From positions 512,001 to 576,000 of the forward strand of contig JBJMOW010000004.1 in the NCBI GenBank assembly GCA_045803545.1: a stretch of DNA of 64,000 nt, given 5' to 3'. Source of the stretch: Gemmatimonadaceae bacterium. Its GTDB lineage: Bacteria > Gemmatimonadota > Gemmatimonadetes > Gemmatimonadales > Gemmatimonadaceae. The translations under genes were made by a program, and so were the position numbers. Positions 1 through 64,000 of the stretch are shown here, piece after piece. The notes beneath the pieces are model-generated. The model made no database searches and was not told the origin of the DNA. It worked only from the letters and a program-made list of their open reading frames with translations. Numbering within the stretch: position 1 is the first letter of the stretch; each line of letters begins with the position of its first letter.

Positions 1-1
1 C

Positions 2-1621
2 GGGATCGCCAAGGACAAGCAGCGTCTGATCTTCGAGGCGTTCCAGCAGGCCGACGGCACGACCAGTCGCAAGTACGGAGGCACGGGACTGGGGCTATCG
101 ATCAGCCGGGAAATAGCGCGACTGCTTGGCGGCGAGATCCGCGTCGAGAGCGCAGAAAGCAAAGGCAGCACCTTCACACTGTTCCTGCCGACGCAGTTCA
201 AGGGCGTGCCGCGCGATCTCGATCGTGAAGAGTCGCAGGCAGCTGACCGCCGTGAGTCCTTCTCGGCGCCGACCGCAGGTCGTGAACGCCAGTCGTCGGC
301 GTCCAATCGCGGGAACGTTACGAGAGGGCCGAGGCCGAACCAGCGCCGCAAGCCGATCGGTGATGCGATTCAGTATCAGCCGGAGCGCCGCGCCGTGCCT
401 CAGACTGTAATTGCGGATGATCGTGATGCAGTCGAGGAAGGCGATCGAACGGTGCTCATCGTCGAGAACGATCAGAACTTCGCCAAGGTTCTGCTCGACA
501 TGGCTCGCGACAAGGGTTACAAGGGCGTCGTCGAGCTAGACGGAGAGGCAGGACTCAAGGCAGCTCGCGAATTGCGCCCCGATGCGATCACGCTCGACAT
601 CGACATGCCGGGGATGGATGGACTTCAGGTACTCGACAGACTGAAGCGTGATCCGGAGACGAGACACGTTCCGGTGCACATCATCTCGGGTGTCGAGCAG
701 AAACGCGAGGGACTCAAGGCCGGCGCGATCGCTTATCTGACCAAGCCCGTCAGCAAGGAAGCCCTCGACAGTGCCTTCGCGCGTATCTCCTCATTCATCG
801 ACACCGTTCCGAAGAAGCTGTTGGTCGTCGAGGATAATGAGGCGCAGCGGCAGAGCATTGTCGAGCTGATCGCGCATGAAGACGTCGAGATCATCGCGGT
901 GCCGTCCGCTGAAGACGCGCTACAGAAGATCAGGGAGGAACATTTCGACTGTATGGTGCTCGACCTCGGCTTGCACAGCGGCCAGATGACCGGCTTCGAT
1001 CTGTTGGAGAAGGTGAAATCGGATGCGAACAATCACGACCTGCCGATCATCATCTATACGGGCAAGGAGCTGAGTCAGAAGGAGGAGACAGAGATCCGGA
1101 AGTACGCCGAGACCATCATTCTCAAGGATGTGAAGTCTCCGGAGCGCCTGCTCGATGAGACCGCGCTCTTCCTGCACCGAATCGAGGCGAAGTTGCCTGA
1201 GCAGAAGCGCAAGATGCTGGAACATCTGCACGATTCCGACTCGGTGGTTGCAGGCAAGGCAGTGCTCGTGGTCGATGACGATGTTCGCAACATCTTCTCG
1301 CTCACGAGTGTTCTCGAGGATCACGGCATGATCGTCCGGTTCGCCGAGACGGGCAAGCAGGCGATCGACGAGCTAAAGAAGGATCAGAATGTCGACGCGG
1401 TGCTGATGGACATCATGATGCCGGAAATGGACGGTTACGAGACGACGCGCGCGATCCGCAACATGGAGCAGTTCAAGACGCTGCCCATCATCGCGTTGAC
1501 TGCCAAAGCGATGAAGGGAGATCGCGAGAAGTGCATCGCGGCCGGCGCCTCTGACTACATCACCAAGCCAGTCGACACCGAACAGCTGTTGTCGTTACTG
1601 CGTGTATGGCTATACAGATAG
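2..1621 (+). CDS. Hybrid sensor histidine kinase, C-terminal part (HATPase_c plus three receiver domains); 5'-truncated by the window edge
   Basis: Frame is open from base 2: GIAKDKQRLIFEAFQQADGTTSRKYGGTGLGLSISREIARLLGG (F and G2 boxes). Three REC domains follow (LIVEND..TLDIDMP..YLTKP; LVVEDN..VLDLGL; LVVDDD..LMDIMMP..YITKP). Confidence 0.93.
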   Translation, partial: GIAKDKQRLIFEAFQQADGTTSRKYGGTGLGLSISREIARLLGGEIRVESAESKGSTFTLFLPTQFKGVPRDLDREESQAADRRESFSAPTAGRERQSSASNRGNVTRGPRPNQRRKPIGDAIQYQPERRAVPQTVIADDRDAVEEGDRTVLIVENDQNFAKVLLDMARDKGYKGVVELDGEAGLKAARELRPDAITLDIDMPGMDGLQVLDRLKRDPETRHVPVHIISGVEQKREGLKAGAIAYLTKPVSKEALDSAFARISSFIDTVPKKLLVVEDNEAQRQSIVELIAHEDVEIIAVPSAEDALQKIREEHFDCMVLDLGLHSGQMTGFDLLEKVKSDANNHDLPIIIYTGKELSQKEETEIRKYAETIILKDVKSPERLLDETALFLHRIEAKLPEQKRKMLEHLHDSDSVVAGKAVLVVDDDVRNIFSLTSVLEDHGMIVRFAETGKQAIDELKKDQNVDAVLMDIMMPEMDGYETTRAIRNMEQFKTLPIIALTAKAMKGDREKCIAAGASDYITKPVDTEQLLSLLRVWLYR

Positions 1622-2487
1622 CAGAAGCGCGCCCTCCGCAAGCAGCGGCCGAAGATCCCCCGGCGTTTAAGCCTGATCTCGAGCGAATCGAGATCGAGCT
1701 GCTGCTGGAGGGAATCTTCCGTCATTACGGGTTCGACTTCCGCTCTTACGCCTACGCATCGATCCGGCGCCGGCTGTGGAAGCGAATCGAAGAAGAGGGT
1801 TTGTCGAGCGTGAGCGCGTTGCAGGAAAAGGTGCTCCACGATTCGGCGATGATGGAGAAGCTCCTGCTGGATCTCTCCATCAACGTCACGGCGATGTTTC
1901 GCGATCCCAACTTCTACGTGACGTTTCGCGAATACGTCGTGCCGTTGCTGCGAACGTATCCGTTCATCAGGATATGGCACGCGGGATGTTCGACGGGTGA
2001 GGAAGTTTATTCGATGGCGATTCTGCTGCGCGAGGAGGGGCTGTACGATCGAGCGCGCATCTACGCCACCGACATCAACGAAGTCGTGCTGCAGCGCGCC
2101 AAAGCCGGGATCTTTCCACTCGAGCGAATGCAGGAGTACACCGACAATTACATCAAGGCTGGTGGCAAGCGCTCCTTCTCGGAGTACTACACTGCCAAGT
2201 ACGGCGGCGCGCTGTTCGATCAAACGCTCACGAAGAACGTTGTCTTCTCGCAGCACAACCTGGTGACTGACCGCTCCTTCAGCGAGTTCAACGTCATCCT
2301 GTGCCGAAACGTTCTGATCTATTTCGACAAGGCTCTGCAGTCGAAGGTGCACAGTCTCTTCTATGACAGCCTGGTGATGTTCGGCGTGCTGGTGCTGGGC
2401 AGCAAAGAGACGCTGCGATTCATGGCGCACGAGGAGTGTTATCAGCAGATTGCGCCGCCCGAAAAGATTTTCCGGAAGGTCAAATAG
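1606..2487 (+). CDS. cheR: CheR-type protein-glutamate O-methyltransferase
   Basis: INVTAMFRDP, RIWHAGCSTGEEVYS, IYATDIN and ILCRNVLIYFD motifs. Confidence 0.93.
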   Translation: MAIQIAEARPPQAAAEDPPAFKPDLERIEIELLLEGIFRHYGFDFRSYAYASIRRRLWKRIEEEGLSSVSALQEKVLHDSAMMEKLLLDLSINVTAMFRDPNFYVTFREYVVPLLRTYPFIRIWHAGCSTGEEVYSMAILLREEGLYDRARIYATDINEVVLQRAKAGIFPLERMQEYTDNYIKAGGKRSFSEYYTAKYGGALFDQTLTKNVVFSQHNLVTDRSFSEFNVILCRNVLIYFDKALQSKVHSLFYDSLVMFGVLVLGSKETLRFMAHEECYQQIAPPEKIFRKVK

Positions 2488-3087
2488 ATGTTGTACTCCA
2501 TCGTCGCGATCGGAACATCCTGGGGCGGATTGATGGCGGTGTCGAAGCTGCTATCAGGGCTGCCGGCGGAGTTCCCGATCCCGATCGTGGTTGTTCAGCA
2601 TCGCGGGAAGGACTCCGACAGGTTGTTGTCGCAGTTGTTGCAGGACGCAACGCCGCTGACGGTCTGTGAGATCGAAGACAAGGATGTGCTCGAGCCGGGC
2701 AAGGTTCACGTCGCTCCCGCCGATTACCACGTGATGATCGAGCGTGGATATCTATCGCTCACGGTGGAGGAGCCCGTGCGGTACAGTCGTCCGTCGATTG
2801 ATGTTATGTTCACGTCGGCGGGAGACACGTATGGCAAGGAAGCAATCGGCGTGGTGCTGACCGGCGCGAACGAAGACGGCTCTCGTGGGCTGGCGCACAT
2901 CGCCAAGCGCGGCGGGAAGGCTTTGATCCAGTCGCCGAAGACCGCCGAGATCCCGATCATGCCGGAAGCCGCGGCCCGGGCGGTTCCGACGGCGGAGGTG
3001 CTGCCACTGCCACAGATCGGAAAGCGGTTGATCGAGCTTTCCCAACAAACAGCGGAACGGCTCACCGCACGGAGAGCAGGCGCATGA
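2488..3087 (+). CDS. cheB: CheB-type methylesterase, catalytic domain only (no receiver domain)
   Basis: IGTSWGG (Ser), VVVQH (His), RPSIDVMF, VLTGANEDG (Asp). Confidence 0.92.
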   Translation: MLYSIVAIGTSWGGLMAVSKLLSGLPAEFPIPIVVVQHRGKDSDRLLSQLLQDATPLTVCEIEDKDVLEPGKVHVAPADYHVMIERGYLSLTVEEPVRYSRPSIDVMFTSAGDTYGKEAIGVVLTGANEDGSRGLAHIAKRGGKALIQSPKTAEIPIMPEAAARAVPTAEVLPLPQIGKRLIELSQQTAERLTARRAGA

Positions 3088-4394
3088 GCGGCGAGCACAG
3101 AGAGAACGGCGCCGTGCGCGACGATCGTGTCAACATTCTGCTCGTTGACGACCGGCCGGAGAATCTGCTCGCCCTGGAGGCCATTCTGGAGCCGCTGACC
3201 CAGAATCTGGTTCGCGCGAACTCCGGCCCCGAAGCGTTGAAGCGAGTGCTGGAGATGGAGTTCGCGACGATTCTGCTCGACGTGCAGATGCCGGACATGA
3301 ACGGCTTCGAGGTCGCCGAGATCATCAAATCGCGCGAGAGATCACGCACCATTCCTATCATCTTCCTCAGCGCGATCAACAAGGAAGAGGCGTACGTCTT
3401 CAAAGGCTATTCGATGGGAGCCGTGGACTACGTCTTCAAGCCGTTCAATCCCGACGTGCTGCGAATGAAGGTCGCCGTATTCGTAGATCTCTTCATCAAG
3501 CAGCGCGAAGTGCAACGCCAGGCAGAGCTGCTGCGCAACGCCGAGAAGCGTGAGCTGGAGCTGGAGCATCGCACTTCTCTATTGGAAGCGGAAGCTCGCT
3601 CGGCGGCGAAGCTGGCGCAGATGAACGACGAGCTGCACCGACGGCAGGTGGCGCTGGAGCAGGCAATGGGTGCGCGAAACCGGTTCTATGCTTCGATGAG
3701 TCACGAGCTCCGCACGCCAATCAATGCGGTCATCGGATACAGCACGCTGATGCTGGATGGAATTTACGGACCGCTCAACGCGAAGCAGAAAGAAGGACTG
3801 CAGCGCACGCTCAAAGCGGCGCGACACCTGCTGGAGCTGGTGAACGACGTACTCGATCTATCGAAGATCGAAGCGGGTAAGATCGAGCTGTCGATTCAGC
3901 CGGTGCTCTTCCCGGCGCTGATCGAGGATCTGTTCGTAACGGTGCGCCCGCTGGCGGACGAGTATGGCTCGACGCTCAGTCTGGAGATGCAAAGTGAATC
4001 ATTCAACATCGTCAGTGATCCGCGGCGCGTACGACAGATCCTGATCAATCTGCTCTCGAACGCGATCAAGTTCGGCGAAGGGAAGCCGATTGTGGTTCGG
4101 TGCAAACAGACTGACCCCGGCGGTGTAGAAGTAGAGGTCATCGATCAGGGCGTTGGGATATCGCAGGACGACATTCCCCGAATCTTCGAAGAGTTCGTTC
4201 AGGTTTCTGAATCGAAGCAGCCGGGAACCGGACTCGGGTTGCCGATTTCGAGGCGACTGGCTCAGCTGTTGGACGGGTCATTGACCGTGTGTTCGACGCC
4301 GGGCCAGGGGAGCACTTTTCGTCTCAATTTGCCGCCCTCTCTAGAGGACGATTTGGCCGAAGAGCCCGTGTTATCCGCCGCTACCGTGGCCTAA
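3084..4394 (+). CDS. Hybrid histidine kinase (N-terminal REC, coiled coil, HisKA, HATPase_c)
   Basis: ILLVDD..LLDVQMP..YVFKP; MSHELRTPIN H-box; NLLSNAIKF; GTGLGL. Start overlaps the cheB stop (ATGA). Confidence 0.93.
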   Translation: MSGEHRENGAVRDDRVNILLVDDRPENLLALEAILEPLTQNLVRANSGPEALKRVLEMEFATILLDVQMPDMNGFEVAEIIKSRERSRTIPIIFLSAINKEEAYVFKGYSMGAVDYVFKPFNPDVLRMKVAVFVDLFIKQREVQRQAELLRNAEKRELELEHRTSLLEAEARSAAKLAQMNDELHRRQVALEQAMGARNRFYASMSHELRTPINAVIGYSTLMLDGIYGPLNAKQKEGLQRTLKAARHLLELVNDVLDLSKIEAGKIELSIQPVLFPALIEDLFVTVRPLADEYGSTLSLEMQSESFNIVSDPRRVRQILINLLSNAIKFGEGKPIVVRCKQTDPGGVEVEVIDQGVGISQDDIPRIFEEFVQVSESKQPGTGLGLPISRRLAQLLDGSLTVCSTPGQGSTFRLNLPPSLEDDLAEEPVLSAATVA

Positions 4395-4407
4395 CTACAT
4401 CCTTTTA

Positions 4408-4423
4408 TTGGCATGTCACCTGC
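4408..4423 (+). promoter_or_regulatory. Candidate sigma54 -24/-12 promoter
   Basis: TTGGCATGTCACCTGC, a GG-N10-GC motif close to consensus TGGCACG-N4-TTGC, upstream of the 4477 gene. Confidence 0.5.
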
Positions 4424-4476
4424 CCTTAATAGCCGGACCGTCGCGTCACGCGGGGGTCATTCCTGGAGGCTTTAAA

Positions 4477-4974
4477 ATGTTCAAAAAGATACTAATCCTT
4501 CCGGCCGCGTTTTTGGCGTTCGCTTGCTCAAAGGGCGACAACAAAATGACCGCGGCGGATAGCGCGCTCAATTCGGATCTTTCGACCGCAGCTGCGAGCC
4601 GCCCGTACACGCCGCTCGACAGCATCACTGCTGCGGAGCGTGCCGGAACGGCGACCACAACTGCCCCGACAACCGCGCTGAGAAGTACCGCATCGACTCC
4701 GCGTACGACGACCGTTCGCAGAACCTCGACCGCGCGTCGCAGCAGCAGCTCCTCGGGCGGGACGTACTCGTCGGCGCCTGTGTACAGCGCTCCAGCACCA
4801 GCGCCGGTCGTAGTGAAGCACACCAAGCGTGACGCCGCTATCGGCGCGGGCGCTGGTGCAGTAATCGGCGCAGTGACCAGCAGAAACAAGGTGAAGGGCG
4901 CGATCATCGGTGGCGCAGCCGGCGCAATTCTCGGCGGCATCATCGGGAACAACGTCGACAAGACGAAGCACTAA
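4477..4974 (+). CDS. Lipoprotein with Thr/Ser/Arg-rich linker and C-terminal glycine-zipper domain
   Basis: GGAGG RBS; lipobox LAFAC; C-terminal DAAIGAGAGAVIGA..KGAIIGGAAGAILGGIIG. Confidence 0.85.
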   Translation: MFKKILILPAAFLAFACSKGDNKMTAADSALNSDLSTAAASRPYTPLDSITAAERAGTATTTAPTTALRSTASTPRTTTVRRTSTARRSSSSSGGTYSSAPVYSAPAPAPVVVKHTKRDAAIGAGAGAVIGAVTSRNKVKGAIIGGAAGAILGGIIGNNVDKTKH

Positions 4975-4994
4975 CCCTCGCCGTTTGAACGTTG

Positions 4995-5030
4995 AAGCCC
5001 CGCACTAGCTCTAGTGCGGGGCTTTTTGTT
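4995..5030 (+). terminator. Rho-independent terminator
   Basis: AAGCCCCGCACTAG-CT-CTAGTGCGGGGCTT followed by TTTGTT. Confidence 0.9.
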
Positions 5031-5111
5031 ACGACTGAGCCGGTGCACGGTCTAGCTAGAGCTCCCGCCGTGCTTGCTTCCGTGGTCATCACGGCTTACG
5101 ATGGACCAGCG

Positions 5112-5591
5112 ATGCATTTAGAGAATGACAGAGGCCCCGGTCAGAACACGGTGCCTTCACTACCGATTCCAACTTCGCCATTGCGCGCGCTGTGCATTGC
5201 GCGCCATTGCATTTTGAGCGAGCACATAGCGCGCTACTTCGCTGCGATGGGCGTTCTGACAACGAACGCAGTCGGCCTGGAGTCGGCGGTCGCTGGCACT
5301 GCGGACTGGACGCCGGATGTCGTCATTTGCGACTACGATGTGCTGGCGACGGTGCCGCTCGATCAGTGGGAGCACGATCGGCTCCTTTCACGAACGCCGG
5401 TGGTTGCAGTGAGTCTGACCCGTCACGCCGAAGAGCTGCAATTGCTCGACGTCAATGGCATTGCGGGTTTCCTCTATCTGCCCACGCTCGATCGGTCGGC
5501 CGCTCTGAGGATTCTGTACGCCGCAGCTGCTCGTCCCCGCTACGTCCTTCCTTCGCTCGGCGCACCCGCGAGGGCTGTCGAGCACAGTTAA
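5112..5591 (+). CDS. Atypical receiver-like (pseudo-REC) protein
   Basis: PDVVICDY..TPVVAVS..AGFLYLP follows REC topology but lacks the acidic pair and the conserved Lys. Start uncertain. Confidence 0.6.
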   Translation: MHLENDRGPGQNTVPSLPIPTSPLRALCIARHCILSEHIARYFAAMGVLTTNAVGLESAVAGTADWTPDVVICDYDVLATVPLDQWEHDRLLSRTPVVAVSLTRHAEELQLLDVNGIAGFLYLPTLDRSAALRILYAAAARPRYVLPSLGAPARAVEHS

Positions 5592-5600
5592 ATTTCAGAC

Positions 5601-8444
5601 ATGAGTAACGACCCGATCACGGGCGCCTACAACGATGCTTTGATCGCTGAGGCGTACGAAGCCTATCGGCGCGACCCATCGTCAGTAGACGAATCGTGGC
5701 GTCAGTTTTTCCGATTTGCTGAAAGCATTGCCGGTGCACCGCGGCCGGGCGCGGGTGAAAGTCCTTCGGCAGCGGGAGATTTCGATCCCGCTTTTCTTCG
5801 CGATGTAGCCGCTGCTGCCGAGCTTGTCGATGCGATCCGCAGTTATGGGCACATGGCTGTTCCTCTCGATCCGCTCGGCACACCGCCTGAAGGGACGCCG
5901 GAGCTGACACCCGAATTCCACGGGCTTACCGAGGAAGATCTGCACAGCATTCCCGGCATTGCGCTGGGAGCGTCCGGCGGAAACGCCTCCGACGTCGTCA
6001 CGCGTCTCCGTCAGCTCTACTCCTCCACGATCGGGTTTGAGATCTCGCACGTTGGAAAGGCGGATGAGCGCGAGTGGCTGCGGTCGGAGATTGAAAGGGG
6101 GCGCCTCAATAAACCGCTGAGCCCGGAAGAGAAGAAAAGCATTCTCGAGCAACTGACGCGTGTCGACGGGCTAGAGCGTTTTCTCGGTCGCGCCTATCAA
6201 GGCTACAAGAGATTCTCCATCGAAGGCACCGACATGCTGGTGCCGATGCTCGATGTCGCGATCGAATCAGCGGCGCAACTGGGCGCGCGCGAAGTCGATC
6301 TGGCGATGGCCCACCGCGGTCGCATCAACGTGCTGACGCACACACTGGGCAAACCATACGCGACGATCTTCGAGGAATTCGAGGGCAAGCACGCGGCGAC
6401 GAATGCCGTCAGTGAAACTGGCGACGTCAAGTATCATCTCGGAGCAGTCGGCACGCGGCAGGCTGCGAATGGAAAGGAAATGGCGGTGGTGCTGATCCCG
6501 AACCCGAGCCATCTCGAAGTCGTGAACCCGGTGCTCGAAGGAGTAGCGAGGGCGAGGCAGGTGTTGGCGGGAGACGGGAGAGGGGAGGGGGGAAGCGGGA
6601 AGCGGGAGGCGGGAGGCGGACCGAGCCGGGATGAATCGGCTGTCATCCCGATTTGTGTACACGGTGATGCGGCGTTTCCGGGTGAGGGCGTGGTTCCGGA
6701 GACATTCAATCTTTCCGGGCTCGAAGGCTACCGCACAGGCGGGACGCTTCACATCATCGTCAACAACCAGGTCGGATTCACGACCGATCCGGTCGATGCG
6801 CGGTCGACGCGCTATGCGAGCGATCTGGCGAAAGGCTTCGAAGTGCCGATCGTGCACGTGAACGCGGACGATGCCGAATCGTGTGTGAGAGTCGTTCAGT
6901 TCGGTATCGAATACCGGGCGAAATTCGGCAAGGACTTCCTGATCGATCTGGTTGGCTATCGTCGGCACGGGCACAACGAGACTGACGAGCCCGCATTCAC
7001 CCAGCCGACGCTGTACCAAAAGATCAAAGCGCACCCGTCGCCGCGGGAAGTTTGGGGGAATCGTCTCGTCGCTGAAGGCGTCGTGTCGGCGGATGATGTG
7101 AAGAAGCTCGATGCAGATGCGGCTGCAGAATTCGATCGAATTCTCACCGCGATGAAGGCGGGCGAGCTACACACGCCGGAGCACAATCCTGCGAAAGACG
7201 CTCAGGCTGATCAGTCAGGCGCCGGGAGCGGTAACACTGCGGTCGATGGCGATCGCCTGCGCGAGCTGAATGAGAAGCTGCTCAAGTGGCCGGCAAATCT
7301 GAAAGTGAATCCGCGGTTGGCGAAGACTCTGATGCGTCGCGCCGATGCGCTGGGTGACGCTGGCGGAATCGACTGGGGTCACGCCGAGGCGCTGGCGTTT
7401 GCGTCGCTGCTCACTGACGGCACGTCGATCCGGCTGACCGGTCAGGATTCGGAGCGCGCGACGTTCTCGCACCGCCAGGCAGTACTGCATGATGCGGAAA
7501 CCGGTGAGACCTATTTCCCGCTGCAGCACGTTGTTGAAGGCGACGGCAATGGCAAAATCGAGATCTACAATAGTCCGCTCTCGGAGATGGGAGTTCTCGG
7601 ATTCGAGTACGGTTATAGCACGGCAGCCGAAGACACGCTCGTATTGTGGGAAGCGCAGTACGGAGATTTCGTCAACGTCGCGCAGCCGATAATCGATCAA
7701 TTCATCTCTGCCGATCGCGCAAAGTGGGGGCAGGATTCTTCGATCGTGCTGCTGCTGCCGCACGGATACGAAGGACAGGGTCCCGAACACTCGAGTGCGC
7801 GGCTCGAGAGATTCCTGCAGCTGTGCGCGGAAGGCAATCAGCGTGTCGCATGTCCGTCGACGCCGGCGCAGTACTTCCACATTCTGCGTCGGCAGGCGCA
7901 GCTGTACGAGCGCCGTCCATTGATCCTGATGCAGCCGAAGAGTCTGCTGCGTTTGCCCGAAGCTGCATCGAAACTGACCGACCTGGCCAGCGGCAGCTTC
8001 CGCCCCGTGATAGATGATCCGATTGCATCACAGAATCGCGAATCGGTCACGCGGTTGGTGTTCTGCACCGGCAAGATCTACTACGACATCATCGCCAAGC
8101 GTTCGCCCTTCATTGCGGTCGTGCGGATCGAAGAACTTTATCCGTGGCCAGGAACCCAGATTGCGCAGATCGTCGACCTTTATCCGGCGATCGAAGAAGT
8201 GGTGTGGGCGCAGGAAGAGCCGAAGAACCAGGGCGCGTGGTCCTATGCATCTCCTCGTTTGCGGATGTCGACCGGCAACGCTCTGCCTACTCGCTACGTT
8301 GGACGTCCCGATCGCTCCAGCCCCGCCGAGGGATACGCCGAGGCGCACAAGAAGGAGCAGGAGCGTATAATCTCCGAGGTTGTCGCACCGATGCCGCAGC
8401 TGGCCGGAGCAAAGGGCCGTCGCGGCATGACGGTCAAAACCTGA
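5601..8444 (+). CDS. sucA: 2-oxoglutarate dehydrogenase E1 component
   Basis: KRFSIEG, MAHRGRINVL, GDVKYHLG, HGDAAFPGEG..NNQVGFTT (ThDP motif), RRHGHNE, WEAQYGDF, LPHGYEGQGPEHSSAR. Confidence 0.97.
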   Translation: MSNDPITGAYNDALIAEAYEAYRRDPSSVDESWRQFFRFAESIAGAPRPGAGESPSAAGDFDPAFLRDVAAAAELVDAIRSYGHMAVPLDPLGTPPEGTPELTPEFHGLTEEDLHSIPGIALGASGGNASDVVTRLRQLYSSTIGFEISHVGKADEREWLRSEIERGRLNKPLSPEEKKSILEQLTRVDGLERFLGRAYQGYKRFSIEGTDMLVPMLDVAIESAAQLGAREVDLAMAHRGRINVLTHTLGKPYATIFEEFEGKHAATNAVSETGDVKYHLGAVGTRQAANGKEMAVVLIPNPSHLEVVNPVLEGVARARQVLAGDGRGEGGSGKREAGGGPSRDESAVIPICVHGDAAFPGEGVVPETFNLSGLEGYRTGGTLHIIVNNQVGFTTDPVDARSTRYASDLAKGFEVPIVHVNADDAESCVRVVQFGIEYRAKFGKDFLIDLVGYRRHGHNETDEPAFTQPTLYQKIKAHPSPREVWGNRLVAEGVVSADDVKKLDADAAAEFDRILTAMKAGELHTPEHNPAKDAQADQSGAGSGNTAVDGDRLRELNEKLLKWPANLKVNPRLAKTLMRRADALGDAGGIDWGHAEALAFASLLTDGTSIRLTGQDSERATFSHRQAVLHDAETGETYFPLQHVVEGDGNGKIEIYNSPLSEMGVLGFEYGYSTAAEDTLVLWEAQYGDFVNVAQPIIDQFISADRAKWGQDSSIVLLLPHGYEGQGPEHSSARLERFLQLCAEGNQRVACPSTPAQYFHILRRQAQLYERRPLILMQPKSLLRLPEAASKLTDLASGSFRPVIDDPIASQNRESVTRLVFCTGKIYYDIIAKRSPFIAVVRIEELYPWPGTQIAQIVDLYPAIEEVVWAQEEPKNQGAWSYASPRLRMSTGNALPTRYVGRPDRSSPAEGYAEAHKKEQERIISEVVAPMPQLAGAKGRRGMTVKT
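6569..6617 (+). repeat. Seven-unit G-rich heptamer tandem array inside sucA
   Basis: GGGAGAC GGGAGAG GGGAGGG GGGAAGC GGGAAGC GGGAGGC GGGAGGC, encoding GDGRGEGGSGKREAGG. Confidence 0.85.
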
Positions 8445-8463
8445 GCTCAACCTTCAGGGGACA

Positions 8464-10770
8464 ATGCAAAAGGCAGTAGCTGTCGCCGCGCTCGCTGCGG
8501 CATTCGTCGTTCCTTCATCGGCGATGAAGGCGCCAGCGCGGGTGTACGAGATTGCCGCGGCAGATTCCGTTGAGCGAATGCGCGTGTTGTGGATCGCTGC
8601 GCATCCCGACGACGAGGACACGAATCTGATTGCATGGCTGGCGCGCGGCCGCAATGTAGAGACGGCGTACATGTCGCTCACCAGAGGTGACGGCGGCCAG
8701 AATCTGATTGGCAACGAGCTCGGCGAGGCGCTGGGTGTCATTCGCACCGAGGAGCTGCTTGCCGCGCGGAGGATCGACGGCGCGCATCAGTATTTCGGGC
8801 GCGAGTACGACTTTGGTTTTTCAAAGAGCGCGGAGGAGACGTTGAGACATTGGCCGCGCGACTCGGTGCTCAACGACGTAATGACCGTGATGCGCGCGTT
8901 CCGGCCGCAAATCGTAATTACGACTTTCTCGGGAACGCCGAGGGATGGTCACGGGCATCATCAGGTGTCGGCGATCATTGCACGCGAGGCTTATGAGCGC
9001 GCCGCAGATACTGTCCGGTTTCCGGTGTCTCGGTTCGGAAAGCCGTGGACGCCACTCAAGCTTTATCGACTGGCGAGATTCTCACCGCAGGACAGGACGC
9101 TGGCGATCAATGTAGGGGAGTACAATCCGTTCCTCGGTCTCTCGTATCAGGAGATCGCGGCGGACAGCAGATCGCAGCACAAGTCGCAGGGCGAGGGCAC
9201 GCTGCGTCGCAAAGGAGTGGTCTATGACTATCTGATGCGCGAGGACTCGCGGGTGGCAGCGCCGCCGGCCAAGGAGGAGCAGACGATCTTCGCTGGTCTC
9301 GATACGACGAAGTTTCTGGTGCAGGATGGCAGAGTGACGCCGCCCTCGCTTGCACCACCCGTGCAGTTCGAGGCGGTTGCTGATCGGCGTGCCCTTGCAC
9401 TTGGCGAGGAAGCCAAAGTCACGATGACCGTCTACAACCGTGGAAAATCGCCGATCAGATTTTCTTACACGCACGCCGGTGATCTGGTCGAGACCAAGGA
9501 GCTTCCAGCCGATTCTTCCTTCAGGTGGGAGAACCTTTACGGCGATACCGCGATCACCCAACCGTGGTGGCTGGCAACGCCGCGCAGCGGTGACATGTTC
9601 ACTCCGAAACTGGACACGTTGTCGGAGGATCAACGCAGGAGCAATTCGGTGTGGCTGCTCTACACGGCCGACGGGAAGCAGTTCACACTAAAGACTCCGA
9701 TCGTGTATCACTACGTCGATCGGGTTCAGGGTGATGTACAACGTCCTTTGATTGTCGCGCCCGGAATCTCGATCAGCCTCGATCAGTCTGTAGCGATGGC
9801 ACGGGTGAATGCACCGCTCAATCAATTTGTGAAAGCGACGCTGAGGTCCGCATATATCGATTCCACGCCGGTGACCGTGACTTTATCGCTGCCGAACGGG
9901 TTGTCGGCGGATTCGATGTCGCGGACGGTGACGATGGCGCCTGGTGGAACACGAACTCTCGCATTCAGGCTGCGCGGCAATCTTACCCGCGGCATGCAGC
10001 AGATCACCGCAACAGCGACGGCGAAGGGAAAGACTTTTCAGAGCGGTTACGTTCCCATCGAGTATCCCCACATTAATCCGCAGCGCATCTATCGTCCGTC
10101 GACGCTGATGGTGAATGGGGTCGACGTCGTGCTGCCGGCGAGATTGAACGTCGCTTACATCCAGGGCGTGGGAGACAACGTTGCGCCGGTGCTCCAACAA
10201 CTCGGCGTACCGCTGACGATTCTCGATCCTGATGATATTCCGCAAACCGAGCTTGGTCGTTTCACGGCGATTGTCGTTGGACCGCGCGCTTATCAGGCGA
10301 ATCAGACGCTCATCGACAACAACGAGTATCTGCTGTCGTACGTGCGAAATGGCGGGCGAATGGTAGTGCAGTACGGGCAGGCGGAAATGCAGCGGCCGGG
10401 AATCATGCCGTATCCGATCACGCTGGGCCAACCGGCTGAACGCGTGACCGACGAAAACGCGCCGGTCGTCTTTACTGATCCGCGCTCGCCGCTGCTCAAC
10501 ACGCCGAACAAGATCACCCAGGAAGATTTCAACGGCTGGGCGCAAGAGCGGTCGACGTACATGCCGACGACATTCGATGCGCACTATCGGACGATGTTGT
10601 CGATGAATGATCCGGGCGCGCCGGCGAACAAGTCAGCGATACTGGCGACGCCGTACGGGCGCGGGAGCTACATCTACGTCCCATTGGCGCTGTTCAGACA
10701 GCTACCTGCGGGTGTTGCGGGTGGCGCGAGGATATTCGCAAATCTGCTTGGCGGGAACTCGGTCCGGTGA
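8464..10770 (+). CDS. Secreted PIG-L/LmbE-family deacetylase with Ig-like (NEW3-type) and C-terminal glutamine-amidotransferase-like domains
   Basis: Signal peptide; AAHPDDED, SLTRGDGGQN, RTEELLAAR, DFGFSK and HGHH motifs. Confidence 0.88.
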   Translation: MQKAVAVAALAAAFVVPSSAMKAPARVYEIAAADSVERMRVLWIAAHPDDEDTNLIAWLARGRNVETAYMSLTRGDGGQNLIGNELGEALGVIRTEELLAARRIDGAHQYFGREYDFGFSKSAEETLRHWPRDSVLNDVMTVMRAFRPQIVITTFSGTPRDGHGHHQVSAIIAREAYERAADTVRFPVSRFGKPWTPLKLYRLARFSPQDRTLAINVGEYNPFLGLSYQEIAADSRSQHKSQGEGTLRRKGVVYDYLMREDSRVAAPPAKEEQTIFAGLDTTKFLVQDGRVTPPSLAPPVQFEAVADRRALALGEEAKVTMTVYNRGKSPIRFSYTHAGDLVETKELPADSSFRWENLYGDTAITQPWWLATPRSGDMFTPKLDTLSEDQRRSNSVWLLYTADGKQFTLKTPIVYHYVDRVQGDVQRPLIVAPGISISLDQSVAMARVNAPLNQFVKATLRSAYIDSTPVTVTLSLPNGLSADSMSRTVTMAPGGTRTLAFRLRGNLTRGMQQITATATAKGKTFQSGYVPIEYPHINPQRIYRPSTLMVNGVDVVLPARLNVAYIQGVGDNVAPVLQQLGVPLTILDPDDIPQTELGRFTAIVVGPRAYQANQTLIDNNEYLLSYVRNGGRMVVQYGQAEMQRPGIMPYPITLGQPAERVTDENAPVVFTDPRSPLLNTPNKITQEDFNGWAQERSTYMPTTFDAHYRTMLSMNDPGAPANKSAILATPYGRGSYIYVPLALFRQLPAGVAGGARIFANLLGGNSVR

Positions 10771-11792
10771 GGCGCTTCGTTCTGATCGCGCTTGCCTTGC
10801 TCGCGGCATGCAGCTCGGATAATCGCAAGGTACTCATCGTTTACTCGCCACACGGAAAGGAGCTGCTCGAGTATTTCGAGAAACAGTTCGAGAAAGCGCA
10901 TCCTGATATCGACGTGCAGTGGGTCGACATGGGATCGCAGGAAGTTCTGGAGCGTGTGCGCGCGGAGAAGCCTAACCCGCAGGCCGACGTGTGGTTTGGC
11001 GCTCCGGCAGAGGCATTTGACCGAGCAACGAGAGAGGGACTACTCCAGCCTTACAAGCCGACGTGGTCAGCAGCTGTCGATGCGGAAGCGCACGATGCGG
11101 CCGACAACTGGTATGGGACCTATCTCACACCAGAAGTCATCGGATACAATCGCGACGCGATCAAGGCGGAGGATGCGCCGAAGGACTGGGATGACCTGAT
11201 CGATCCCAAGTGGCGCAACAAGATTCTCATTCGCGACCCGATTGCTTCAGGGACAATGCGAGCGATCTTTGGAGCGATCATGGCTCGTTCGATCGCGCAG
11301 ACGGGGAAACCCGACGCCGGTTACGAGTGGCTGCGCAAGCTGGACGCGAACACCAGGGAGTACACGCTGAACCCGACGATCCTTTATCAGAAGCTCGGTC
11401 GGCAGGAAGGGGTAGTCAGCATGTGGGACATGCCCGACTTCGCCACGCTGGAGCAACGGACGCACATTCCCATCAACTACATCATTCCGAAGAGCGGAAC
11501 GCCGTTGCTCGTCGACGGAATCGCACTTGTACGTGGTGCGAAGCATCCAGTGGAAGCAAAGGAGTACTACGAGTTCGTCACGACGCCTGAAGCTATGATT
11601 GCCGCGGCAGACTCATTTCTGCGCATCCCAGCGCGCAAGGACATTCCCGTGACAAACCTTCCGGATTGGATACGCAACGCGCTGAGTCAGATCAGGCCAA
11701 TGCCAGTCGATCGACAGGTGATGGCTGCGCATTTGGATGAGTGGATGAAGTACTGGGATGCGAACATCCGGAACCGCGGAAAGAAGCAGTGA
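10767..11792 (+). CDS. ABC transporter substrate-binding lipoprotein (Fe3+/thiamine/phosphonate-like family)
   Basis: Lipobox LAAC; VYSPH, GSQEVLERVRAEK.NPQADVWFG, PKDWDDL.DPKW, DPIASGT. Confidence 0.9.
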   Translation: MRRFVLIALALLAACSSDNRKVLIVYSPHGKELLEYFEKQFEKAHPDIDVQWVDMGSQEVLERVRAEKPNPQADVWFGAPAEAFDRATREGLLQPYKPTWSAAVDAEAHDAADNWYGTYLTPEVIGYNRDAIKAEDAPKDWDDLIDPKWRNKILIRDPIASGTMRAIFGAIMARSIAQTGKPDAGYEWLRKLDANTREYTLNPTILYQKLGRQEGVVSMWDMPDFATLEQRTHIPINYIIPKSGTPLLVDGIALVRGAKHPVEAKEYYEFVTTPEAMIAAADSFLRIPARKDIPVTNLPDWIRNALSQIRPMPVDRQVMAAHLDEWMKYWDANIRNRGKKQ

Positions 11793-12877
11793 GCGACGCG
11801 CCGCAGGCGCGCCCTGATGGGCAGAGTGGCGCTCTTGCTCTTGAGGGCATAACTCGCCGGTTCGGCGATTTCACAGCTGTAGATAACGTTTCTTTCCAGG
11901 TTGGGCCCGGCGAATTGCTGGCGCTTGTAGGCGCGTCGGGCTCGGGCAAGACGACGACGCTGCGTATCGCTGCCGGTTACGAAGTCCCGGACGCCGGACG
12001 CGTCTCACTCGGTGGCACTGATTTGACGCGACTCCCGCCGGAGCGGCGGGGATTTGGGATGGTCTTCCAGCACTACGCGCTCTTCCCGCACATGTCGGTC
12101 GAGGACAACGTCGCGTTCGGACTCGAGGCACGTGGCGTCAGCAAAGTCGATCGCCTGATCAAGGCGCGCGCGGCACTCGCCAACGTGGGTCTCGAAGGTG
12201 CCGGCAATCGGCCGATTCAGTCTCTTTCCGGCGGTGAGCAACAGCGCGTGGCGCTCGCCCGAGCTCTGGTTATCGAGCCGAGGGCGTTGCTGCTGGATGA
12301 GCCATTGTCGAATCTCGATCCAAATTTGCGCGAAGCGATGCGCGACGATCTGCGTCGGATGCTGCGACGGGTTGGCGTGCCGGCGCTGTTCGTCACGCAT
12401 GATCAGGAGGATGCATTCGCTATCGCCGACCGGATTGCGCTTCTTAAGCGTGGAAGGATGCTGCAATGCGGAACGCCTGAGGAGTTGTACCATTCGCCGG
12501 CGAATCGCGAAGTCGCTGCATTCATCGGACGTGGTGCGATGGTTCCCGCGATCGACAAAGGCAGCACCGCTGAAGTGACAATCGGAGGCGTGAAGCGCGA
12601 GCTGCCAGTGACACGCCCGAAGGATGCGGCGCCGAAGCTGGATAATGCCTTCGTGGTAATGCGGCCCGACTCGATCGAGATGTCGAAGGGCGCCGGCGTC
12701 TTTGCGTGGCGCGGAAAGATCGTGAATCGCCGATTTGCCGGCGGAGTCGAGGTTTATCGGGTCGAGCTTGCCGACGGTATCACAGTCGATGTCGAGTCCC
12801 AGATTGTGGACGCCCATGAGGGCGACAGTGTGTCGGTATCGCCGTTGAAGCGGGAGTTTCCGGTAGTGGCGGGATGA
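11789..12877 (+). CDS. ABC transporter ATP-binding protein (PotA/FbpC-like, C-terminal TOBE)
   Basis: GASGSGKTT, LSGGEQQR, LLLDEP, VTHD. GTG start overlaps the upstream stop. Confidence 0.93.
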   Translation: MSDAPQARPDGQSGALALEGITRRFGDFTAVDNVSFQVGPGELLALVGASGSGKTTTLRIAAGYEVPDAGRVSLGGTDLTRLPPERRGFGMVFQHYALFPHMSVEDNVAFGLEARGVSKVDRLIKARAALANVGLEGAGNRPIQSLSGGEQQRVALARALVIEPRALLLDEPLSNLDPNLREAMRDDLRRMLRRVGVPALFVTHDQEDAFAIADRIALLKRGRMLQCGTPEELYHSPANREVAAFIGRGAMVPAIDKGSTAEVTIGGVKRELPVTRPKDAAPKLDNAFVVMRPDSIEMSKGAGVFAWRGKIVNRRFAGGVEVYRVELADGITVDVESQIVDAHEGDSVSVSPLKREFPVVAG

Positions 12878-12920
12878 GGGATGAGGGAGGCGGGAGGCGG
12901 GGAGGCGGGAGGAGGGAAAA
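12871..12920 (+). repeat. G-rich heptamer array filling the intergenic gap
   Basis: GGGATGA GGGATGA GGGAGGC GGGAGGC (G)GGGAGGC GGGAGGA GGGAAAA, directly before ATG. Confidence 0.8.
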
Positions 12921-14579
12921 ATGAATGCGTCGTTGCGGGGGAACCGCAGTAGTTGGCTGATTGCGCTGCCGGTGATCGCGCTGCTGGTGTGGGCCGTCAT
13001 TTATCCCAACGCGGCGGTCATCGCGGGCAGTTTCGAGGACGGGCTGGGACACTGGCGGGAATTCTGGGCGAGCCCGGCGGATCACGAAGCTCTGATCACC
13101 AGCCTGGTCATCTCCGTCGCATCGGTCTTTGCTTCGCTGGCGATTGTCGTGCCGTTGGCATTCCTGCTGGGGCGATTTGAGTTTCCGGGTCGGCGTTTGC
13201 TGCGCGCAGTCGCGACTTTGCCAGCGGCGCTGCCGCCATTGGTCGGCGTTATCGCCTTCCTGTTTTTATATGGTGAGAGCGGAGTTGTTACGCGCGCGGT
13301 CCAACGGACATTAGGCATGGCGGAGGCGCCGTGGCAGCTGCGTGGGATCGGCGCGATCGTGTTCGTCCACGCGTACACGATGTACGTCTACGTTTTCCTG
13401 TTCGTCTCCGCCGGTCTCGAGCGGTTCGACGCTTCGCTGGACGAATCAGCATCCGGACTCGGCGCGAGCACCTGGCTGCGTCTGCGTCGCGTGACGATTC
13501 CTCTGCTCATGCCAGCAGTCGCCGGATCGGCGCTCCTTGTCTTCATGAACGCACTCGGTTCTTTCTCGGCGCCGTACGTGTTTGGCGGTGGGCTGCGAGT
13601 GCTGTCGACCCAGATCCTGAACTCGAAGACGAACGGGGCGATGGGACTCGCTTACGTCGAGACGACGGTGCTGGCACTTAGCGCGGTCGCGGGACTGGCG
13701 TTGTTCCGCTGGCTGGATCGGAAGCGCAAGTACACTCTGGCAAGCAAAGGAGGTCGAGTGCGCCGAACCATCAGGTCCAGAAGAGTCCAGCTGCTGACGA
13801 CGATCGGAGCCGCGATGATCGTGATCGCTCTGGTGCTGCCGCATTTGATGGTGATTCTGGTGTCGTTCGCGCGAGATGGATCGTGGACGACGCAAGTGCT
13901 GCCGCCTGAATACACGTTCGAGAATTATCGGCGGCTGTTCTCGGAGGCCGAGCTTTGGCGGCCGATCACGAACAGCGTATCGATGGCGTTGATCGCAACT
14001 GGCGCGAATCTCGTTGTTTGTTTCATCGCCGCGTACCTGATCGTGTTTCGCAAGTTTGGCGGGCGCAGATTCCTGGAGCTGCTGGTGGCGTTGCCGTGGG
14101 CGATTCCCGCGACTGCGATTGCACTGGGACTGGCAGCAACGTTCAATCGGAATGATCCGCTTACCGGGCGGGTGCTGCTCGTCGGCACGTTCTGGATTCT
14201 CCCGCTCGCTTATTTCATTCGCGATACGCCGCTCGTCTCATCTGCTGTCGAGTCGTCGCTGCGACAGATGGACGCGTCCCTCGAAGATGCGGCGCGCGGA
14301 CTCGGCGCGTCGTGGCTGATGACGATGCGGCGTGTGATCATTCCAGCAGCTCGGCCCGGTCTCGTTGCGGGTGGTTTGCTGGCAGCTGTCGCCGCCGTTG
14401 GTGAGTTTGTAGCGAGTGTGGTGCTCTACACGCACGCAAATCGCCCGATTTCAATGGAGATCCTGGCGCAGCTGCGTGCGCTCGCGTTCGGTACTGCGGC
14501 GGCCTACAGTGTGCTGCTCATTCTGCTCGTATTGCTGATGACGTTAGCGGCTCGCTCGTTCGAGGAAAGACTTGCCTAG
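12921..14579 (+). CDS. ABC transporter permease, FbpB-type (two fused halves)
   Basis: Multiple TM helices; two EAA loops (DASLDESASGLGAS, DASLEDAARGLGAS). Confidence 0.92.
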   Translation: MNASLRGNRSSWLIALPVIALLVWAVIYPNAAVIAGSFEDGLGHWREFWASPADHEALITSLVISVASVFASLAIVVPLAFLLGRFEFPGRRLLRAVATLPAALPPLVGVIAFLFLYGESGVVTRAVQRTLGMAEAPWQLRGIGAIVFVHAYTMYVYVFLFVSAGLERFDASLDESASGLGASTWLRLRRVTIPLLMPAVAGSALLVFMNALGSFSAPYVFGGGLRVLSTQILNSKTNGAMGLAYVETTVLALSAVAGLALFRWLDRKRKYTLASKGGRVRRTIRSRRVQLLTTIGAAMIVIALVLPHLMVILVSFARDGSWTTQVLPPEYTFENYRRLFSEAELWRPITNSVSMALIATGANLVVCFIAAYLIVFRKFGGRRFLELLVALPWAIPATAIALGLAATFNRNDPLTGRVLLVGTFWILPLAYFIRDTPLVSSAVESSLRQMDASLEDAARGLGASWLMTMRRVIIPAARPGLVAGGLLAAVAAVGEFVASVVLYTHANRPISMEILAQLRALAFGTAAAYSVLLILLVLLMTLAARSFEERLA

Positions 14580-15858
14580 CATTTTGAAGCGGCCGCGAGT
14601 GGTCATCATCGGTGGCGGGTTCGGCGGGCTGGCCGCCGCACGGAAGCTCGGTCACGACAATCTCGACCTGACCGTCATCGATCGCACCAATCACTTCACC
14701 TTTCAGCCGCTCCTGTACCAGGTCGCGACGGCGGCGCTCGCGCCGAGTGATATAACGGCACCGATCAGGCACATCCTCCGTCACCAGCGGAACACCGAAG
14801 TGTTGATGGCGGAGGTGCGCGAGATCGATCCTGAGAAGCAGGTCGTTCGAATCGACGACGAGCTACGTGAGATCTCGTACGACTATCTCGTAGTCGCCAC
14901 GGGTTCGCGTCACGCCTACTTCGGCCACAACGAGTGGGAGCCTTACGCGCCCGGACTCAAGGCCATCGAAGATGCGTCGGAGATTCGTCGTCGCTTTCTG
15001 CTGGCGTTCGAGAACGCGGAGAAAGCAACGGATCCGCGTGAACGTGAAGAGTATCTGACGTTCGTGATCGTCGGCGGCGGTCCCACTGGCGTGGAGCTGG
15101 CGGGCGCGATGCCCTTCATCGCCAGGAAGGCGCTGGCGCCGGATTTCAGAACTGTTGACACTCGACGCACACGAGTGATTCTGGTTGAAGCCGGGTCAAG
15201 GTTGTTGCCCAGTTTTCCGGAGCACCTGGCGGCGCGCGCGACCAGGGATTTGCAGGAGCTCGGCGTCGAGGTGCGCGTCAACTCCGCGGTGACAGCCGTG
15301 AACGCAGACTGCGTTTGCATAGGGAAAGAGGAGATCCGCGCCAGAACGAGCTTCTGGGCAGCGGGCAACAAGTCATCGCCGCTCGGCCAGTTTCTCGGTG
15401 CTCCACTCGATCGCGCTGGCAGAATCAACGTCAGTCCCGATCTCTCTGTTCCGGGGCGCCCGAACATTTTCGTGATTGGCGATCTGGCGACGGTGATGCA
15501 CGATGGCAAGCAAGTCCCGGGCGTCGGACCGGCCGCGATTCAGGAGGGGAAAGCGGCGGGAAAGAATATTCTGCGCGATCTGCACCACCAGCCTCGGAAG
15601 AATTTCCGTTACTTCAACAAAGGCGACTTGGCCGTGATAGGTCGGTCGCGCGCAATCGCCGACCTGGGTTGGATAACATTCTCGGGACGCCTTGCGTGGT
15701 TCTTTTGGCTTTTTGTCCACATCATGTATCTGGTAGGCTTCCGCAACCGGGTCATCGTGTTTTTCGACTGGGCGTACTCGTACTTCACCTATCAACCCGG
15801 CGTGCGTCTCATCACCGACGTGGAGCGCTACAAGCCTCCGGCTGCAGTTTCGGGCTGA
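14572..15858 (+). CDS. ndh: Type II NADH dehydrogenase (NDH-2) family FAD oxidoreductase
   Basis: VVIIGGGFGG, FQPLLYQVAT, IVGGGPTGVELAG, FVIGD, YFNKG. Confidence 0.9.
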   Translation: MPSILKRPRVVIIGGGFGGLAAARKLGHDNLDLTVIDRTNHFTFQPLLYQVATAALAPSDITAPIRHILRHQRNTEVLMAEVREIDPEKQVVRIDDELREISYDYLVVATGSRHAYFGHNEWEPYAPGLKAIEDASEIRRRFLLAFENAEKATDPREREEYLTFVIVGGGPTGVELAGAMPFIARKALAPDFRTVDTRRTRVILVEAGSRLLPSFPEHLAARATRDLQELGVEVRVNSAVTAVNADCVCIGKEEIRARTSFWAAGNKSSPLGQFLGAPLDRAGRINVSPDLSVPGRPNIFVIGDLATVMHDGKQVPGVGPAAIQEGKAAGKNILRDLHHQPRKNFRYFNKGDLAVIGRSRAIADLGWITFSGRLAWFFWLFVHIMYLVGFRNRVIVFFDWAYSYFTYQPGVRLITDVERYKPPAAVSG

Positions 15859-16658
15859 GGATCGAGAACTTGTCTCGGCCGTGATCCGCCCAATACCGCG
15901 ACACGTTTGGTGAGATTGGGGTGCGTTGCGAGGACCTCGGCGAAGCGGACGAAGAATCCTCGTTCCGTCTGGCGCTGTTCGGCGTAGACCTCAGCGTCGA
16001 CCTGATTGTAGAGATCTCGCCCGGCGGCCAACACTAGCAGACCGTCGACGCTGCCTGCCGGCTCGAGTGCATTGCCGATCTTGTCACACGTGTATTCGCA
16101 CGCTCTCGAATAAGCGGAGCCGAGGAACGGAAACATCATCGCGGGATAGAGAAGGGAACGGCGCGTCATGTGATGGCGTTTGACGTGCCCGAGCTCGTGA
16201 CCGAGTACGAAGCTCACCGCCTTCTCCCCTTTCTGGGTTGCCAGCGCGAGGACATCGGAATAGAGCACGACGAAATTGCGACCGAGGAATCGCGTCGCAA
16301 AAGCGTTGAGAATCCCTCCGGACTGGAGCACGAAGACGTCGGGGACTTCCATGTCAAGTCGACGGGAGTGCTGTTTTGCCATCGCCATCAGCTCGGGGAA
16401 CTGGCGCTCGGACACGCGCACGCCGTTGCCGCGGATCCGGCCGATCATGATGCCGTGAAGCATGAAATAGCCGACGACGAACAGGATCGCATAGAAGAGG
16501 ATAACCCCGGCTACTGGGCTGCCGGAGACAATGATCATCGCCAAGAGTAGATAGAGTGCGATGCTGACCAGGACGCAGACCGCGAAGTAGACTTTCTCTT
16601 TCGGGCTTACAAGAGTGTCGACGTAGACTGGACGCTCCGATCGCGGATCGGTTGGCAT
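15828..16658 (-). CDS. M48-family (HtpX-like) membrane zinc metallopeptidase
   Basis: Two N-terminal TM helices; NAFAT, GHELGH (HExxH), SRACEYTCD, THP..KR; GGAGA RBS. Confidence 0.9.
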   Translation of the reverse strand: MPTDPRSERPVYVDTLVSPKEKVYFAVCVLVSIALYLLLAMIIVSGSPVAGVILFYAILFVVGYFMLHGIMIGRIRGNGVRVSERQFPELMAMAKQHSRRLDMEVPDVFVLQSGGILNAFATRFLGRNFVVLYSDVLALATQKGEKAVSFVLGHELGHVKRHHMTRRSLLYPAMMFPFLGSAYSRACEYTCDKIGNALEPAGSVDGLLVLAAGRDLYNQVDAEVYAEQRQTERGFFVRFAEVLATHPNLTKRVAVLGGSRPRQVLDPQPETAAGGL

Positions 16659-16821
16659 AGGGTGTTCTCCGGTGATGGTTTGCGGCCGGAAATACTAATG
16701 TCGATGCCGAGTATCTGCCTTTTTCGAGGGGACGTCAATAGCACGGACTCCAAACCGAGAACAGTAAACTGCGAACTGCCGACTTTAGTTTTCGGGATGC
16801 TCAGGTGAGCGATGACGGTCT

Positions 16822-18042
16822 TTACGCCGAAGCCGGCAGCTCGGCTTTCCTGCCATCGTCGATCCCATAACCAAGCGCGATGGTGGCGAGGACGAGTCCG
16901 GCGGATGTGAACATCGGGACGGAGCGACCGAGATGGTCGTAGGAGAATCCTGCCCAGAGCGGCACGATCACGCGGGCAAGTCCGCCGAACGTCTGTTGCA
17001 CGCCCATGTACAGACCGCGCTCCCGACTCGAGATGACGCGCGAGAGCATTGACGTTACGCACGGGAAGGTGAAGGCGGTGCCGAGAGGCACCAGCGCCAC
17101 GGCAATCGCGAGACTCACGTAGCCGCGCGCGAGCGGAAGCGTCGCCAGTCCGGTCGCCAGCATCGCCAGACCGATTCGCGACAGATACGCCTCTCCGTAG
17201 CGATCGACCATCCGACCCAGAATGCCGGCGCGCGTGATTACCGCGATGGTTCCGACATAAGTGTAGAAAATCCAGATGCGATCCTTGCCGACGCCGAATT
17301 GATCGGCGAGGAACAGCGCGAGGATTGCCATCAATCCAGAGAAGGCGCCCATCGCGATCGCGTAAATCCAGATCAACCGTGGCGCCGGCTCATTCGGATG
17401 CGTGACTACGTGCGTAATGGCAGTACGTGATGCAGTTGGTTTTTTGCCATGCGCCTCTGTCATGTCGCGCGATTCGCGCAGGAATCGCCAGGCGAAGAAG
17501 ATGTTGATCGCGCACAGCAAGGCTGCCGCGACGCCCGGGCCGTGCGGTCCAAACCTGAGTGCTGCGGATCCAATCGCGGGACCAATTGCGACGCCAACGT
17601 TGGTTGCCGCTGATAACCAGCCGAGCGCTTTCGCTCTATTCTGCGGCTCGACAGAATCCGCGACGTAGGCTTGAATCACACCCACGGTCCCGCCGCCCGC
17701 GCCCTGCACCAGTCGTGAGAGCAGGAGCAACCAAATCGAATTTGCGAAGGCGAAGACGAGATAGGCGATGCCGGCTGCCGTGAGACCCACTAGCAACGCG
17801 GGCCGTCTCCCATACTTATCCGAAAATCTGCCCCAGATCGGTGCGCTGAGTAATTGCGCGGCAGTGAACGCTCCCATGAGGATCGCGACGACAAGCGCGC
17901 CGCCACCCATTTCGCGAGCGTAGAACGGCAGCAGTGGGATGATCATCAGCAATCCCACCATGTCTACGAAATTCGTGACGATCAGCACGGCCAGCTTCGC
18001 GTTCGCCGCACGAGAGATTTGACCGCGCACTCCGGACGCCAT
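16822..18042 (-). CDS. MFS transporter (TetA/DHA1-like)
   Basis: GRFSDKYGRRP motif A, about 12 TM helices. Start overlaps the upstream stop (TAATG). Confidence 0.9.
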   Translation of the reverse strand: MASGVRGQISRAANAKLAVLIVTNFVDMVGLLMIIPLLPFYAREMGGGALVVAILMGAFTAAQLLSAPIWGRFSDKYGRRPALLVGLTAAGIAYLVFAFANSIWLLLLSRLVQGAGGGTVGVIQAYVADSVEPQNRAKALGWLSAATNVGVAIGPAIGSAALRFGPHGPGVAAALLCAINIFFAWRFLRESRDMTEAHGKKPTASRTAITHVVTHPNEPAPRLIWIYAIAMGAFSGLMAILALFLADQFGVGKDRIWIFYTYVGTIAVITRAGILGRMVDRYGEAYLSRIGLAMLATGLATLPLARGYVSLAIAVALVPLGTAFTFPCVTSMLSRVISSRERGLYMGVQQTFGGLARVIVPLWAGFSYDHLGRSVPMFTSAGLVLATIALGYGIDDGRKAELPASA

Positions 18043-18911
18043 TAAGCCTCTGCCTTGCCAAGCGCCGCCGGCGGCACCGCTCGGCCGACGACTCCGGCCA
18101 ACGCAATGATCGTGAGGACGTAAGGAATCATCTCCACGAACTGCGAGGGAATAGCGTGGCTTCCCTGCAGCTGGATCTGGAAAGTTTCCGCGGCAGCGAA
18201 CAGCAGGCACGCGAAGGCTGCGCGAACGGGATCCCATCTTCCGAAAATCACCGCGGAGATGGCGATGAATCCGCGACCGGCCGTCATCTGGTCAGTGAAC
18301 TGGTGCTGGTCGAGCGCGAGGTAGACACCGCCGAGCGCGGCGAGAACTCCCGAAATTGCGACAGCGAGGTAGCGCACGCGAGTTACGCTGACGCCTACAC
18401 TCTCAGCAGCTTCCGGATGCTCGCCCACCGCGCGTACACGCAAGCCAAACGGCGTCTTGTAGATCACGAACGCGACGACAGGGGCGCTGATCAAGCCAAG
18501 CCAGAGCAGCGGATTGTCGAATCCCGCGGCTTTGATATTTCCGCCGAAGCCTGCGACACGCGGTGAGTTCGAGGAGCTGGCGAAAAAGAGCTTGAGGAAA
18601 AATCTCGTCACACCGATTGCCAGCAGGTTGATGGCGACACCAACGACAACCTGGTCGGCGCGATATCGAATGCTGGCGATCGCGTGAATGGCGCCGAATA
18701 TCAGCCCACCCATCATGCCGGCAAGCACTCCGATCCATGGATTTCCGCTGTAGTTCGTCCCGACAACGGCGGCGAATGCGCCGGTGAGCATGAACCCTTC
18801 GAGCGTCAGGCTCACGATTCCCGCGCGCTCGGCGACAACGCCTCCGCTTGCCGCGAACAGATACGGCACAGCGATGCGGATCATCTGCGTGATGAATGAG
18901 ACCGGATTCAC
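18042..18911 (-). CDS. Nucleoside-type ABC transporter permease (YufQ/NupC-like)
   Basis: ERAGIV.L.LEG.ML, TPFGLRVRAVGEHPEAA, AGRGFIA..A.IFGRW. Confidence 0.9.
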   Translation of the reverse strand: MNPVSFITQMIRIAVPYLFAASGGVVAERAGIVSLTLEGFMLTGAFAAVVGTNYSGNPWIGVLAGMMGGLIFGAIHAIASIRYRADQVVVGVAINLLAIGVTRFFLKLFFASSSNSPRVAGFGGNIKAAGFDNPLLWLGLISAPVVAFVIYKTPFGLRVRAVGEHPEAAESVGVSVTRVRYLAVAISGVLAALGGVYLALDQHQFTDQMTAGRGFIAISAVIFGRWDPVRAAFACLLFAAAETFQIQLQGSHAIPSQFVEMIPYVLTIIALAGVVGRAVPPAALGKAEA

Positions 18912-20011
18912 GCGTCGCTCCTGTGCCGCGCGCCGCGGAGAATGCTGCGCACTTCGGGTACCGCCATCGCGACGGCGAGAATCACCACGCCCTGCAAAAC
19001 GTCCATCATCTGCTTCGGTACGAACGCATGGATGGCGAGCCCGCCCTGTGACAGGGTCGCGAAGAAAAAGGCGGCGATGAGAACGCCAAAAGGATGGTTT
19101 CGTCCCACCAACGCGACGGCGATACCGAGGAATCCGGCGCCGCTCGCAAATCCATCTTCGTAGTAATGCTTGTAGCCGAGGACGTAGTTGATGCCGCCGA
19201 TGCCAGCAAGTACACCAGACCACGTCATCGCGCGCATCCATACTCGGCCGACACTGATGCCCCCGTACTCCGCGGCATCGGGTTGCAGCCCAACGGCGCG
19301 CAGCTCGTACCCGCCGCGCGCGCGAAACAGGTAGAACCAGACGGCGACCGCCGCGACAATCGCCACTATCAAGGAGAGATTAGCAGCCGAGCCGTGGAAA
19401 TCCGCATCGAGATTGGCAAGGCGAGGCAGGAAGCCGGCGTGAATCTCTGGTGTGTGCAGCGTCTCAGGCACGTGCAGATGTCCGGCGATGAACCAGTTGA
19501 GAAGCGCCAGCACGATGAAGTTGAGCATGATTGTCACGATCACTTCGTGCGCGCCAAATCTCGTTTTCAGATAACCTGGAACGGCGCCGACAACTCCCCC
19601 GGCGGCTCCGGCCGCAACGATGCAGATCGGCAGAGCGAGAATAAGCGGAGTTCCGATCGGGAGAACGAGACCGATCAGCGCAGCGGCGAATCCGCCCGCT
19701 GCGAGCTGACTCTCTCCTCCGATGTTGAACAATCCGGCGCGCAGGCCGAATGAGACGGCGAGTCCGGTGAAGGCGAGGGTCGTCGCTTTGTATAGAACCT
19801 GGCCGAATCCGTATGCATTGCCCCACGTCCCATCCAGCAGAAGGCGATAGACATTGGCCGGTGACTGACCATAGCTGAGGATAAGAAGGTCACCGCAGAC
19901 AAGCGCGATGAGCAGTGCGACGAATGGCGGTAACAGTGCTTCTTCGGCTCGCTCGCGCCACGGCGTCGAGGAGAAAGTCGGCGTGCCTCCAGGGAGAACC
20001 GACTCCGTCAC
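18908..20011 (-). CDS. Nucleoside-type ABC transporter permease (YufP/NupB-like)
   Basis: AGLFNIGGESQ, GAHEVIVTIMLN, GYELRAVG, GFLGIAVALVGRNHP. Confidence 0.9.
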   Translation of the reverse strand: MTESVLPGGTPTFSSTPWRERAEEALLPPFVALLIALVCGDLLILSYGQSPANVYRLLLDGTWGNAYGFGQVLYKATTLAFTGLAVSFGLRAGLFNIGGESQLAAGGFAAALIGLVLPIGTPLILALPICIVAAGAAGGVVGAVPGYLKTRFGAHEVIVTIMLNFIVLALLNWFIAGHLHVPETLHTPEIHAGFLPRLANLDADFHGSAANLSLIVAIVAAVAVWFYLFRARGGYELRAVGLQPDAAEYGGISVGRVWMRAMTWSGVLAGIGGINYVLGYKHYYEDGFASGAGFLGIAVALVGRNHPFGVLIAAFFFATLSQGGLAIHAFVPKQMMDVLQGVVILAVAMAVPEVRSILRGARHRSDA

Positions 20012-21645
20012 GCGGCAGACCCTTTTCTGGTGCCGATCATGTACTCGCCGAGTGATTCCTCGGTTGCTTCGGCAGCGGGCATTACGACTGCGAATTTCCC
20101 GCGGTACATCACCGCGATGCGGTCAGACAGAGCGAGGACCTCGTTCAGCTCAGCGCTCACCAGCAGAATCGCTTTCTCCTTTGCGCGCGCTTCGAGCAGC
20201 TGTTGATGAATGAATTCGATCGCGCCGACGTCAACGCCACGCGTAGGCTGTGAAGCGAGCAACACCGAGAAGTCACGCCCCATCTCTCTCGCCACGACGA
20301 CCTTCTGCTGATTACCGCCGGAGAGGGCGCGGGCGGGAAGAATGGGATTCGGCGGACGAATGTCGAAGGAGCTTATCTCCCGCTGCGCATTGTCCATAAC
20401 CTGATCCTTGTCGATGATGCCGCGCTTCGAGAACGCGCGCTCGAGTCCGAGAATCAGGTTGTCACCGACCGTGTACTCGAGGATCAACCCACGACGGTGA
20501 CGGTCTTCAGGAATGTGTGACAGGCCGGCGTCGTGACGTTTGGCGACACTGCGTCGCGTCACGTCGACGCCATCGATCAGCACATCACCGGCGAAAACAG
20601 AACGCAAGCCTGCGATTGCTTCTATCAGCTCGGTCTGCCCATTTCCCTCGACTCCGGCAATCCCAAGTATCTCGCCGGGCTTTACGCTGAAGCTCACCTC
20701 ATCGACGACGCGAATTCCCCGGGAGCCCATCACGGTAAGGTTGCGCACCTCGAGCCCCTGATTGGGACGCGGACTTTCCGGGCGCGCCGTCGGTTGCACG
20801 CGCTTGCCAGCGGACAGTGAGACTTCGCGTCCGACCATAAGACGGGCGATCTCCGACGGATTGGTTTGCGCAGTTTTCAGGCGAGCAACCGTCTGGCCGG
20901 CGCGCATCACGGTGATGGTGTCCGACAAATCGACTACTTCGTCGAGTCGATGGGTGATCAGCACGATGGTGTCGCCGTTGTCGCGCAAACGACGCAGCAC
21001 TGCCCACAGCTCGCGTACCTCGGGCGGAGAAAGCACCGCCGTCGGCTCGTCGAGCACCAGAATCCTGGCGCCGCGGAAAAGCACCTTGAGGATCTCGACA
21101 CGCTGAGCCTCGCCGACGGACAGATCCGAAACCAGTCGATCGGGGGCAATGACGAGTCCTGTGTCGTTCGAGAGCTCACGGACGTCGTCGGCGGCGCGAG
21201 CGTAATTCATCATCACGCCCCTCGTCTTCGGCTCGCACCCCAGCACGAGATTCTCGGCGACGGTCAGTGTCGGAACGAGCATGAAGTGCTGGTGGACGAT
21301 GCCGATTCCGGCGGCGATCGCTTCGCTGGTCGACCAGCCGGTAACGTCCTTCCCGAAGATCTCGACCTTGCCGGCATCTGGTTTCGTAAGCCCACCGAGT
21401 ATGCGCATCAACGTCGATTTGCCAGCGCCGTTCTCGCCGACGAGAGCATGGATCTCGCCGGACATCACTTCGAGCGAAGCGCCGCGGTTCGCTTTGACGG
21501 AGCCGAATGTCTTTTCGATGGCATCCAGACGGATAGCGGGAGGCGGGAGGGGGGAGGCGAGAGGCGATGACGAGGACTTCGACTCGTTTCGCCGATCTGT
21601 CGCGCCTTCCATCGCCTCCCGCCTCCCGCCTCCCTCCTCCCTCAT
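20008..21645 (-). CDS. Nucleoside-type ABC transporter ATP-binding protein with two NBDs (YufO/NupA-like)
   Basis: GENGAGKST, LDEPT, GVEGNGQ, LSGGNQQK, SQPTRGVD. Start is at 21645 or 21612; the N-terminus is made of repeats. Confidence 0.92.
   Translation of the reverse strand: MREEGGGRREAMEGATDRRNESKSSSSPLASPLPPPAIRLDAIEKTFGSVKANRGASLEVMSGEIHALVGENGAGKSTLMRILGGLTKPDAGKVEIFGKDVTGWSTSEAIAAGIGIVHQHFMLVPTLTVAENLVLGCEPKTRGVMMNYARAADDVRELSNDTGLVIAPDRLVSDLSVGEAQRVEILKVLFRGARILVLDEPTAVLSPPEVRELWAVLRRLRDNGDTIVLITHRLDEVVDLSDTITVMRAGQTVARLKTAQTNPSEIARLMVGREVSLSAGKRVQPTARPESPRPNQGLEVRNLTVMGSRGIRVVDEVSFSVKPGEILGIAGVEGNGQTELIEAIAGLRSVFAGDVLIDGVDVTRRSVAKRHDAGLSHIPEDRHRRGLILEYTVGDNLILGLERAFSKRGIIDKDQVMDNAQREISSFDIRPPNPILPARALSGGNQQKVVVAREMGRDFSVLLASQPTRGVDVGAIEFIHQQLLEARAKEKAILLVSAELNEVLALSDRIAVMYRGKFAVVMPAAEATEESLGEYMIGTRKGSAA
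21536..21645. repeat. Inverted pair of heptamer arrays, (GGGAGGC)n ... (GCCTCCC)n
   Basis: Plus strand GCGGGAGGCGGGAGGGGGGAGGCGAGAGGCGATG ... CATCGCCTCCCGCCTCCCGCCTCCCTCCTCCC. Confidence 0.75.
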
Positions 21646-22679
21646 CTAGTGCTCGGAACCTTAATCCGTCCCGCGATTATCTCCTGCTTTAGCTCTTCGA
21701 CGCGGGCGCGGGCGCTGTCGGGAATGAGCGCACGGTTGCGATTGTCGTAGATGTACCCGACACCGCCTTCCTTCAACCCGAATGAGTAAATGCCGCCCTG
21801 GAAATTGCCGTTCTCAACTCGGCGAATCACATCGAACGTCGCTGTGTTCACTCCTTTCACCATCGATGTCAGGACGTGACCGGGCGCTTCATCGTTCTGA
21901 TCTGAATCGACGCCAATGGCGAGCTTGTTCGTGGCGCGTGCTGCTTCGAATACTCCCTGTCCCGTCGCACCGGCAGCGTGGAAGATCACTTCGACGCCCT
22001 GATTGTACTGACTTAGCGCCAGCTCCTTTCCCTTGCCGGGATTCTTGAATGCATCCGGTGTCACGCCGGCGTATTGAGCGATGATCTGACAGTTTGGGCA
22101 AACTTTCAGCACACCGGCGCGGTAGCCCGCCTCGAATTTGTGAATCAGCGGAATGTCCATTCCGCCGACGAATCCGATTTTCCTGTTGTGGCTGACGAGA
22201 GCAGCCAGTGCGCCGACGAGATAAGAACCTTCTTCTTCTCGAAACTTGAGAGCGGCGACGTTCGGCGGCGGTGGTATGACCTTGCCGGTACTGTCGGTCG
22301 CCAGCGCGTAGTCGATACCGGCGAAGGCTGTCTTCGGATACTCCTTAGCGAGGTTCGCGAGATCGTCGGTGAAAATGAAGCCAACGCCGATGACGAGGTT
22401 CATTCCTTCGGCAGCGAGCAGTCTCAACCCGGCTTCACGATCGGCGCCTTCCCCGGGCTCGATGAAGCGGACGTTGGAGCCGAGCATTTTGGTCGCGCTG
22501 TCGGCGCCGGCGTAGGCGCCATCGTTGAAGGACTTGTCGCCTCGCCCCCCGACGTCCAGCACGATACCGATTTGGACTTTCGAATTTTGTTTCCCCTCTG
22601 CCTGGGCGCTCCGTCGTGTGAAAAGGAGGGCGATGTGAACGGCGAGGAAGAGGGAGGTGACGACGATCAGCTTTCTCAT
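21642..22679 (-). CDS. BMP/PnrA-family ABC substrate-binding protein (nucleoside-binding family)
   Basis: GGRGDKSFND, IGVGF, FREEEGSYLVG, GFVGGM, FHAAG.TG.GVF, IGVDSDQ, LTSMVK. Confidence 0.92.
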   Translation of the reverse strand: MRKLIVVTSLFLAVHIALLFTRRSAQAEGKQNSKVQIGIVLDVGGRGDKSFNDGAYAGADSATKMLGSNVRFIEPGEGADREAGLRLLAAEGMNLVIGVGFIFTDDLANLAKEYPKTAFAGIDYALATDSTGKVIPPPPNVAALKFREEEGSYLVGALAALVSHNRKIGFVGGMDIPLIHKFEAGYRAGVLKVCPNCQIIAQYAGVTPDAFKNPGKGKELALSQYNQGVEVIFHAAGATGQGVFEAARATNKLAIGVDSDQNDEAPGHVLTSMVKGVNTATFDVIRRVENGNFQGGIYSFGLKEGGVGYIYDNRNRALIPDSARARVEELKQEIIAGRIKVPSTR

Positions 22680-22776
22680 CTGTTGAGAAGAATCGCCCGA
22701 AACACAAGCGCGTGCAAGACAATCGGCCGCTGACAACCCCTTCAAAAGGCATCCTCCCACGCGTTGATTTCACTGC

Positions 22777-24288
22777 ATGGCAGAGCGAGTACGAACGCGC
22801 TTTTTGGTAGTGGGTAGTGGCGTTGCCGGGCTTCACACCGCCTGGCGCGCTTCGACTGGTGGCGACGTCGTGGTGCTGACAAAACGCTCGCTCTTCGACA
22901 GCGCTACAGCGTACGCGCAGGGCGGAATCGCCGCCGCACTCGGCGCTGGAGACTCGCCCGAGCTGCATCGTCAGGATACTCTGGCGGCCGGTGCGGCGCT
23001 CTGTGACTCGAAGGCCGTCGAAGTTCTGGTTGAAGAAGGACCGGCGCGCGTGCGGGAGCTGGCGACAGCCGGCGCCCACTTCGACCTCGAGCCCGGCGGC
23101 AACTTCAAGCTTGGCCGTGAAGCCGCACACTCGCGTCGTCGCATCGTTCATGCGCACGGCGATCAGACCGGCGCCGAGGTGGCGCGCACTCTGATCAAGC
23201 GCGTCAAGGAGAGCGACGACATCGAGGTATACGAGAAGACTCGCATTCTCGAACTCATCGTCGAGGGTGATGCAGTTGCTGGCGTGCGCGCGGCGGTCGC
23301 GGGGAAGCCAGTCGAATTCATTGCAGACGCCACCGTGCTCGCAACCGGTGGCTGTGGTCAGGTATTCCGCTACACCACCAATCCGCAGGTTGCTACCGGT
23401 GACGGATTCGCGATCGCGCATCGCGCGGGCGTGAAGCTCGCCGACATGGAGTTCGTACAGTTCCATCCGACGGCTCTCGACACTCCTGAGAATCCGCTGC
23501 AGCTAATCTCCGAGGCAGTACGTGGCGAAGGTGCGATTCTGATCAACGACGAAGGAAAGCGCTTCATGCTCGAGAAGCACCGCCTCGCCGAGCTTGCACC
23601 GCGGGACGTTGTCGCGCGCGAAATCTTCCGGGAGAAGATCGGTGGAAAGCATGTCTGGCTGGACGCGCGCTCACTCGGAAAGAACTTCGAGCAGCGCTTT
23701 CCGGGAATCTTCGCCATCTGCAGGGCGCGCGGCGTAAATCCGTCGACAGATCTGATCCCGGTCACCCCCGCAGCGCATTACATGATGGGCGGTATCGTCA
23801 CTGACCTGCGTGGGCGCGCGAGTCTGAATCGGTTGTATGCAGCGGGTGAGGTGTCTCGCACGGGCGTGCACGGCGCGAACAGACTGGCGTCGAACTCTTT
23901 GCTGGAAGGCCTGGTGTTCGCCGAGCGTGTGGCGCGTGACATGATCGATTGCCCGACGCTTCAGGCATCCCCACGCAAGAAAAAATGGGAAGTGCCGGTG
24001 CTGCGTGATCGCGGAGCGGCGCAGGTCGCCGCCGACAGCATCCGCCAGGTGATGTGGGACCACTGCGGCATCGATCGCAGCGCGAAGGGACTAAGGTTGG
24101 GGCTGACCAAGCTTCAGGAAATCGAATCGCGGCTGCCGACGGGCGCGACCGAAGAAGCCAACATGGTGCAGACCGCTCGGCTCATTGCCGAAGCCGCCCT
24201 GTTGAGAAAGGAGTCGCGGGGCGGCCATTATAGAAGTGATTTCCCGCGCGCCAAAAGGAAGTGGAGCGGCAAGCACATCGAATGGTAG
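22777..24288 (+). CDS. nadB: L-aspartate oxidase
   Basis: VVGSGVAGL, AYAQGGIAA, REAAHSRRRIVH, MEFVQFHPT, LISEAVRGEG, HGANRLASNSLLEG, ESRGGH. Confidence 0.96.
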   Translation: MAERVRTRFLVVGSGVAGLHTAWRASTGGDVVVLTKRSLFDSATAYAQGGIAAALGAGDSPELHRQDTLAAGAALCDSKAVEVLVEEGPARVRELATAGAHFDLEPGGNFKLGREAAHSRRRIVHAHGDQTGAEVARTLIKRVKESDDIEVYEKTRILELIVEGDAVAGVRAAVAGKPVEFIADATVLATGGCGQVFRYTTNPQVATGDGFAIAHRAGVKLADMEFVQFHPTALDTPENPLQLISEAVRGEGAILINDEGKRFMLEKHRLAELAPRDVVAREIFREKIGGKHVWLDARSLGKNFEQRFPGIFAICRARGVNPSTDLIPVTPAAHYMMGGIVTDLRGRASLNRLYAAGEVSRTGVHGANRLASNSLLEGLVFAERVARDMIDCPTLQASPRKKKWEVPVLRDRGAAQVAADSIRQVMWDHCGIDRSAKGLRLGLTKLQEIESRLPTGATEEANMVQTARLIAEAALLRKESRGGHYRSDFPRAKRKWSGKHIEW

Positions 24289-25298
24289 ATACCACGGACA
24301 AGCTGTACAAAGAACTGCAGGAAGAGATCAAGCACCTCGCGCGCGCGAGAAACGCGGTCATCCTGGCGCACAACTACGAGCGCGCGGAGGTGCAGGATGT
24401 CGCCGACTTTGTCGGCGACTCGCTGGGGCTGAGCCGCGAAGCCGCAAAGACAGAAGCCGATGTCATCGTGTTCTGTGGCGTACACTTCATGGCAGAAACC
24501 GCCGCGGTGTTGTCTCCGCAGAAGACAGTTCTTCTGCCCGATCTTGCTGCCGGCTGTTCGCTTGCAGCGACGATCGATGGTGATCAGCTGCGGCAGTGGA
24601 AGTCTGAGCATCCCGGTGCAGTCGTCGTTTCTTATGTCAACACGACTGCTGACGTGAAAGCGGAGAGTGATTATTGCTGCACGTCCGGCAACGCGGTGGA
24701 AGTCGTGAACTCCATTCCTGCCAATCAGGAGGTCCTCTTTCTTCCTGACATGTTCCTCGGCGCGCACGTGAGACGCATCACAGGCCGCAAGAACATGCAC
24801 GTGTGGATGGGTGAGTGTCACGTTCACGCTGGGATCGATCCGGAGGACATTCGGTTGCAGCGCGCCGAGCATCCGGGCGCGGAGTTTCTGATTCATCCGG
24901 AGTGCGGCTGCGCGACGAGCGTGGTGGAGGCGGTGTCGGCCGGCGACGTGGATCCGGTTGGGGTTCAGATCCTGTCGACCGAAGGGATGATCAAGCGACC
25001 GAAGATATCGACAAATGACGAGTTCATCGTCGCCACAGAGGTCGGGATTCTGCACCGGCTGCGCCGTGAGAATCCGACCAAGAAATTCCATCCGGCAAAT
25101 CGTGAGGCGGTCTGCGCGTTCATGAAGGTGACGACGCTGCCTAAAGTATTGAGATCGCTGCAGCGGATGGAGCATCGGATCACTGTGCCGGAGGATATCG
25201 CCAATCGGGCGCGCGGAGCGATCGAGCGCATGATCGCGATTGGTGGACAGACGCCGCTCTCGCCGGTTCCAGAGGCGTCGGACGACCCGGGCGAATGA
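24282..25298 (+). CDS. nadA: Quinolinate synthase
   Basis: ILAHNY, GDSL.L, FCGVHFMAETA, AGCSLA, YVNT, GECHVH, HPEC, C.FMK. Confidence 0.96.
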   Translation: MVDTTDKLYKELQEEIKHLARARNAVILAHNYERAEVQDVADFVGDSLGLSREAAKTEADVIVFCGVHFMAETAAVLSPQKTVLLPDLAAGCSLAATIDGDQLRQWKSEHPGAVVVSYVNTTADVKAESDYCCTSGNAVEVVNSIPANQEVLFLPDMFLGAHVRRITGRKNMHVWMGECHVHAGIDPEDIRLQRAEHPGAEFLIHPECGCATSVVEAVSAGDVDPVGVQILSTEGMIKRPKISTNDEFIVATEVGILHRLRRENPTKKFHPANREAVCAFMKVTTLPKVLRSLQRMEHRITVPEDIANRARGAIERMIAIGGQTPLSPVPEASDDPGE

Positions 25299-26197
25299 CC
25301 ATTCATCGTGACAAGGAGTTAGCCAAGCACGGATTCTTCTGGGAAGAAGGGCTTCACTTCCCCTTGACCAAAAAAGAGCTGACTAAGCTCGTAGCGCAGG
25401 CGCTGCAGGAAGACGACACCAAGCACGACATAACGACGGCGGCGACGGTGTTGTCGAATCGCCGAGCCCGGTGTCGGCTGGTGTCGCGACCGAGCGGAGT
25501 GATATCGGGTCTGCCGTTGGCAATAGAGGCGTTCGAGCAGCTGGACCCCGCGGTGACGGTGCGAGTAGACCATCCGGATGGGTCGCGGATCCCGGCGCAG
25601 ACGCCGGTGATGTTTCTGTCAGGGCACGCACGCGCGTTGCTATCGGCCGAGCGTGTAGCCCTCAACTTCGTGCAGAAGCTGTCGGGGATTGCGACGATGA
25701 CTGCGCGTTATGTCGACGCCGTAGCCGGCACCGGCGCGTACATTCTCGACACGCGCAAGACGACGCCGTTGTATCGTCACCTCGAGAAGTATGCAGTTCG
25801 CTGCGGCGGCGGATTGAACCACCGCATGGACCTGGCGTCTTCGGTATTGATCAAGGACAATCACCTGGCGACGGTGGAATACGACATTTTACTGGCAGTC
25901 CGACGCGCGAGAGCGCTGGCGCCGGCGGGGGTGAAGGTCGAAGTGGAGTGTGAGACGCTCGATCACGTTCGGGCAGCGCTCGATGCCGGCGTCGACGTGA
26001 TCATGTTCGACAACATGCAGCTGGTTGAGCTGCGCGAGGCGGTAAAGCTCGTAAATCGCCAGGCGGTCACGGAGGCGTCGGGCGGTGTCACACTGGATAC
26101 TGTGCGGCTGATTGCGGAGACTGGTGTCGACTGGATCTCGATTGGGGCACTGACGCACTCTTCGCCGGCTTTGAATGTCGGGTTGGACTTCGATTAG
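25295..26197 (+). CDS. nadC: Quinolinate phosphoribosyltransferase (decarboxylating)
   Basis: ERVALNF, DTRKTTP, NHRMDL, LIKDNH, EVECE, DNM, EASGG, ISIGALTHS. Confidence 0.96.
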   Translation: MTIHRDKELAKHGFFWEEGLHFPLTKKELTKLVAQALQEDDTKHDITTAATVLSNRRARCRLVSRPSGVISGLPLAIEAFEQLDPAVTVRVDHPDGSRIPAQTPVMFLSGHARALLSAERVALNFVQKLSGIATMTARYVDAVAGTGAYILDTRKTTPLYRHLEKYAVRCGGGLNHRMDLASSVLIKDNHLATVEYDILLAVRRARALAPAGVKVEVECETLDHVRAALDAGVDVIMFDNMQLVELREAVKLVNRQAVTEASGGVTLDTVRLIAETGVDWISIGALTHSSPALNVGLDFD

Positions 26198-26313
26198 GGC
26201 TGCGGACTAACAAACGGTAGGCGTCGCAGAAAGAACTCATAAGGACAGTTGGCAGCGTAGGAATGAAGGCTGAGAGTTTCATCTACCACGCCCACCCAGT
26301 GGAGTGAACGACA

Positions 26314-27951
26314 ATGGATCGTAGGGATTTCTTGCGGCTTAGCGCGGTCGGCGCTGCGCTCGGAGTCGGCGGCGTGCCGCTCGTCGGTGAACAATCTCGG
26401 TTTGGCTCGAGAACCGGCGAAGCGACGGGTTTCAACATCGCCGCGTTCGAGCTGGAAGAGGCGACGCTTGACGATCTGCAGAAGTGGATGGCGTCGGGGA
26501 GGATGACGTCGCGATCGATCACTCAGCTCTACCTGAATCGCATCGCGGCTCTGGATCGCAAAGGTCCGTCGCTCCACCACGTGATCGAGGTCAATCCCGA
26601 TGCGTTGTCGATTGCGGCATCGCTCGACCGCGAGCGTAAAGCGGGTCATGTGCGCGGGCCGCTGCACGGGATACCGGTTCTGGTCAAGGACAACGTCGAC
26701 ACCGCGGATCGGATGACGACGACAGCGGGATCACTGGCGCTGGCGGGCTCCATTCCTCTGCAGGATTCGACAGTTGCGGCGAAGCTCCGCGCAGCTGGCG
26801 TAGTGCTGCTCGGCAAAACGAACCTCAGCGAGTGGGCTAACTTCCGTTCGTCGCACTCGACCAGCGGATGGAGCGGTCGCGGCGGTCAGGCGAAGAATCC
26901 CTATGTGCTCGATCGCAATCCCTGCGGCTCGAGCTCTGGATCCGGGGGAGCCGTTTCCGCAAATCTCTGTGCAGTTGCAATCGGCACCGAGACCGATGGG
27001 TCGATCGTTTGTCCCTCGTCGACGAATGGGATCGTCGGTATCAAGCCCACTTTGGGGCTGGCCAGTCGGGCCGGAGTGATACCAATTGCCCACAGCCAGG
27101 ACACCGCCGGCCCGATGGCGAGAACGGTGCGCGATGCCGCGATTTTGTTGAACGCAATTGCCGGCGTCGACGCGCGCGACCCGGCAACTTCGGCACTGAG
27201 CGCGCGCCAGCCGGTTGACTACACCCGCTCGCTCGACGCGAATGGCCTCCGCGGCGCGAGAATTGGTGTGGCGCGCACCAAGTTCTTTGGCTACAGCGAC
27301 GTCACCGACAAAGTCATCAACGACGCAATCGATCTGATGAAGCGACAGGGCGCGGTGATCGTCGACCCGGCGAACATTGAGACCGCAGGGAAGTTCGATG
27401 ACAGCGAGTTCGACGTCCTGCTCTACGAGTTCAAGGCGGATCTGAACAACTATCTCGCGTCACTTGGCCCAAAAGCGCCGGTGAAATCGCTACAGGATAT
27501 CATTGCGTTCAACGAGGCGCACAAGGACCAGGAGATGCCCTGGTTCGGACAGGAGATCATGATCCAGGCGCAGGCGAAGGGACCGCTAACCGAGCAGAAG
27601 TACATCGACGAGCTGGCGCAGGATCTCAAGATGTCGCGCACCGATGGTATCGATGCGACTATGACCAAGTACAATCTCGATGCGATCGTCGCGCCGACCG
27701 GTGGGCCGGCGTGGGTGACGGATCTGGTCAACGGCGATCACTTCAGCGGCGCTAGCTCGACACCCGCGGCGGTGGCGGGTTATCCCAACATCAATGTCCC
27801 GGCAGGATTCTCACACGAACTGCCGATCGGGATTTCGTTTTTTGGGAGAGCGTGGAGTGAGCCGACGTTAATTCGGCTCGCTTATGCGTTTGAGCAGGCG
27901 AGCAGACATCGTCGAGCGCCAAAGTTCATTCCTACACTAGGGATATCGTAG
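26314..27951 (+). CDS. Amidase-signature family amidase with Tat signal peptide
   Basis: MDRRDFL twin-arginine signal; GPLHGIPVLVKD, GSSSGS, GTETDGSIVCPS. Confidence 0.92.
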   Translation: MDRRDFLRLSAVGAALGVGGVPLVGEQSRFGSRTGEATGFNIAAFELEEATLDDLQKWMASGRMTSRSITQLYLNRIAALDRKGPSLHHVIEVNPDALSIAASLDRERKAGHVRGPLHGIPVLVKDNVDTADRMTTTAGSLALAGSIPLQDSTVAAKLRAAGVVLLGKTNLSEWANFRSSHSTSGWSGRGGQAKNPYVLDRNPCGSSSGSGGAVSANLCAVAIGTETDGSIVCPSSTNGIVGIKPTLGLASRAGVIPIAHSQDTAGPMARTVRDAAILLNAIAGVDARDPATSALSARQPVDYTRSLDANGLRGARIGVARTKFFGYSDVTDKVINDAIDLMKRQGAVIVDPANIETAGKFDDSEFDVLLYEFKADLNNYLASLGPKAPVKSLQDIIAFNEAHKDQEMPWFGQEIMIQAQAKGPLTEQKYIDELAQDLKMSRTDGIDATMTKYNLDAIVAPTGGPAWVTDLVNGDHFSGASSTPAAVAGYPNINVPAGFSHELPIGISFFGRAWSEPTLIRLAYAFEQASRHRRAPKFIPTLGIS

Positions 27952-27954
27952 GAT

Positions 27955-28074
27955 GAGTCCGAGTTGCGAGCTGAGTCCGAGATGCGAACCTAGTCCGAGG
28001 TACGAGCCAACTACGAGCGTCGCTCGCAACTCGTAATAGGCTCGGTCTTCGGACTTAGATCGTAACTCGGACTC
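27955..28074. repeat. Composite palindrome: three 18-bp direct units followed by three inverted units
   Basis: GAGTCCGAGTTGCGAGCT/GAGTCCGAGATGCGAACC/TAGTCCGAGGTACGAGCC ... CGCTCGCAACTCGTAATA/GGCTCGGTCTTCGGACTT/AGATCGTAACTCGGACTC, between convergent genes. Confidence 0.8.
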
Positions 28075-28092
28075 GATCTACTCCCAGATCAA

Positions 28093-28941
28093 CTAACGCG
28101 TCGCCGCCTGTACGATACTCGCGGCCAACACCTTGCCCGCTTTGGACAGCGTGTATTGCACTATGGCATTCGTCGCGGCATCGCGCGCGCGTTTGACGAG
28201 ATTGCCGGCGGCATCGGTGGCCTGACTAAGCACTGGTAGCTGAGTGATGTTGCCGACGACTTTCTCGGCGGCGTTCTGGCCGGCGGCGGTGACTGCCTTC
28301 TCGAGAATGTTACCGGTGGCGGGATCGATCAGGCGCTGAACGCCATTGACGGTTCCCATCAGCAATCGATTCACCAGTCCACCGACGGCACCAACGGTGT
28401 TCTGCAACGTGCTGCCGAGTTGCTGCACGATCTCGGGATGGTTGTCGAGGAAAGTCAGCGTGTTATCGACGATGTAGTAGACGTCGTCGAGATCGACGAG
28501 CAGCAGAGCCTGCGCGCGCACACCCTGAATTGTCAGATCGACATTGCCGATCAGAACGTCGGCGCCCGCATCGACGCGCACGAGATTGGCGACCCGCGCG
28601 TTGAGATTGAGCTTCGCCGTCACGCTATCGACTTTGAGAAAGATTCTCTGGACACAGAGATTCGGAATGTCGAGCACCACGTCGTATTCCGGATACTCGT
28701 GTGAGCGCCCAGTTCCACCGGTGACCTGCGCAGCGCCGGCAACGCCGCCCGCGGCTCGCTGCGCAGCGAGACTGTCAACACGTAATCCTCTATTGAACGC
28801 GCGCGCGGAGTCGGTCGGCTGACACTGCCATGGTTGTCCGGCGCCTGGTCGCGTCGCAGTTCGCTGTTGCGCGAAAGTGATCGACGGGGCCAGTGCTGCT
28901 ACTGTCAGCACTGAGGTGACGACACGCGTGGTGGTGCGCAT
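28093..28941 (-). CDS. Secreted hypothetical protein A: amphipathic beta-strand core plus C-terminal beta-hairpin repeats
   Basis: Sec signal ending TFA-Q; AGAGGA RBS; core DVVLDIPNL..VDLDDV..LDNHP is paralogous to the 30202 gene. Confidence 0.85.
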   Translation of the reverse strand: MRTTTRVVTSVLTVAALAPSITFAQQRTATRPGAGQPWQCQPTDSARAFNRGLRVDSLAAQRAAGGVAGAAQVTGGTGRSHEYPEYDVVLDIPNLCVQRIFLKVDSVTAKLNLNARVANLVRVDAGADVLIGNVDLTIQGVRAQALLLVDLDDVYYIVDNTLTFLDNHPEIVQQLGSTLQNTVGAVGGLVNRLLMGTVNGVQRLIDPATGNILEKAVTAAGQNAAEKVVGNITQLPVLSQATDAAGNLVKRARDAATNAIVQYTLSKAGKVLAASIVQAATR

Positions 28942-29012
28942 ATGCAGATCCTCTGGACGGAACGACGCCGGACTCGTCTCACATCACAACCCGACTAACG
29001 TCGAATGCGAAT

Positions 29013-29054
29013 TGCAAAAAGCTCGCCCGACCGGTGTAAGGCACGGATGTTGAA
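29013..29054. promoter_or_regulatory. Back-to-back sigma54-like -24/-12 promoter motifs
   Basis: Minus strand GG-CGAGCTTTTT-GC-A (29027-29013); plus strand AA-GG-CACGGATGTT-GA-A (29038-29054). Confidence 0.5.
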
Positions 29055-29082
29055 CTCCGTGACTCCGTTCCTGGGGAGCATC

Positions 29083-29688
29083 ATGCGCAGAAAGTCAAAA
29101 ATGTACACAGCGCTGGTCTGGGGAACGTCGCTCGTGGCGATGTCACCCGCCTTGGTACGCGCGCAGGTCGCGGCTAGTGATGCGAACAACCAGACGTGCG
29201 CGGCACTGCTGTCGAACGACGGCAGTGTCGGCGCGCGAGTCGGGCCCGGGCTCACCGACACCGCATCGCGGCGCGATACTACGACCCGCGCTCGAGCGGA
29301 TAGCGCATCGTTTGGCATTGGCGGCGCCCGTACAGGCACAACCAATCCGACAGTGCATCTCCTCGTCGGTGTTCAGGCGGACCAGGTCACATTCGCCAAA
29401 CAACCGCAGGTGCGAGTGCGGCTTTGCTGGGGCGGCGACACGCTGAGAGTAGTGCAGCGAACGAATCTCCCGTCGCCAGTGGTCGCCGGTACTACCTATA
29501 GAAACGTATACGTCGCGGTCGAGTTGATCGGCCGATTGAACGGCCAGTGCCTATCGGACGCGATTGGCGTTGGCAATCAGCAAACGCAACCACGTGCGGG
29601 CGCCGCGCCGACATCAGCTGCCAATTGCGCGTTCCTCGGCGGGAATGCGAGCGCCGGTCAGGGAAGTCCGAGACCGCCAGTCCCATGA
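29083..29688 (+). CDS. Secreted hypothetical protein B (four Cys, beta-rich)
   Basis: GGGGAG RBS; signal peptide ending VRA-Q; RTNLPSPVVAGTTYRNVYV motif. Confidence 0.8.
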   Translation: MRRKSKMYTALVWGTSLVAMSPALVRAQVAASDANNQTCAALLSNDGSVGARVGPGLTDTASRRDTTTRARADSASFGIGGARTGTTNPTVHLLVGVQADQVTFAKQPQVRVRLCWGGDTLRVVQRTNLPSPVVAGTTYRNVYVAVELIGRLNGQCLSDAIGVGNQQTQPRAGAAPTSAANCAFLGGNASAGQGSPRPPVP

Positions 29689-30185
29689 TCAGTCATCATT
29701 GCTCGATCACTGGCGCAGCGATGTTTGTGCTGAGCTCGGTTGCGATCGGACAAACGCCGCCGCGACCGACTCCGATTCCAAATCAGGTCCCACCGCGATC
29801 ACTCACTGCACAGGGCGCGCTTTCGGACTCGACGGCCGGAACGGCCGCGGGCTGCCCGGGCGGGAACGGCATTCACATCTCGACAACTGGCGGGACTGGA
29901 ACCGACTCATCCTCGGGAACGAATCAATTCATAGGGCTCGGGCAGTCGGTCGACACGACCTGGGTCTTCAATATTCAGCAGCGAACCTGGACGCGCACCA
30001 ATCTTGCGGCTGCGCTGAGTGTCGGACTCGCAGATGAAACGCGCGGACGATACGCGATATGTGCGGGAGTGACGGCGATAATGCCGAGTGCAACGCTGAC
30101 ACTTCGAGGTGCGCGCGGTCGTGTGCACTTCGCGGCATCACTCAAACAACTGAGCGATGCTCTTCGGTTAGGTCCGGGGCGATGA
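29685..30185 (+). CDS. Secreted hypothetical protein C (divergent copy of the A/D core)
   Basis: ATGA overlap with B; signal-like N-terminus; AG-x9-LT[IL]xG[AV]R-x8-L pattern shared with A. Confidence 0.72.
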   Translation: MISHHCSITGAAMFVLSSVAIGQTPPRPTPIPNQVPPRSLTAQGALSDSTAGTAAGCPGGNGIHISTTGGTGTDSSSGTNQFIGLGQSVDTTWVFNIQQRTWTRTNLAAALSVGLADETRGRYAICAGVTAIMPSATLTLRGARGRVHFAASLKQLSDALRLGPGR

Positions 30186-30201
30186 GCCTTCAACCTGGGA
30201 G

Positions 30202-30663
30202 ATGGTGACGATGCGTGGTGGAATCCTGATTACCGGACTCTTTCTCTGTGCCGCCGCAGTGCCGGCGTTTGCACAACAGCCAACCGGACAGCGCACGTTC
30301 ACCAGTAACGCGCAGGTAACTCCGAATCGCGATGTGATCCTCGAGATTCCGGAACTGTCGGTCGATTCGATCGGCCTGACGGTTTCCGATGTACGCGCTC
30401 ACGTCGCGCTCGACGCCAACGCGATGAACCTCGTCCAGTTGACGGCAGGCGTCGATGTCGGGATCAAGAAGGTGCAGCTCGGCATCGTCGGTGTGATGGC
30501 GGAGGCTTACCTCTACGTCGACCTCGATAACGTCGCCAGGATCGTGAACCGCGTTGTGCAGACCCTCGACCGGAATCCGCAGATTCTGATTCAGGTGCTC
30601 AAGACTGTTGATACCGCGGTCAATTCGATTACGGGACAGCCGGGACAGCCGCCGCGGCCGTAA
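30202..30663 (+). CDS. Secreted hypothetical protein D (signal peptide plus single amphipathic beta core)
   Basis: Signal ending AFA-Q; ungapped alignment with protein A. The true start may be the ATG at 30211. Confidence 0.85.
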   Translation: MVTMRGGILITGLFLCAAAVPAFAQQPTGQRTFTSNAQVTPNRDVILEIPELSVDSIGLTVSDVRAHVALDANAMNLVQLTAGVDVGIKKVQLGIVGVMAEAYLYVDLDNVARIVNRVVQTLDRNPQILIQVLKTVDTAVNSITGQPGQPPRP

Positions 30664-30690
30664 CGGCACTGCGAACTGATAACTGCAACC

Positions 30691-30831
30691 AAAGGTAGGG
30701 AGTCAGCAGAGAGCTCAGGCCAGAGTTGGCAGCTACGATCCTGGCGATCCAGGCGCAACGCGCTTCGAATGCGCGTAACAACGCCGCGAACTGAGTTCTG
30801 AGCTCTCTGCATTCTGCCTACCTTTTTTTTT
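30691..30831. terminator. Long imperfect hairpin ending in a T-run between convergent genes
   Basis: GCAGAGAGCTCAG (30706-30718) pairs with CTGAGCTCTCTGC (30798-30810); outer AAAGGTAGG/CCTACCTTT; then a T tract. Confidence 0.65.
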
Positions 30832-30842
30832 CGTCCTCAGTT

Positions 30843-32612
30843 CTACTCGTCGAGAATAGAGTCGGTAACGAAGTACCCATTCGCAGCCCGTACCGACTCC
30901 GCAACCGCGCGCCGGGTATCGTCGACCTCCTCTTCGCGAGAGTCGAGCATTCCGCGGTTAGTCCGGAATCGCCGCCCCCCCTCGACGCAGAACAAATCCG
31001 CTAAGGCAATCTCGCGGTCGCACATCTCGACACCGCGCTCATCGATCAAACTCTGGGTGCGCGCGATGACTGCGGCCGTGGCGAAAAGATCGATCGCCAT
31101 GTTCGCCAGCCGTTCGAGCACGAACTGGCTCTCGACGATTTTCTCGCGGTGGCGAATGATCACGCGATCGGTTGCCGCGCCCAGCTCGGCGACGTGCTTC
31201 TGGAAGTACTCCTTGTTCTTCTTGAGCCGGTCGTGGACATCGATGTCAAGCGTGGATGTCTGCCCCAGCCGCAGTCGCACGCGTGAGGTCGCATACCCAC
31301 CGAGCATACCGAGATTGCGCAGCGGGCGGCGAAGCGCTGAGCCGACTTCCTTCAACGCCTGCGCTGGCGCCTGCACTCCGTTGAGCGCGATGAAGAGGCG
31401 CAGCACTTCGTTCGCCCCCTCGAAGATGCGATTGATGCGGGAGTCGCGCAGCGCGCGCTCGTAGGGATACGGTTTGACGTAACCGCGGCCCCCGGCGAGC
31501 TGCACCATGTCGTCCGCTGCGCGCCACACCAGATCACTGGCGAACACTTTCGCGCAAGCAGCCTCGAGGGAAAAGTCGGCCTCGCCACGATCGACCAGGG
31601 ACGCGAGTATCCCGAGCATCGCGTCAGCTGCGTAGGTCTCACTCGCCATTTGGGCGAGCTTGCGCTGCGTAATCTCGAAATCGGCAAGCGGATGACCAAA
31701 CTGCACCCGCTCTTCAGCGTAAGTCGTCATCCGCTTCACTGTCGCCTTTGTCGCTCCGGTACAGCCCGCGGCAAGAGTCAGTCGCCCCGCGTTTAACACG
31801 TGTACAGCGACGCCGAAACCGCGGCCAACCGCGCCGAGCAAATGATCCGCGGGCACCTCGAGCCCCTCGTAAGCGAGCTCGGCCTGGGTCGACCCGCGAA
31901 TGCCCAGTTTGTGGACAGTGCCGACGACACGAAAGCCAGGCATGTCCGGACGGATAATGAAAGCGGTCATGCGCGGCACATCCTCTCCGCGACGGCGGAC
32001 ACTCGCCTGAGCGAACGTTGCGATGACGCCGGCGCGATGTCCGTTGCCGATCCAGATCTTCCGACCATTCAGCCGCCAGTGCGAGCCGTCCTTGGCCAGA
32101 GTCGCAGTGGTCTTGATGTTTTGCGCGTCCGACCCAACATCCGGCTCGGTCAGCGCATACGCGGCGAGAAAATCACCGCGCGCCAGCGCCGGGAGATAGC
32201 GCTCTTTCTGCTGGTCGTTCCCGTGCAGGACGATCGCTTTGGAGCCGAGACCGCAATGAACACCCACCAGGACTGCGATCCCGGCGTCGACGGTCGAAAG
32301 TGTCTCGAATACTCGCGCGTAAGCCGCCGAGGACAGCTCCAATCCGCCGTACTTCTTCGGAATCGTCAGGCCCAGCATTCCCAGCTCGGCGAGTGCGCGA
32401 ATCACGTCATCGGGAATCGTCTCCTGTTCATCGAATCTCGCCGAGTCGATGAGCGTACCTTCCATATCTCGCAGTCCCTTGATGAGGCGTCGAACGGTGC
32501 GCGCTTCATCAGGGTTGTGCTCTTCCAGAGGCCGCGGATAAGGGAAGAGTAGCGAATCGAGCACGACACCCGCGAAGATGCCGCGGGTGAAAGAGGATTG
32601 TTGTTCAGGCAC
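30843..32612 (-). CDS. Acyl-CoA dehydrogenase (VLCAD/ACAD9-like, long C-terminus)
   Basis: AYALTEPDVGSD, LNGRKIWIGNG, KLGIRGS, ERVQFG, RDSRINRIFEGANE. Confidence 0.93.
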   Translation of the reverse strand: MPEQQSSFTRGIFAGVVLDSLLFPYPRPLEEHNPDEARTVRRLIKGLRDMEGTLIDSARFDEQETIPDDVIRALAELGMLGLTIPKKYGGLELSSAAYARVFETLSTVDAGIAVLVGVHCGLGSKAIVLHGNDQQKERYLPALARGDFLAAYALTEPDVGSDAQNIKTTATLAKDGSHWRLNGRKIWIGNGHRAGVIATFAQASVRRRGEDVPRMTAFIIRPDMPGFRVVGTVHKLGIRGSTQAELAYEGLEVPADHLLGAVGRGFGVAVHVLNAGRLTLAAGCTGATKATVKRMTTYAEERVQFGHPLADFEITQRKLAQMASETYAADAMLGILASLVDRGEADFSLEAACAKVFASDLVWRAADDMVQLAGGRGYVKPYPYERALRDSRINRIFEGANEVLRLFIALNGVQAPAQALKEVGSALRRPLRNLGMLGGYATSRVRLRLGQTSTLDIDVHDRLKKNKEYFQKHVAELGAATDRVIIRHREKIVESQFVLERLANMAIDLFATAAVIARTQSLIDERGVEMCDREIALADLFCVEGGRRFRTNRGMLDSREEEVDDTRRAVAESVRAANGYFVTDSILDE

Positions 32613-32638
32613 TCAGAGAGCTGGTGAAGGTTCGATCG

Positions 32639-33088
32639 TTAAGGCGTCGTGGCGGCAACGACATCGCGCTCGCGCAGCCAGCGCCAATGCACGACGAACA
32701 GAATCAAGGCGACGATGATGAGAAGTCCGCTGCCAATCAAAGTCCTCATCGCGCGGAATTTCACGTTGCCGATCGCCTGCTCGCGCTCAGCCTCATAGAG
32801 GCGGCGCAGGTCCGTATCGGACAGGTTGTCCGTTTGCACCTTTGACGGCGCAGCGCCGACGGGCATTGGCGCGCGTGGGTCGCGTTGAGCGTCGAGCTTG
32901 TAGAGCTCGAAGCTGCTCAACGATCGGCCGGACCTGCCGTAAGCGCCCGCATCGGCGCGAATTGGATCGCTCAAATCAATCACCGCGTCGACCACCGATT
33001 TGATTGAGATGAGAATTACGATCACAGTGATGAAGCAAACTGCGTAACCGTAAACCTGCGCGATGCGACTATTCGTTCTGTCCATCAC
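32639..33088 (-). CDS. Hypothetical two-TM membrane protein
   Basis: YGYAVCFITVIV.. N-terminal TM and ..LFVVHWRW C-terminal TM; GGGAGA RBS; in operon. Confidence 0.75.
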   Translation of the reverse strand: MMDRTNSRIAQVYGYAVCFITVIVILISIKSVVDAVIDLSDPIRADAGAYGRSGRSLSSFELYKLDAQRDPRAPMPVGAAPSKVQTDNLSDTDLRRLYEAEREQAIGNVKFRAMRTLIGSGLLIIVALILFVVHWRWLRERDVVAATTP

Positions 33089-33096
33089 CAGTCTCC

Positions 33097-35172
<2,076 letters not shown>

Positions 35173-35178
35173 GCGGTA

Positions 35179-35577
35179 CTAGGTAATGGGATTTGTGCCG
35201 GTCATCCGCATCGCGAGATCGTCGGCTCGTGCCTGGTCGGTCTCGTGGGGGCGATAGACGATGACTTCCACGCGCTCGAGGGTGATCAGACCGCCGGTCA
35301 CCATCTTGTCGAGCTCGGGCAATACTGAATCGATTTTGTCTTCAGTATCGACGCACTCGACGACGATCGGCATGTCGAGGGAGAAATCCACGAACTTCGC
35401 GGCGTGGATGTGACTGCTGGCACCGAAGCTCATGATCCCGCGAGTGACGGTGGCGCCGGCGAGATGTCGCTGACGGAGCAAGTTCACAATCGCCCAATAC
35501 AACGGCTCGCCGTTGTACTTGTCGCGCTCGCCGATGTGGATCCGCATCAGGACGCGCTCACCCTTCAGGCCGTGCAT
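35179..35577 (-). CDS. DUF190 family (PII-like) protein
   Basis: MRIHIGERD, LAGATVTRGI.SFG, LD.PIVVECVD..DKI, GLITLE.V; AAGGAGG RBS. Confidence 0.88.
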   Translation of the reverse strand: MHGLKGERVLMRIHIGERDKYNGEPLYWAIVNLLRQRHLAGATVTRGIMSFGASSHIHAAKFVDFSLDMPIVVECVDTEDKIDSVLPELDKMVTGGLITLERVEVIVYRPHETDQARADDLAMRMTGTNPIT

Positions 35578-35610
35578 ATTCCCTCCTTTCAGCAGCTATA
35601 ATCAAGGTAC

Positions 35611-35997
35611 ATGATCTACCTCCTTATCGCACTTGGCGGCGGCGCCGGATCGGTCTTGCGGTACCTACTCGGGAGCGTTGTCCAGCGAAGCAGCAGCAGC
35701 GGATTTCCGATTGGCACAATGGTAGTGAACGTTTCAGGATGTTTTCTAATCGGAATTCTGGTCCGTCAGTTCCTGAACATGCAGTTGTCCAACGATTTAC
35801 GCGCGCTCATGGTCGTCGGATTCTGCGGCGGATTCACAACCTTTTCCACATTTTCGGCAGACACTCTGGCGTTGATCGAAAGCGGAGAGTACGCCCGCGC
35901 GACTGCCTACGTTTTTCTCAGCGTGTTTCTCTGTCTGCTGGCGACACTCGCCGGTATGACTGCAATTCAACTGGCGGGTGCGACCAGGCATGGGTGA
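35611..35997 (+). CDS. crcB: Fluoride channel Fluc/CrcB
   Basis: GG..GS.LRY, FP.GT..VN..GCF.IG, GFCGGFTTFSTFS. Confidence 0.95.
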   Translation: MIYLLIALGGGAGSVLRYLLGSVVQRSSSSGFPIGTMVVNVSGCFLIGILVRQFLNMQLSNDLRALMVVGFCGGFTTFSTFSADTLALIESGEYARATAYVFLSVFLCLLATLAGMTAIQLAGATRHG

Positions 35998-36049
35998 TCC
36001 GGCATGCTGGTCGCATCTCTTTTCCGATGATGATGGCGAGCCAAAGGAT

Positions 36050-37471
36050 ATGACAACAACAGCGGCGGTTGACACAGGTGCGGGACAGATTGCGCGCGAG
36101 CTCACGGACTTTCTGAGCAGGAACGAAGAGCGAATCATGCAGGAGCTGTTCGAGTTCCTGCGCATACCAAGCGTGAGCGCGAAGTCAGATCACAACGCGG
36201 ACACCAAACGCGCCGCGGACTGGGTAAAGAATTCGCTCGATCGCATCGGCGTCCCTGCGAAGGTGTATCCAACGGCCGGGCATCCAGTGGTCGTCGGAGA
36301 ATGGCGGAACGCGCCGGGTGCACCGACGGTTCTCATCTACGGGCACTACGACGTCCAGCCGGCGGAGCCGCTCGAGCTTTGGACATCGCCGGCGTTTGAG
36401 CCGACGATCCGCGATGGGAACCTGTTCGCGCGCGGCTCGGTCGATGACAAAGGCCAGCTCTTCCTGCACGTGAAAGCGCTGGAAGCGCACCTCGCGACGC
36501 GTAAGAAGCTGCCGGTCAACGTGGTGGTCATCGCTGAGGGCGAAGAGGAAGTCGGCAGCGAGCATCTCGCGCAGTTCGTCGAAGAACAGAAAAAACTTCT
36601 AGCCGCCGACGCGGTTGTTATCTCGGATTCGGCGATGTTCGCGCCGGGCCTGCCGTCGGTTCTCTCCTCACTGCGCGGACTCGCCTACTTCGAGATCAAT
36701 GTGCAGGGACCAAAGGGCGATTTGCACTCTGGCAGCTATGGCGGCGCGGTGGTAAATCCGGCGATGGCGCTGGCTCGCATTCTCGCGACTTTCCACGACG
36801 CCAAAGGGCACATTGCCATTCCTGGCTTCTACGACAAGGTGCGCGAGTGGCCGGCGAAGATTCGCGAGCAGATGCGCTCACTGCCGTTCGATGACAAGAA
36901 TCTGATGGAAGAGACGGCTGTCAACGCGCTCGGTGGAGAGGAAGGTTACACCACGCTCGAGAAGCTCTGGACTCGTCCGACGTGTGAAGTGAATGGATTG
37001 CTGAGCGGCTACACTGGCGAAGGCGCGAAAACAGTTTTGCCGGCGAAGGCGATGGCGAAAGTGAGCTGCCGACTGGTGCCCGATCAGGATCCGGCCGACA
37101 TCGAGAAACTCATGAAAGCCCACGTCGCCCAGGTCGCGCCGAAGGGGGTAAAGGCAGAGGTGAGAACGTTGCACGGCGGCCGGCCGTGGCGCGCGGAGCT
37201 GGACGGACCGATTTACGAGGCGGCGAAAGCTGCGCTGCGCGCGGCGTTCGGAAAGGAGCCGGTGATTACGGGCGAAGGGGGCTCGATTCCCGTCGTCGGT
37301 GACTTCGAGCGCATACTCGGGGCGCCGGTGCTGTTGGTCGGCTTCGGACTGCCCGGCGAAAACGCCCACGCTCCCAACGAGTGGATGAGCGTCGAGAATT
37401 TTCGCGGAGGGATGAGGGCGATGGCGGCGATGTGGGACGAATATGCGCGGCTTGTTAAGACTGCGGGGTGA
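36050..37471 (+). CDS. M20-family dipeptidase (ArgE/DapE/CNDP-like)
   Basis: YGHYDVQP, ARGSVDDKGQ, EGEEEVGS, DLHSG, GGSIP, AHAPNE. Confidence 0.92.
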   Translation: MTTTAAVDTGAGQIARELTDFLSRNEERIMQELFEFLRIPSVSAKSDHNADTKRAADWVKNSLDRIGVPAKVYPTAGHPVVVGEWRNAPGAPTVLIYGHYDVQPAEPLELWTSPAFEPTIRDGNLFARGSVDDKGQLFLHVKALEAHLATRKKLPVNVVVIAEGEEEVGSEHLAQFVEEQKKLLAADAVVISDSAMFAPGLPSVLSSLRGLAYFEINVQGPKGDLHSGSYGGAVVNPAMALARILATFHDAKGHIAIPGFYDKVREWPAKIREQMRSLPFDDKNLMEETAVNALGGEEGYTTLEKLWTRPTCEVNGLLSGYTGEGAKTVLPAKAMAKVSCRLVPDQDPADIEKLMKAHVAQVAPKGVKAEVRTLHGGRPWRAELDGPIYEAAKAALRAAFGKEPVITGEGGSIPVVGDFERILGAPVLLVGFGLPGENAHAPNEWMSVENFRGGMRAMAAMWDEYARLVKTAG

Positions 37472-37673
37472 GGACTGAACGGCGCAGTGCCTCGCTGAGC
37501 GCTTATCGCTACACGCTGTTAGCCGATCGCTCCCTGCGACGGACAGATCTCATTGCATAAAGGCAAACAGAAAGTTTTCCTGGCGTAATCGCGATTTGTC
37601 CCGTCGCTCGCAGCGCTTAGCGGTCAGCGTGAAGCGGTCAGCGCTCAGCGAGGCCGTTAGCAGTTTAGTCCTC
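37470..37673. repeat. Long (about 200 nt) imperfect inverted repeat, REP/MITE-like
   Basis: GAGGACTGAAC/GTTTAGTCCTC ends; perfect GCCTCGCTGAGCGCT (37489-37503) with AGCGCTCAGCGAGGC (37640-37654); inner GCGACGGACAGATC/GATTTGTCCCGTCGC. Confidence 0.8.
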
Positions 37674-37675
37674 GA

Positions 37676-38443
37676 TCAAAAAAGATCGATCTGCGCCTTC
37701 CTCTCCCTCTCGCGTCTGGTCAGCGCACCTAGCTCGGCTTCGCTCATTGGCTGCAAACAATCGGGCGCGTCGTAACCGGGATTATTGACCAGCGTCGAGA
37801 TGGGGAAATGCTCGAGCGCTCCATCGTGGTGGTATGCTGAACCCTGAACAAGCGAGAGCGGTTCGTGATTGCGCGACGGGTCCAGCCACTCGTCGTAGCG
37901 CGACGGGTCGAGCAGCACCGCCATCCGATCGTGGAAGCGCCCGTACCAGTCGTCGGAATCCTTCACGATTACGGTGCACGACCACAGCTCCTCATTCGTC
38001 CTATGATCGTGCCAGCGATTCCAGAGTCCGGCCATCGCAAAAGGAACTCCGTCGGGACGCCGGAGGAGGTGTGGGATCTTGTTCCGTCGCGTGCCGACCC
38101 ATTCGATGATTCCGTCGATCACGACGAGACAGCGCTGACTGCGCCATGCTTCCTGGAACGTCGGTGCTGACGCGACAGTCTCGATTCTTGCGTTGAACGC
38201 GGAATACTGGGAGTCAAATTCCTTGACGCGCTCGCTGTTGGCGAGCTTCGACGGGATGAAGTTCCAGTGCATCGTGCGCAGTACCCGCTGCTTCAGGAAC
38301 GGGTCGAAGTAGACGGCGGGAATTGGCTCGCGCGGATTCAGATTGTAGCGCGGCTTCCAGTCACCTGGCGTGAACTTGCTGGTGTAGCCGTACAGCTTTT
38401 CGGTGATGCCGTCAGGATTTACGACGGTCGCGCGCCCGCACAT
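37676..38443 (-). CDS. SRAP (YedK/HMCES) abasic-site processing protein
   Basis: N-terminal MCGR (Cys2), PRYN, FNARIET, RCLV, EW, MAGLW, HDRM. Confidence 0.9.
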   Translation of the reverse strand: MCGRATVVNPDGITEKLYGYTSKFTPGDWKPRYNLNPREPIPAVYFDPFLKQRVLRTMHWNFIPSKLANSERVKEFDSQYSAFNARIETVASAPTFQEAWRSQRCLVVIDGIIEWVGTRRNKIPHLLRRPDGVPFAMAGLWNRWHDHRTNEELWSCTVIVKDSDDWYGRFHDRMAVLLDPSRYDEWLDPSRNHEPLSLVQGSAYHHDGALEHFPISTLVNNPGYDAPDCLQPMSEAELGALTRRERERKAQIDLF

Positions 38444-38467
38444 GAAGAGAATTAAGCTGCGGGCAGC

Positions 38468-39433
38468 CTAGTTCGCGACCGCGAACTCCGTCTGGCGCGC
38501 ACGACGCCACGCCGCCGGCGACAATCCGGTCTCGCGTTTGAAGGCGCGACTGAATGCGGCTTCCGATTCGTACCCGACCTGCGCGCCAATCGCAGCCACC
38601 TTCGACGAGCCTCGCGCCAGCTGCTCCGCCGCCAGCTGCAGCCGCCACCTGGTGAGATACAGCATCGGGGGAACGCCGACGAGCGATGAAAATCGTTCGA
38701 CGAGCACGGTACGGGACGACGCGATCTCTTTCGCCAGCTCGGCGAGCGTCCACGAGCGTGTCGGCTCTTCGTGCAGTCTCGACAGCGCAGGGCCAACGAC
38801 GTTATCGCGCAACGCCCCGAGCCAACCGGCTTCCTGCGGCGGCAGCGTCTCGACGTAACGTCGCAGAACTTCGATGAACATCAGCTCCGCCATACGCGTG
38901 AGCATCGTCTCACTTCCGACCCGCCCCGTCCGTGATTCGGCCACTACCTGTTGCGGGAACTGCGACAGGAAACCGCCCGCCGCGCCGGGAATCACGATCA
39001 CCCGCGGCAGCGCCGCAATCAACGGGTTGAACGGTCTCGAGTCGCAGCCGAGGAAGCCGCATACCAGCTCCGTATTACGCGCGATATCGTTGGGACCGAG
39101 GTAGACGTTGCTCAGAAAGCGACTGGCTTCGCTGCCGTTTGATCCGGAGCGGTCGACGTAATCTTTCGTGCTCGACATCAGGTGCGAGTCGCCGTGCGGG
39201 AACACGATCACGTCGCCCGCGTGCAATTCGATCTGCTCGCCCAGCGGTCCTCCCCAGCAGGTGCCGTTGAGCAGGATGTGATATGAGATGAGATGTTCCG
39301 CATGCGGCAGAATGCGCGGCACCAGCTCCTTTGCCGGGACTGTCAGTACGGACCAGCGGCCGCCGGCTTCGACGTGGTAGAAGTGCGCACCGTTCAGCCT
39401 GACTGCACGCAAAACGTCCGACAGCGGATCCAT
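38468..39433 (-). CDS. AraC-family regulator with N-terminal cupin domain
   Basis: MDPLSDVLRAVRL start; LVCGFLGCD; PPMLYLTRWRLQLA; VGYESEAAFSRAFKRETG. Confidence 0.92.
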   Translation of the reverse strand: MDPLSDVLRAVRLNGAHFYHVEAGGRWSVLTVPAKELVPRILPHAEHLISYHILLNGTCWGGPLGEQIELHAGDVIVFPHGDSHLMSSTKDYVDRSGSNGSEASRFLSNVYLGPNDIARNTELVCGFLGCDSRPFNPLIAALPRVIVIPGAAGGFLSQFPQQVVAESRTGRVGSETMLTRMAELMFIEVLRRYVETLPPQEAGWLGALRDNVVGPALSRLHEEPTRSWTLAELAKEIASSRTVLVERFSSLVGVPPMLYLTRWRLQLAAEQLARGSSKVAAIGAQVGYESEAAFSRAFKRETGLSPAAWRRARQTEFAVAN

Positions 39434-39437
39434 TGCC

Positions 39438-39455
39438 GCAGTATTCGAATACTGC
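39438..39455. promoter_or_regulatory. Perfect 18-bp palindrome immediately upstream of the AraC start codon
   Basis: GCAGTATTCGAATACTGC is its own reverse complement. Confidence 0.55.
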
Positions 39456-39635
39456 TGCTTGCCGGCGAGAGTCGATGTACTCCCAGTAAGAAGACGGCCC
39501 CGCTCGCGAACCTGCTCACCCATATCAGAACTCACAATCAAGAGACGCGGACGATCTGTCATTTGCAGCACGTCCGGACACACGTAATCTGCGCTGTGAG
39601 ACAGAAAAGCGCTGAACAGAGTTTACGGAGAACAT

Positions 39636-39809
39636 ATGGGTACGGGTTATACCACGCTGCGCGGTGAGCGAGGCGCGGCTGATGGCACCGGGACGGAACC
39701 GGAGAAATCGCGGCCGATCAAGAGCCCCAACGTATGCAAGAACTCAGGGCGTCGCGACAAAGGGGACGTAGCATTCGCGCGGGTCTTCAAGATTCGCAGC
39801 GTCAAATAG
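39636..39809 (+). CDS. Possible small protein (57 aa), divergent from AraC
   Basis: GGAGAACATATG RBS/start; MGTGYTTLRGERG...KGDVAFARVFKIRSVK; shorter than any ORF in the provided track. Confidence 0.35.
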   Translation: MGTGYTTLRGERGAADGTGTEPEKSRPIKSPNVCKNSGRRDKGDVAFARVFKIRSVK

Positions 39810-39843
39810 ATGATTCGCGCGGGATCCCGGCGACGCTCGATAT

Positions 39844-40224
39844 TCAGCCTTGAGTAATGGATAGGATGTTTCCGTCCGGATCCTTGAACCACGCTACGCG
39901 GGCGCCGCTCGGCGAATCCCAGATCCCGAGCGCGTCCTGATCCATCCCCGCGAATCGTTCGAAGACAACGCCTTTCTTCGAAAGCTGCCTGGCCACTGAT
40001 TCGGCGTTTGAGACGTGAAAGCCCAGAATGGTAAATGCCGAGGGCTTGAAACTCTTGACCGACGAAACGTTCGCGATTCGAATCATCACGCCGTTCGCGT
40101 CGAACACTAAAGCGAATTGATCTTCGCTCAGGAACTTCAAGCCGAGCGTCTTCTGATAAAATGCGCGTGCCTTTGCAGGCTCACGCGTCGGGACGAACGC
40201 AATCACATCGGCTGATTCCAGCAT
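39844..40224 (-). CDS. VOC/glyoxalase family protein
   Basis: ARAFYQKTLGL ... VAWFKDPDGNILS. Confidence 0.9.
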   Translation of the reverse strand: MLESADVIAFVPTREPAKARAFYQKTLGLKFLSEDQFALVFDANGVMIRIANVSSVKSFKPSAFTILGFHVSNAESVARQLSKKGVVFERFAGMDQDALGIWDSPSGARVAWFKDPDGNILSITQG

Positions 40225-40228
40225 TGAC

Positions 40229-42340
40229 TCACTCCAGCTTCAGCTCCCGCAATAGCGCGCGAAAGCGCGGGTGGTTGTGCAGGGACGTGAACAGAAAAGA
40301 GCTCTTCATCGCGTAGGTCGGTCCGGTGCGCGCGATCACAGCCTGTTCGAGATAGTCGAGAGCGCGATCAGAATCGCCCAGTCCCGTATAGACGTAAGCG
40401 AAGTGATAGGGAGATACGAACTTTTCACGCGCATATGCTTCCAGCTGCTCGAGAATCGTACGTGCCTTCGCTTCGTCGCCGGCCATCGCGTAGGCCTGAC
40501 CCAACTGGCCGAGCCAAAGCGTATTGCCGGGTGAGCACGCGACCGCTCGTTCGAGCTCGGCGATTCCGGCGCTTTGGTCTCCGTTAAGGAAGTAGGACCA
40601 GCCCAGTGTCGAACGCGCGCGGTCGTAACCGGGTTCGAACTCTACCGCTGCTTCCGCCGGCTTTATCGCCTCCTCGAACCTGCCCGCGCGAAGCAGCGTG
40701 GTGATGCGGTCCATGCGGTGCGCGAGCGGATCGAGCGCATGGGCGTGTTCCTGCGCCGCGATTGCTTCGTCAAACCGGCCGAGTCCGGCCAACATCCGAC
40801 CGTAAAGCACGTAGGCGTCGGCGCCGCTCGGGCTCAGCTCGATTGCTCGCTTGAATCCGTGCTCGGCGGCTTCCCAGTCGAACTCATGAGCGCTTTTGAG
40901 ATAGGCCAGGGTGCAATGTGCAGCGCCGAGCTCCGGATCCAGGTTGAGTGCCTGTTCGGATGCTTCAATCGCGCGCTCGTAAGCCAGGTCAGGGCTTATC
41001 GCGCCGACTTCGATAAGCTCGGTGTAGGCGATCGATTTGACGGCGTAGGCAAGCGCGAAAGAGGGATCGCGCGCAATCGCCTTGTCGAAAAACTCGATCG
41101 ATCGCAGCAGGCCTTCAGGTGTGTACTTGATGTACCACTCTCGGCCGCGCTGAAATAACTGATACGCGGGAATGTCGCTGGTCGGGCCGCGACGCACGCG
41201 ACTGCGCTCTTCCCGTGAGAGCTCGGCTTTCATCGCAGCGGCGATCTGCAGCGCGACGTCGGTCTGAATCGCAAAAATGTCAGTGAGCTCGCGATCGTAA
41301 GTCTCCGCCCACAGGTGCTGATCGGTCTGAACGTCGACGAGCTTGGCGACGATCCGCACCCGATCACCGGCGCGACGCACGCTGGCGTCGAGGATTGTCA
41401 TTGCGCCAAGTGCGGCGCCGATTTCCCGCAGAGATTGCTGGCGCTGCTTGAATCGCATCACTGACGTACGCGAGATGACTTTGAGGGCGTGAATTTTGGA
41501 TAGATGCGCGATTACGTCGTCGGTAATGCCATCGGCGAAATACTCGTTCTCAGCATCGGAGCTGAGGTTGATGAATGGCAGCACGGCGACGGAGGACCGA
41601 CTTTTTGCCGGTGCCGGAGTGCGTACCACTGGTGCCGTGCGCAACTCCTCGGCGAGGCGTGCTACTGCCGGATCGGGATCGAGATCGAGATCGGCTCGGC
41701 GGCGGCGCGCGTGTTCCGCGGCGTGGTGAACGGCGCCAAGGCGATCACCGGCGTCGTAAAGCGCCTTCATCAATTGCTGCGCGTAGAGGCCGGAGTGGGG
41801 ATCGACTGCCACGAGTCGTAAGCAGGTACGTACGCGTCCATGTAGGTCACCTGCCTGCTCCTGGCGTTGGGCGAGCGTGAGCAATGCACCGACGTATGCA
41901 TGCGACAGCTCGCTTCGACGCTCGTCGAGCCAGTATCCAAACTCCGAGGAATCGTCGAGATGAAATCCATCCAGCAGCGGGGCGGTGTAAAGTCTCGCGA
42001 CGCGATCCGACGCGTCCTCATCGATAGCTTCTCGGAGATCGAGCAAATCGCAGTTTGCTCGCGACGGATTGAACAGCAGCCCATCGCCCGTCGACGTGAT
42101 CGCCTCCTCGCCGAGCGCGGCACGCAGAACATGAACGGCGAGATTGAGCAATCGGCGTGCGCTGGGGAGGTCTTTCTCCGGCCAAAGCATCGCCATCGCC
42201 TTGTCGCGCGAGATCGGCTGCGGCCACGATGACGCAATTAGCGCCAGCAGCGCGATGCGGTGGCGTTGGGCCGGAGGGCCAGTGAGGGGAGCGTCGCCCG
42301 CGCGGAGGCAGGCACCGCCGAGCAATTGGACCGTGACCAT
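40229..42340 (-). CDS. SARP-like regulator: winged HTH + BTAD + TolB-N-like domain + TPRs
   Basis: VQLLGG..ALLALI..ISRDK..MLWPE..LRAALG; LLDGF..WLDERR; SVAVLPFINLS..EYFADGITDD..LKVISRTS; TPR helices; PRFRALL end. Confidence 0.88.
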   Translation of the reverse strand: MVTVQLLGGACLRAGDAPLTGPPAQRHRIALLALIASSWPQPISRDKAMAMLWPEKDLPSARRLLNLAVHVLRAALGEEAITSTGDGLLFNPSRANCDLLDLREAIDEDASDRVARLYTAPLLDGFHLDDSSEFGYWLDERRSELSHAYVGALLTLAQRQEQAGDLHGRVRTCLRLVAVDPHSGLYAQQLMKALYDAGDRLGAVHHAAEHARRRRADLDLDPDPAVARLAEELRTAPVVRTPAPAKSRSSVAVLPFINLSSDAENEYFADGITDDVIAHLSKIHALKVISRTSVMRFKQRQQSLREIGAALGAMTILDASVRRAGDRVRIVAKLVDVQTDQHLWAETYDRELTDIFAIQTDVALQIAAAMKAELSREERSRVRRGPTSDIPAYQLFQRGREWYIKYTPEGLLRSIEFFDKAIARDPSFALAYAVKSIAYTELIEVGAISPDLAYERAIEASEQALNLDPELGAAHCTLAYLKSAHEFDWEAAEHGFKRAIELSPSGADAYVLYGRMLAGLGRFDEAIAAQEHAHALDPLAHRMDRITTLLRAGRFEEAIKPAEAAVEFEPGYDRARSTLGWSYFLNGDQSAGIAELERAVACSPGNTLWLGQLGQAYAMAGDEAKARTILEQLEAYAREKFVSPYHFAYVYTGLGDSDRALDYLEQAVIARTGPTYAMKSSFLFTSLHNHPRFRALLRELKLE

Positions 42341-42347
42341 GCGAGAT

Positions 42348-42369
42348 CCAGCTAATTCCCAGCTAATTC
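42348..42369 (+). promoter_or_regulatory. 11-bp tandem direct repeat, candidate SARP-type binding site
   Basis: CCAGCTAATTC CCAGCTAATTC in the divergent intergenic region. Confidence 0.55.
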
Positions 42370-42446
42370 CGAGCGGAAGTAGGAGTTAAGCGGCTTGGTT
42401 CATCTTCCGCGCGTTGAACATAACTCACAACACACGCGGGGGCACG

Positions 42447-43010
42447 ATGAGATATACAACCACACTCGTTCTGGGTATCGCGCTGCTAAACGCTTGCAGT
42501 AGCGAATCCATTACCAAAAGCAGCAACGACTTGCGAATCGCGGGGAGCAAGTCGCAGGGATCGGATGTCAATCAGGATCTAGCGCGTTTGAGGCAGGTTA
42601 CCGCGTCGTTCCACGATTTCAACACCGCGTCTAACGCAGGATGGAAGACGCAGATCACGCCGTGCATGACCGATGCGGGCGGAGCTGGCGGAATGGGTTT
42701 CCATTACGGAAACACTGCTTTGATCGATGGCACCGCCAGCGTCGACAAGCCACAGCTGCTGCTGTTCGAGCCGGAAAAAAACGGCAACCTTCGACTGGTG
42801 GCGGTCGAGTACATCATTCCCTACACCTTCGTTCCGCGCAGCGCCACTCCGCCGCGGCTGTTCAATCAGGATTTTCAGCAGGTGGATGCGTTTCAGCTTT
42901 GGGGCTTGCACGCCTGGGTCTGGAGGGACAATCCGAGTGGGATCTTTGCGCCCTGGAATCCGCAGGTCAACTGCGTCAACGCGACCGCCAGAATCTCAAT
43001 GTCGCACTAG
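42447..43010 (+). CDS. Uncharacterised lipoprotein (GMGFHY ... LHAWVW..NPSG.F..WNP type)
   Basis: Lipobox LNAC; His/Trp-rich conserved-looking motifs. Confidence 0.8.
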   Translation: MRYTTTLVLGIALLNACSSESITKSSNDLRIAGSKSQGSDVNQDLARLRQVTASFHDFNTASNAGWKTQITPCMTDAGGAGGMGFHYGNTALIDGTASVDKPQLLLFEPEKNGNLRLVAVEYIIPYTFVPRSATPPRLFNQDFQQVDAFQLWGLHAWVWRDNPSGIFAPWNPQVNCVNATARISMSH

Positions 43011-43039
43011 TGGAACTGAACCTTTGACAGGAGACAGCG

Positions 43040-43339
43040 ATGCCCAAGTATCTGATCGAACGAGAGATCCCGAATGCGGGAGCGCTTTCGCCAGTGGAGT
43101 TGAAGGCGATTGCGGAGAAGTCGTGCGGCGTGTTGCAGCAGCTGGGGCCGAGTATTCAGTGGGTGCAGAGCTATGTGACGGAAGACAAGATCACCTGCAT
43201 ATATATCGCGCCGAACGCGGAGATCGTTCGCGAGCACGCGAAGCGTGGGGGCTTCCCGGCGGACCGTGTCCTGGAAGTAGCGACGATCATCGACCCGACG
43301 ACGGCGGAGACCAGTTTGCTGGCGGTGGCCGCGTCCTGA
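43040..43339 (+). CDS. DUF4242 (SCO4226-like) small protein
   Basis: MPKYLIEREIP..W..SYV..DKI.C.Y.AP..E.VREHA..GGFPAD; AGGAGA RBS. Confidence 0.85.
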   Translation: MPKYLIEREIPNAGALSPVELKAIAEKSCGVLQQLGPSIQWVQSYVTEDKITCIYIAPNAEIVREHAKRGGFPADRVLEVATIIDPTTAETSLLAVAAS

Positions 43340-43360
43340 GGATTCAAGTTTCGTTGTAGA

Positions 43361-43398
43361 GCAAGGCGTCCGACGACTCGCAGCGTCGGGCGCCTTGC
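43361..43398. terminator. Hairpin between convergent genes
   Basis: GCAAGGCGTCCGACG...CGTCGGGCGCCTTGC. Confidence 0.65.
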
Positions 43399-43404
43399 AT
43401 CGGG

Positions 43405-43770
43405 TTACCCGTTCGGTTCCTGATAGAGCCCAACGATGTTGCCACCTGGGTCGCGGAATCGCGCGGTGATTTCGGGCGCGTCCGCGCCGATTTTCTGCAC
43501 TATCGTCGCGCCGTTCTGCTCGATTGTCTTGCAGGTGTCGGCGACGCTGTCGACCATGATATAGAAGAGCAGGCCGGGACTGTCCCACGGTTTCCTGTTG
43601 GTAACGAACGAACCGCTGACTTCACCGGTCGTATCGTCGAACGCCTGGGCCCCGTCGCCGCGGGTGCGGACGTTCCAGCCGAAGACTTTTGAGTAGAACG
43701 CCGCGGACTTCTTCACGTCCGAGGTCGGAAGCTCGATGTAGCAGATTTTTCCATTCTTGCTTGTTGGCAT
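43405..43770 (-). CDS. VOC/glyoxalase family protein
   Basis: GKICYIELP..FYSKVFGW ... FRDPGGNIVGLYQ; GGAG RBS. Confidence 0.9.
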   Translation of the reverse strand: MPTSKNGKICYIELPTSDVKKSAAFYSKVFGWNVRTRGDGAQAFDDTTGEVSGSFVTNRKPWDSPGLLFYIMVDSVADTCKTIEQNGATIVQKIGADAPEITARFRDPGGNIVGLYQEPNG

Positions 43771-43799
43771 TGTAACTCCGCGAGATTTGACGGACGACG

Positions 43800-44150
43800 C
43801 TAAGCGCTGCCGGATGCCGGCACCACGCATTCCCAACGCGCGACGATCGAACATCCGCGCTTGAGCGTTGCGTCTTCAAAGATTACCACCATCGCACTAT
43901 TCTGCGCACGCTTGTAAACCGAGCGACGACTATCTGCAGCGATTGCGCGCCGTGCGACGGCTGCGACCTGCAACGCGTAACTGATCTGCTGTTCTTCCGA
44001 CCATCGAGCGGCGCCGAGGCTTCTGAAGATGATTCTGGTTCGCGCGCCAATTAACACTTCTGGCGCGCGATCGACGGCCAGGGCAGCGGCGATCTTGTTA
44101 GCGACGGACGCGTACCGAACGATGCCGATGCGGAGTCGTCTCATTCCCAT
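43800..44150 (-). CDS. Hypothetical protein
   Basis: 116-aa ORF filling the gap, co-oriented with neighbours. Confidence 0.55.
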   Translation of the reverse strand: MGMRRLRIGIVRYASVANKIAAALAVDRAPEVLIGARTRIIFRSLGAARWSEEQQISYALQVAAVARRAIAADSRRSVYKRAQNSAMVVIFEDATLKRGCSIVARWECVVPASGSA

Positions 44151-44260
44151 TTACACGCTCGAGCTGGGAGACGATTCAGGGATATCAGGATCCGAGGTGC
44201 TCCGCACACCACTGCGCAGTAATTCGTAATGTTGCTCATGCCGGTGGTCCTTACGTACGA

Positions 44261-44761
44261 TCAGCTGTTCCGTTTCGCGGGCGGTGGCAGCTCGACGAAG
44301 CCGGGCGCTTTGGGCACCTGCGCGAATACAGCGCGCAATTCGGTGGGCGGAGCGATCAACTTGCGAGCGCGCAAGTCCAGCCAACCGCCGGTGGAGCGAA
44401 CAACCGCAGCCCGCTCACCGCTCGCCGACCAGATCTCGTTCTCGACAGTGAAGCGCGAGCCGTCGGGACTCATCGCCAGGACGGCATAGGTCACGGTCAC
44501 CGTCTCATGTAATCCGACCTCGCGGAAATACTCGATCTCTTCCTTCTTCACGACCGGTCCAATCGCCAGTCGACGGAACTCACTCGGTGAAAAGCCGTGC
44601 TCGGCGAAGAACGCCATGCGCACATCCGCGGCGAGGTTGAGGTACGCTGTATTCCCCATGTGACCGTTGAAGTCCATGGTGCCCCAGCCGGCGAGAAACT
44701 CTTTCGCGTAGCGGCTCAGGTCGCGTGTCTTCACGACTTCATGATTTACAGTCGCTTGCAT
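44261..44761 (-). CDS. 4HBT/YbgC-like acyl-CoA thioesterase
   Basis: MDFNGHMGNTAYL hot-dog motif; start uncertain. Confidence 0.85.
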   Translation of the reverse strand: MQATVNHEVVKTRDLSRYAKEFLAGWGTMDFNGHMGNTAYLNLAADVRMAFFAEHGFSPSEFRRLAIGPVVKKEEIEYFREVGLHETVTVTYAVLAMSPDGSRFTVENEIWSASGERAAVVRSTGGWLDLRARKLIAPPTELRAVFAQVPKAPGFVELPPPAKRNS

Positions 44762-44768
44762 TGGAATG

Positions 44769-46571
44769 TCAGCGGATAGGAATCGGCGCGCTGAGACCGG
44801 AGACACCATTCTCGTCAAAGCTCTCGATCGCAACCCAATACGATTGTCCAACGGTCAGTGCTCGCAACTCGAGAGTCGTCCCCTGATCGGCGAAGCGCTG
44901 ATAGGTCTCATACAACTTGGTCGGCGAAATTCCCCAACGCACGTTGTAACCAACGACGTTAGGCACCGATTGCCAGGTGATGGTTGCGTTTCGCTCGTCT
45001 CGATCACGCGTTGCGGAGAGTCCCATCGGAGTTGCGGGCGGCGGGCCGTCTCCGTTTCCAAATACACGGATGTCGCTGATGGCGAGGTTCGCGGCGCCGA
45101 CGTGGCCGTGCTCGTAACGAACGTAGCGCGCGCGTGTCGGAGTCGTGAGCTCGAGGTATGCGTTCGGTCGATCGCGACGAGGTGAGCCGGGAACTTCGGC
45201 GATCGTCGTCCAGGTTTTGGAGTCGAGCGAGCTGCTCAAGCGAAACGTCGTGTACACGGTTGAGTCGGTTCCGTAGAGCCCGGACTTGTAGTCAGCGTAA
45301 TTCACTTGCACAGCTTTAACCGTGTATGGTTGGCCAAGATCGAGGATGAGCGTTTCCCGCGGGCGGTTCTGTGCTGCAACCCAGAACGTGCGTGGGTTTT
45401 CGTCGGTGATGTTTCGCGCCGGAAAGGTGTCGCGCGTTGAGGATGCCGTTACGGCCCTGTGATAGGAGAGCAACATCCACCCCGTGAACGTCTCGTCGGT
45501 TGCACGTCTCGTTTTCGTCGGCAGCCAGTGCGGAAAGTCTCCGAAGCGGGTGTCCACGTACTGCTGACCATCCTTGTCGAATCCGGCGGGATGGAGTCCG
45601 ATGCGGCGCTCGAAGTTCCAGTTGACTGCGATCCACGGGGTGCCGGTGTTCCACCAGTTGCCATAGACATCCTGAAAGGTGTTGCCATGTCCCGCGCCCT
45701 GGACGAATCCACCTGGTTTGTAAGCGACTGGATTGTACGGCGCGTAGGTGAACGGTCCAAGTGGATTATCGCTGACGTACACTCCGGTGGAATAGACGTT
45801 GTACTCGGTTCCGGGCGCGCCGTACTGCAGATAGTAGCGTCCGTTGTACTTGTTCATCCACGAGCCTTCGATAAACGGCTTGACCGTCGAGTCGCGATGA
45901 TCCTGACCGAATCGCTCCCAGCCGTGGTGTATGGGATCGAGACCAAACAGCCAACGCGGCGTTCCCTTGTAGGCGAGTTGCCTGGTTTTATCGAGCTCGA
46001 TGACGTTTAGCGGATAGACGTTCGATGAGTTCCAATAGAGGAACCAGCGGTCAGTATCGGGATCGTGGAAAAACTGAGGATCCCAGGGGCCCGGCTGCAC
46101 CGAATCCGGTTTCGCGAATGCATCCCGCGGCTCGTACGAGCGCGCCATCGGCAGCCACGGCAACAATCGATTGTAGAACTCGACGTGTCCACTCGCCGGA
46201 TCGGTCAGCATCATGATCGGCAGCGGACTCGTCGCACTCGGCAACACATAAATCGTATCGCGCACTGAGAGTACCGCCGGTGCGACGACGTCATTGAGCG
46301 GCCAGCGCGACGGCGTGATGTGATACCAGGTCCCGAGATCCTTCGAGCGCCAGTAACCATCGCCGATGGTCTCGAACAGGTAGTATTGCCCGCCCTGCAC
46401 GACGATTACCGGATCGGCGCCGCTACGATACGAGATGCCTTCGTTGTGCTGCTCGAAGTTGTACCGATAGTCGATGTCGATCGGATTGGCATACGTGCGC
46501 GGCGGGGTTTGACCGTTAAGTGCGCTCAACGCTATCGATGTGACCGGTGCCAGCAGCGCCAAAACGCGCAT
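44769..46571 (-). CDS. Secreted GH43-family glycoside hydrolase with F5/8 (CBM32-like) and FN3-like domains
   Basis: Signal peptide; GADP, WDP, FIEGSW..Y.LQYGAPGTE, GAGHG; DENPRTFW; C-terminal YNVRWG..DENG. Confidence 0.88.
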   Translation of the reverse strand: MRVLALLAPVTSIALSALNGQTPPRTYANPIDIDYRYNFEQHNEGISYRSGADPVIVVQGGQYYLFETIGDGYWRSKDLGTWYHITPSRWPLNDVVAPAVLSVRDTIYVLPSATSPLPIMMLTDPASGHVEFYNRLLPWLPMARSYEPRDAFAKPDSVQPGPWDPQFFHDPDTDRWFLYWNSSNVYPLNVIELDKTRQLAYKGTPRWLFGLDPIHHGWERFGQDHRDSTVKPFIEGSWMNKYNGRYYLQYGAPGTEYNVYSTGVYVSDNPLGPFTYAPYNPVAYKPGGFVQGAGHGNTFQDVYGNWWNTGTPWIAVNWNFERRIGLHPAGFDKDGQQYVDTRFGDFPHWLPTKTRRATDETFTGWMLLSYHRAVTASSTRDTFPARNITDENPRTFWVAAQNRPRETLILDLGQPYTVKAVQVNYADYKSGLYGTDSTVYTTFRLSSSLDSKTWTTIAEVPGSPRRDRPNAYLELTTPTRARYVRYEHGHVGAANLAISDIRVFGNGDGPPPATPMGLSATRDRDERNATITWQSVPNVVGYNVRWGISPTKLYETYQRFADQGTTLELRALTVGQSYWVAIESFDENGVSGLSAPIPIR

Positions 46572-47113
46572 CAGCGGAGCGTCATCCGAAACTGATTGGA
46601 AATCGCCTCGACGGTTCGCGCGTCCTGCCGATTAGTGAGGTTCGCTGCGTTGCGAAAGCCCGCCCCTTCGCGTAGAACCCAATGAAGGCGATATATGCCG
46701 TTGATGGAATCAACTTCAAGCTGAGGAAATGTAGTCGAGCCCTTGGGAGCGGCCATGAAGCGCACTTCGTTGCGATAAGTTGCTCCGCTAGCAAGCGAAA
46801 AATCTGGCAGACTGAGGCAGGCCAGATATACCGGGTGATACGCCGCCGTCCAGCTGCCATGCACGAGTTTTTCGAGTTCTGGCATTGGAGGGCCTCCGCA
46901 ACCAGATAGCGAAACCGGACCGCGAGTGGTATTGGTGAATACGAAGCCGATTGTGGCGAGGTAGTACGGGCCAAGATGGACTCCGATTTCAGTCGAATCC
47001 GTGCGAAGCTCCGCATGGAGGGGAGCACGCGAACGCTGAAGCGTGCGACAGGTGGCCAGCAAGAGCGCCAGTATTACCACAAGCACGACAGGCGAGCGTC
47101 GAATCGCTGACAC
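46571..47113 (-). CDS. Hypothetical exported protein or lipoprotein
   Basis: GTG start next to the upstream stop; hydrophobic N-terminus ending LLATC; Ig-like pattern. Confidence 0.6.
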   Translation of the reverse strand: MSAIRRSPVVLVVILALLLATCRTLQRSRAPLHAELRTDSTEIGVHLGPYYLATIGFVFTNTTRGPVSLSGCGGPPMPELEKLVHGSWTAAYHPVYLACLSLPDFSLASGATYRNEVRFMAAPKGSTTFPQLEVDSINGIYRLHWVLREGAGFRNAANLTNRQDARTVEAISNQFRMTLR

Positions 47114-47115
47114 TC

Positions 47116-47802
47116 TCAACTGATTCTCCTGGCGCGATCGGCGCTTGCCAACGCATTGATGTCCCAGTTTTCGAGAACGCGCTTCTCGTAGCCGACATCG
47201 GCCACCGCGAGCATTGCGTGCGCGACATTCTCGGACGTAGTCATGTGCTTCGGCGCCAGCCGGCTGAGAACCGGATAGAGCGGATTCAGAATCGCATAGG
47301 TTAAGCGATACCAACGGGTTTTGGAGCGCGCACCCGGACGCGGCCGGATGAAGCCAGGGCGGAACATGTAGGCGTCGAGCGGCAGCGCGAGCAGCGCATT
47401 CTCGGTCTTGCCCTTCACGCGCGCCCACATCCGTTTTCCACGTTCGCTGCTGTCCGTTCCCTCACCGGTCACGTAGCAGAAAGTTGCGTTCGGATGCGCC
47501 GCGGCCACAGCAGTCGCCGCCGACATCGTTAGCTCGTAGGTCTGGTGGTGGTAGTCCCGTTCCGACATTCCCACGGAGGAAACCCCCAGGCAGAAAAAAC
47601 AGGCGTCGACTTCTTCGAGCTCGCGCGAAAGGTCCCTGTAATCGAAGAAGTCCTTGCGGCGAATCTCACGGAGCTTCGCGTGAGTTATCGACAGCGCTGA
47701 TCGCGTAACTGCCAGCACGCTCGCGATCCGGGAATCTTCCAAGCATTCATGGAGAACCCCGTCACCAACCATTCCCGTTGCGCCGAACAAAAGTACTTTC
47801 AT
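47116..47802 (-). CDS. NAD(P)-binding epimerase-like (atypical SDR) protein
   Basis: VLLFGATGMVG, ACFFCLG, WARVKGKTEN, FRPGFI. Confidence 0.88.
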   Translation of the reverse strand: MKVLLFGATGMVGDGVLHECLEDSRIASVLAVTRSALSITHAKLREIRRKDFFDYRDLSRELEEVDACFFCLGVSSVGMSERDYHHQTYELTMSAATAVAAAHPNATFCYVTGEGTDSSERGKRMWARVKGKTENALLALPLDAYMFRPGFIRPRPGARSKTRWYRLTYAILNPLYPVLSRLAPKHMTTSENVAHAMLAVADVGYEKRVLENWDINALASADRARRIS

Positions 47803-47837
47803 AGAGACACAGCCAAAAATGCGCTAGCTTTTCTCCC

Positions 47838-49028
47838 ATGGCGAGCAATCAGAAAACGATCGCAATCCTCACCGGCGGCGGCGACGTCCCCGGACTGAAC
47901 CCGGCGATCAGAGCAATCACCATTCGCGCCCTGCGCGAAGGATATCGAGTTGTTGGAATTCGGCGCGGCTGGGCTGGACTCGTCGACTACAGTCGCGACA
48001 AAGGAGCCGACAACGCCGACAATGTCCAGGAGCTGTCGGAAGCGATCGTAAATCGTGCGGGCCGCACGGGTGGCACGTTCCTCCACACGTCGCGCACGCG
48101 TCCAAGTCATCTCCCGCTCGGCAGAGTGCCGAAGCACATGACCGGCTACGACCAGAAGACCAACGACGTTACCAAGGACGTCCTGACGAATCTCGAGCAC
48201 ATCGGTGTCGACGTGCTCGTTCCGATCGGGGGGGATGATACGCTGAGCTATGGGAAGCGACTTCACGATGAAGGAATGCACGTCGTCGCCATTCCGAAGA
48301 CGATGGATAACGACGTCTACGGCACCGACTACTGCATCGGGTTCAGCACGTGCGTCACGCGCACCATCGAGCTGACCCATCGCCTGCGCACGTCGGCCGG
48401 ATCGCACGAGCGTTTTCTGGTGATCGAAGTATTCGGGAGATACGCCGGCTTTACTGCGCTGTTGCCGACGATGGCGGGAGCGGCGGATCGCTGTCTTATT
48501 CCGGAGTACGCTGCCGACGTCGAAGCGCTGACCGAGCTAATGGTCTACGACCACAACCGGAATCCGAGCAAGTACTCGGTGGTACTTGTGTCAGAGGGTG
48601 CAGGACTCAAGGCGCAGGAAGGAATGAGCTTCGAGGGCGAGGAGGTTGACATGTTCGGCCATCGCAAGCTCGGCGGCATCGGTGACAAAGTCGCGGCCGC
48701 GCTCAAGGAGTACTCGCCGAAGTACAACAACGGCCGACGCATCGACGTCGTCAATCAGCGGCTCGGATACCTCGTTCGCTCGGGCGATCCCGACGCGCTC
48801 GACTCGATCGTGCCGATGGCCTTCGGCAATCTTGCGCTCGACCTGATTCTCAAGAAGGAGTATGGACGGCTGGTGAGCGTACACAAGGGATTCTACGATA
48901 GTGTGCCGATCACCAGCGTCACGTCCGAGAAAAAAGTCGTCGACGTCAAGAAATACTACAATGTCGATCGACTACGTCCGATCTACGAGTTCGATGGCGC
49001 GCCGCTGTTCATCATGACCAGTGACTGA
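47838..49028 (+). CDS. 6-phosphofructokinase, probably PPi-dependent
   Basis: TGGGDVPGLN, GGTFLHTSR, GGDDT, PKTMDND, EVFGRYAG, LGYLVRSG. Confidence 0.9.
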   Translation: MASNQKTIAILTGGGDVPGLNPAIRAITIRALREGYRVVGIRRGWAGLVDYSRDKGADNADNVQELSEAIVNRAGRTGGTFLHTSRTRPSHLPLGRVPKHMTGYDQKTNDVTKDVLTNLEHIGVDVLVPIGGDDTLSYGKRLHDEGMHVVAIPKTMDNDVYGTDYCIGFSTCVTRTIELTHRLRTSAGSHERFLVIEVFGRYAGFTALLPTMAGAADRCLIPEYAADVEALTELMVYDHNRNPSKYSVVLVSEGAGLKAQEGMSFEGEEVDMFGHRKLGGIGDKVAAALKEYSPKYNNGRRIDVVNQRLGYLVRSGDPDALDSIVPMAFGNLALDLILKKEYGRLVSVHKGFYDSVPITSVTSEKKVVDVKKYYNVDRLRPIYEFDGAPLFIMTSD

Positions 49029-49041
49029 CAGAGCGCCGAGA

Positions 49042-49063
49042 CGCGTGGAGCTAGCTCCACGCG
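49042..49063. terminator. Perfect 22-bp palindrome between convergent genes
   Basis: CGCGTGGAGCTAGCTCCACGCG. Confidence 0.65.
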
Positions 49064-49080
49064 CTCTGGCTTTGCCTCTG

Positions 49081-50298
49081 TTACATGGAAGCATTATTGA
49101 GCGTGGTGATTTGTTGACGGAGATTGTACCACGCGTTCTGCAGCGTCGTCGACGGTCGAGCATTCTGAACCGCGGAATCGACGCGCCGCGCAGCCTCGGC
49201 TAGCGATCTTCCCGCGAGAACAGCCGCGTCGGAGTTTGCGCCGTTGTTTACGATCTGTTCGTAAATGCCGGCGTTATCCGCGAATGCTGACGCGGCAAAC
49301 CACAGATCGACGTCGCCCTGCGAGTACGCGCGTGAAGAGTTGAGGCGACCGACGCCGCTCGTCGAGAGCGTGAGTTCGTTGCGCACTCGCGCGACGAAGT
49401 TCTGAGCATCACGCCGAACTGCTGCCGCCTGTGCGGTTGTAAGAACCGCGCCCGACAATGTTCCGCTGTCTGCGCCGGTCAGGTTGATTCCCAGTACGCG
49501 TGCGGTGCGGCCATCGAGATTGCCGGTGGCGTTTAAACCGCGATCGACCTGGAACTGGAACAACGCGTTGCGTGTGGCGTCGTCCATTTGGCCGTTCAGC
49601 GAGCCTCTGTAGTATCCTTGCTGCGACAGCGCGCGTTGTGCTGCCGACACGCGCTCAGGCGCGGTGTAAATTGTCGATGCTGCGACGCCGGTCATCCGAG
49701 ACCCTCCCCTCAGCGTCACCGCATTCTCGAGCTCGACCGCTAACTGCGTTCCACTCGGCACATTCACGTCGCGCCCTTCGGAGAGAAGATTGCCAAGGGC
49801 AGCGAAGATGTTGTTGGTATTCTGAGATGAGCCAGCCGACGCGATCGCCGCGCCGATTCCTCCGCGCCCGCCAACCAAAACGACGTGACCGTTCGGATCC
49901 GTGTTGATCTGACGGCGCTCCGCTGAATCGGTGCTGGTAAGTTTGCCACGAATGGCGTAGCTCGATCCGTTGGGAAGAGTCAAGCGATTGAAAACGATGT
50001 CGACGACACCGGACTGCTGGCGAGTGGCCGGAGTAACCATGGTGACGAGGCCGCGGAGTTTGCTGCCACTTGGAATTACAGTGTATTCGTCGACGCCGAT
50101 GCTCTCTTCGACGTTCGTATCAAAAGTCTGCCCCGTTTTCACCGTCGACGATTGCAGTGGCGTCGTGGTGCGAACGAAAATCACTGTGCCCGCCGGCAGA
50201 ACGCGCGATTGGGCGACGGCGGCAGTCGAAGCTGCCATGACTGCGATGGCGGCGGCCCATGTCGCTTGTCGCCATTGTGGTAGTAATGTTTTTTGCAT
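49081..50298 (-). CDS. Secreted protein: TrbI/VirB10-like beta domain + peptidoglycan-binding domain + helical tail
   Basis: Signal peptide; LPAGT.I.VR..GQTF..IPSGS..DV.VPSGT; AQRAL..GYY.G..NG.M...TR.AL..FQ...GL..TG.LD. Confidence 0.75.
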   Translation of the reverse strand: MQKTLLPQWRQATWAAAIAVMAASTAAVAQSRVLPAGTVIFVRTTTPLQSSTVKTGQTFDTNVEESIGVDEYTVIPSGSKLRGLVTMVTPATRQQSGVVDIVFNRLTLPNGSSYAIRGKLTSTDSAERRQINTDPNGHVVLVGGRGGIGAAIASAGSSQNTNNIFAALGNLLSEGRDVNVPSGTQLAVELENAVTLRGGSRMTGVAASTIYTAPERVSAAQRALSQQGYYRGSLNGQMDDATRNALFQFQVDRGLNATGNLDGRTARVLGINLTGADSGTLSGAVLTTAQAAAVRRDAQNFVARVRNELTLSTSGVGRLNSSRAYSQGDVDLWFAASAFADNAGIYEQIVNNGANSDAAVLAGRSLAEAARRVDSAVQNARPSTTLQNAWYNLRQQITTLNNASM

Positions 50299-50446
50299 CG
50301 ATCCTCCAGATGAGCTTGCAGGGTTAGCAAGGTTTAGAGGTCAAGACGCGTACCTAAAATCCAATTGTTTTTGCGACGATAAATGACGCGTCGCGCAGTT
50401 ATGGGCGTTGTCGTCGCCCTAGCGACATCATCGCGATATTTCAGAC

Positions 50447-51313
50447 ATGATCGTCCACCTGATCGACGGTACCTACGAGCTGTTCCGCCACTTCTACGGC
50501 CAGCGTAGCTGGAATAAGGGGAAGGACAAACCTTACGGCGCAGTCGCCGGCGTGCTGCATTCCGTTCTCGAGATGATCGAGACCGGCGCGACACACGTCG
50601 GCGTCGCGACCGATCACGTCATCGAGTCGTTCCGCAACGACCTCTGGCCTGATTACAAAACCGGCGAGGGGATCGAGCCCAGTCTTTGGAAGCAGTTCCA
50701 GCCACTCGAGGATGCGCTGGTGGCAATGGGCGTCGCGACCTGGCCAATGGTGGAGCTCGAGGCGGACGATGGCCTCGCGTCAGCGGCGCAGCTCGCTTCC
50801 GAGGATGAGCGCGTCGAGAAAGTCTGCATCTGGGCCAACGACAAGGATCTCGCGCAGTGCGTACGCGGTGATCGCGTGGTCCAGATAATCCGCAAAGGAA
50901 TGCAGATCAGGAACGCTGAAGGTGTCCGCGCCAAATTCGGCGTGCCGCCGGAGCTGGTTGCCGACTATCTCGCCCTGGTCGGTGACGCGCAGGACGGCTA
51001 CCCGGGCGTTCGCGGGATTGGTGCCAGCACCGCGGCGTCGCTGCTCAACAAGTACGGTCCTATCGAGTCGTTCCCCGAAACCATACTCGGCGAAAATCGC
51101 GACAACGCGCTGCTGTTCAAGAATCTGGCGACATTGCGAACCAATGCCCCGCTGTTCACCGATATCGATCAGCTCGAGTGGAAGGGCGCAACGCCCGCTT
51201 TTGCTGAATGGCCCCAGCGGATGGACGACAAACGGATCGAGGCCAGAGCGGCGAACGCACGCGCCAAGGCATCGAAGAAATCGTCCGACGACCCTCAGTC
51301 AATATCGTTCTGA
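50447..51313 (+). CDS. Stand-alone 5'-3' exonuclease / flap endonuclease (PolI N-terminal-like)
   Basis: LIDG, FRNDLWPDYK, EADD, DKDLAQ, LVGD..DG.PGV.GIG. Confidence 0.9.
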   Translation: MIVHLIDGTYELFRHFYGQRSWNKGKDKPYGAVAGVLHSVLEMIETGATHVGVATDHVIESFRNDLWPDYKTGEGIEPSLWKQFQPLEDALVAMGVATWPMVELEADDGLASAAQLASEDERVEKVCIWANDKDLAQCVRGDRVVQIIRKGMQIRNAEGVRAKFGVPPELVADYLALVGDAQDGYPGVRGIGASTAASLLNKYGPIESFPETILGENRDNALLFKNLATLRTNAPLFTDIDQLEWKGATPAFAEWPQRMDDKRIEARAANARAKASKKSSDDPQSISF

Positions 51314-51318
51314 GACCG

Positions 51319-51846
51319 ATGCCCGGTGACTCTCCGTTACGCTGGACTCCCGGTCGACCCAACGCAATGGTTGTCGCCTGCTCCGATGGCCGGCTGCAAG
51401 AAGCCACCGACGTTTTCCTCAGTCGCAAATTCAGAATCAATCGCTACGACCGCTTCTACGTTCCGGGCGGAGCAGGTGCACTTGCCTCGAGCGGAACGGA
51501 CCCGTTGCGAGCGCAGCAGATGTGCGGGGAATGCAAGTACCTGGTGGATCTCCATGCCGTGCGACGCGTAATCCTGCTCTTTCACGGGCCATCTGCCGAA
51601 GGACGCATCGAGGCGGCATGCGCGGATTATCGGCGCAAGCTCCCGTGGGCAAACATCGAGCAGCTGCGTGCGCAACAGGAGGCAGATGCGGTGGATCTGC
51701 TCAATCGCCGTCGAGAATTCGCCAGTGACGCAGGTGTCTTGCTGTTCCGCTGCGAAGTAGATGCAGCCGGCCGAATCTCTTTTGTCAATCTCGACCCCGA
51801 TTCGAAACTCGGCTCGGAAAAAACGTTCCGGGGCGTGGTGAACTGA
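51319..51846 (+). CDS. Beta-carbonic-anhydrase-like protein
   Basis: ACSDGR (CxDxR), VPGG, LLFH..C. Start could lie further upstream. Confidence 0.6.
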   Translation: MPGDSPLRWTPGRPNAMVVACSDGRLQEATDVFLSRKFRINRYDRFYVPGGAGALASSGTDPLRAQQMCGECKYLVDLHAVRRVILLFHGPSAEGRIEAACADYRRKLPWANIEQLRAQQEADAVDLLNRRREFASDAGVLLFRCEVDAAGRISFVNLDPDSKLGSEKTFRGVVN

Positions 51847-51850
51847 CGAA

Positions 51851-53038
51851 GTGCGGATGCGCCGTTATCTAAAGCATCTTACGCGAACGGTCAGATCCAT
51901 CTTTCACCAGGATCCGATCGAAATCCTAACCTACTACGGCTACGGCAATCGCCAGCGCGCTTACGTGCAGGGCCGAGTCCTCGAGGTGCGCAATGTCAGC
52001 ACCAGCACCGACAGCGATTCCGCATTCAGGAATCTGCTGAACACTTATCGACGCGCCGAGGCCGATCCAATCCCGTTTGCCAGTGTCGCCGTAGAGTACG
52101 CAAAGACTACCGTCAAGCTGTCGGCGGATGATGAAGGATTCTTCAGCGGCTGGATCGAACTGAGCGAACCGCTGACCAGCGACGATGAATGGAACGTCTA
52201 CAAGGTCTCCCTGATCGCACCGGTGCATCCCGAGCATTCCACCGCCGACGCGAAAGGTGAAATACTCATTCCCGCCAAAACTGCTCGCTTCGGCGTGATC
52301 AGTGACATCGACGACACCGTCATTCAGTCGCGCGTCTCCAACTTTCTGCAGGCTGCACGGACTGTCATGCTCGGGAACGCCCGCACGCGACTGCCGTTTC
52401 CCGGAGTGGCGGCGTTTTACCGGGCCTTGAGGGGGGGAGCGGGCGGCGATGAAAGGAATCCGATCTACTACGTGTCGAGCAGCCCGTGGAACATCTTCGA
52501 CGTGATCACTGAGTTCATGGAGCTGCAGAAGATTCCGCGGGGTCCGCTCCTGCTGCGCGACTGGGACATCGGCTGGGGACTCCTTTCGTCTTCTCGACAC
52601 CTCCAACACAAAATCGGGCCGATCCGTGATATCATGGGGCAACACCCGGAGCTCGACTTCATTCTCATCGGCGACTCGAGCCAGCATGACCCGGAGATTT
52701 ATCGCCAGATCGTGGGCGAATTCCCGAAGCGAGTGAAGGCGATCTACATCCGCGACGTCACGAGCGGCAGCGCCGAGCGATCGACCAGCGTGAAAAAACT
52801 AGCAGCGGAAGTATTGGCCGCCGGATCAGTGTTGATGCTCGCTGAGGATACTCTCGATGCGGCGCGACATGCAGCCGAACACGGCTGGATCAAGCCTGAA
52901 TCCCTCGCCGAGATTGGCGAGGAGAAAAAGGCGGACGAAGGGCGTGACGATACCAAGGCACCTGCGCCATCGGGTGGCGAGCCAGGTCCCGGCAAGCCGC
53001 CTGTGATTGTCGAGTCACCGAAATCACCGCATGGCTGA
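51851..53038 (+). CDS. App1/DUF2183 family phosphatidate-phosphatase-like (HAD) protein
   Basis: VISDIDDTV, YVSSSPWN, GPLLLRDW, ILIGDS.QHDPEIY. Confidence 0.88.
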   Translation: MRMRRYLKHLTRTVRSIFHQDPIEILTYYGYGNRQRAYVQGRVLEVRNVSTSTDSDSAFRNLLNTYRRAEADPIPFASVAVEYAKTTVKLSADDEGFFSGWIELSEPLTSDDEWNVYKVSLIAPVHPEHSTADAKGEILIPAKTARFGVISDIDDTVIQSRVSNFLQAARTVMLGNARTRLPFPGVAAFYRALRGGAGGDERNPIYYVSSSPWNIFDVITEFMELQKIPRGPLLLRDWDIGWGLLSSSRHLQHKIGPIRDIMGQHPELDFILIGDSSQHDPEIYRQIVGEFPKRVKAIYIRDVTSGSAERSTSVKKLAAEVLAAGSVLMLAEDTLDAARHAAEHGWIKPESLAEIGEEKKADEGRDDTKAPAPSGGEPGPGKPPVIVESPKSPHG

Positions 53039-54292
53039 CTCGAGTCTCATCGCGATCGGTCGGCGATATGTCAGCCGGCGCCAGATCCATTCGACCGGAC
53101 CGTAGCGGAAACGTGAGAGCCATAACGCGCTGAGCGGGATCTGAACTGCGATGATCGCAATTGCGATCGCCATCGCCGTCGCCGGACTGGTCCGCCACCA
53201 CAATCCGAAACCGAACCCATACGACAGCGTGGTGCAGATCAGCGAATGCATCAGGTAATTCGTCAGCGCCATGCGACCCACCGGCGCGAAGGTGGTAATC
53301 CATCGGCGACCATTTATGACCAGCAGGGCAATGGTTGCAGCATAGCCGAGCGCCAGCATCGGGACCCCGACTCCCTGCAGTGCGGTTCCGATCAATCCGC
53401 CGCCGTTTGGTGGTAGATAGTACCAGCGCCTGAAGATCCACGCGGCCGCGACATTCGCCGGCAAGCCAATACACCAGCCGAGAGTTGCCCACTTCACCAG
53501 CAATGGGCGATGGTCGGCCAGCGACGATGTGACTCCAGTGCGCACCGTCCACAGTCCGAGCACGAACATACCGAGCACTTTAGGGAAGCGAACTGTCGCG
53601 AACAGGTCGGCCCAGCGGCCGGAAAGAAAAACCAGGTTGCCGATGAACGCGTCCTTGAGACCGCCGCGTCCGATTCCCTCGAAAAAATGAAGCATCGCTG
53701 CGGGCAGGCCGGAATCCGCTGAGCCGGCGTGCTGCCCGGTCGCAATCCACAGCGTCAGTACGAGCGCGTAGAGCACCGTCGGCGTCGCGAGGAGAATCAG
53801 CGTCCATTTGAGCAGAGCGCGGTCGGACTTTCGCGCAAACCATGGCAGCGTGAAGCCCAGCAGCGCGTAGAGCATCAGGATGTCGCCGGCCCAGATGAAA
53901 AAGGCGTGAATGGCGCCGATCGCCAGCAGAATCCGCAGGCGTCGCCTGAACCTCGGCAACGCTGCGTCACCACCCCGCGACAGTTGGATTCCGAATCCAA
54001 TGCCGAACAGCAGCGAAAAGATCGAGTAGAACTTCTGGTCGATGAATATGTGCTCGAACCAGATTGCGCCACGATCCGCCGTCGTCGTCGCGAGTGCGGC
54101 GACCTGATCTCGCGAAAGGAAGGTCAGTCCGAAAAAGACGATGACGTTGGCGAGGAGAATGCCGCCAACGGCGATCCCGCGTAATACATCAAGCGCGACA
54201 ACCCGTTCAAGCACCGGCATGCTGGCCTGATCGGTCGCGACACCTGGCGTGTATTTGGCTTCGGCGAATCGATAGCCCGGGGGCGACACCAT
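53024..54292 (-). CDS. DUF418/YeiB family membrane protein
   Basis: LDVLRG.A..GILLAN, KFYSIFS.LFG.GF, WAGDIL..YA, GRMALTNYL, GPVEW.WR. Confidence 0.9.
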   Translation of the reverse strand: MVSPPGYRFAEAKYTPGVATDQASMPVLERVVALDVLRGIAVGGILLANVIVFFGLTFLSRDQVAALATTTADRGAIWFEHIFIDQKFYSIFSLLFGIGFGIQLSRGGDAALPRFRRRLRILLAIGAIHAFFIWAGDILMLYALLGFTLPWFARKSDRALLKWTLILLATPTVLYALVLTLWIATGQHAGSADSGLPAAMLHFFEGIGRGGLKDAFIGNLVFLSGRWADLFATVRFPKVLGMFVLGLWTVRTGVTSSLADHRPLLVKWATLGWCIGLPANVAAAWIFRRWYYLPPNGGGLIGTALQGVGVPMLALGYAATIALLVINGRRWITTFAPVGRMALTNYLMHSLICTTLSYGFGFGLWWRTSPATAMAIAIAIIAVQIPLSALWLSRFRYGPVEWIWRRLTYRRPIAMRLESAMR

Positions 54293-54301
54293 TGCTGCCT
54301 C

Positions 54302-54985
54302 CTATGCCGTTGCTCGGCGCCGTGGTGGCGCAACGCCCTTGATGATGAACCAGAACGCCACGGTTATCTCGAAGATGGCGATCGGGATGAACATCAATTG
54401 TGCAGGCGCACCGCGAAGAATGCCAACTGATTCCATTGGCACGCCGACCGCGACGATCGCTGACCCAATCACACCGATCCAGGCTAGCAGCGTCGGAATC
54501 ATGCGCCCGCGGAGGAGTAGGTAGCAGAAGACAGTGCTGCCAACCGCGAATAGAGTGGCGGCAGAGTTCACTTGCCACGATCCCACCTTTAGCAGCAGCG
54601 TGCCGATCGCCGTAGCACTGGCGGGGTCGGGCGCCCCCGGGCCTCTGGCCGTGGCGAGCCAAAGCAATCCATTGGTGTCAATCGCTATTGCGCCCAGGAT
54701 TCCTTCGCCGGCGCGACAGACAAGGCCAAACATCGCAAGCTCGTTGTCCTCGTCGCGCGTGATCCCATACAGGGTTACAGCCAGAGTCAGCGCGCAGAAA
54801 ACGCTGCATAAATCGAGGAACATCATTAGGCGCATGTCGCCGGTATGGCGCGCGACGCTGGCGAGTCGCGCCGGCACATCAGCTCCTTCGGTCACTCGCC
54901 CGAATATCACCATCGACGGGAACGCGACGCCGATGTAGACGAGATATGCGACGCCGGCGATGCGGGCGTTCGTGCTGCGCGTCAT
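54302..54985 (-). CDS. DUF4386 family membrane protein
   Basis: ARIAG..YL, LLRGRMIP, FEI..AFW.I.KGV; ATGA overlap with its paralog. Confidence 0.8.
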   Translation of the reverse strand: MTRSTNARIAGVAYLVYIGVAFPSMVIFGRVTEGADVPARLASVARHTGDMRLMMFLDLCSVFCALTLAVTLYGITRDEDNELAMFGLVCRAGEGILGAIAIDTNGLLWLATARGPGAPDPASATAIGTLLLKVGSWQVNSAATLFAVGSTVFCYLLLRGRMIPTLLAWIGVIGSAIVAVGVPMESVGILRGAPAQLMFIPIAIFEITVAFWFIIKGVAPPRRRATA

Positions 54986-55716
54986 GCTGCCGCCAGATTG
55001 AGCGTCGTCGAGTCCGCGCGTTGTCTCCACCTCTCGACGTTGACGCCTTTGAACAGGAGCCACAGTGTCGTGCAACCCTCGCCCAGGAACGCTACTGGAA
55101 TGACGACCGGAGACAGCATGCTGCCGAGTGTTGGCGAGAGGAGGTAGGTAAGCGAGCTGATGACGTAGAACGACCCACCAACGCCGAGCAGGATTCCAAC
55201 GATTCTGGGGATGAAGCCGGAGCGGGCGATCAGATAGCCGGCGGTGGCGCACTGCAGGCCGAAATACACCATGGAGACTTTAAATCCGAGTCCGAACGCC
55301 ATGATCGCCGAGCGGGCAACTGCCTGCATCTGACTGGCGTCGGCGGCGGAGGCGGTCTGGGCGGACCTGAGAATCGCAATGATGCCGAGGTCGCGAACGG
55401 TCAGCCCCGCTCCGATGGTGATTCCGATGATCCCGCAGGCAGCGGCGAATAGCGCCAGGCTTTTGCTGACCGGTTTCAGCAGCTGGTAGAGCAGCACGGT
55501 GACCCCGACGTAGCAGGCCCCGCCGATAAATTCGTTGACAACGCCGAAACGAAAGGCGAGCTCGGACGCGAGGATGTTGTTGGCAGTCGTAGCCGCGTCC
55601 GGCACGATGATGGTGGGGCCGGCGATGGCAAACGAGCTGATAACGATGACGGCGAGCCAGAGCGCGCCAGCCATTCGCGCGGTGAACTGCGGTGATGCAT
55701 GATTAGAAATCGCCAT
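54982..55716 (-). CDS. DUF4386 family membrane protein
   Basis: ARMAGALWL, DAATTANNI, LYQLLKPV, RSGFIPR, GE....LWLLFKGVN; GGAGA RBS. Confidence 0.82.
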   Translation of the reverse strand: MAISNHASPQFTARMAGALWLAVIVISSFAIAGPTIIVPDAATTANNILASELAFRFGVVNEFIGGACYVGVTVLLYQLLKPVSKSLALFAAACGIIGITIGAGLTVRDLGIIAILRSAQTASAADASQMQAVARSAIMAFGLGFKVSMVYFGLQCATAGYLIARSGFIPRIVGILLGVGGSFYVISSLTYLLSPTLGSMLSPVVIPVAFLGEGCTTLWLLFKGVNVERWRQRADSTTLNLAAA

Positions 55717-55739
55717 ACATTCTCCGGGTGGGTTCTGGG

Positions 55740-55761
55740 GATAACTAAGTTTTCAGTTATC
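55740..55761. promoter_or_regulatory. Palindromic candidate operator
   Basis: GATAACT-N8-AGTTATC, AT-rich within GC-rich DNA, between DUF4386 and blaR/blaI-like genes. Confidence 0.6.
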
Positions 55762-55865
55762 TCTAACGAGCCGAAGCTGGATCAGGTTTCAGGCTCAGCC
55801 GGGCCGAACAACCCCCGGGGGCGGTTCTACGGAAACCGCCGGCCGCCTCGCCCCGTAGGAAAGCC

Positions 55866-56810
55866 ATGCTTTGCATTCTCTACGTCAATGCAGTTGGAGC
55901 TCTCCTGGGGATCGCCGGTATATCCATGGAGCGACTACTGCCGACGACTGCGCCGAGGCGTTGGGTGTGGTGCTTGATCATTCCCGCGTCGATGTTCGTG
56001 CCCGGATTCTATCGGATGCACCACAACTGGATTGTCACTGACGGCGCGGTAGCAACCGATCTCTCGATTGTCGGAGACTTCCGCGGATGGTGGGCACGCA
56101 GCGGAAATTTCGACTCAACGATCAATCGAGTGTGGTGGACGGTTTCTCTGGTGCTACTGATCTGGGGCGTCGTCAACGCATTACGCGTAGCCTTCCTGGT
56201 CGCGATGTCACGGCGGCAAGCCGGAGCGCGCAAAGCACCGGTCGTCGACGGCGTGCCGATCGTCGTCACCGACCAGCTCGGGCCGGCCACTGTTGGCTTG
56301 ATGCGGTCGCGGGTGCTGGTGCCGCGTTGGGTCCTGGCGCTGCCAGGCATGCAGCGGCGATACGTGCTCCGTCATGAAGAGGAGCATCGGCGCGCGCACG
56401 ATGTGCATTTGCTGCTCTTTGCATCGCTACCGCTGCTGTTGATGCCGTGGAACCTCGCGATGTGGTGGCATCTGCGCCGACTCTCCCTCGCAGTGGAGCT
56501 CGATTGCGACAATCGGGTCGTCAACGCGCTGGGGGATGCGCCTGCCTATGGCGAGCTCCTTCTCACAGTTGCGACTGCAGCGAGCAAAACGCCCAGGCTC
56601 CAGCCGGCATTCCTCGGCGGCGCCGGGTCGCTCGAGCGTAGGTTACGGGCGCTCGTATCGCCGGCGCCACTCCGTCGAGCGCAGAAATTTCTGCTGCCAG
56701 TGCTGACGGTGACGCTCCTGTTTATTGTTGTCTGGATGCCGCATCCGATACTCGGGCCCAACTGCAACGCGTCTCACCAACTGGCGTCGACAGGAACCGC
56801 TGGCAGATAA
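55866..56810 (+). CDS. M56-family (BlaR1-like) membrane metallopeptidase without penicillin-binding sensor domain
   Basis: GPA.VG, LRHEEEH (HExxH), PWN...W, ELDCD..V, YGELLL, LERRL. Confidence 0.88.
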   Translation: MLCILYVNAVGALLGIAGISMERLLPTTAPRRWVWCLIIPASMFVPGFYRMHHNWIVTDGAVATDLSIVGDFRGWWARSGNFDSTINRVWWTVSLVLLIWGVVNALRVAFLVAMSRRQAGARKAPVVDGVPIVVTDQLGPATVGLMRSRVLVPRWVLALPGMQRRYVLRHEEEHRRAHDVHLLLFASLPLLLMPWNLAMWWHLRRLSLAVELDCDNRVVNALGDAPAYGELLLTVATAASKTPRLQPAFLGGAGSLERRLRALVSPAPLRRAQKFLLPVLTVTLLFIVVWMPHPILGPNCNASHQLASTGTAGR

Positions 56811-57175
56811 TGGCAGATCTTCATTTAACGCAGCGCGAGCTCGATATCATGGGCGTGCTCTGGGAGCGCGGCGAAGCGACTGTCACCGAAGTCCGCGACG
56901 AGATCGATCCCGATCTCTCCTATACCAGCATCTCGAGCATGATTCGGACGCTCGAGCTCAAGCGCTACGTGTCGCACCGCCGCGGCGAGGGCAAGACGCA
57001 CGTCTACTTCCCGGTGATCGAAGCTGAGAAGGCCGGCGAATCCGTTCTCAAGCGCGTCCTCGAGAAGGTCTACGGCGGATCGCCGATCAAGCTCCTCGCG
57101 CATCTGATGGAGCAAAAGCGCATACCCGAGAAGGAATTGGCGCGGATGAGGGAGATGCTTAAGAAGAAGCGGTAG
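56810..57175 (+). CDS. BlaI/MecI/CopY family repressor
   Basis: LTQRELDIM.VLW.RG..TV.EV, YTSI....R.LE.K.YV, Y.GS...L. Confidence 0.92.
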   Translation: MADLHLTQRELDIMGVLWERGEATVTEVRDEIDPDLSYTSISSMIRTLELKRYVSHRRGEGKTHVYFPVIEAEKAGESVLKRVLEKVYGGSPIKLLAHLMEQKRIPEKELARMREMLKKKR

Positions 57176-57212
57176 GCGGTAGGCGGGCAGCGGGAAGCGA
57201 GAGGCGGGACGA
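57171..57212 (+). repeat. Degenerate G-rich heptamer array at the end of the blaI-like gene
   Basis: GGTAGGC GGTAGGC GGGCAGC GGGAAGC GAGAGGC GGGACGA. Confidence 0.7.
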
Positions 57213-57257
57213 GGACTGCTTGACGCCTCAGCCGGTGAAGGCGACGATGTAGCCGCA

Positions 57258-58586
57258 ATGAGCAAGCGGCTTTTCTTCTGGTCGATTACTTCGGCGCTCG
57301 CCGGATTCCTGTTTGGGTTCGACACCGTGGTTATATCCGGGGCCGAGCAGCGGATTCAGGCGCTATGGTCATTGTCAGCCGGCGTTCACGGTGTCGCGCT
57401 TGGCGCGGCGCTCTATGGTACCGTGCTCGGGTCGCTCACTGGTGGGTTTCCCGCCGATCGATTTGGCCGGAAGCCTACCCTGCTCTGGGTTGGGCTTTTC
57501 TACATCGTGTCTGCGCTCGGCTCGGCGATCGCATGGAACGTCGAGGTTTTCATTCTCGCACGATTCCTTGGTGGCGTTGGCATCGGTGTGTCGACAGTCG
57601 TGGCGCCGATGTACATCTCCGAGATCGCGCCGCCCGCGTATCGCGGACGGCTCGCGGGGATGTTCCAGTTCAACATCGTATTCGGCATCGTCGTCGCATT
57701 TCTGTCGAATGCGCTGCTCGCAAGCATCGGTGAGAACGCGTGGCGGTGGATGCTTGGCGTGGCAGCAATTCCGTCGCTCATCTACACACTGATGTGCCTG
57801 GCGATTCCGGAGAGTCCGCGCTGGCTGCTAACGCGAAGGGGTGACCGTCAGCGGGCGCTGGAAGTGATGCAGAAAGCCGAACCGCGGGCGAGTGAGATGG
57901 ATCTCGGTCGAAAAGCCGACGAGATACTTGCCGCCTCCGCGCAGCAAACGAGCTCGCGCGGGTTCTGGACGATGAAGCTGCGTGTACCGATCATGCTCGC
58001 GTTCCTGGTGGCGTTCTTCAACCAGCTCTCGGGAATCAACGCGATTCTCTACTTTGCCCCGCGCATCTTCGAGATGACCGGCCTCGGTGCGCAGGCGGCC
58101 CTGCTCCAGTCTGTCGGCATCGGCATCACCAATCTCATTTTCACTTTCGTCGGGCTGTGGCTGATCGATCGACTGGGCCGACGAACCCTGCTCACCATCG
58201 GATCGTTCGGCTACATCGCATCGCTTGGTCTCTGCGCGTGGGCGTTCTTCACCCATCACTACGCGATCGTGCCGGCGTGCATCTTCGGTTTCATCGCGGC
58301 TCACGCCGTCGGGCAGGGAACTGTGATCTGGGTTTTGATTTCCGAGATCTTCCCAAATCGATATCGCGCAGCGGGCCAGTCCCTCGGCAGCGCGACACAC
58401 TGGATCTTCGCTGCCCTGCTGACGACGTTCTTCCCGGCGGCGGTGAGCATGTTCGCGCCCGGTTACATCTTCTCGTTCTTCTGCTTCATGATGGTACTGC
58501 AGCTGATCTGGGTGCGGACGATGGTGCCTGAGACCAAGGGCGTTCCGCTCGAGGAGATCCAGAAGAAGCTGGGCGTCGCATTGTGA
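57258..58586 (+). CDS. Sugar porter family MFS transporter
   Basis: GFLFGFDT.VISG, DRFGRK, PMYISEIAP..RG, PESPRWL, QLSGINAI.Y, PETKG. Confidence 0.94.
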   Translation: MSKRLFFWSITSALAGFLFGFDTVVISGAEQRIQALWSLSAGVHGVALGAALYGTVLGSLTGGFPADRFGRKPTLLWVGLFYIVSALGSAIAWNVEVFILARFLGGVGIGVSTVVAPMYISEIAPPAYRGRLAGMFQFNIVFGIVVAFLSNALLASIGENAWRWMLGVAAIPSLIYTLMCLAIPESPRWLLTRRGDRQRALEVMQKAEPRASEMDLGRKADEILAASAQQTSSRGFWTMKLRVPIMLAFLVAFFNQLSGINAILYFAPRIFEMTGLGAQAALLQSVGIGITNLIFTFVGLWLIDRLGRRTLLTIGSFGYIASLGLCAWAFFTHHYAIVPACIFGFIAAHAVGQGTVIWVLISEIFPNRYRAAGQSLGSATHWIFAALLTTFFPAAVSMFAPGYIFSFFCFMMVLQLIWVRTMVPETKGVPLEEIQKKLGVAL

Positions 58587-59470
58587 GGTCGCGCCCGGTC
58601 GTTGCGGCCATCGGTGAGGTGCTTTGGGATGTCTATCCCGACGCCGCCCGGTTTGGTGGAGCACCTGCGAACTTTGCGTGTCACGCGGCGGCATTCAGCG
58701 CAGACGCGCTTCTCATTAGCGCGGTTGGTGACGATGAGCTCGGTCACCGCGCGATAGCCACGTTGGCAAAGCACGGGGTGGACATTGCATCGGTTGTCCG
58801 CGACCATGCACACCCAACCGGACAGGTGGAAGTGACGCTCGATCCGTCAGGCCGCGCCAGTTATCGATTTGCGGAAGACGTGGCCTGGGACCACCTGTCG
58901 TGGGGCGATTCCCTGGCGTTGTTGGCTCACCAGGTTGATGCAGTATGCTTCGGCACCCTGGCGCAGCGATCGAAGGAATCGTGTGAAACAATTCGGCGGT
59001 TCGTTGGCGCAACGTTGGCGGGCACCACACGCATGTTCGACGTCAATCTGCGGCAGAGTTTTTTCAACGCCGAGGTCGTCGACGCTTCCCTGCGATTGGC
59101 GACAGCTTTGAAGCTCAATGAAGACGAACTGCCACTTGTTGCGCGAATGTGCAACGTGACTGGGAGCCACACGCGAGAGCTGTTGCGAGGTCTCCTCGAT
59201 CGATACCAGTTGAATCTCGTTGCGCTGACGCGTGGGTTCAACGGAGCGCTGCTGATGACGGCCGACGATGTCTCGGAATGTCCGGCACTGCCGACGACGG
59301 TCGTCGACACGGTAGGCGCGGGCGATGCGTTTACGGCGGCCCTGGTGATGGACTGCATGCTCGGCCTGCCACTCGGGGAGATCAATCGGCACGCGAACGC
59401 TGTGGCATCATTCGTCTGCTCCCAGGCCGGCGCGGTGGCGCCGCTTCCCGCCGAGTTGCTATCGCGCTAG
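58583..59470 (+). CDS. PfkB-family carbohydrate kinase (fructokinase-like)
   Basis: GEVLWD, GGAPANFA, FDVNLR, KLNEDE, DTVGAGDAF. Confidence 0.92.
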   Translation: MRSRPVVAAIGEVLWDVYPDAARFGGAPANFACHAAAFSADALLISAVGDDELGHRAIATLAKHGVDIASVVRDHAHPTGQVEVTLDPSGRASYRFAEDVAWDHLSWGDSLALLAHQVDAVCFGTLAQRSKESCETIRRFVGATLAGTTRMFDVNLRQSFFNAEVVDASLRLATALKLNEDELPLVARMCNVTGSHTRELLRGLLDRYQLNLVALTRGFNGALLMTADDVSECPALPTTVVDTVGAGDAFTAALVMDCMLGLPLGEINRHANAVASFVCSQAGAVAPLPAELLSR

Positions 59471-59487
59471 GGTGCTTTGCCGAAGCT

Positions 59488-61455
59488 TCATCGTAGCGGC
59501 GCCGCTGCTGGGGCTGATCGCGCTTTTCTGAGCATCCACCCGTACAGCCAGATAATCACGCCGACGAAGCCGATTACACCAAGCCAGGGCGCCGCTCTGA
59601 AGGCCTCGGAGACGAGGGCGATCGGCGCGTCCTTGGAGAAACCGACAATGAGACCTGCGTTGATGACGCCCCAGATGCTTTCGCCGACGATCAAGCCCGA
59701 CGCGACCAGTGTCCCCAATCGCTCGGCGCGCTCCGGGTTCGGTGTGTTCTTCACCCGACCGTCGTACCAGTGCGCGAGCACTGCGCCGACGATCACTGCG
59801 AACGTCGCCGACATTGGCAGGTAGATGCCGATCCCAACCGCGAGTGGCGGAATGCGCAACTTCTTCAGGATGCGAAGAACCTCGTCGAGAATAACGATGC
59901 CGACGCCGACCAATGCGCCGATGCCGAGCATCTTCCATTCGAGCTTGCCGCCGATGACGCCCTGTGCAAGAGCGGATATCAGCGTTGCCTGCGGAGCGGG
60001 CAGCGGGTTCGCGGCAATGACGTTTACGTTTGGTGCTCCAGCAAAGCCGTAAGCACGTGCGAGCAGATTCAGCACCGATGGAATGACTGACGCGCCGGCT
60101 GCGACACCGACGATCAGGGCGATCTGCTGGCGCATTGGTGATGCGCCAACCAGCTGACCGGTTTTCAGGTCCTGCAGATTGTCATTTGAAATTGTCGCGC
60201 AGGCAAATACGATCGCCGTCACGAACAGCGCGATCGCAACGAGTGCCTGGCTGTTTTGCGCCGTCGGTGTGACGGCGAGCGCGAACACGGATGCGCAGAC
60301 AACAATCGACAGAATACCGACACCCGAGATCGGGCTATTCGACGCCCCAATCAGGCCGGCCATGTATCCGCAGACACCCGCGATGATGAAGCCGATGATC
60401 AGCACGAAAGGAATGGAAATCAGAGTCAGCTTCAGTGCGTCAGGCGCCAGCACCGTCGATTTTGCAAACGAGTAAGCGAGCCACGCCGCGATGATCAAAC
60501 ACCCTGCCGTCAGGATGTAAATCCAGGATGGAGGTATGTCGCGGTCGAGGTCGTCTCCCGTCGCTTCCACGCGAGAAGCGCGGAGTGTGCTCACGAGTCC
60601 GCCGAATACCGGACGGGCAAGCCGACCGAGTGAGTAAATGGCGGCAACCGCGATCACGCCCGCCCCGATGAACCGAACCTGGGTACGCCAGATCGCGATG
60701 GTGTGCGCGTCGAGAGTCTGTCCGACTGTTGCCGGTTGCATCGCAGTGAGGACCGGCACCGCGATGACCCACGAGATGATTTGTCCAACTAACATCGCCA
60801 TGCCGACTGAGAGTCCGACGAGGTGTCCCGCTCCAAGCAGGGCGAGAGACCAGCCCAGATTCCAGCCGGTCGATCCTGAGCCCACGCGGGTGAATCCATT
60901 CAGCTCCGCGGCGGCAATCCGCGTCGCGGTGACAATTGCAAATCCTGCTGATGCGATCGAGCCGAGGATGACGGCGACCAAACCTTCGCGTGCTTCGCCG
61001 GATTCGTCCTTCGTCTCGCCGCGCGTGCCCGCGCCGACGATCAGAACTTCGGCTGCGGCCACTCCTTCGGGATACGGCAGATCCGAAGTCGTCACCAGCG
61101 CGCGTCGCAGCGGAATCGTGAATAGCACGCCGAGCACGCCGCCGCTCAGGCAGATAAAAAAAGATTCCCAGAACGGGAATCCAGTCCACCAGCCGATGAT
61201 CACCAATCCGGGGAGAACAAAGATGATCGCCGAGAGCGTTCCCGCTGCCGAAGCGACGGTCTGCACGATGTTGTTCTCGAGGATCGTGGAGTCCTTCACC
61301 GCGCTGAGGATCGCCATCGATATCACCGCTGCGGGGATCGATGAGGCGAAGGTGAGGCCTACCTTTAGACCGAGGTAGACGTTGGCGGCGGTGAAAACCG
61401 TTGTGATAAGCGCGCCGAGGACCAGGCCGCGTATCGTAAGCTCGTTGGGTTTCAT
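59488..61455 (-). CDS. OPT-family oligopeptide transporter
   Basis: ELTIRG, NVYLGLKVG, SIPAAVIS, ENNIVQT, L.YPEG.A, DNLQDLKTG, APQA.L. Confidence 0.94.
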   Translation of the reverse strand: MKPNELTIRGLVLGALITTVFTAANVYLGLKVGLTFASSIPAAVISMAILSAVKDSTILENNIVQTVASAAGTLSAIIFVLPGLVIIGWWTGFPFWESFFICLSGGVLGVLFTIPLRRALVTTSDLPYPEGVAAAEVLIVGAGTRGETKDESGEAREGLVAVILGSIASAGFAIVTATRIAAAELNGFTRVGSGSTGWNLGWSLALLGAGHLVGLSVGMAMLVGQIISWVIAVPVLTAMQPATVGQTLDAHTIAIWRTQVRFIGAGVIAVAAIYSLGRLARPVFGGLVSTLRASRVEATGDDLDRDIPPSWIYILTAGCLIIAAWLAYSFAKSTVLAPDALKLTLISIPFVLIIGFIIAGVCGYMAGLIGASNSPISGVGILSIVVCASVFALAVTPTAQNSQALVAIALFVTAIVFACATISNDNLQDLKTGQLVGASPMRQQIALIVGVAAGASVIPSVLNLLARAYGFAGAPNVNVIAANPLPAPQATLISALAQGVIGGKLEWKMLGIGALVGVGIVILDEVLRILKKLRIPPLAVGIGIYLPMSATFAVIVGAVLAHWYDGRVKNTPNPERAERLGTLVASGLIVGESIWGVINAGLIVGFSKDAPIALVSEAFRAAPWLGVIGFVGVIIWLYGWMLRKARSAPAAAPLR

Positions 61456-61479
61456 GCGGAGAATTCTACCTCCAAACGG

Positions 61480-62676
61480 TTACGTGCGACGAGATGCCGT
61501 AGTGCGTCGCTTGGCTTTTCGTGCTGGTGATGCTTTTTCGACAAGATTCCAGAACTGTTTCTCGCCGATCACGCGCACCGGACGCCCCTGCGCGGCGAGT
61601 CGGCGAATCTCCAGCAATTTGACACCGCCAACCGCGCCGGCGATCTGCAGCGCATTCGGCCGACCGCGCACCAGCACGTCCGACGACGGTCCGGGTGTCG
61701 ATACAACAATCGCGCCCGCTTTCTTCGCCGCCGCGATCGCTTCGCTGCGCGGGCGGGTGAGGAAACCCGTAAACGAGATGCGTTTTCCCTTGAGATTGTC
61801 GATGCGGCCAAAGTGGGGCTGCTTCGGACGTTGACGCAGCGCGGTAATGAGTTCCCGCGCCGCTTCATAGCGTTTACCGCGGGCACCGAGGCATCGATAA
61901 ATGACCTCTTTGAGATCATCGCTGCAGGGCAGTCGCCGCACATCGCGACTGCTCATCGGATCGCTGATATCGCCGCGCAGGAGCATCGCCGCGATCAGTC
62001 CGACCTGATAGATATCGTCGCGCTGCTGCCAGCGGCGCACGCGGCCCCACGCGATTTCCGACGGCGCATTGAACGGATTGAACGCGTCAGCTGTCACGCC
62101 GCGTTGGCTCATTTGATGTGTAGCGATGCCGAAGTCGCCCAGCTTGAGCTGCTCATCATCGCAGACGAAGACGTTGAATGGAGTGAGATCGCGATGCAGC
62201 GCCTGTCCTCGATGCAGCGCGTCGAGCGCGCTCAAAATCGCGGCGATCTCTCGGCGGACAAAGCGCTCGGATTGCGCGCCCTTTTCCTGGAGCCATACGC
62301 CGAGGTCGCCGTGGACCGCGTACTCGATCACCATGCAATAGCGGGTACGACCGTCAGCGAGGTCGACGAAACGGTCGTACACTTTCAGCGCCCGTTTCTC
62401 GCGGTACAACAGGTCCGCGAAGTAGGCTTCGCGCAGCCACGCCGGAAGTCGTTCGGTGATTTTGACGCAGACCTGCGCCGGCAGTCCATGCTGTGGAGTT
62501 GGAGTGGCGAGGTACACCTCGCCGAAGCCACCTTTGCCGATCAGTCGATTCAGGATGTAGCTGCGGCCACTCTCGGAGCTGTGGGCCGTACCGACAGACG
62601 ATGTAATTGCTGGGCCGTAGGACTGCACGACCGGCCTGTCGATCACAGAATTGCTGTTTGGCGTATCCGGTTTCAT
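61480..62676 (-). CDS. Hanks-type Ser/Thr protein kinase with C-terminal BRCT domain and basic tail
   Basis: IGKGGFGEVY, VCVK, HRDLTPFN, DFG, APSE, DIYQVG; then LKGKRISFTGFL..RSEA..AGA.V..DVLV.G..K..G..V.VIGEKQFW. Confidence 0.85.
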   Translation of the reverse strand: MKPDTPNSNSVIDRPVVQSYGPAITSSVGTAHSSESGRSYILNRLIGKGGFGEVYLATPTPQHGLPAQVCVKITERLPAWLREAYFADLLYREKRALKVYDRFVDLADGRTRYCMVIEYAVHGDLGVWLQEKGAQSERFVRREIAAILSALDALHRGQALHRDLTPFNVFVCDDEQLKLGDFGIATHQMSQRGVTADAFNPFNAPSEIAWGRVRRWQQRDDIYQVGLIAAMLLRGDISDPMSSRDVRRLPCSDDLKEVIYRCLGARGKRYEAARELITALRQRPKQPHFGRIDNLKGKRISFTGFLTRPRSEAIAAAKKAGAIVVSTPGPSSDVLVRGRPNALQIAGAVGGVKLLEIRRLAAQGRPVRVIGEKQFWNLVEKASPARKAKRRTTASRRT

Positions 62677-62705
62677 CGAGTCAATCTTACGAGCAAATTG
62701 CGGCA

Positions 62706-64000
62706 ATGGCCAAGAAGCAGGCGGCGGAAGTTCTGAAGATCGACGGGCGCGAAGTCCAGGTGACCAATCCGGACAAGCTCTATTTCTCGCGCGACGTAAA
62801 GCTCACTAAGCTGGAGGTGGTGCAGTACTACCTCTCGGTCGCCGGTGGCGCGGTGCGCGGAGCGCGCGATCGGCCCAACATGCTGAAACGATTTGTGAAT
62901 GGCGCTGAGGCGCCGCCTTTCTATCAGAAGCGCGCGCCCGATAACAAGCCGGACTGGCTGCGCACGGTGACTCTCTCATTTCCGTCGGGCCGCACGGCAG
63001 ACGAAGTAGTCGTCGACGATGCGGCGGGCCTCGCCTGGATTGTGAACCTCGGCTGCATCGAGCTGCATCCGCATCCCGTGCGGACCAACGATCTCGATCA
63101 CCCGGATGAATTGCGCATCGACCTCGATCCGATTCCGGGGGTGAAGTGGGATCAGGTGCGCGCGGTGGCGCTGGAAGCGAAGAACCTGATGGACGAGATG
63201 GGCCTGCGCGGCTTTGCGAAGACGAGCGGCTCGCGCGGGATGCACGTGAACACGCGCATCCAGCAGCGGTGGAGCTTCAACGAGGTGAGGCGCGCGGCGT
63301 TGGCGTTCTCGCGCGAGATCGAGAGGCGGCTACCGAAGCTCGCGACGTCGAAGTGGTGGAAGGAAGAGCGACATGGTGTGTTCCTCGACTACAACCAGAA
63401 CGCCAAGGATCGAACGACTTGCTCTGCGTATTCGATCCGTCCGTTGCCTGATGCACGAGTATCGACGCCTTTGCGCTGGGACGAGGTGCCCGACTGTGAG
63501 CCGGAAGATTTCACTGTGCTGACAGTGCCGAAGCGATTCGTCGAGATCGGGGATCCGAACGAAGCGATGGATGATTTCGCCGGCTCACTGGAGACACTGC
63601 TCGAGCTCGCTGACCGCGATGAGGCTGCCGGACTGGGCGATGCGCCGTGGCCGCCGCATTTCAGAAAGATGGAAGGCGAGGCGCCCAGGGTTGCGCCATC
63701 GCGAGCAAAGGGAGGGAAGCGGGAGGCGGGTGGAGGGAAGCGGGAAGCGGGAAGCGAGAAGCGGTCGGCTGCTAAGACTCCACGATCCAGGATGCCCCTC
63801 ATTACCGTGGCGAACTCGCCCGACAAAGACGAAGCGTTAGCGGGACTCGAGCGCTGGAAGAAACGGCATCGCGCGGTGGCGAAGCATCTCGCTGTCGATG
63901 ACGTACTGGTCGATTCGATGCGCGGAAGATCGTCGACCTGGACGCGCGTTCGCGTCAATCTCAAGAACGTGCCGGAGAAAATCAGGCCGCAGCAGGAAAA
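62706..64000 (+). CDS. Prim-PolC / LigD polymerase-domain protein (AEP primase-polymerase); 3'-truncated by the window edge
   Basis: Not in the ORF track because there is no stop in the window. My translation: MAKKQAAEVLKIDGREVQVTNPDKLYF..TK..YY..KRF..FYQKRAP..NLGCIELHP..PDELRIDLDP..KTSGSRGMH..WWKEERHGVFLDYNQNAKDRT..SAYSIR..VSTPL.W. Confidence 0.92.
   Translation, partial: MAKKQAAEVLKIDGREVQVTNPDKLYFSRDVKLTKLEVVQYYLSVAGGAVRGARDRPNMLKRFVNGAEAPPFYQKRAPDNKPDWLRTVTLSFPSGRTADEVVVDDAAGLAWIVNLGCIELHPHPVRTNDLDHPDELRIDLDPIPGVKWDQVRAVALEAKNLMDEMGLRGFAKTSGSRGMHVNTRIQQRWSFNEVRRAALAFSREIERRLPKLATSKWWKEERHGVFLDYNQNAKDRTTCSAYSIRPLPDARVSTPLRWDEVPDCEPEDFTVLTVPKRFVEIGDPNEAMDDFAGSLETLLELADRDEAAGLGDAPWPPHFRKMEGEAPRVAPSRAKGGKREAGGGKREAGSEKRSAAKTPRSRMPLITVANSPDKDEALAGLERWKKRHRAVAKHLAVDDVLVDSMRGRSSTWTRVRVNLKNVPEKIRPQQE
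63714..63762 (+). repeat. Seven-unit G-rich heptamer array inside the polymerase linker
   Basis: GGGAAGC GGGAGGC GGGTGGA GGGAAGC GGGAAGC GGGAAGC GAGAAGC, encoding GKREAGGGKREAGSEK. Confidence 0.85.

Follow-up and report, generated by a model that had tools for sequence, protein, structure and literature searches.

A divergent four-gene cluster of Gemmatimonadaceae encoding predicted long one-faced beta-hairpin proteins and a conserved partner

Organization of the locus

The window analysed is a 64,000-nucleotide stretch of contig JBJMOW010000004.1 (assembly GCA_045803545.1) from a Gemmatimonadaceae bacterium. It contains four adjacent ORFs, arranged as the initial annotation had described them, with gene A (28093-28941, 282 aa) on the minus strand and genes B (29083-29688, 201 aa), C (29685-30185, 166 aa) and D (30211-30663, 150 aa) on the plus strand, B and C being coupled by an ATGA overlap. 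Gene A, defined by the ORF call and by its homology to D, carries a D-family hairpin core that includes Cys96 (about 28381-28692, minus strand), followed by two short beta repeats at the C-terminus (about 28102-28350, minus strand). B has a conserved domain of ~75 aa (about 29347-29565, plus strand) with R-x-N-L-P and G-x-T-Y-R in its consensus, C a diverged D-family hairpin with a longer turn, and D little besides its leader and the bare core (about 30325-30636, plus strand), a putative long amphipathic beta-hairpin with two helices. The divergent intergenic region between A and B (28942..29082) would accommodate two promoters, judging from the gene layout, and no sigma-70 consensus site was found in it. 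The spacer between C and D (30186..30210, plus strand) holds the D ribosome-binding site. In near relatives the cluster is flanked by amidase and acyl-CoA dehydrogenase genes, and near-identical contigs in RNA libraries, which need not stem from transcripts, span parts of all four genes.

Signal-like N-termini were recognized by eye on all four proteins, in agreement with the earlier reading, and the Ala-Gln at the presumed cleavage point is invariant in 6/6 aligned A/D-type proteins. The cysteines outside the leaders also agree with the earlier account (A 40 and 96; B 39, 115, 156 and 182; C 57 and 126); further cysteines occur in the leaders of C (position 6) and D (position 13, the only one in that protein).

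Long hairpins do exist on both sides of the cluster. The left one (27948..28081) is imperfect, contains 18-nt repeats and has 60-nt arms that are 75% complementary, and the right one (about 30690..30828) is followed by a T run and is a possible terminator. Each belongs to a different repeat family scattered over the genome, and they are thus not specific to the cluster. The role of cluster boundary that had been assigned to them was ruled out by this dispersal, by comparison of the junctions and by close strains, in which the left hairpin is swapped for other sequence.

The D family and its predicted hairpin core

The alignment of A84-179 with D38-133 contains exactly the 44 identities in 96 ungapped positions that had been counted by hand, and BLASTP aligned the two proteins at 42% identity over 129 aa (E 3e-22). 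Pairwise BLASTP gave no match of C to D. Profile-to-profile comparison by HHalign of C with the D family (probability 72%, E 3.4e-5, 55 columns) identifies C as a remote homologue of D, as had been proposed, with the similarity covering the tip half of both strands and not just the second strand. B yielded HHalign probabilities under 1% against D or C, so that its look-alike N-terminal motif is no evidence of homology.

Homologues of D form 1,022 unannotated clusters at 50% identity (one candidate, G091, with E 5.8e-4 and 28% identity, was left out of the homologue count). They occur in Streptomyces and Nonomuraea, bearing out the suggestion that actinobacterial relatives exist, in Deinococcus deserti and a dune-soil Deinococcus, and in soil Gemmatimonadota; two matches look eukaryotic, and fungal members, also suggested earlier, are a possibility. 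One locus was found in viral contigs and none in phage records. D is the most conserved member of the cluster (79-94% identity among the best 120 matches). Some members of the family are multidomain forms of 1,000 residues, and the tails that adjoin the fixed core are variable and rich in repeats. The family is covered by neither Pfam nor NCBIfam models, and its members carry only "hypothetical" names; the ESM Atlas clusters nearest to D are likewise unnamed, with no named match, and literature searches returned no title on the family. Domain-model searches also agreed with the initial annotation in that they returned no catalytic domain or family for the cluster proteins, the weak Pfam matches of C (Kelch) and A (MlaA) both lying below the cut-off.

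The one-faced character of the strands is pronounced: in 141 non-redundant homologues every second position of the D core holds a hydrophobic residue in 96-100% of cases, nearly always V/L/I/A, while the opposite face is mostly D/E/K/R. The hydrophobic face runs over ~60 residues with almost no aromatics (no strand position exceeding 0.26), and a monomer would therefore be unable to bury it. AlphaFold2 predicts D to be a long beta-hairpin (strands 42-50/53-70 and 76-93/96-103) followed by two helices (106-121 and 123-141), where a single short helix had been expected. The monomer model (pLDDT 79; mostly 83-94 in the core, falling to 73 at the tip) leaves the helices undocked. With a pTM of 0.41 it is locally confident but lacks a defined overall shape, as expected of a subunit that would be incomplete alone, which is consistent with the earlier suggestion that D needs to oligomerise.

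The predicted register of the hairpin is backed by co-variation, since 15 of the top 40 pairs fall on it (0-7 in 25 shuffles). Six of the 40 pairs connect residues 70-75 at the tip with the base and helices (100-127), compared with 1.4 expected and 0-5 in shuffles, in a window that was narrowed post hoc; a wider window gave 9/60 (4.4 expected, shuffles 1-7). A straight D monomer cannot satisfy these contacts, and they were counted in favour of head-to-tail packing. The same tip-to-base signal could also mean a hairpin folded back on itself.

Such folding back is the basis of one alternative, in which D-type proteins would be soluble monomers or dimers, each hairpin coiling round its own helices to give a tubular lipid carrier resembling TULIP/BPI proteins, with no higher assembly. 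The tip-to-helix pairs can be met within one chain, the regular beta-bulges (52-53, 59-60, 85-86 and Gly94) would coil the hairpin, and human SPLUNC1 is among the weak Foldseek rows (E 0.82, TM 0.15). Yet AlphaFold2 keeps strands 53-70 and 76-93 unbroken at high confidence with the helices apart from them, and a TULIP domain is about twice the size of the D core (104 aa), which makes this arrangement improbable.

Comparison of the D model with the PDB by Foldseek gave no match at E up to 0.001, and a wide VIA-align search returned a best Z of 3.8, no chain out of 48,161 reaching 5. The model of B (pLDDT 65.9, pTM 0.51), with three strands and a short helix, gave a best Foldseek E of 0.54 and a best VIA Z of 4.0. 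These blank searches imply neither a new nor a different fold for the two proteins. For D, Foldseek ranked pore stems first, those of CDTb, iota toxin and protective antigen (E 0.04-0.2, query TM below 0.25), and placed aerolysin and lysenin lower down; these rows would suit a secreted pore-forming protein whose hairpins build a barrel stem across a membrane. We consider this highly improbable, given that the rows mirror the long hairpin only, that the hydrophobic face occupies the full length and not one membrane width, that an aromatic girdle is missing, that no receptor-binding domain was matched and that most homologues lack a leader. Sequence searches of solved structures produced nothing for the D core, only matches to helical tails, and a mixed D+B profile produced one marginal 39-position match (9qgl_9A, E 0.00096), which is absent among the rows listed by either fold search.

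Gene neighbourhood, export and inversion of the A-B-C block

The expected co-occurrence of the homologous genes in other genomes was confirmed by a neighbourhood survey. B lies beside D in 52/57 Gemmatimonadota loci, among them every one of the 47 that have two D-family copies, and in 47/84 mostly actinobacterial-type loci (32/40 of those with at least 1.5 kb downstream), the range of B being taken from loci alone; in addition, four proteins are natural D-B fusions. B is thus a core partner across phyla rather than the mere adaptor first proposed. It is not obligatory, since it is missing in 8/40 assessable loci, among them those of two Deinococcus homologues. The conserved core of the system is D plus B, and A and C are lineage-specific additions, C having been seen only in Gemmatimonadaceae-type loci. 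The outcomes named beforehand as telling against a polymer, namely a confident D monomer or a match to a known domain together with a lack of co-occurrence, were not observed.

A same-strand gene for an SRPBCC/START-like protein (PF03364) precedes D in 21/84 mostly actinobacterial-type loci, and none lies beside the Gemmatimonadota clusters. Genes of this kind are neighbours in actinobacterial gas-vesicle clusters, and one D homologue (L086) is encoded inside a gas-vesicle cluster. These associations bear on the possibility that the proteins form an interface coat, a hairpin sheet one molecule thick with its aliphatic face toward gas or neutral lipid (a GvpA-like wall, or a lipid-droplet or air-water coat) that would serve under drought or osmotic stress. 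The aromatic-poor aliphatic face opposite a charged one resembles the two-faced design of the GvpA wall, and the amphipathic 11-mer tails of some members and the occurrence of the family in Deinococcus deserti and a dune-soil Deinococcus would also fit. Against it, gas-vesicle genes are near D in just 2/84 loci; in a sample of the phylum the two other D-bearing genomes lack a PF00741 match and 20 genomes with such a match (including the unpublished G157) lack a D match; the gas-vesicle genes of the present genome are on another contig; and a gas vesicle is cytoplasmic, whereas the copies described here carry leaders. A coat of this type is unlikely, and a general link to gas vesicles was ruled out by the 2/84 loci and the absent co-distribution.

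By a hydrophobicity heuristic, 50/126 assessable D homologues have a signal-like N-terminus and 76/126 do not. The extracellular filament of the initial annotation could not be retained as a general role of the family, most of which lacks a signal peptide. Two homologues have, as read by eye, an N-terminal domain resembling an outer-membrane beta-barrel, which would place their D-type core in the periplasm. From their leaders, D, A and C are likely exported to the cell envelope and not assembled as a filament outside it.

An open-ended polymer could nevertheless be made in either compartment, extracellular or periplasmic here and intracellular in actinobacteria, by hairpins that add to one another along their edges to form a filament or tube, with D as major subunit, A and C as minor or cap subunits and B as nucleator or chaperone. 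Both edges of the predicted hairpin are free for strand addition, the cluster contains several paralogues of which D is the most conserved, and polymer subunits typically have variable, repeat-rich tails around a constant core. The leaderless majority, however, argues against such a polymer, as do the D-B fusions and 1,000-residue multidomain forms, which suit a bare major pilin poorly, the lack of a conserved secretion or anchoring gene adjoining the cluster, and strand-edge co-variation at chance level (2 and 2 pairs, 1.4 and 1.7 expected). We hold this model to be rather doubtful.

Among related species the A-B-C block (28093..30185) can lie either way round between its fixed flanks, the amidase gene and D: it is inverted in 8/19 and not in 11/19, a pattern that takes a minimum of three changes to explain. 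In every case D remains downstream, whether of A or of B-C, and in inverted loci the right-hand breakpoint coincides with the left edge of the C-D spacer. The junctions of the window and 26 loci (the left junction was not taken for 2) share microhomology of stop-codon length only, with no conserved inverted repeat, and no recombinase was recognized by eye among ORFs of at least 200 aa at 12-48 kb of the window. Contigs of four DNA-type and four RNA-library runs contained no strand-changing joint, which is no evidence against switching because contigs drop rare variants. Sister species share the same orientation, and the pattern therefore resembles inversion recurring in evolution more than a rapid switch. 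An assembly artefact was thought unlikely, given the repeat-free C-D spacer and the common junction type of separately assembled sister species. This recurrent inversion, in which D always ends up after one or the other of two divergent transcription units, constitutes a rare natural experiment in operon wiring.

A proposed assembly and its relation to known systems

The reading that we favour, with a probability of roughly 40%, is that D, A and C join B in a head-to-tail assembly of finite size that has an aliphatic core, is sent to the envelope in this organism and holds or buffers lipids. Each family core would consist of a beta-hairpin of roughly 10 nm, with an aliphatic and a charged side, and of two amphipathic helices after it. 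After export, probably to the periplasm, these proteins may pair head-to-tail, as the weak co-variation suggests, and the conserved B would likely join them in a rod or tube of finite length whose oily core could take up lipid-like molecules. D would be the minimal subunit, lengthened in A by short beta repeats and shortened in C; the cysteine pairs may be disulphides added in the exported version. The SRPBCC neighbour, the barrel-like domain and apolipoprotein-like tails are pointers to a function in lipid handling; the tails, of 11-residue amphipathic repeats, occur in 12/142 aligned members and match apolipoproteins with no more than 32 bits, well short of the Pfam cut-off of 90, and may be generic 11-mer repeats. 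Small aliphatic faces can also pack together with no cavity left. A wider proposal, that D and B represent a new kind of tube or shell made of self-assembling beta-hairpins, intracellular in actinobacteria and located in the envelope in Gemmatimonadota, whose make-up changes as A-B-C inversion rewires the co-expression of D, is speculative and probably does not hold as a whole.

On present sequence comparisons no described family or system was matched by the D/B module, and the function given here is a proposal. The module represents a hypothetical family that has a fixed partner gene, comprises over 1,000 distinct clusters in taxa ranging from Streptomyces and Deinococcus to the abundant Gemmatimonadota of soil, and is built on an unusual design of one very long, strictly one-faced hairpin. 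Its culturable carriers (Streptomyces, Nonomuraea, Deinococcus deserti) and the D-B fusions make it directly testable. An oligomeric lipid holder would be a new type of envelope or stress scaffold, and a polymerising system would add a filament or shell of a new kind to those of bacteria and be a candidate material.

Several known systems share part of this design. In the phase-variation switches of the Hin, Gin and Fim type a segment flips, as the A-B-C block does, changing which promoter would read D in this case; the A-B-C junctions differ in having no conserved inverted repeat and no recombinase recognized nearby. Curli (CsgA/CsgB), chaplins and TasA are built from related exported subunits whose genes lie in a small divergent cluster, a layout resembled by the present locus with its putatively exported paralogues, but A-D have no repeat or family match to them and no dedicated secretion genes nearby, and most homologues are leaderless. 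The stems of beta-pore toxins (CDTb, iota Ib, protective antigen, aerolysin, lysenin) are, like the predicted core of D, two-stranded hairpins of ~30 residues per strand, and are set apart from D by its polarity pattern and its missing aromatic girdle, cap and receptor domains. GvpA (PF00741) combines an amphipathic, aliphatic-faced beta-hairpin with helices and works only as an assembly; the likeness extends to the SRPBCC neighbour of D-family loci and to the position of L086. A-D nevertheless gave no PF00741 match at E up to 1, nor did 142 family members at E up to 0.01, and the D hairpin is about three times longer, precedes both helices, is probably exported in Gemmatimonadota and is not co-distributed with gas-vesicle genes. 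TULIP/BPI proteins and the beta-grooves of LptA and AsmA/TamB, to which the D family has no match in the form of TULIP sequences or profiles, share with it long bulged strands, a small aliphatic face, a polar outer face, a periplasmic or secreted location, which is likely for the proteins described here, and possibly a tether to an outer-membrane barrel. The D family differs in having a dedicated partner B and cytoplasmic versions, and its chain provides a single two-stranded hairpin, so that a tunnel of this kind would need several chains.

Gene complement of the cluster and distribution of the D family

The four-gene cluster described in the initial annotation was confirmed, with ORFs at the positions proposed: gene A at 28093-28941 on the minus strand, and genes B (29083-29688), C (29685-30185) and D (30211-30663) on the plus strand. 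The ungapped likeness of A to D also held, with 44 of 96 positions identical (BLASTP E 3e-22). C gave no match to the D family by pairwise BLASTP; in a profile-profile comparison it aligned with the family over 55 columns (probability 72%, E 3.4e-5), and its profile retrieved D-family proteins from the collected homologue set (best E 1.7e-7), which makes C a remote family member. No homology was detected between B and either D or C, and none of the four proteins reached a Pfam or NCBIfam cut-off.

D had 1,041 matches among 90% clusters and 1,022 among 50% representatives, 660 of the latter at E ≤1e-10. Named carriers include Gemmatimonadaceae, Longimicrobium, Streptomyces, Saccharopolyspora, Nonomuraea, Deinococcus and one Caulobacteraceae bin, nearly all members being annotated as hypothetical; among the titles listed in literature searches, none concerned the family. 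Within the phylum of the window's genome, Gemmatimonadota as judged from the names given to the closest relatives, the family is patchily distributed, clear homologues occurring in two of 300 other sampled genomes, in two copies apiece (one weak match not counted).

A hydrophobicity heuristic applied to the top 150 representatives assigned a signal-like N-terminus to 50 and none to 76, with 24 not assessable; the scores are bimodal. The initial interpretation was supported in part: a true extracellular filament cannot be what the D family forms in general, given that most assessable members lack a leader, but it may still be formed in the genome of the window. Leaderless forms often carry an acidic N-terminus and a tail made of 11-residue amphipathic repeats, and short beta repeats of the A type are common in leader-bearing forms (22/50 versus 5/76 leaderless, strict motif). 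In two proteins the N-terminal domain, as read by eye, resembles an outer-membrane beta-barrel; a Pfam search of this domain gave no match. The homologues P0157 and P0159 exceed 1,000 residues and combine such an N-terminus with a D core and with numerous short beta repeats; P0282 and P0283 are of similar length.

The D and B genes and their neighbours

In 57 Gemmatimonadota loci, drawn from the best 80 of 82 matches, two D-family genes were present in 47 and B in 52, including all 47 with two copies, and C occurred in 31 and in none of the Longimicrobiaceae-titled loci. In every one of the 10 single-copy loci the sequence stops within 560 bases of the gene. D-family queries recovered a further 84 loci (79 metagenomic, one viral contig and four plasmid-collection records), metagenomic ones being termed actinobacterial-type by likeness to named proteins. 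B lies downstream of D in 47 of these 84; where 1.5 kb or more of downstream sequence is available (40 loci), the count is 32. The D core and B domain are fused in four proteins: P0260 (Streptomyces sp.), P0289 (Nonomuraea sp.), P0206 and P0288. Since B recurs beside D and is naturally fused with its core, D and B form the conserved core, with A a second copy of D and C a family-level addition. B was not found beside the two Deinococcus homologues, which counts against an obligatory role.

The two Deinococcus plasmids have, where B would stand, a conserved hypothetical gene with a secreted-looking product, convergent with the D homologue (L067:6786-7292 and L068:6872-7378). On Streptomyces sp. 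WAC00288 plasmid p1, an unannotated B-family ORF (L069:8874-9194) lies directly 3' of the D homologue, in frame after its stop codon. A START-like SRPBCC gene precedes D on the same strand in 21 of the 84 further loci. The IMG/VR viral contig (L150:3352-5387) carries an actinobacterial-type trio of small amphipathic protein, SRPBCC and D homologue among phage-like genes. Genes for further acidic repeat proteins follow D in L117, L122, L126, L128, L129, L134, L137, L139-L141, L145, L147 and L148, and precede B in those of these loci where B was recognised; the proteins of this L117-L148 subgroup have weak WXG100 and apolipoprotein matches. Upstream of the amidase gene, the window holds an ordinary nadB-nadA-nadC cluster (22777-26197, as read from the sequence), of which nadC and nadA are also kept there in near relatives.

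In one locus (L086:1-6425) a D-family gene sits between gvpK and gvpA, within a gas-vesicle cluster. Gas-vesicle genes lie near D in only 2 of the 84 further loci. PF00741, the GvpA family, was found in 21 of 301 phylum genomes (including the unpublished G157) and, among the three that bear D, only in the genome of the window (three genes at G000:C6:68941-69940, L151). Co-distribution of gas-vesicle genes with D in the phylum sample was rejected.

Inversion of the A-B-C block and the flanking hairpins

Nineteen near loci sharing the amidase and/or acyl-CoA dehydrogenase flanks were compared (18 in the first comparison; L018 was omitted as truncated). The order A- B+ C+ D+ of the window occurs in 11, and C- B- A+ D+ in eight (L013, L014, L016, L017, L019, L021, L022 and L027), in which the block corresponding to 28093-30185 is inverted while its flanks stay the same. 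In L064, which is more distant and has no C, the order is B- A+ D+. Trees built from genes within and outside the block needed 3 and 6 orientation changes, at least 3 being forced by well-supported branches, and a single clade of inverted loci, a group named before the trees were seen, was rejected by the AU test (p 2e-75 and 3e-6).

On the right-hand side the break invariably lies past the stop codon of C or A and ahead of the ribosome-binding site of D, and the junctions showed no conserved inverted repeat. Whichever way the block points, D directly follows a gene of its own direction and would remain under one of two divergent promoters. Because orientation and junction type agree between sister species, the comparison points to repeated evolutionary inversion, or whole-block exchange between lineages, rather than to a fast switch.

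The long hairpins noted initially on both sides of the cluster do exist, as long imperfect palindromes at 27948-28081 and 30690-30828; they are no part of the system, being members of repeat families scattered over the genome (48 and 40 BLASTN pieces, E ≤1, self-matches counted) and varying among relatives. In contigs of close strains from two soil runs, the left hairpin is replaced by 136 other nucleotides. A simple scan found 110 long-hairpin loci in the genome. The two palindrome families are possible mobile repeats, and perhaps helped the inversions.

Predicted structure, assembly and comparison with known systems

AlphaFold2 modeled D from 142 sequences (mean pLDDT 79, pTM 0.41) as a long hairpin, residues 42-50/53-70 pairing with 76-93/96-103, followed by helices at 106-121 and 123-141. 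Every second position is 96-100% hydrophobic across 141 non-redundant cores, V, L, I and A making up almost all of these residues; the opposite face is mostly D, E, K or R, and bulges fall at 52-53, 59-60, 85-86 and Gly94. Mean-field co-variation confirmed the hairpin register at an effective depth of 172: the register accounts for 15 of the 40 strongest pairs, compared with 0-7 in 25 shuffles made within clusters. Six of the 40 strongest pairs connect residues 70-75 at the tip with residues 100-127 in the base and helices (1.4 expected; 0-5 in shuffles). Head-to-tail packing is taken as a lead, not a result, since this range was picked after the data were seen and with a broader range the excess was no more than twofold, within reach of the shuffles. 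The B domain is predicted to form three strands and a short helix. A Photorhabdus protein (PDB 9qgl chain 9A) matched a mixed D and B profile marginally (39 positions, E 0.00096), and was absent from the fold-search rows shown.

With some 30 residues per strand and an unbroken aliphatic face, the hairpin would need other subunits, lipid or gas to cover that face. The best reading, to which we give a probability of roughly 0.4, is that D, A and C together with B would form a finite head-to-tail assembly, exported to the envelope in this genome and located in the cytoplasm in actinobacteria, with an oily core that would hold or buffer lipid-like molecules; the lipid step draws on circumstantial neighbours, namely SRPBCC genes, apolipoprotein-like tails and the barrel fusion. 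An open polymer is a less probable but serious rival, as is, with slightly lower probability, a coat at an interface; that one of these three assemblies is correct we consider very probable. A membrane-spanning barrel is unlikely because the aliphatic face is three membranes long and without aromatics.

By tests of sequence and gene context, the D/B system falls outside the tubular lipid-holder and GvpA families, the beta-pore toxins and the curli-type fibres; the module is rated an undescribed system. The surface design of the D core resembles that of GvpA. On the preferred reading of a finite, lipid-buffering assembly, D, A and C with B would work like a tubular lipid holder, but as a multi-chain version.

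Follow-up and report, generated by a model that had tools for sequence, protein, structure and literature searches.

A stand-alone soluble kinase-BRCT protein of Gemmatimonadota: domain architecture, genomic context and a predicted helix alphaC dimer

The gene P0001, near the end of a 64,000-nucleotide stretch of Gemmatimonadaceae DNA (the window), encodes a Hanks-type kinase followed by a single BRCT domain. Both domains are conserved in its family, and the gene has no fixed partner. At a rough probability of 0.45, we propose that the product is a stand-alone soluble kinase whose BRCT domain likely binds DNA and in which dimerisation would switch on phosphorylation, and that it is not a dedicated regulator of the Prim-PolC polymerase encoded head-to-head with it. 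We infer that it binds DNA, that dimerisation activates it and that it takes part in the general stress signalling of soil bacteria. The original prediction knew of no characterised bacterial kinase-BRCT protein, and our literature search likewise found no paper on this architecture. BRCT is not mentioned in the main text of a 42-family atlas of bacterial Hanks-type kinases, and in most bacteria BRCT domains are described as confined to DNA ligase and the epsilon subunit of Pol III (PMC10386641).

Domains of the kinase-BRCT protein

Table 1. Features at the end of the window (positions are those of the whole stretch)
Feature	Position	Strand	Basis or remark
Kinase-BRCT fusion gene P0001	61480..62676	-	398 aa ORF; size match in ten closest homologs
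N-terminal tail, residues 1-29, disordered, sequence-variable	62590..62676	-	AlphaFold model; tails of relatives
Hanks-fold kinase domain, residues 30-282, HRDLT catalytic loop	61831..62589	-	Pfam, fold comparison, motif counts
Helix alphaC, residues 77-89, signature W-x-x-E-x-Y-F	62410..62448	-	Centre of predicted symmetric dimer surface
Single BRCT, LigA/RFC1 class, residues 290-381, basic	61534..61809	-	Profile, fold, conservation
Lys/Arg-rich C-terminal tail	61483..61533	-	Typical of Gemmatimonadota clade
29-bp spacer between divergent ATGs (62676, 62706)	62677..62705	.	-10-like TAAGAT on minus strand
Prim-PolC orthologue with Loop 3 and extra C-terminal domain	62706..64000	+	453 aa; its end (64067) is outside the window

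The proposed fusion of a kinase to a BRCT domain is real: Pkinase (Pfam) matches P0001 at E 1.6e-22, and the C-terminal domain is a BRCT by profile and fold. Its ten nearest homologs have almost the same length (396-398 aa). The AlphaFold model has a pLDDT of 91.1, with values below 50 at residues 1-22. By inspection, neither the sequence nor the model shows a membrane helix, in agreement with the description of P0001 as a soluble kinase without a TM segment. The Lys/Arg-rich tail is likewise present (KASPARKAKRRTTASRRT); it has a median length of 20 aa and a net charge of +7 in 119 close homologs, and is short or absent in most distant family members.

The kinase domain has the bilobal fold with C-lobe helices in the AlphaFold model and by fold comparison. 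Its top VIA-align match is PknB (1mru; Z 26.3, rmsd 2.5, 239 aligned), which is also its best PDB profile match (1mru/3f69, E 2.5e-32). P0001 and PknB share the catalytic residues as well as the fold: the Gly loop (G47-G52), K72, E83, HRDLTPFN (161-168), DFG (181-183) and APSE (204-207) are all identifiable, and K72, E83, D163, N168 and D181 are invariant in two sets of distant homologs (44/44 and 107/107). In other respects the two proteins differ. Kinases of the PknB/KAPD type have a C-terminal membrane helix and an extracellular sensor (PASTA in PknB), whereas P0001 has neither and carries its BRCT directly after the kinase; and where the PknB/KAPD type has an RF motif in alphaC, a Trp of P0001 aligns to the Phe, with no Arg ahead of it.

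The catalytic motifs had been called intact. This stands for the Gly loop, Lys, HRD and DFG, with the variants as described, but not for the D+2 Lys, GT and APE motifs, which are absent family-wide and which PknB has. The D+2 position (the Lys site of HRDxK) is Thr in P0001 and in 110/110 distant homologs; another set of 44 distant homologs has Thr in 35 and Lys in 6. A GT motif is found in 4 and xPE in 3 of the 110, the corresponding segment of P0001 reading AFNPFNAPSE. P0001 thus lacks the marks of a canonical Ser/Thr kinase (D+2 Lys; GT plus the APE Glu). Since these residues position the Ser/Thr acceptor, ordinary Ser/Thr activity is not assured. P0001 could be something other than an ordinary Ser/Thr kinase, either using a Tyr or non-protein acceptor or acting as a weak kinase or ATPase switch. 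This would fit the family-wide loss of the three motifs with all catalytic residues kept, but we consider it unlikely given the full eukaryotic-type kinase fold, C-lobe helices included, with PknB as closest match, the retention of D221 and R269, and a Thr-Thr motif resembling a phosphosite that is kept in a sister clade. It would in any case be compatible with a DNA-recruited, dimer-activated kinase, whatever the BRCT binds.

Ligand of the BRCT domain and the predicted dimer

The BRCT domain had been assigned to the NAD-dependent ligase/RFC type, and profile and fold comparisons place it with LigA and RFC1, though it is divergent. A Pfam search with the whole protein gave no BRCT row at E<=0.01, and residues 283-398 alone scored 18.9 bits, just below the cut-off of 21.3; among 54 distant homologs a Pfam BRCT row was obtained for 40, of which 19 exceed the cut-off. 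The closest curated family is the DnaQ-BRCT family PRK06195 (NCBIfam, E 9.5e-7). A family profile gave 10 significant PDB matches, all to LigA or RFC1 BRCTs (best E 1.3e-7; an eleventh row, at E 0.68, is a chance match). LigA and RFC1 are also the top Foldseek matches, and the ESM Atlas relates the domain alone to BRCT clusters at 0.82-0.85, which we regard as a lead only.

Residues T303, G304, R310, G351 and K353 are conserved. In 44 distant homologs the pocket residues are retained in 42 (T303), 40 (G304), 38 (R310) and 42 (K353) cases; in a further 107 the counts are 102 (T/S303), 107, 103 and 100, respectively. They align with the same residues of the LigA BRCT of the same genome. The net charge of the domain is positive in 55/55 homologs and in 97/107 of the second set. 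The domain therefore has in common with the BRCTs of LigA, RFC1 and DnaQ (PRK06195) its fold, the TG...R and GxK residues and a basic surface; it differs from them in its fusion to a kinase, an insert of about 10 residues ahead of GxK and its Pfam score, and its DNA binding is putative. In RFC1 a helix just N-terminal of the BRCT aids DNA binding. Residues 283-298 of P0001 form no helix in the AlphaFold model; its part could be taken by the basic tail or by the helix that closes the kinase domain.

BRCT domains of the LigA/RFC1 class are reported to bind DNA, preferring 5'-phosphate ends (PMC10504179, PMC9293009). Because the P0001 domain belongs to this class and its phosphate pocket is conserved, recruitment of the kinase to DNA through the BRCT is a fair first hypothesis. 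The domain may not be needed for function, since in at least 9 shorter relatives (260-303 aa) the protein seems to stop after the kinase domain, though some may be truncated. Alternatively, the BRCT could be a docking module for proteins or phosphopeptides, with no direct role for DNA: it would recognise pThr/pSer, either in the tails of the kinase itself or in a partner protein, or would tether the kinase to a replication protein. The same pocket is described as binding phosphopeptides in eukaryotic BRCTs (PMC10386641), the closest curated family is DnaQ-BRCT and the BRCT of mycobacterial DnaQ has been proposed to contact the replicase (PMC11348249), and the BRCT of the kinase adaptor Dbf4 stands at Foldseek rank 4, at 10% identity. 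In the sister clade the N-terminal tail, otherwise variable, keeps the motif [ASG]TT[RLVH] in 47 of 58 members (shuffle mean 2.6), but in the clade of the window the motif is lacking (2/68). Since the sequence-profile matches are limited to LigA and RFC1 and the BRCT is single and strongly basic, we find docking a doubtful explanation, if one still to be reckoned with.

New here is a predicted symmetric dimer of a kinase-BRCT protein, formed through helix alphaC. The homodimer prediction scored 0.54 (best of three controls, 0.00), with runs agreeing in at least 91% of contacts and a partner pLDDT of at least 80; in a benchmark the mark for this score was reached by 20/30 solved pairs and 1/23 single chains. 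Two signature residues, R82 and Y85, lie in the predicted interface, and W80, E83 and Y85 are present in 107/107 distant homologs. PknB dimerises through its N-lobe, and the model may be reproducing kinase dimers of known structure, this one included, that it has memorised.

In the reading that we prefer, the BRCT would bind the DNA backbone or 5'-phosphate ends, this binding would gather two kinases into the alphaC-centred dimer, and dimerisation would switch on phosphorylation of targets. PKR is both a nucleic-acid binder and a dimer-activated kinase, and PKR, Ire1 and RNase L are all ligand-templated, dimer-activated kinases. P0001 likewise combines a putative nucleic-acid-binding module with a kinase for which a symmetric alphaC dimer is predicted. 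The likeness is one of mechanism only; no dsRBD, KEN or eIF2-kinase features were seen in P0001. A bolder version, that these are one-protein DNA-damage checkpoint kinases of several phyla in which the BRCT senses breaks, DNA templates dimerisation and the remodelled active site maybe serves a Tyr or non-protein target, we hold to be speculative and probably wrong as a whole.

Family distribution, genomic context and the Prim-PolC neighbour

The kinase-BRCT family is patchy and single-copy, being found in 25/301 Gemmatimonadota genomes and in 20/351 of a second phylum, with relatives at 28-50% identity. Two frameshift-like homologs (P0129, P0259) were excluded from alignment A2. A weak search for longer kinase-BRCT fusions returned two unrelated multi-domain kinases only. 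The gene stands alone: the 280 immediate neighbours at 167 loci are spread over 180 families, with no conserved operon among them, although some neighbour calls may be wrong because gene calling used a home-made codon score. In 3/3 soil RNA runs there are exact contigs of 191-212 nt within the kinase gene, but these runs were picked by this stretch, without a silent control, and so are no evidence of expression.

Nothing was found that ties the gene to DNA damage. Repair families adjoin the kinase in 6/180 cases and make up 2-3 of 150 non-adjacent families, a difference that is not significant (p 0.3-0.5); 166 of the 180 adjacent families were scanned with Pfam, the other 14 being otherwise known or large, and the control was a random 150 of 409. 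This lack of enrichment goes largely against the expected linkage of kinase homologs to repair genes. Ku was found at 0/186 loci of the kinase. By genome, Ku occurs in 23/25 kinase-positive and 186/276 other genomes, which we do not take as support because Ku is a common gene and related genomes do not count as independent. A putative SOS box (TTC-N7-GTTC), derived from lexA and recA of the same genome, was not found near the kinase-BRCT gene of the window; upstream of kinases it occurred in 4/83 and 5/66 cases, against 24/717 and 9/247 for other genes, which is not above background.

The gene next door, described originally as an AEP polymerase, is a Prim-PolC orthologue. It matches mycobacterial Prim-PolC (6sa0/5op0) at 346 bits, the next Prim-Pol scoring 164, and has the AEP core, C-terminal helix and Loop 3 that characterise Prim-PolC, the last two aligning with those described for the mycobacterial enzyme (PMC5663958). 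Unlike that enzyme it is extended at the C-terminus by about 100 residues that match nothing in Pfam, and it is not beside ligC. A check for ligC downstream of the window had been proposed; none follows, and the nearest LigC-like gene lies about 84 kb beyond. The two start codons are placed as originally given. Two close relatives (L009 and L018), the only other loci with the head-to-head arrangement, have spacers of 29 and 28 bp, and in all three genomes a -10-like TAAGAT is placed 7 nt upstream of the kinase start codon. Overlapping promoters, as proposed, follow from this geometry only; a sigma-70 scan of positions 61300-63000 gave 0 sites.

Conservation of the 28-29 bp spacer in three genomes could mean that the kinase is dedicated to regulating gap repair by Prim-PolC/LigC and that the common spacer drives their co-expression. 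In two relatives (L023 and L026) ligC comes immediately after the kinase, in the first of which Prim-PolC adjoins ligC, and Prim-PolC occurs in 14/25 kinase-positive against 23/276 other genomes. An AlkZ-like glycosylase is also near the kinase at 12/65 other Gemmatimonadota loci, but most of these cases are in one clade. Prim-PolC is present at 13/22 genus-level loci, whereas outside this group it and LigC were each found at 0/164 loci, an absence that holds for the flanks examined (1.29 Mb in total), since many metagenome loci are short. Proline dehydrogenase shows the same pattern (16/22 and 0/164). Eleven of the 25 kinase-positive genomes have no Prim-PolC match and 23/37 Prim-PolC genomes no kinase match, and by genus an unrelated peptide transporter, used as a control, co-occurs as strongly (8/15, against 7/15 for Prim-PolC). 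The proposed kinase and Prim-PolC/LigC module is thus not upheld, and dedicated regulation of gap repair is very improbable. The Prim-PolC pairing is local synteny, not a conserved unit, and its recognition as such removes a false lead.

The patchy, single-copy, stand-alone occurrence would also suit an anti-phage or conflict sensor of foreign or broken DNA that halts growth by phosphorylation. TY-Chap3, a domain described from conflict systems (PMC9503650), is fused to 6/54 distant members, and 3/3 TY-Chap3 loci examined adjoin MNT-HepT, DUF433-PIN and Macro, or GmrSD genes; these loci number only three, however, belong to a distant sub-clade and include two close relatives. The remaining neighbours are mostly metabolic or regulatory, with few PIN, Uma2 or PD-(D/E)XK genes. 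Plasmids, phages and the matches listed for viral contigs contained no member of the family; the best of those viral matches was 29%, over the kinase only, and a pattern search gave 0 matches. The gene has a host-like GC content (0.61, against 0.60 for the host) and is under purifying selection (dN/dS of 0.06-0.16 against 10 relatives). PADLOC matches are generic to kinases, with none for the BRCT alone. P0001 is not a member of Stk2, PD-T4-6, MADS or BREX PglW, its kinase-level matches being far below the NCBIfam cut-offs, and no conserved partner genes of known kinase defence systems lie beside it. A defence function therefore appears quite unlikely.

Comparison with DNA-linked bacterial kinases

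The few bacterial kinases known to be linked to DNA damage rely on sensors other than BRCT. RqkA of Deinococcus radiodurans, like P0001 a bacterial Hanks kinase, is reported to be stimulated by DNA ends and to act on repair and division proteins (PMC11007091), but it senses through a PQQ-binding WD40 propeller where P0001 has a BRCT. In CapK-CapS a bacterial kinase is described as directly activated by damage-derived DNA (PMC13373217); it is of the anti-sigma-factor kinase type and, as described there, its gene and that of its substrate lie together upstream of immune operons, whereas P0001 has no conserved partner. With kinase and BRCT in one protein, soil bacteria would be able to couple the state of their DNA directly to the phosphorylation of proteins, and such a protein would be informative on the path by which the BRCT pocket passed from DNA to phosphopeptides. 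As P0001 is small and soluble and its key residues can be named (T303, R310 and K353 in the BRCT pocket, R82 and Y85 at the predicted interface, D163 in the catalytic loop), the question is directly testable.

The kinase-BRCT protein

P0001, the kinase-BRCT protein of the window, is built of two conserved domains, and its gene has no fixed partner among its neighbors. The ORF matches Pkinase in Pfam (E 1.6e-22), and the kinase motifs named in the original prediction are all present. The predicted kinase structure (pLDDT 91.1, pTM 0.87) is nearest in fold to PknB (structure comparison, Z 26.3). Residues K72, E83, D163, N168, D181 and D221 are invariant across both sets of distant homologs (n=44 and n=107), and the protein is probably catalytically competent. 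A helix alphaC signature, W-x-x-E-x-Y-F, is specific to the family. Three Ser/Thr-kinase motifs (D+2 Lys, GT and xPE) were sought in 110 distant homologs and are largely absent: D+2 is Thr in all 110, GT occurs in 4 and xPE in 3. A non-canonical acceptor, which would be compatible with the other readings, is possible but unlikely.

The C-terminal domain is a BRCT, and of the ligase/RFC type as originally proposed, its profile and fold matches being LigA and RFC1. A Pfam scan of the whole protein gave no BRCT match, and the isolated domain scored 18.9 bits against Pfam BRCT, below the cut-off of 21.3. The NCBIfam DnaQ-BRCT family matches the protein (E 9.5e-7), and a 33-sequence profile found 10 significant matches in the PDB, all to LigA or RFC1 BRCTs. 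A fold search with the domain model (pLDDT 78.6) ranked LigA and RFC1 first, followed by Dbf4, PARP and other BRCTs. Six residues that align with the LigA BRCT of the same genome are conserved in the 44 and 107 distant homologs, respectively: T303 (42; T or S in 102), G304 (40; 107), R310 (38; 103), G321 (42; 106), G351 (43; 87) and K353 (42; 100). Net charge of the BRCT is positive in 55 of 55 homologs and in 97 of the 107 distant homologs.

Extent and forms of the family

The architecture is real, widespread and apparently undescribed. A full-text literature search, in which subscription journals were thinly covered, found no publication on a bacterial kinase-BRCT fusion. The main text of a kinase atlas (10.1101/2025.01.12.632604) has a BRCT count of 0, and its supplements could hold such a family; 10.1101/2024.07.02.601719 proved a false match. 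PMC3710099 lists a eukaryotic KEN-kinase with BRCT, and related work is found in PMC11348249, PMC11377751, PMC10386641, PMC11007091, PMC9503650, PMC5663958 and PMC13373217.

Close homologs (120 among the matches listed) are 74-95% identical and carry the names Gemmatimonadaceae or Gemmatimonadales. Among the best 150 matches of a profile search (50% representatives), 54 proteins at 28-49% identity have both kinase and C-terminal domain; 40 of these have a Pfam BRCT match, 19 above cut-off, and 6 bear an N-terminal TY-Chap3 domain. One copy of the gene is present in 25 of the 301 genomes from the window's phylum and in 20 of 351 from the phylum to which a genome with the label Thermoanaerobaculia belongs (G352, among the 20, is an unpublished genome); with no more than 5-6 candidates scored in each genome, distant copies may have escaped detection. 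Most ESM Atlas clusters come from Gemmatimonadota, Acidobacteriota and Actinomycetota, with single named matches in Nannocystaceae and Planctomycetota. Against 10 relatives, dN/dS is 0.06-0.10 for the kinase and 0.08-0.16 for the BRCT, and the GC content of the gene is host-like. At least 9 subfamily kinases appear to stop after the kinase domain, without a BRCT, contig truncation being possible. One locus, L017, lies on a contig labelled Thermoanaerobaculia, yet has a Gemmatimonadaceae-type kinase and neighbors matching those of the window's genus, a case of mis-binning or transfer.

In the sister clade (L169-L248) and in L302-L320 the otherwise variable kinase N-tail contains [ASG]TT[RLVH], 38-49 residues ahead of the Gly loop; 47 of 58 tails have it, against a shuffle mean of 2.6. 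This motif, likely a phosphosite or docking motif, is essentially missing from the clade of the window's kinase (2 of 68).

Coordinates and members of features (window = G000:C2:512001-576000; G000, host genome)
Feature	Position or members	Strand	Remark
Kinase-BRCT gene	62676-61480	-	398 aa
Prim-PolC gene	62706-64067	+	past window end
Prim-PolC extra C-terminal domain	63700-64000, on to 64067	+	~100 aa
5'-3' exonuclease gene	50447-51313	+	11 kb from kinase
BlaR1-like M56 peptidase, then BlaI-like repressor	55866-57175	+	
TTC-N7-GTTCG upstream of lexA	165464 (G000:C4)		
TTC-N7-GTTCG upstream of recA	356395 (G000:C4)		
AlkZ-like loci	L025, L030, L048, L051, L054, L060, L062, L063, L073, L077, L078, L079		
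Apparently BRCT-less relatives	P0192, P0199, P0210, P0227, P0232, P0237, P0260, P0269, P0329		260-303 aa
TY-Chap3-kinase-BRCT proteins	P0137, P0142, P0143, P0144, P0147, P0153		

Predicted dimer and proposed activation

PknB and PKR are activated by N-lobe dimers. Two copies of residues 28-382 are predicted to form an alphaC-centred homodimer, with a score of 0.54 (0.53-0.57 across runs), the highest of 3 controls scoring 0.00; contact agreement among runs was at least 91% and partner pLDDT at least 80. Of 30 solved pairs, 20 reached the pass mark, as did 1 of 23 single chains; these rates apply only approximately to the present case, and the high score may reproduce PknB/PKR-like structures already known to the predictor. 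The predicted interface is symmetric (residues 34-35, 77-89, 102-113, 153-159 and 186-190) and contains R82 and Y85, the latter present in 107 of 107 distant homologs; BRCT residues are not named in it.

LigA and RFC1 BRCTs bind DNA phosphates or ends (PMC10504179 and PMC9293009). By analogy, the basic BRCT of P0001 would do likewise, raising the local concentration of kinase and so driving dimerization and activation; we give this model, which can be tested, a probability of roughly 0.45. That the BRCT is instead a docking or phospho-reader module is rather unlikely.

Gene context

The AEP polymerase predicted to lie head-to-head with the kinase is confirmed: the divergent ORF starts 29 bp away (LigD_Prim-Pol, E 1.6e-85) and is a Prim-PolC ortholog, at 346 bits versus 164 for the next Prim-Pol, with Loop 3 aligned. 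Its extra conserved C-terminal domain follows a basic linker and has no Pfam match. No ligC follows it; the LigC-like gene lies ~84 kb further on, and elsewhere in the host genome there are 5 matches to ATP-dependent ligase and 2 to Ku.

A DNA-repair module with the adjoining polymerase is not supported. Of 22 genus-level loci, 13 contain Prim-PolC, against none of the other 164 (the genus-level group being a 0.99-support tree clade minus L034, which lacks Prim-PolC, plus the partial locus L008). LigC is near the kinase at 5 of 22 and 0 of 164, and Ku is absent from all 186. Proline dehydrogenase (16/22, 0/164) and DUF2461 (12/22, 0/164) follow the same pattern. L009 and L018 have the same head-to-head pair, its spacer conserved at 29 or 28 bp, and ligC directly follows the kinase in L023 and L026; these arrangements favor the original prediction, yet are confined to one clade. 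Prim-PolC was detected in 14 of the 25 kinase-positive genomes and in 23 of the remaining 276 (by genus, 7 of 15), an OPT transporter control in 9 of 25 (8 of 15 by genus), and Ku in 23 of 25 versus 186 of 276 (including the unpublished G184). Shared lineage or habitat explains the kinase/Prim-PolC co-occurrence as well as function does, and a role as Prim-PolC regulator is very improbable.

The 280 immediate kinase neighbors at 167 loci fall into 180 families. The proposed linkage to repair genes was not borne out, with 6 of 180 adjacent families (18 loci) against 2-3 of 150 non-adjacent (p 0.3-0.5). TTC-N7-GTTCG, a candidate direct-repeat LexA box of the lineage, precedes lexA and recA; it is missing from a second lexA (C6) and is not enriched upstream of kinase genes.

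Three of 6 deep-branching loci, those with TY-Chap3, adjoin toxin-antitoxin or restriction genes; the other 3 do not. In the three with TY-Chap3 (L170, L204 and L246), the adjoining genes are MNT-HepT, DUF433-PIN plus Macro, and GmrSD. The two large clades have no such neighbor pattern, and searches of viral contigs, plasmids and phages yielded no member of the family (for viral sequences, among the matches listed). A conflict sensor is a distinctly unlikely reading.

At 12 of the 65 other Gemmatimonadota loci, most of them from a single clade, the kinase has an AlkZ-like DNA glycosylase gene in its vicinity, usually adjacent and divergently oriented. The 5'-3' exonuclease of the window is a stand-alone protein, and its orthologs are near the kinase in L196/L242 and in L307, from G352.
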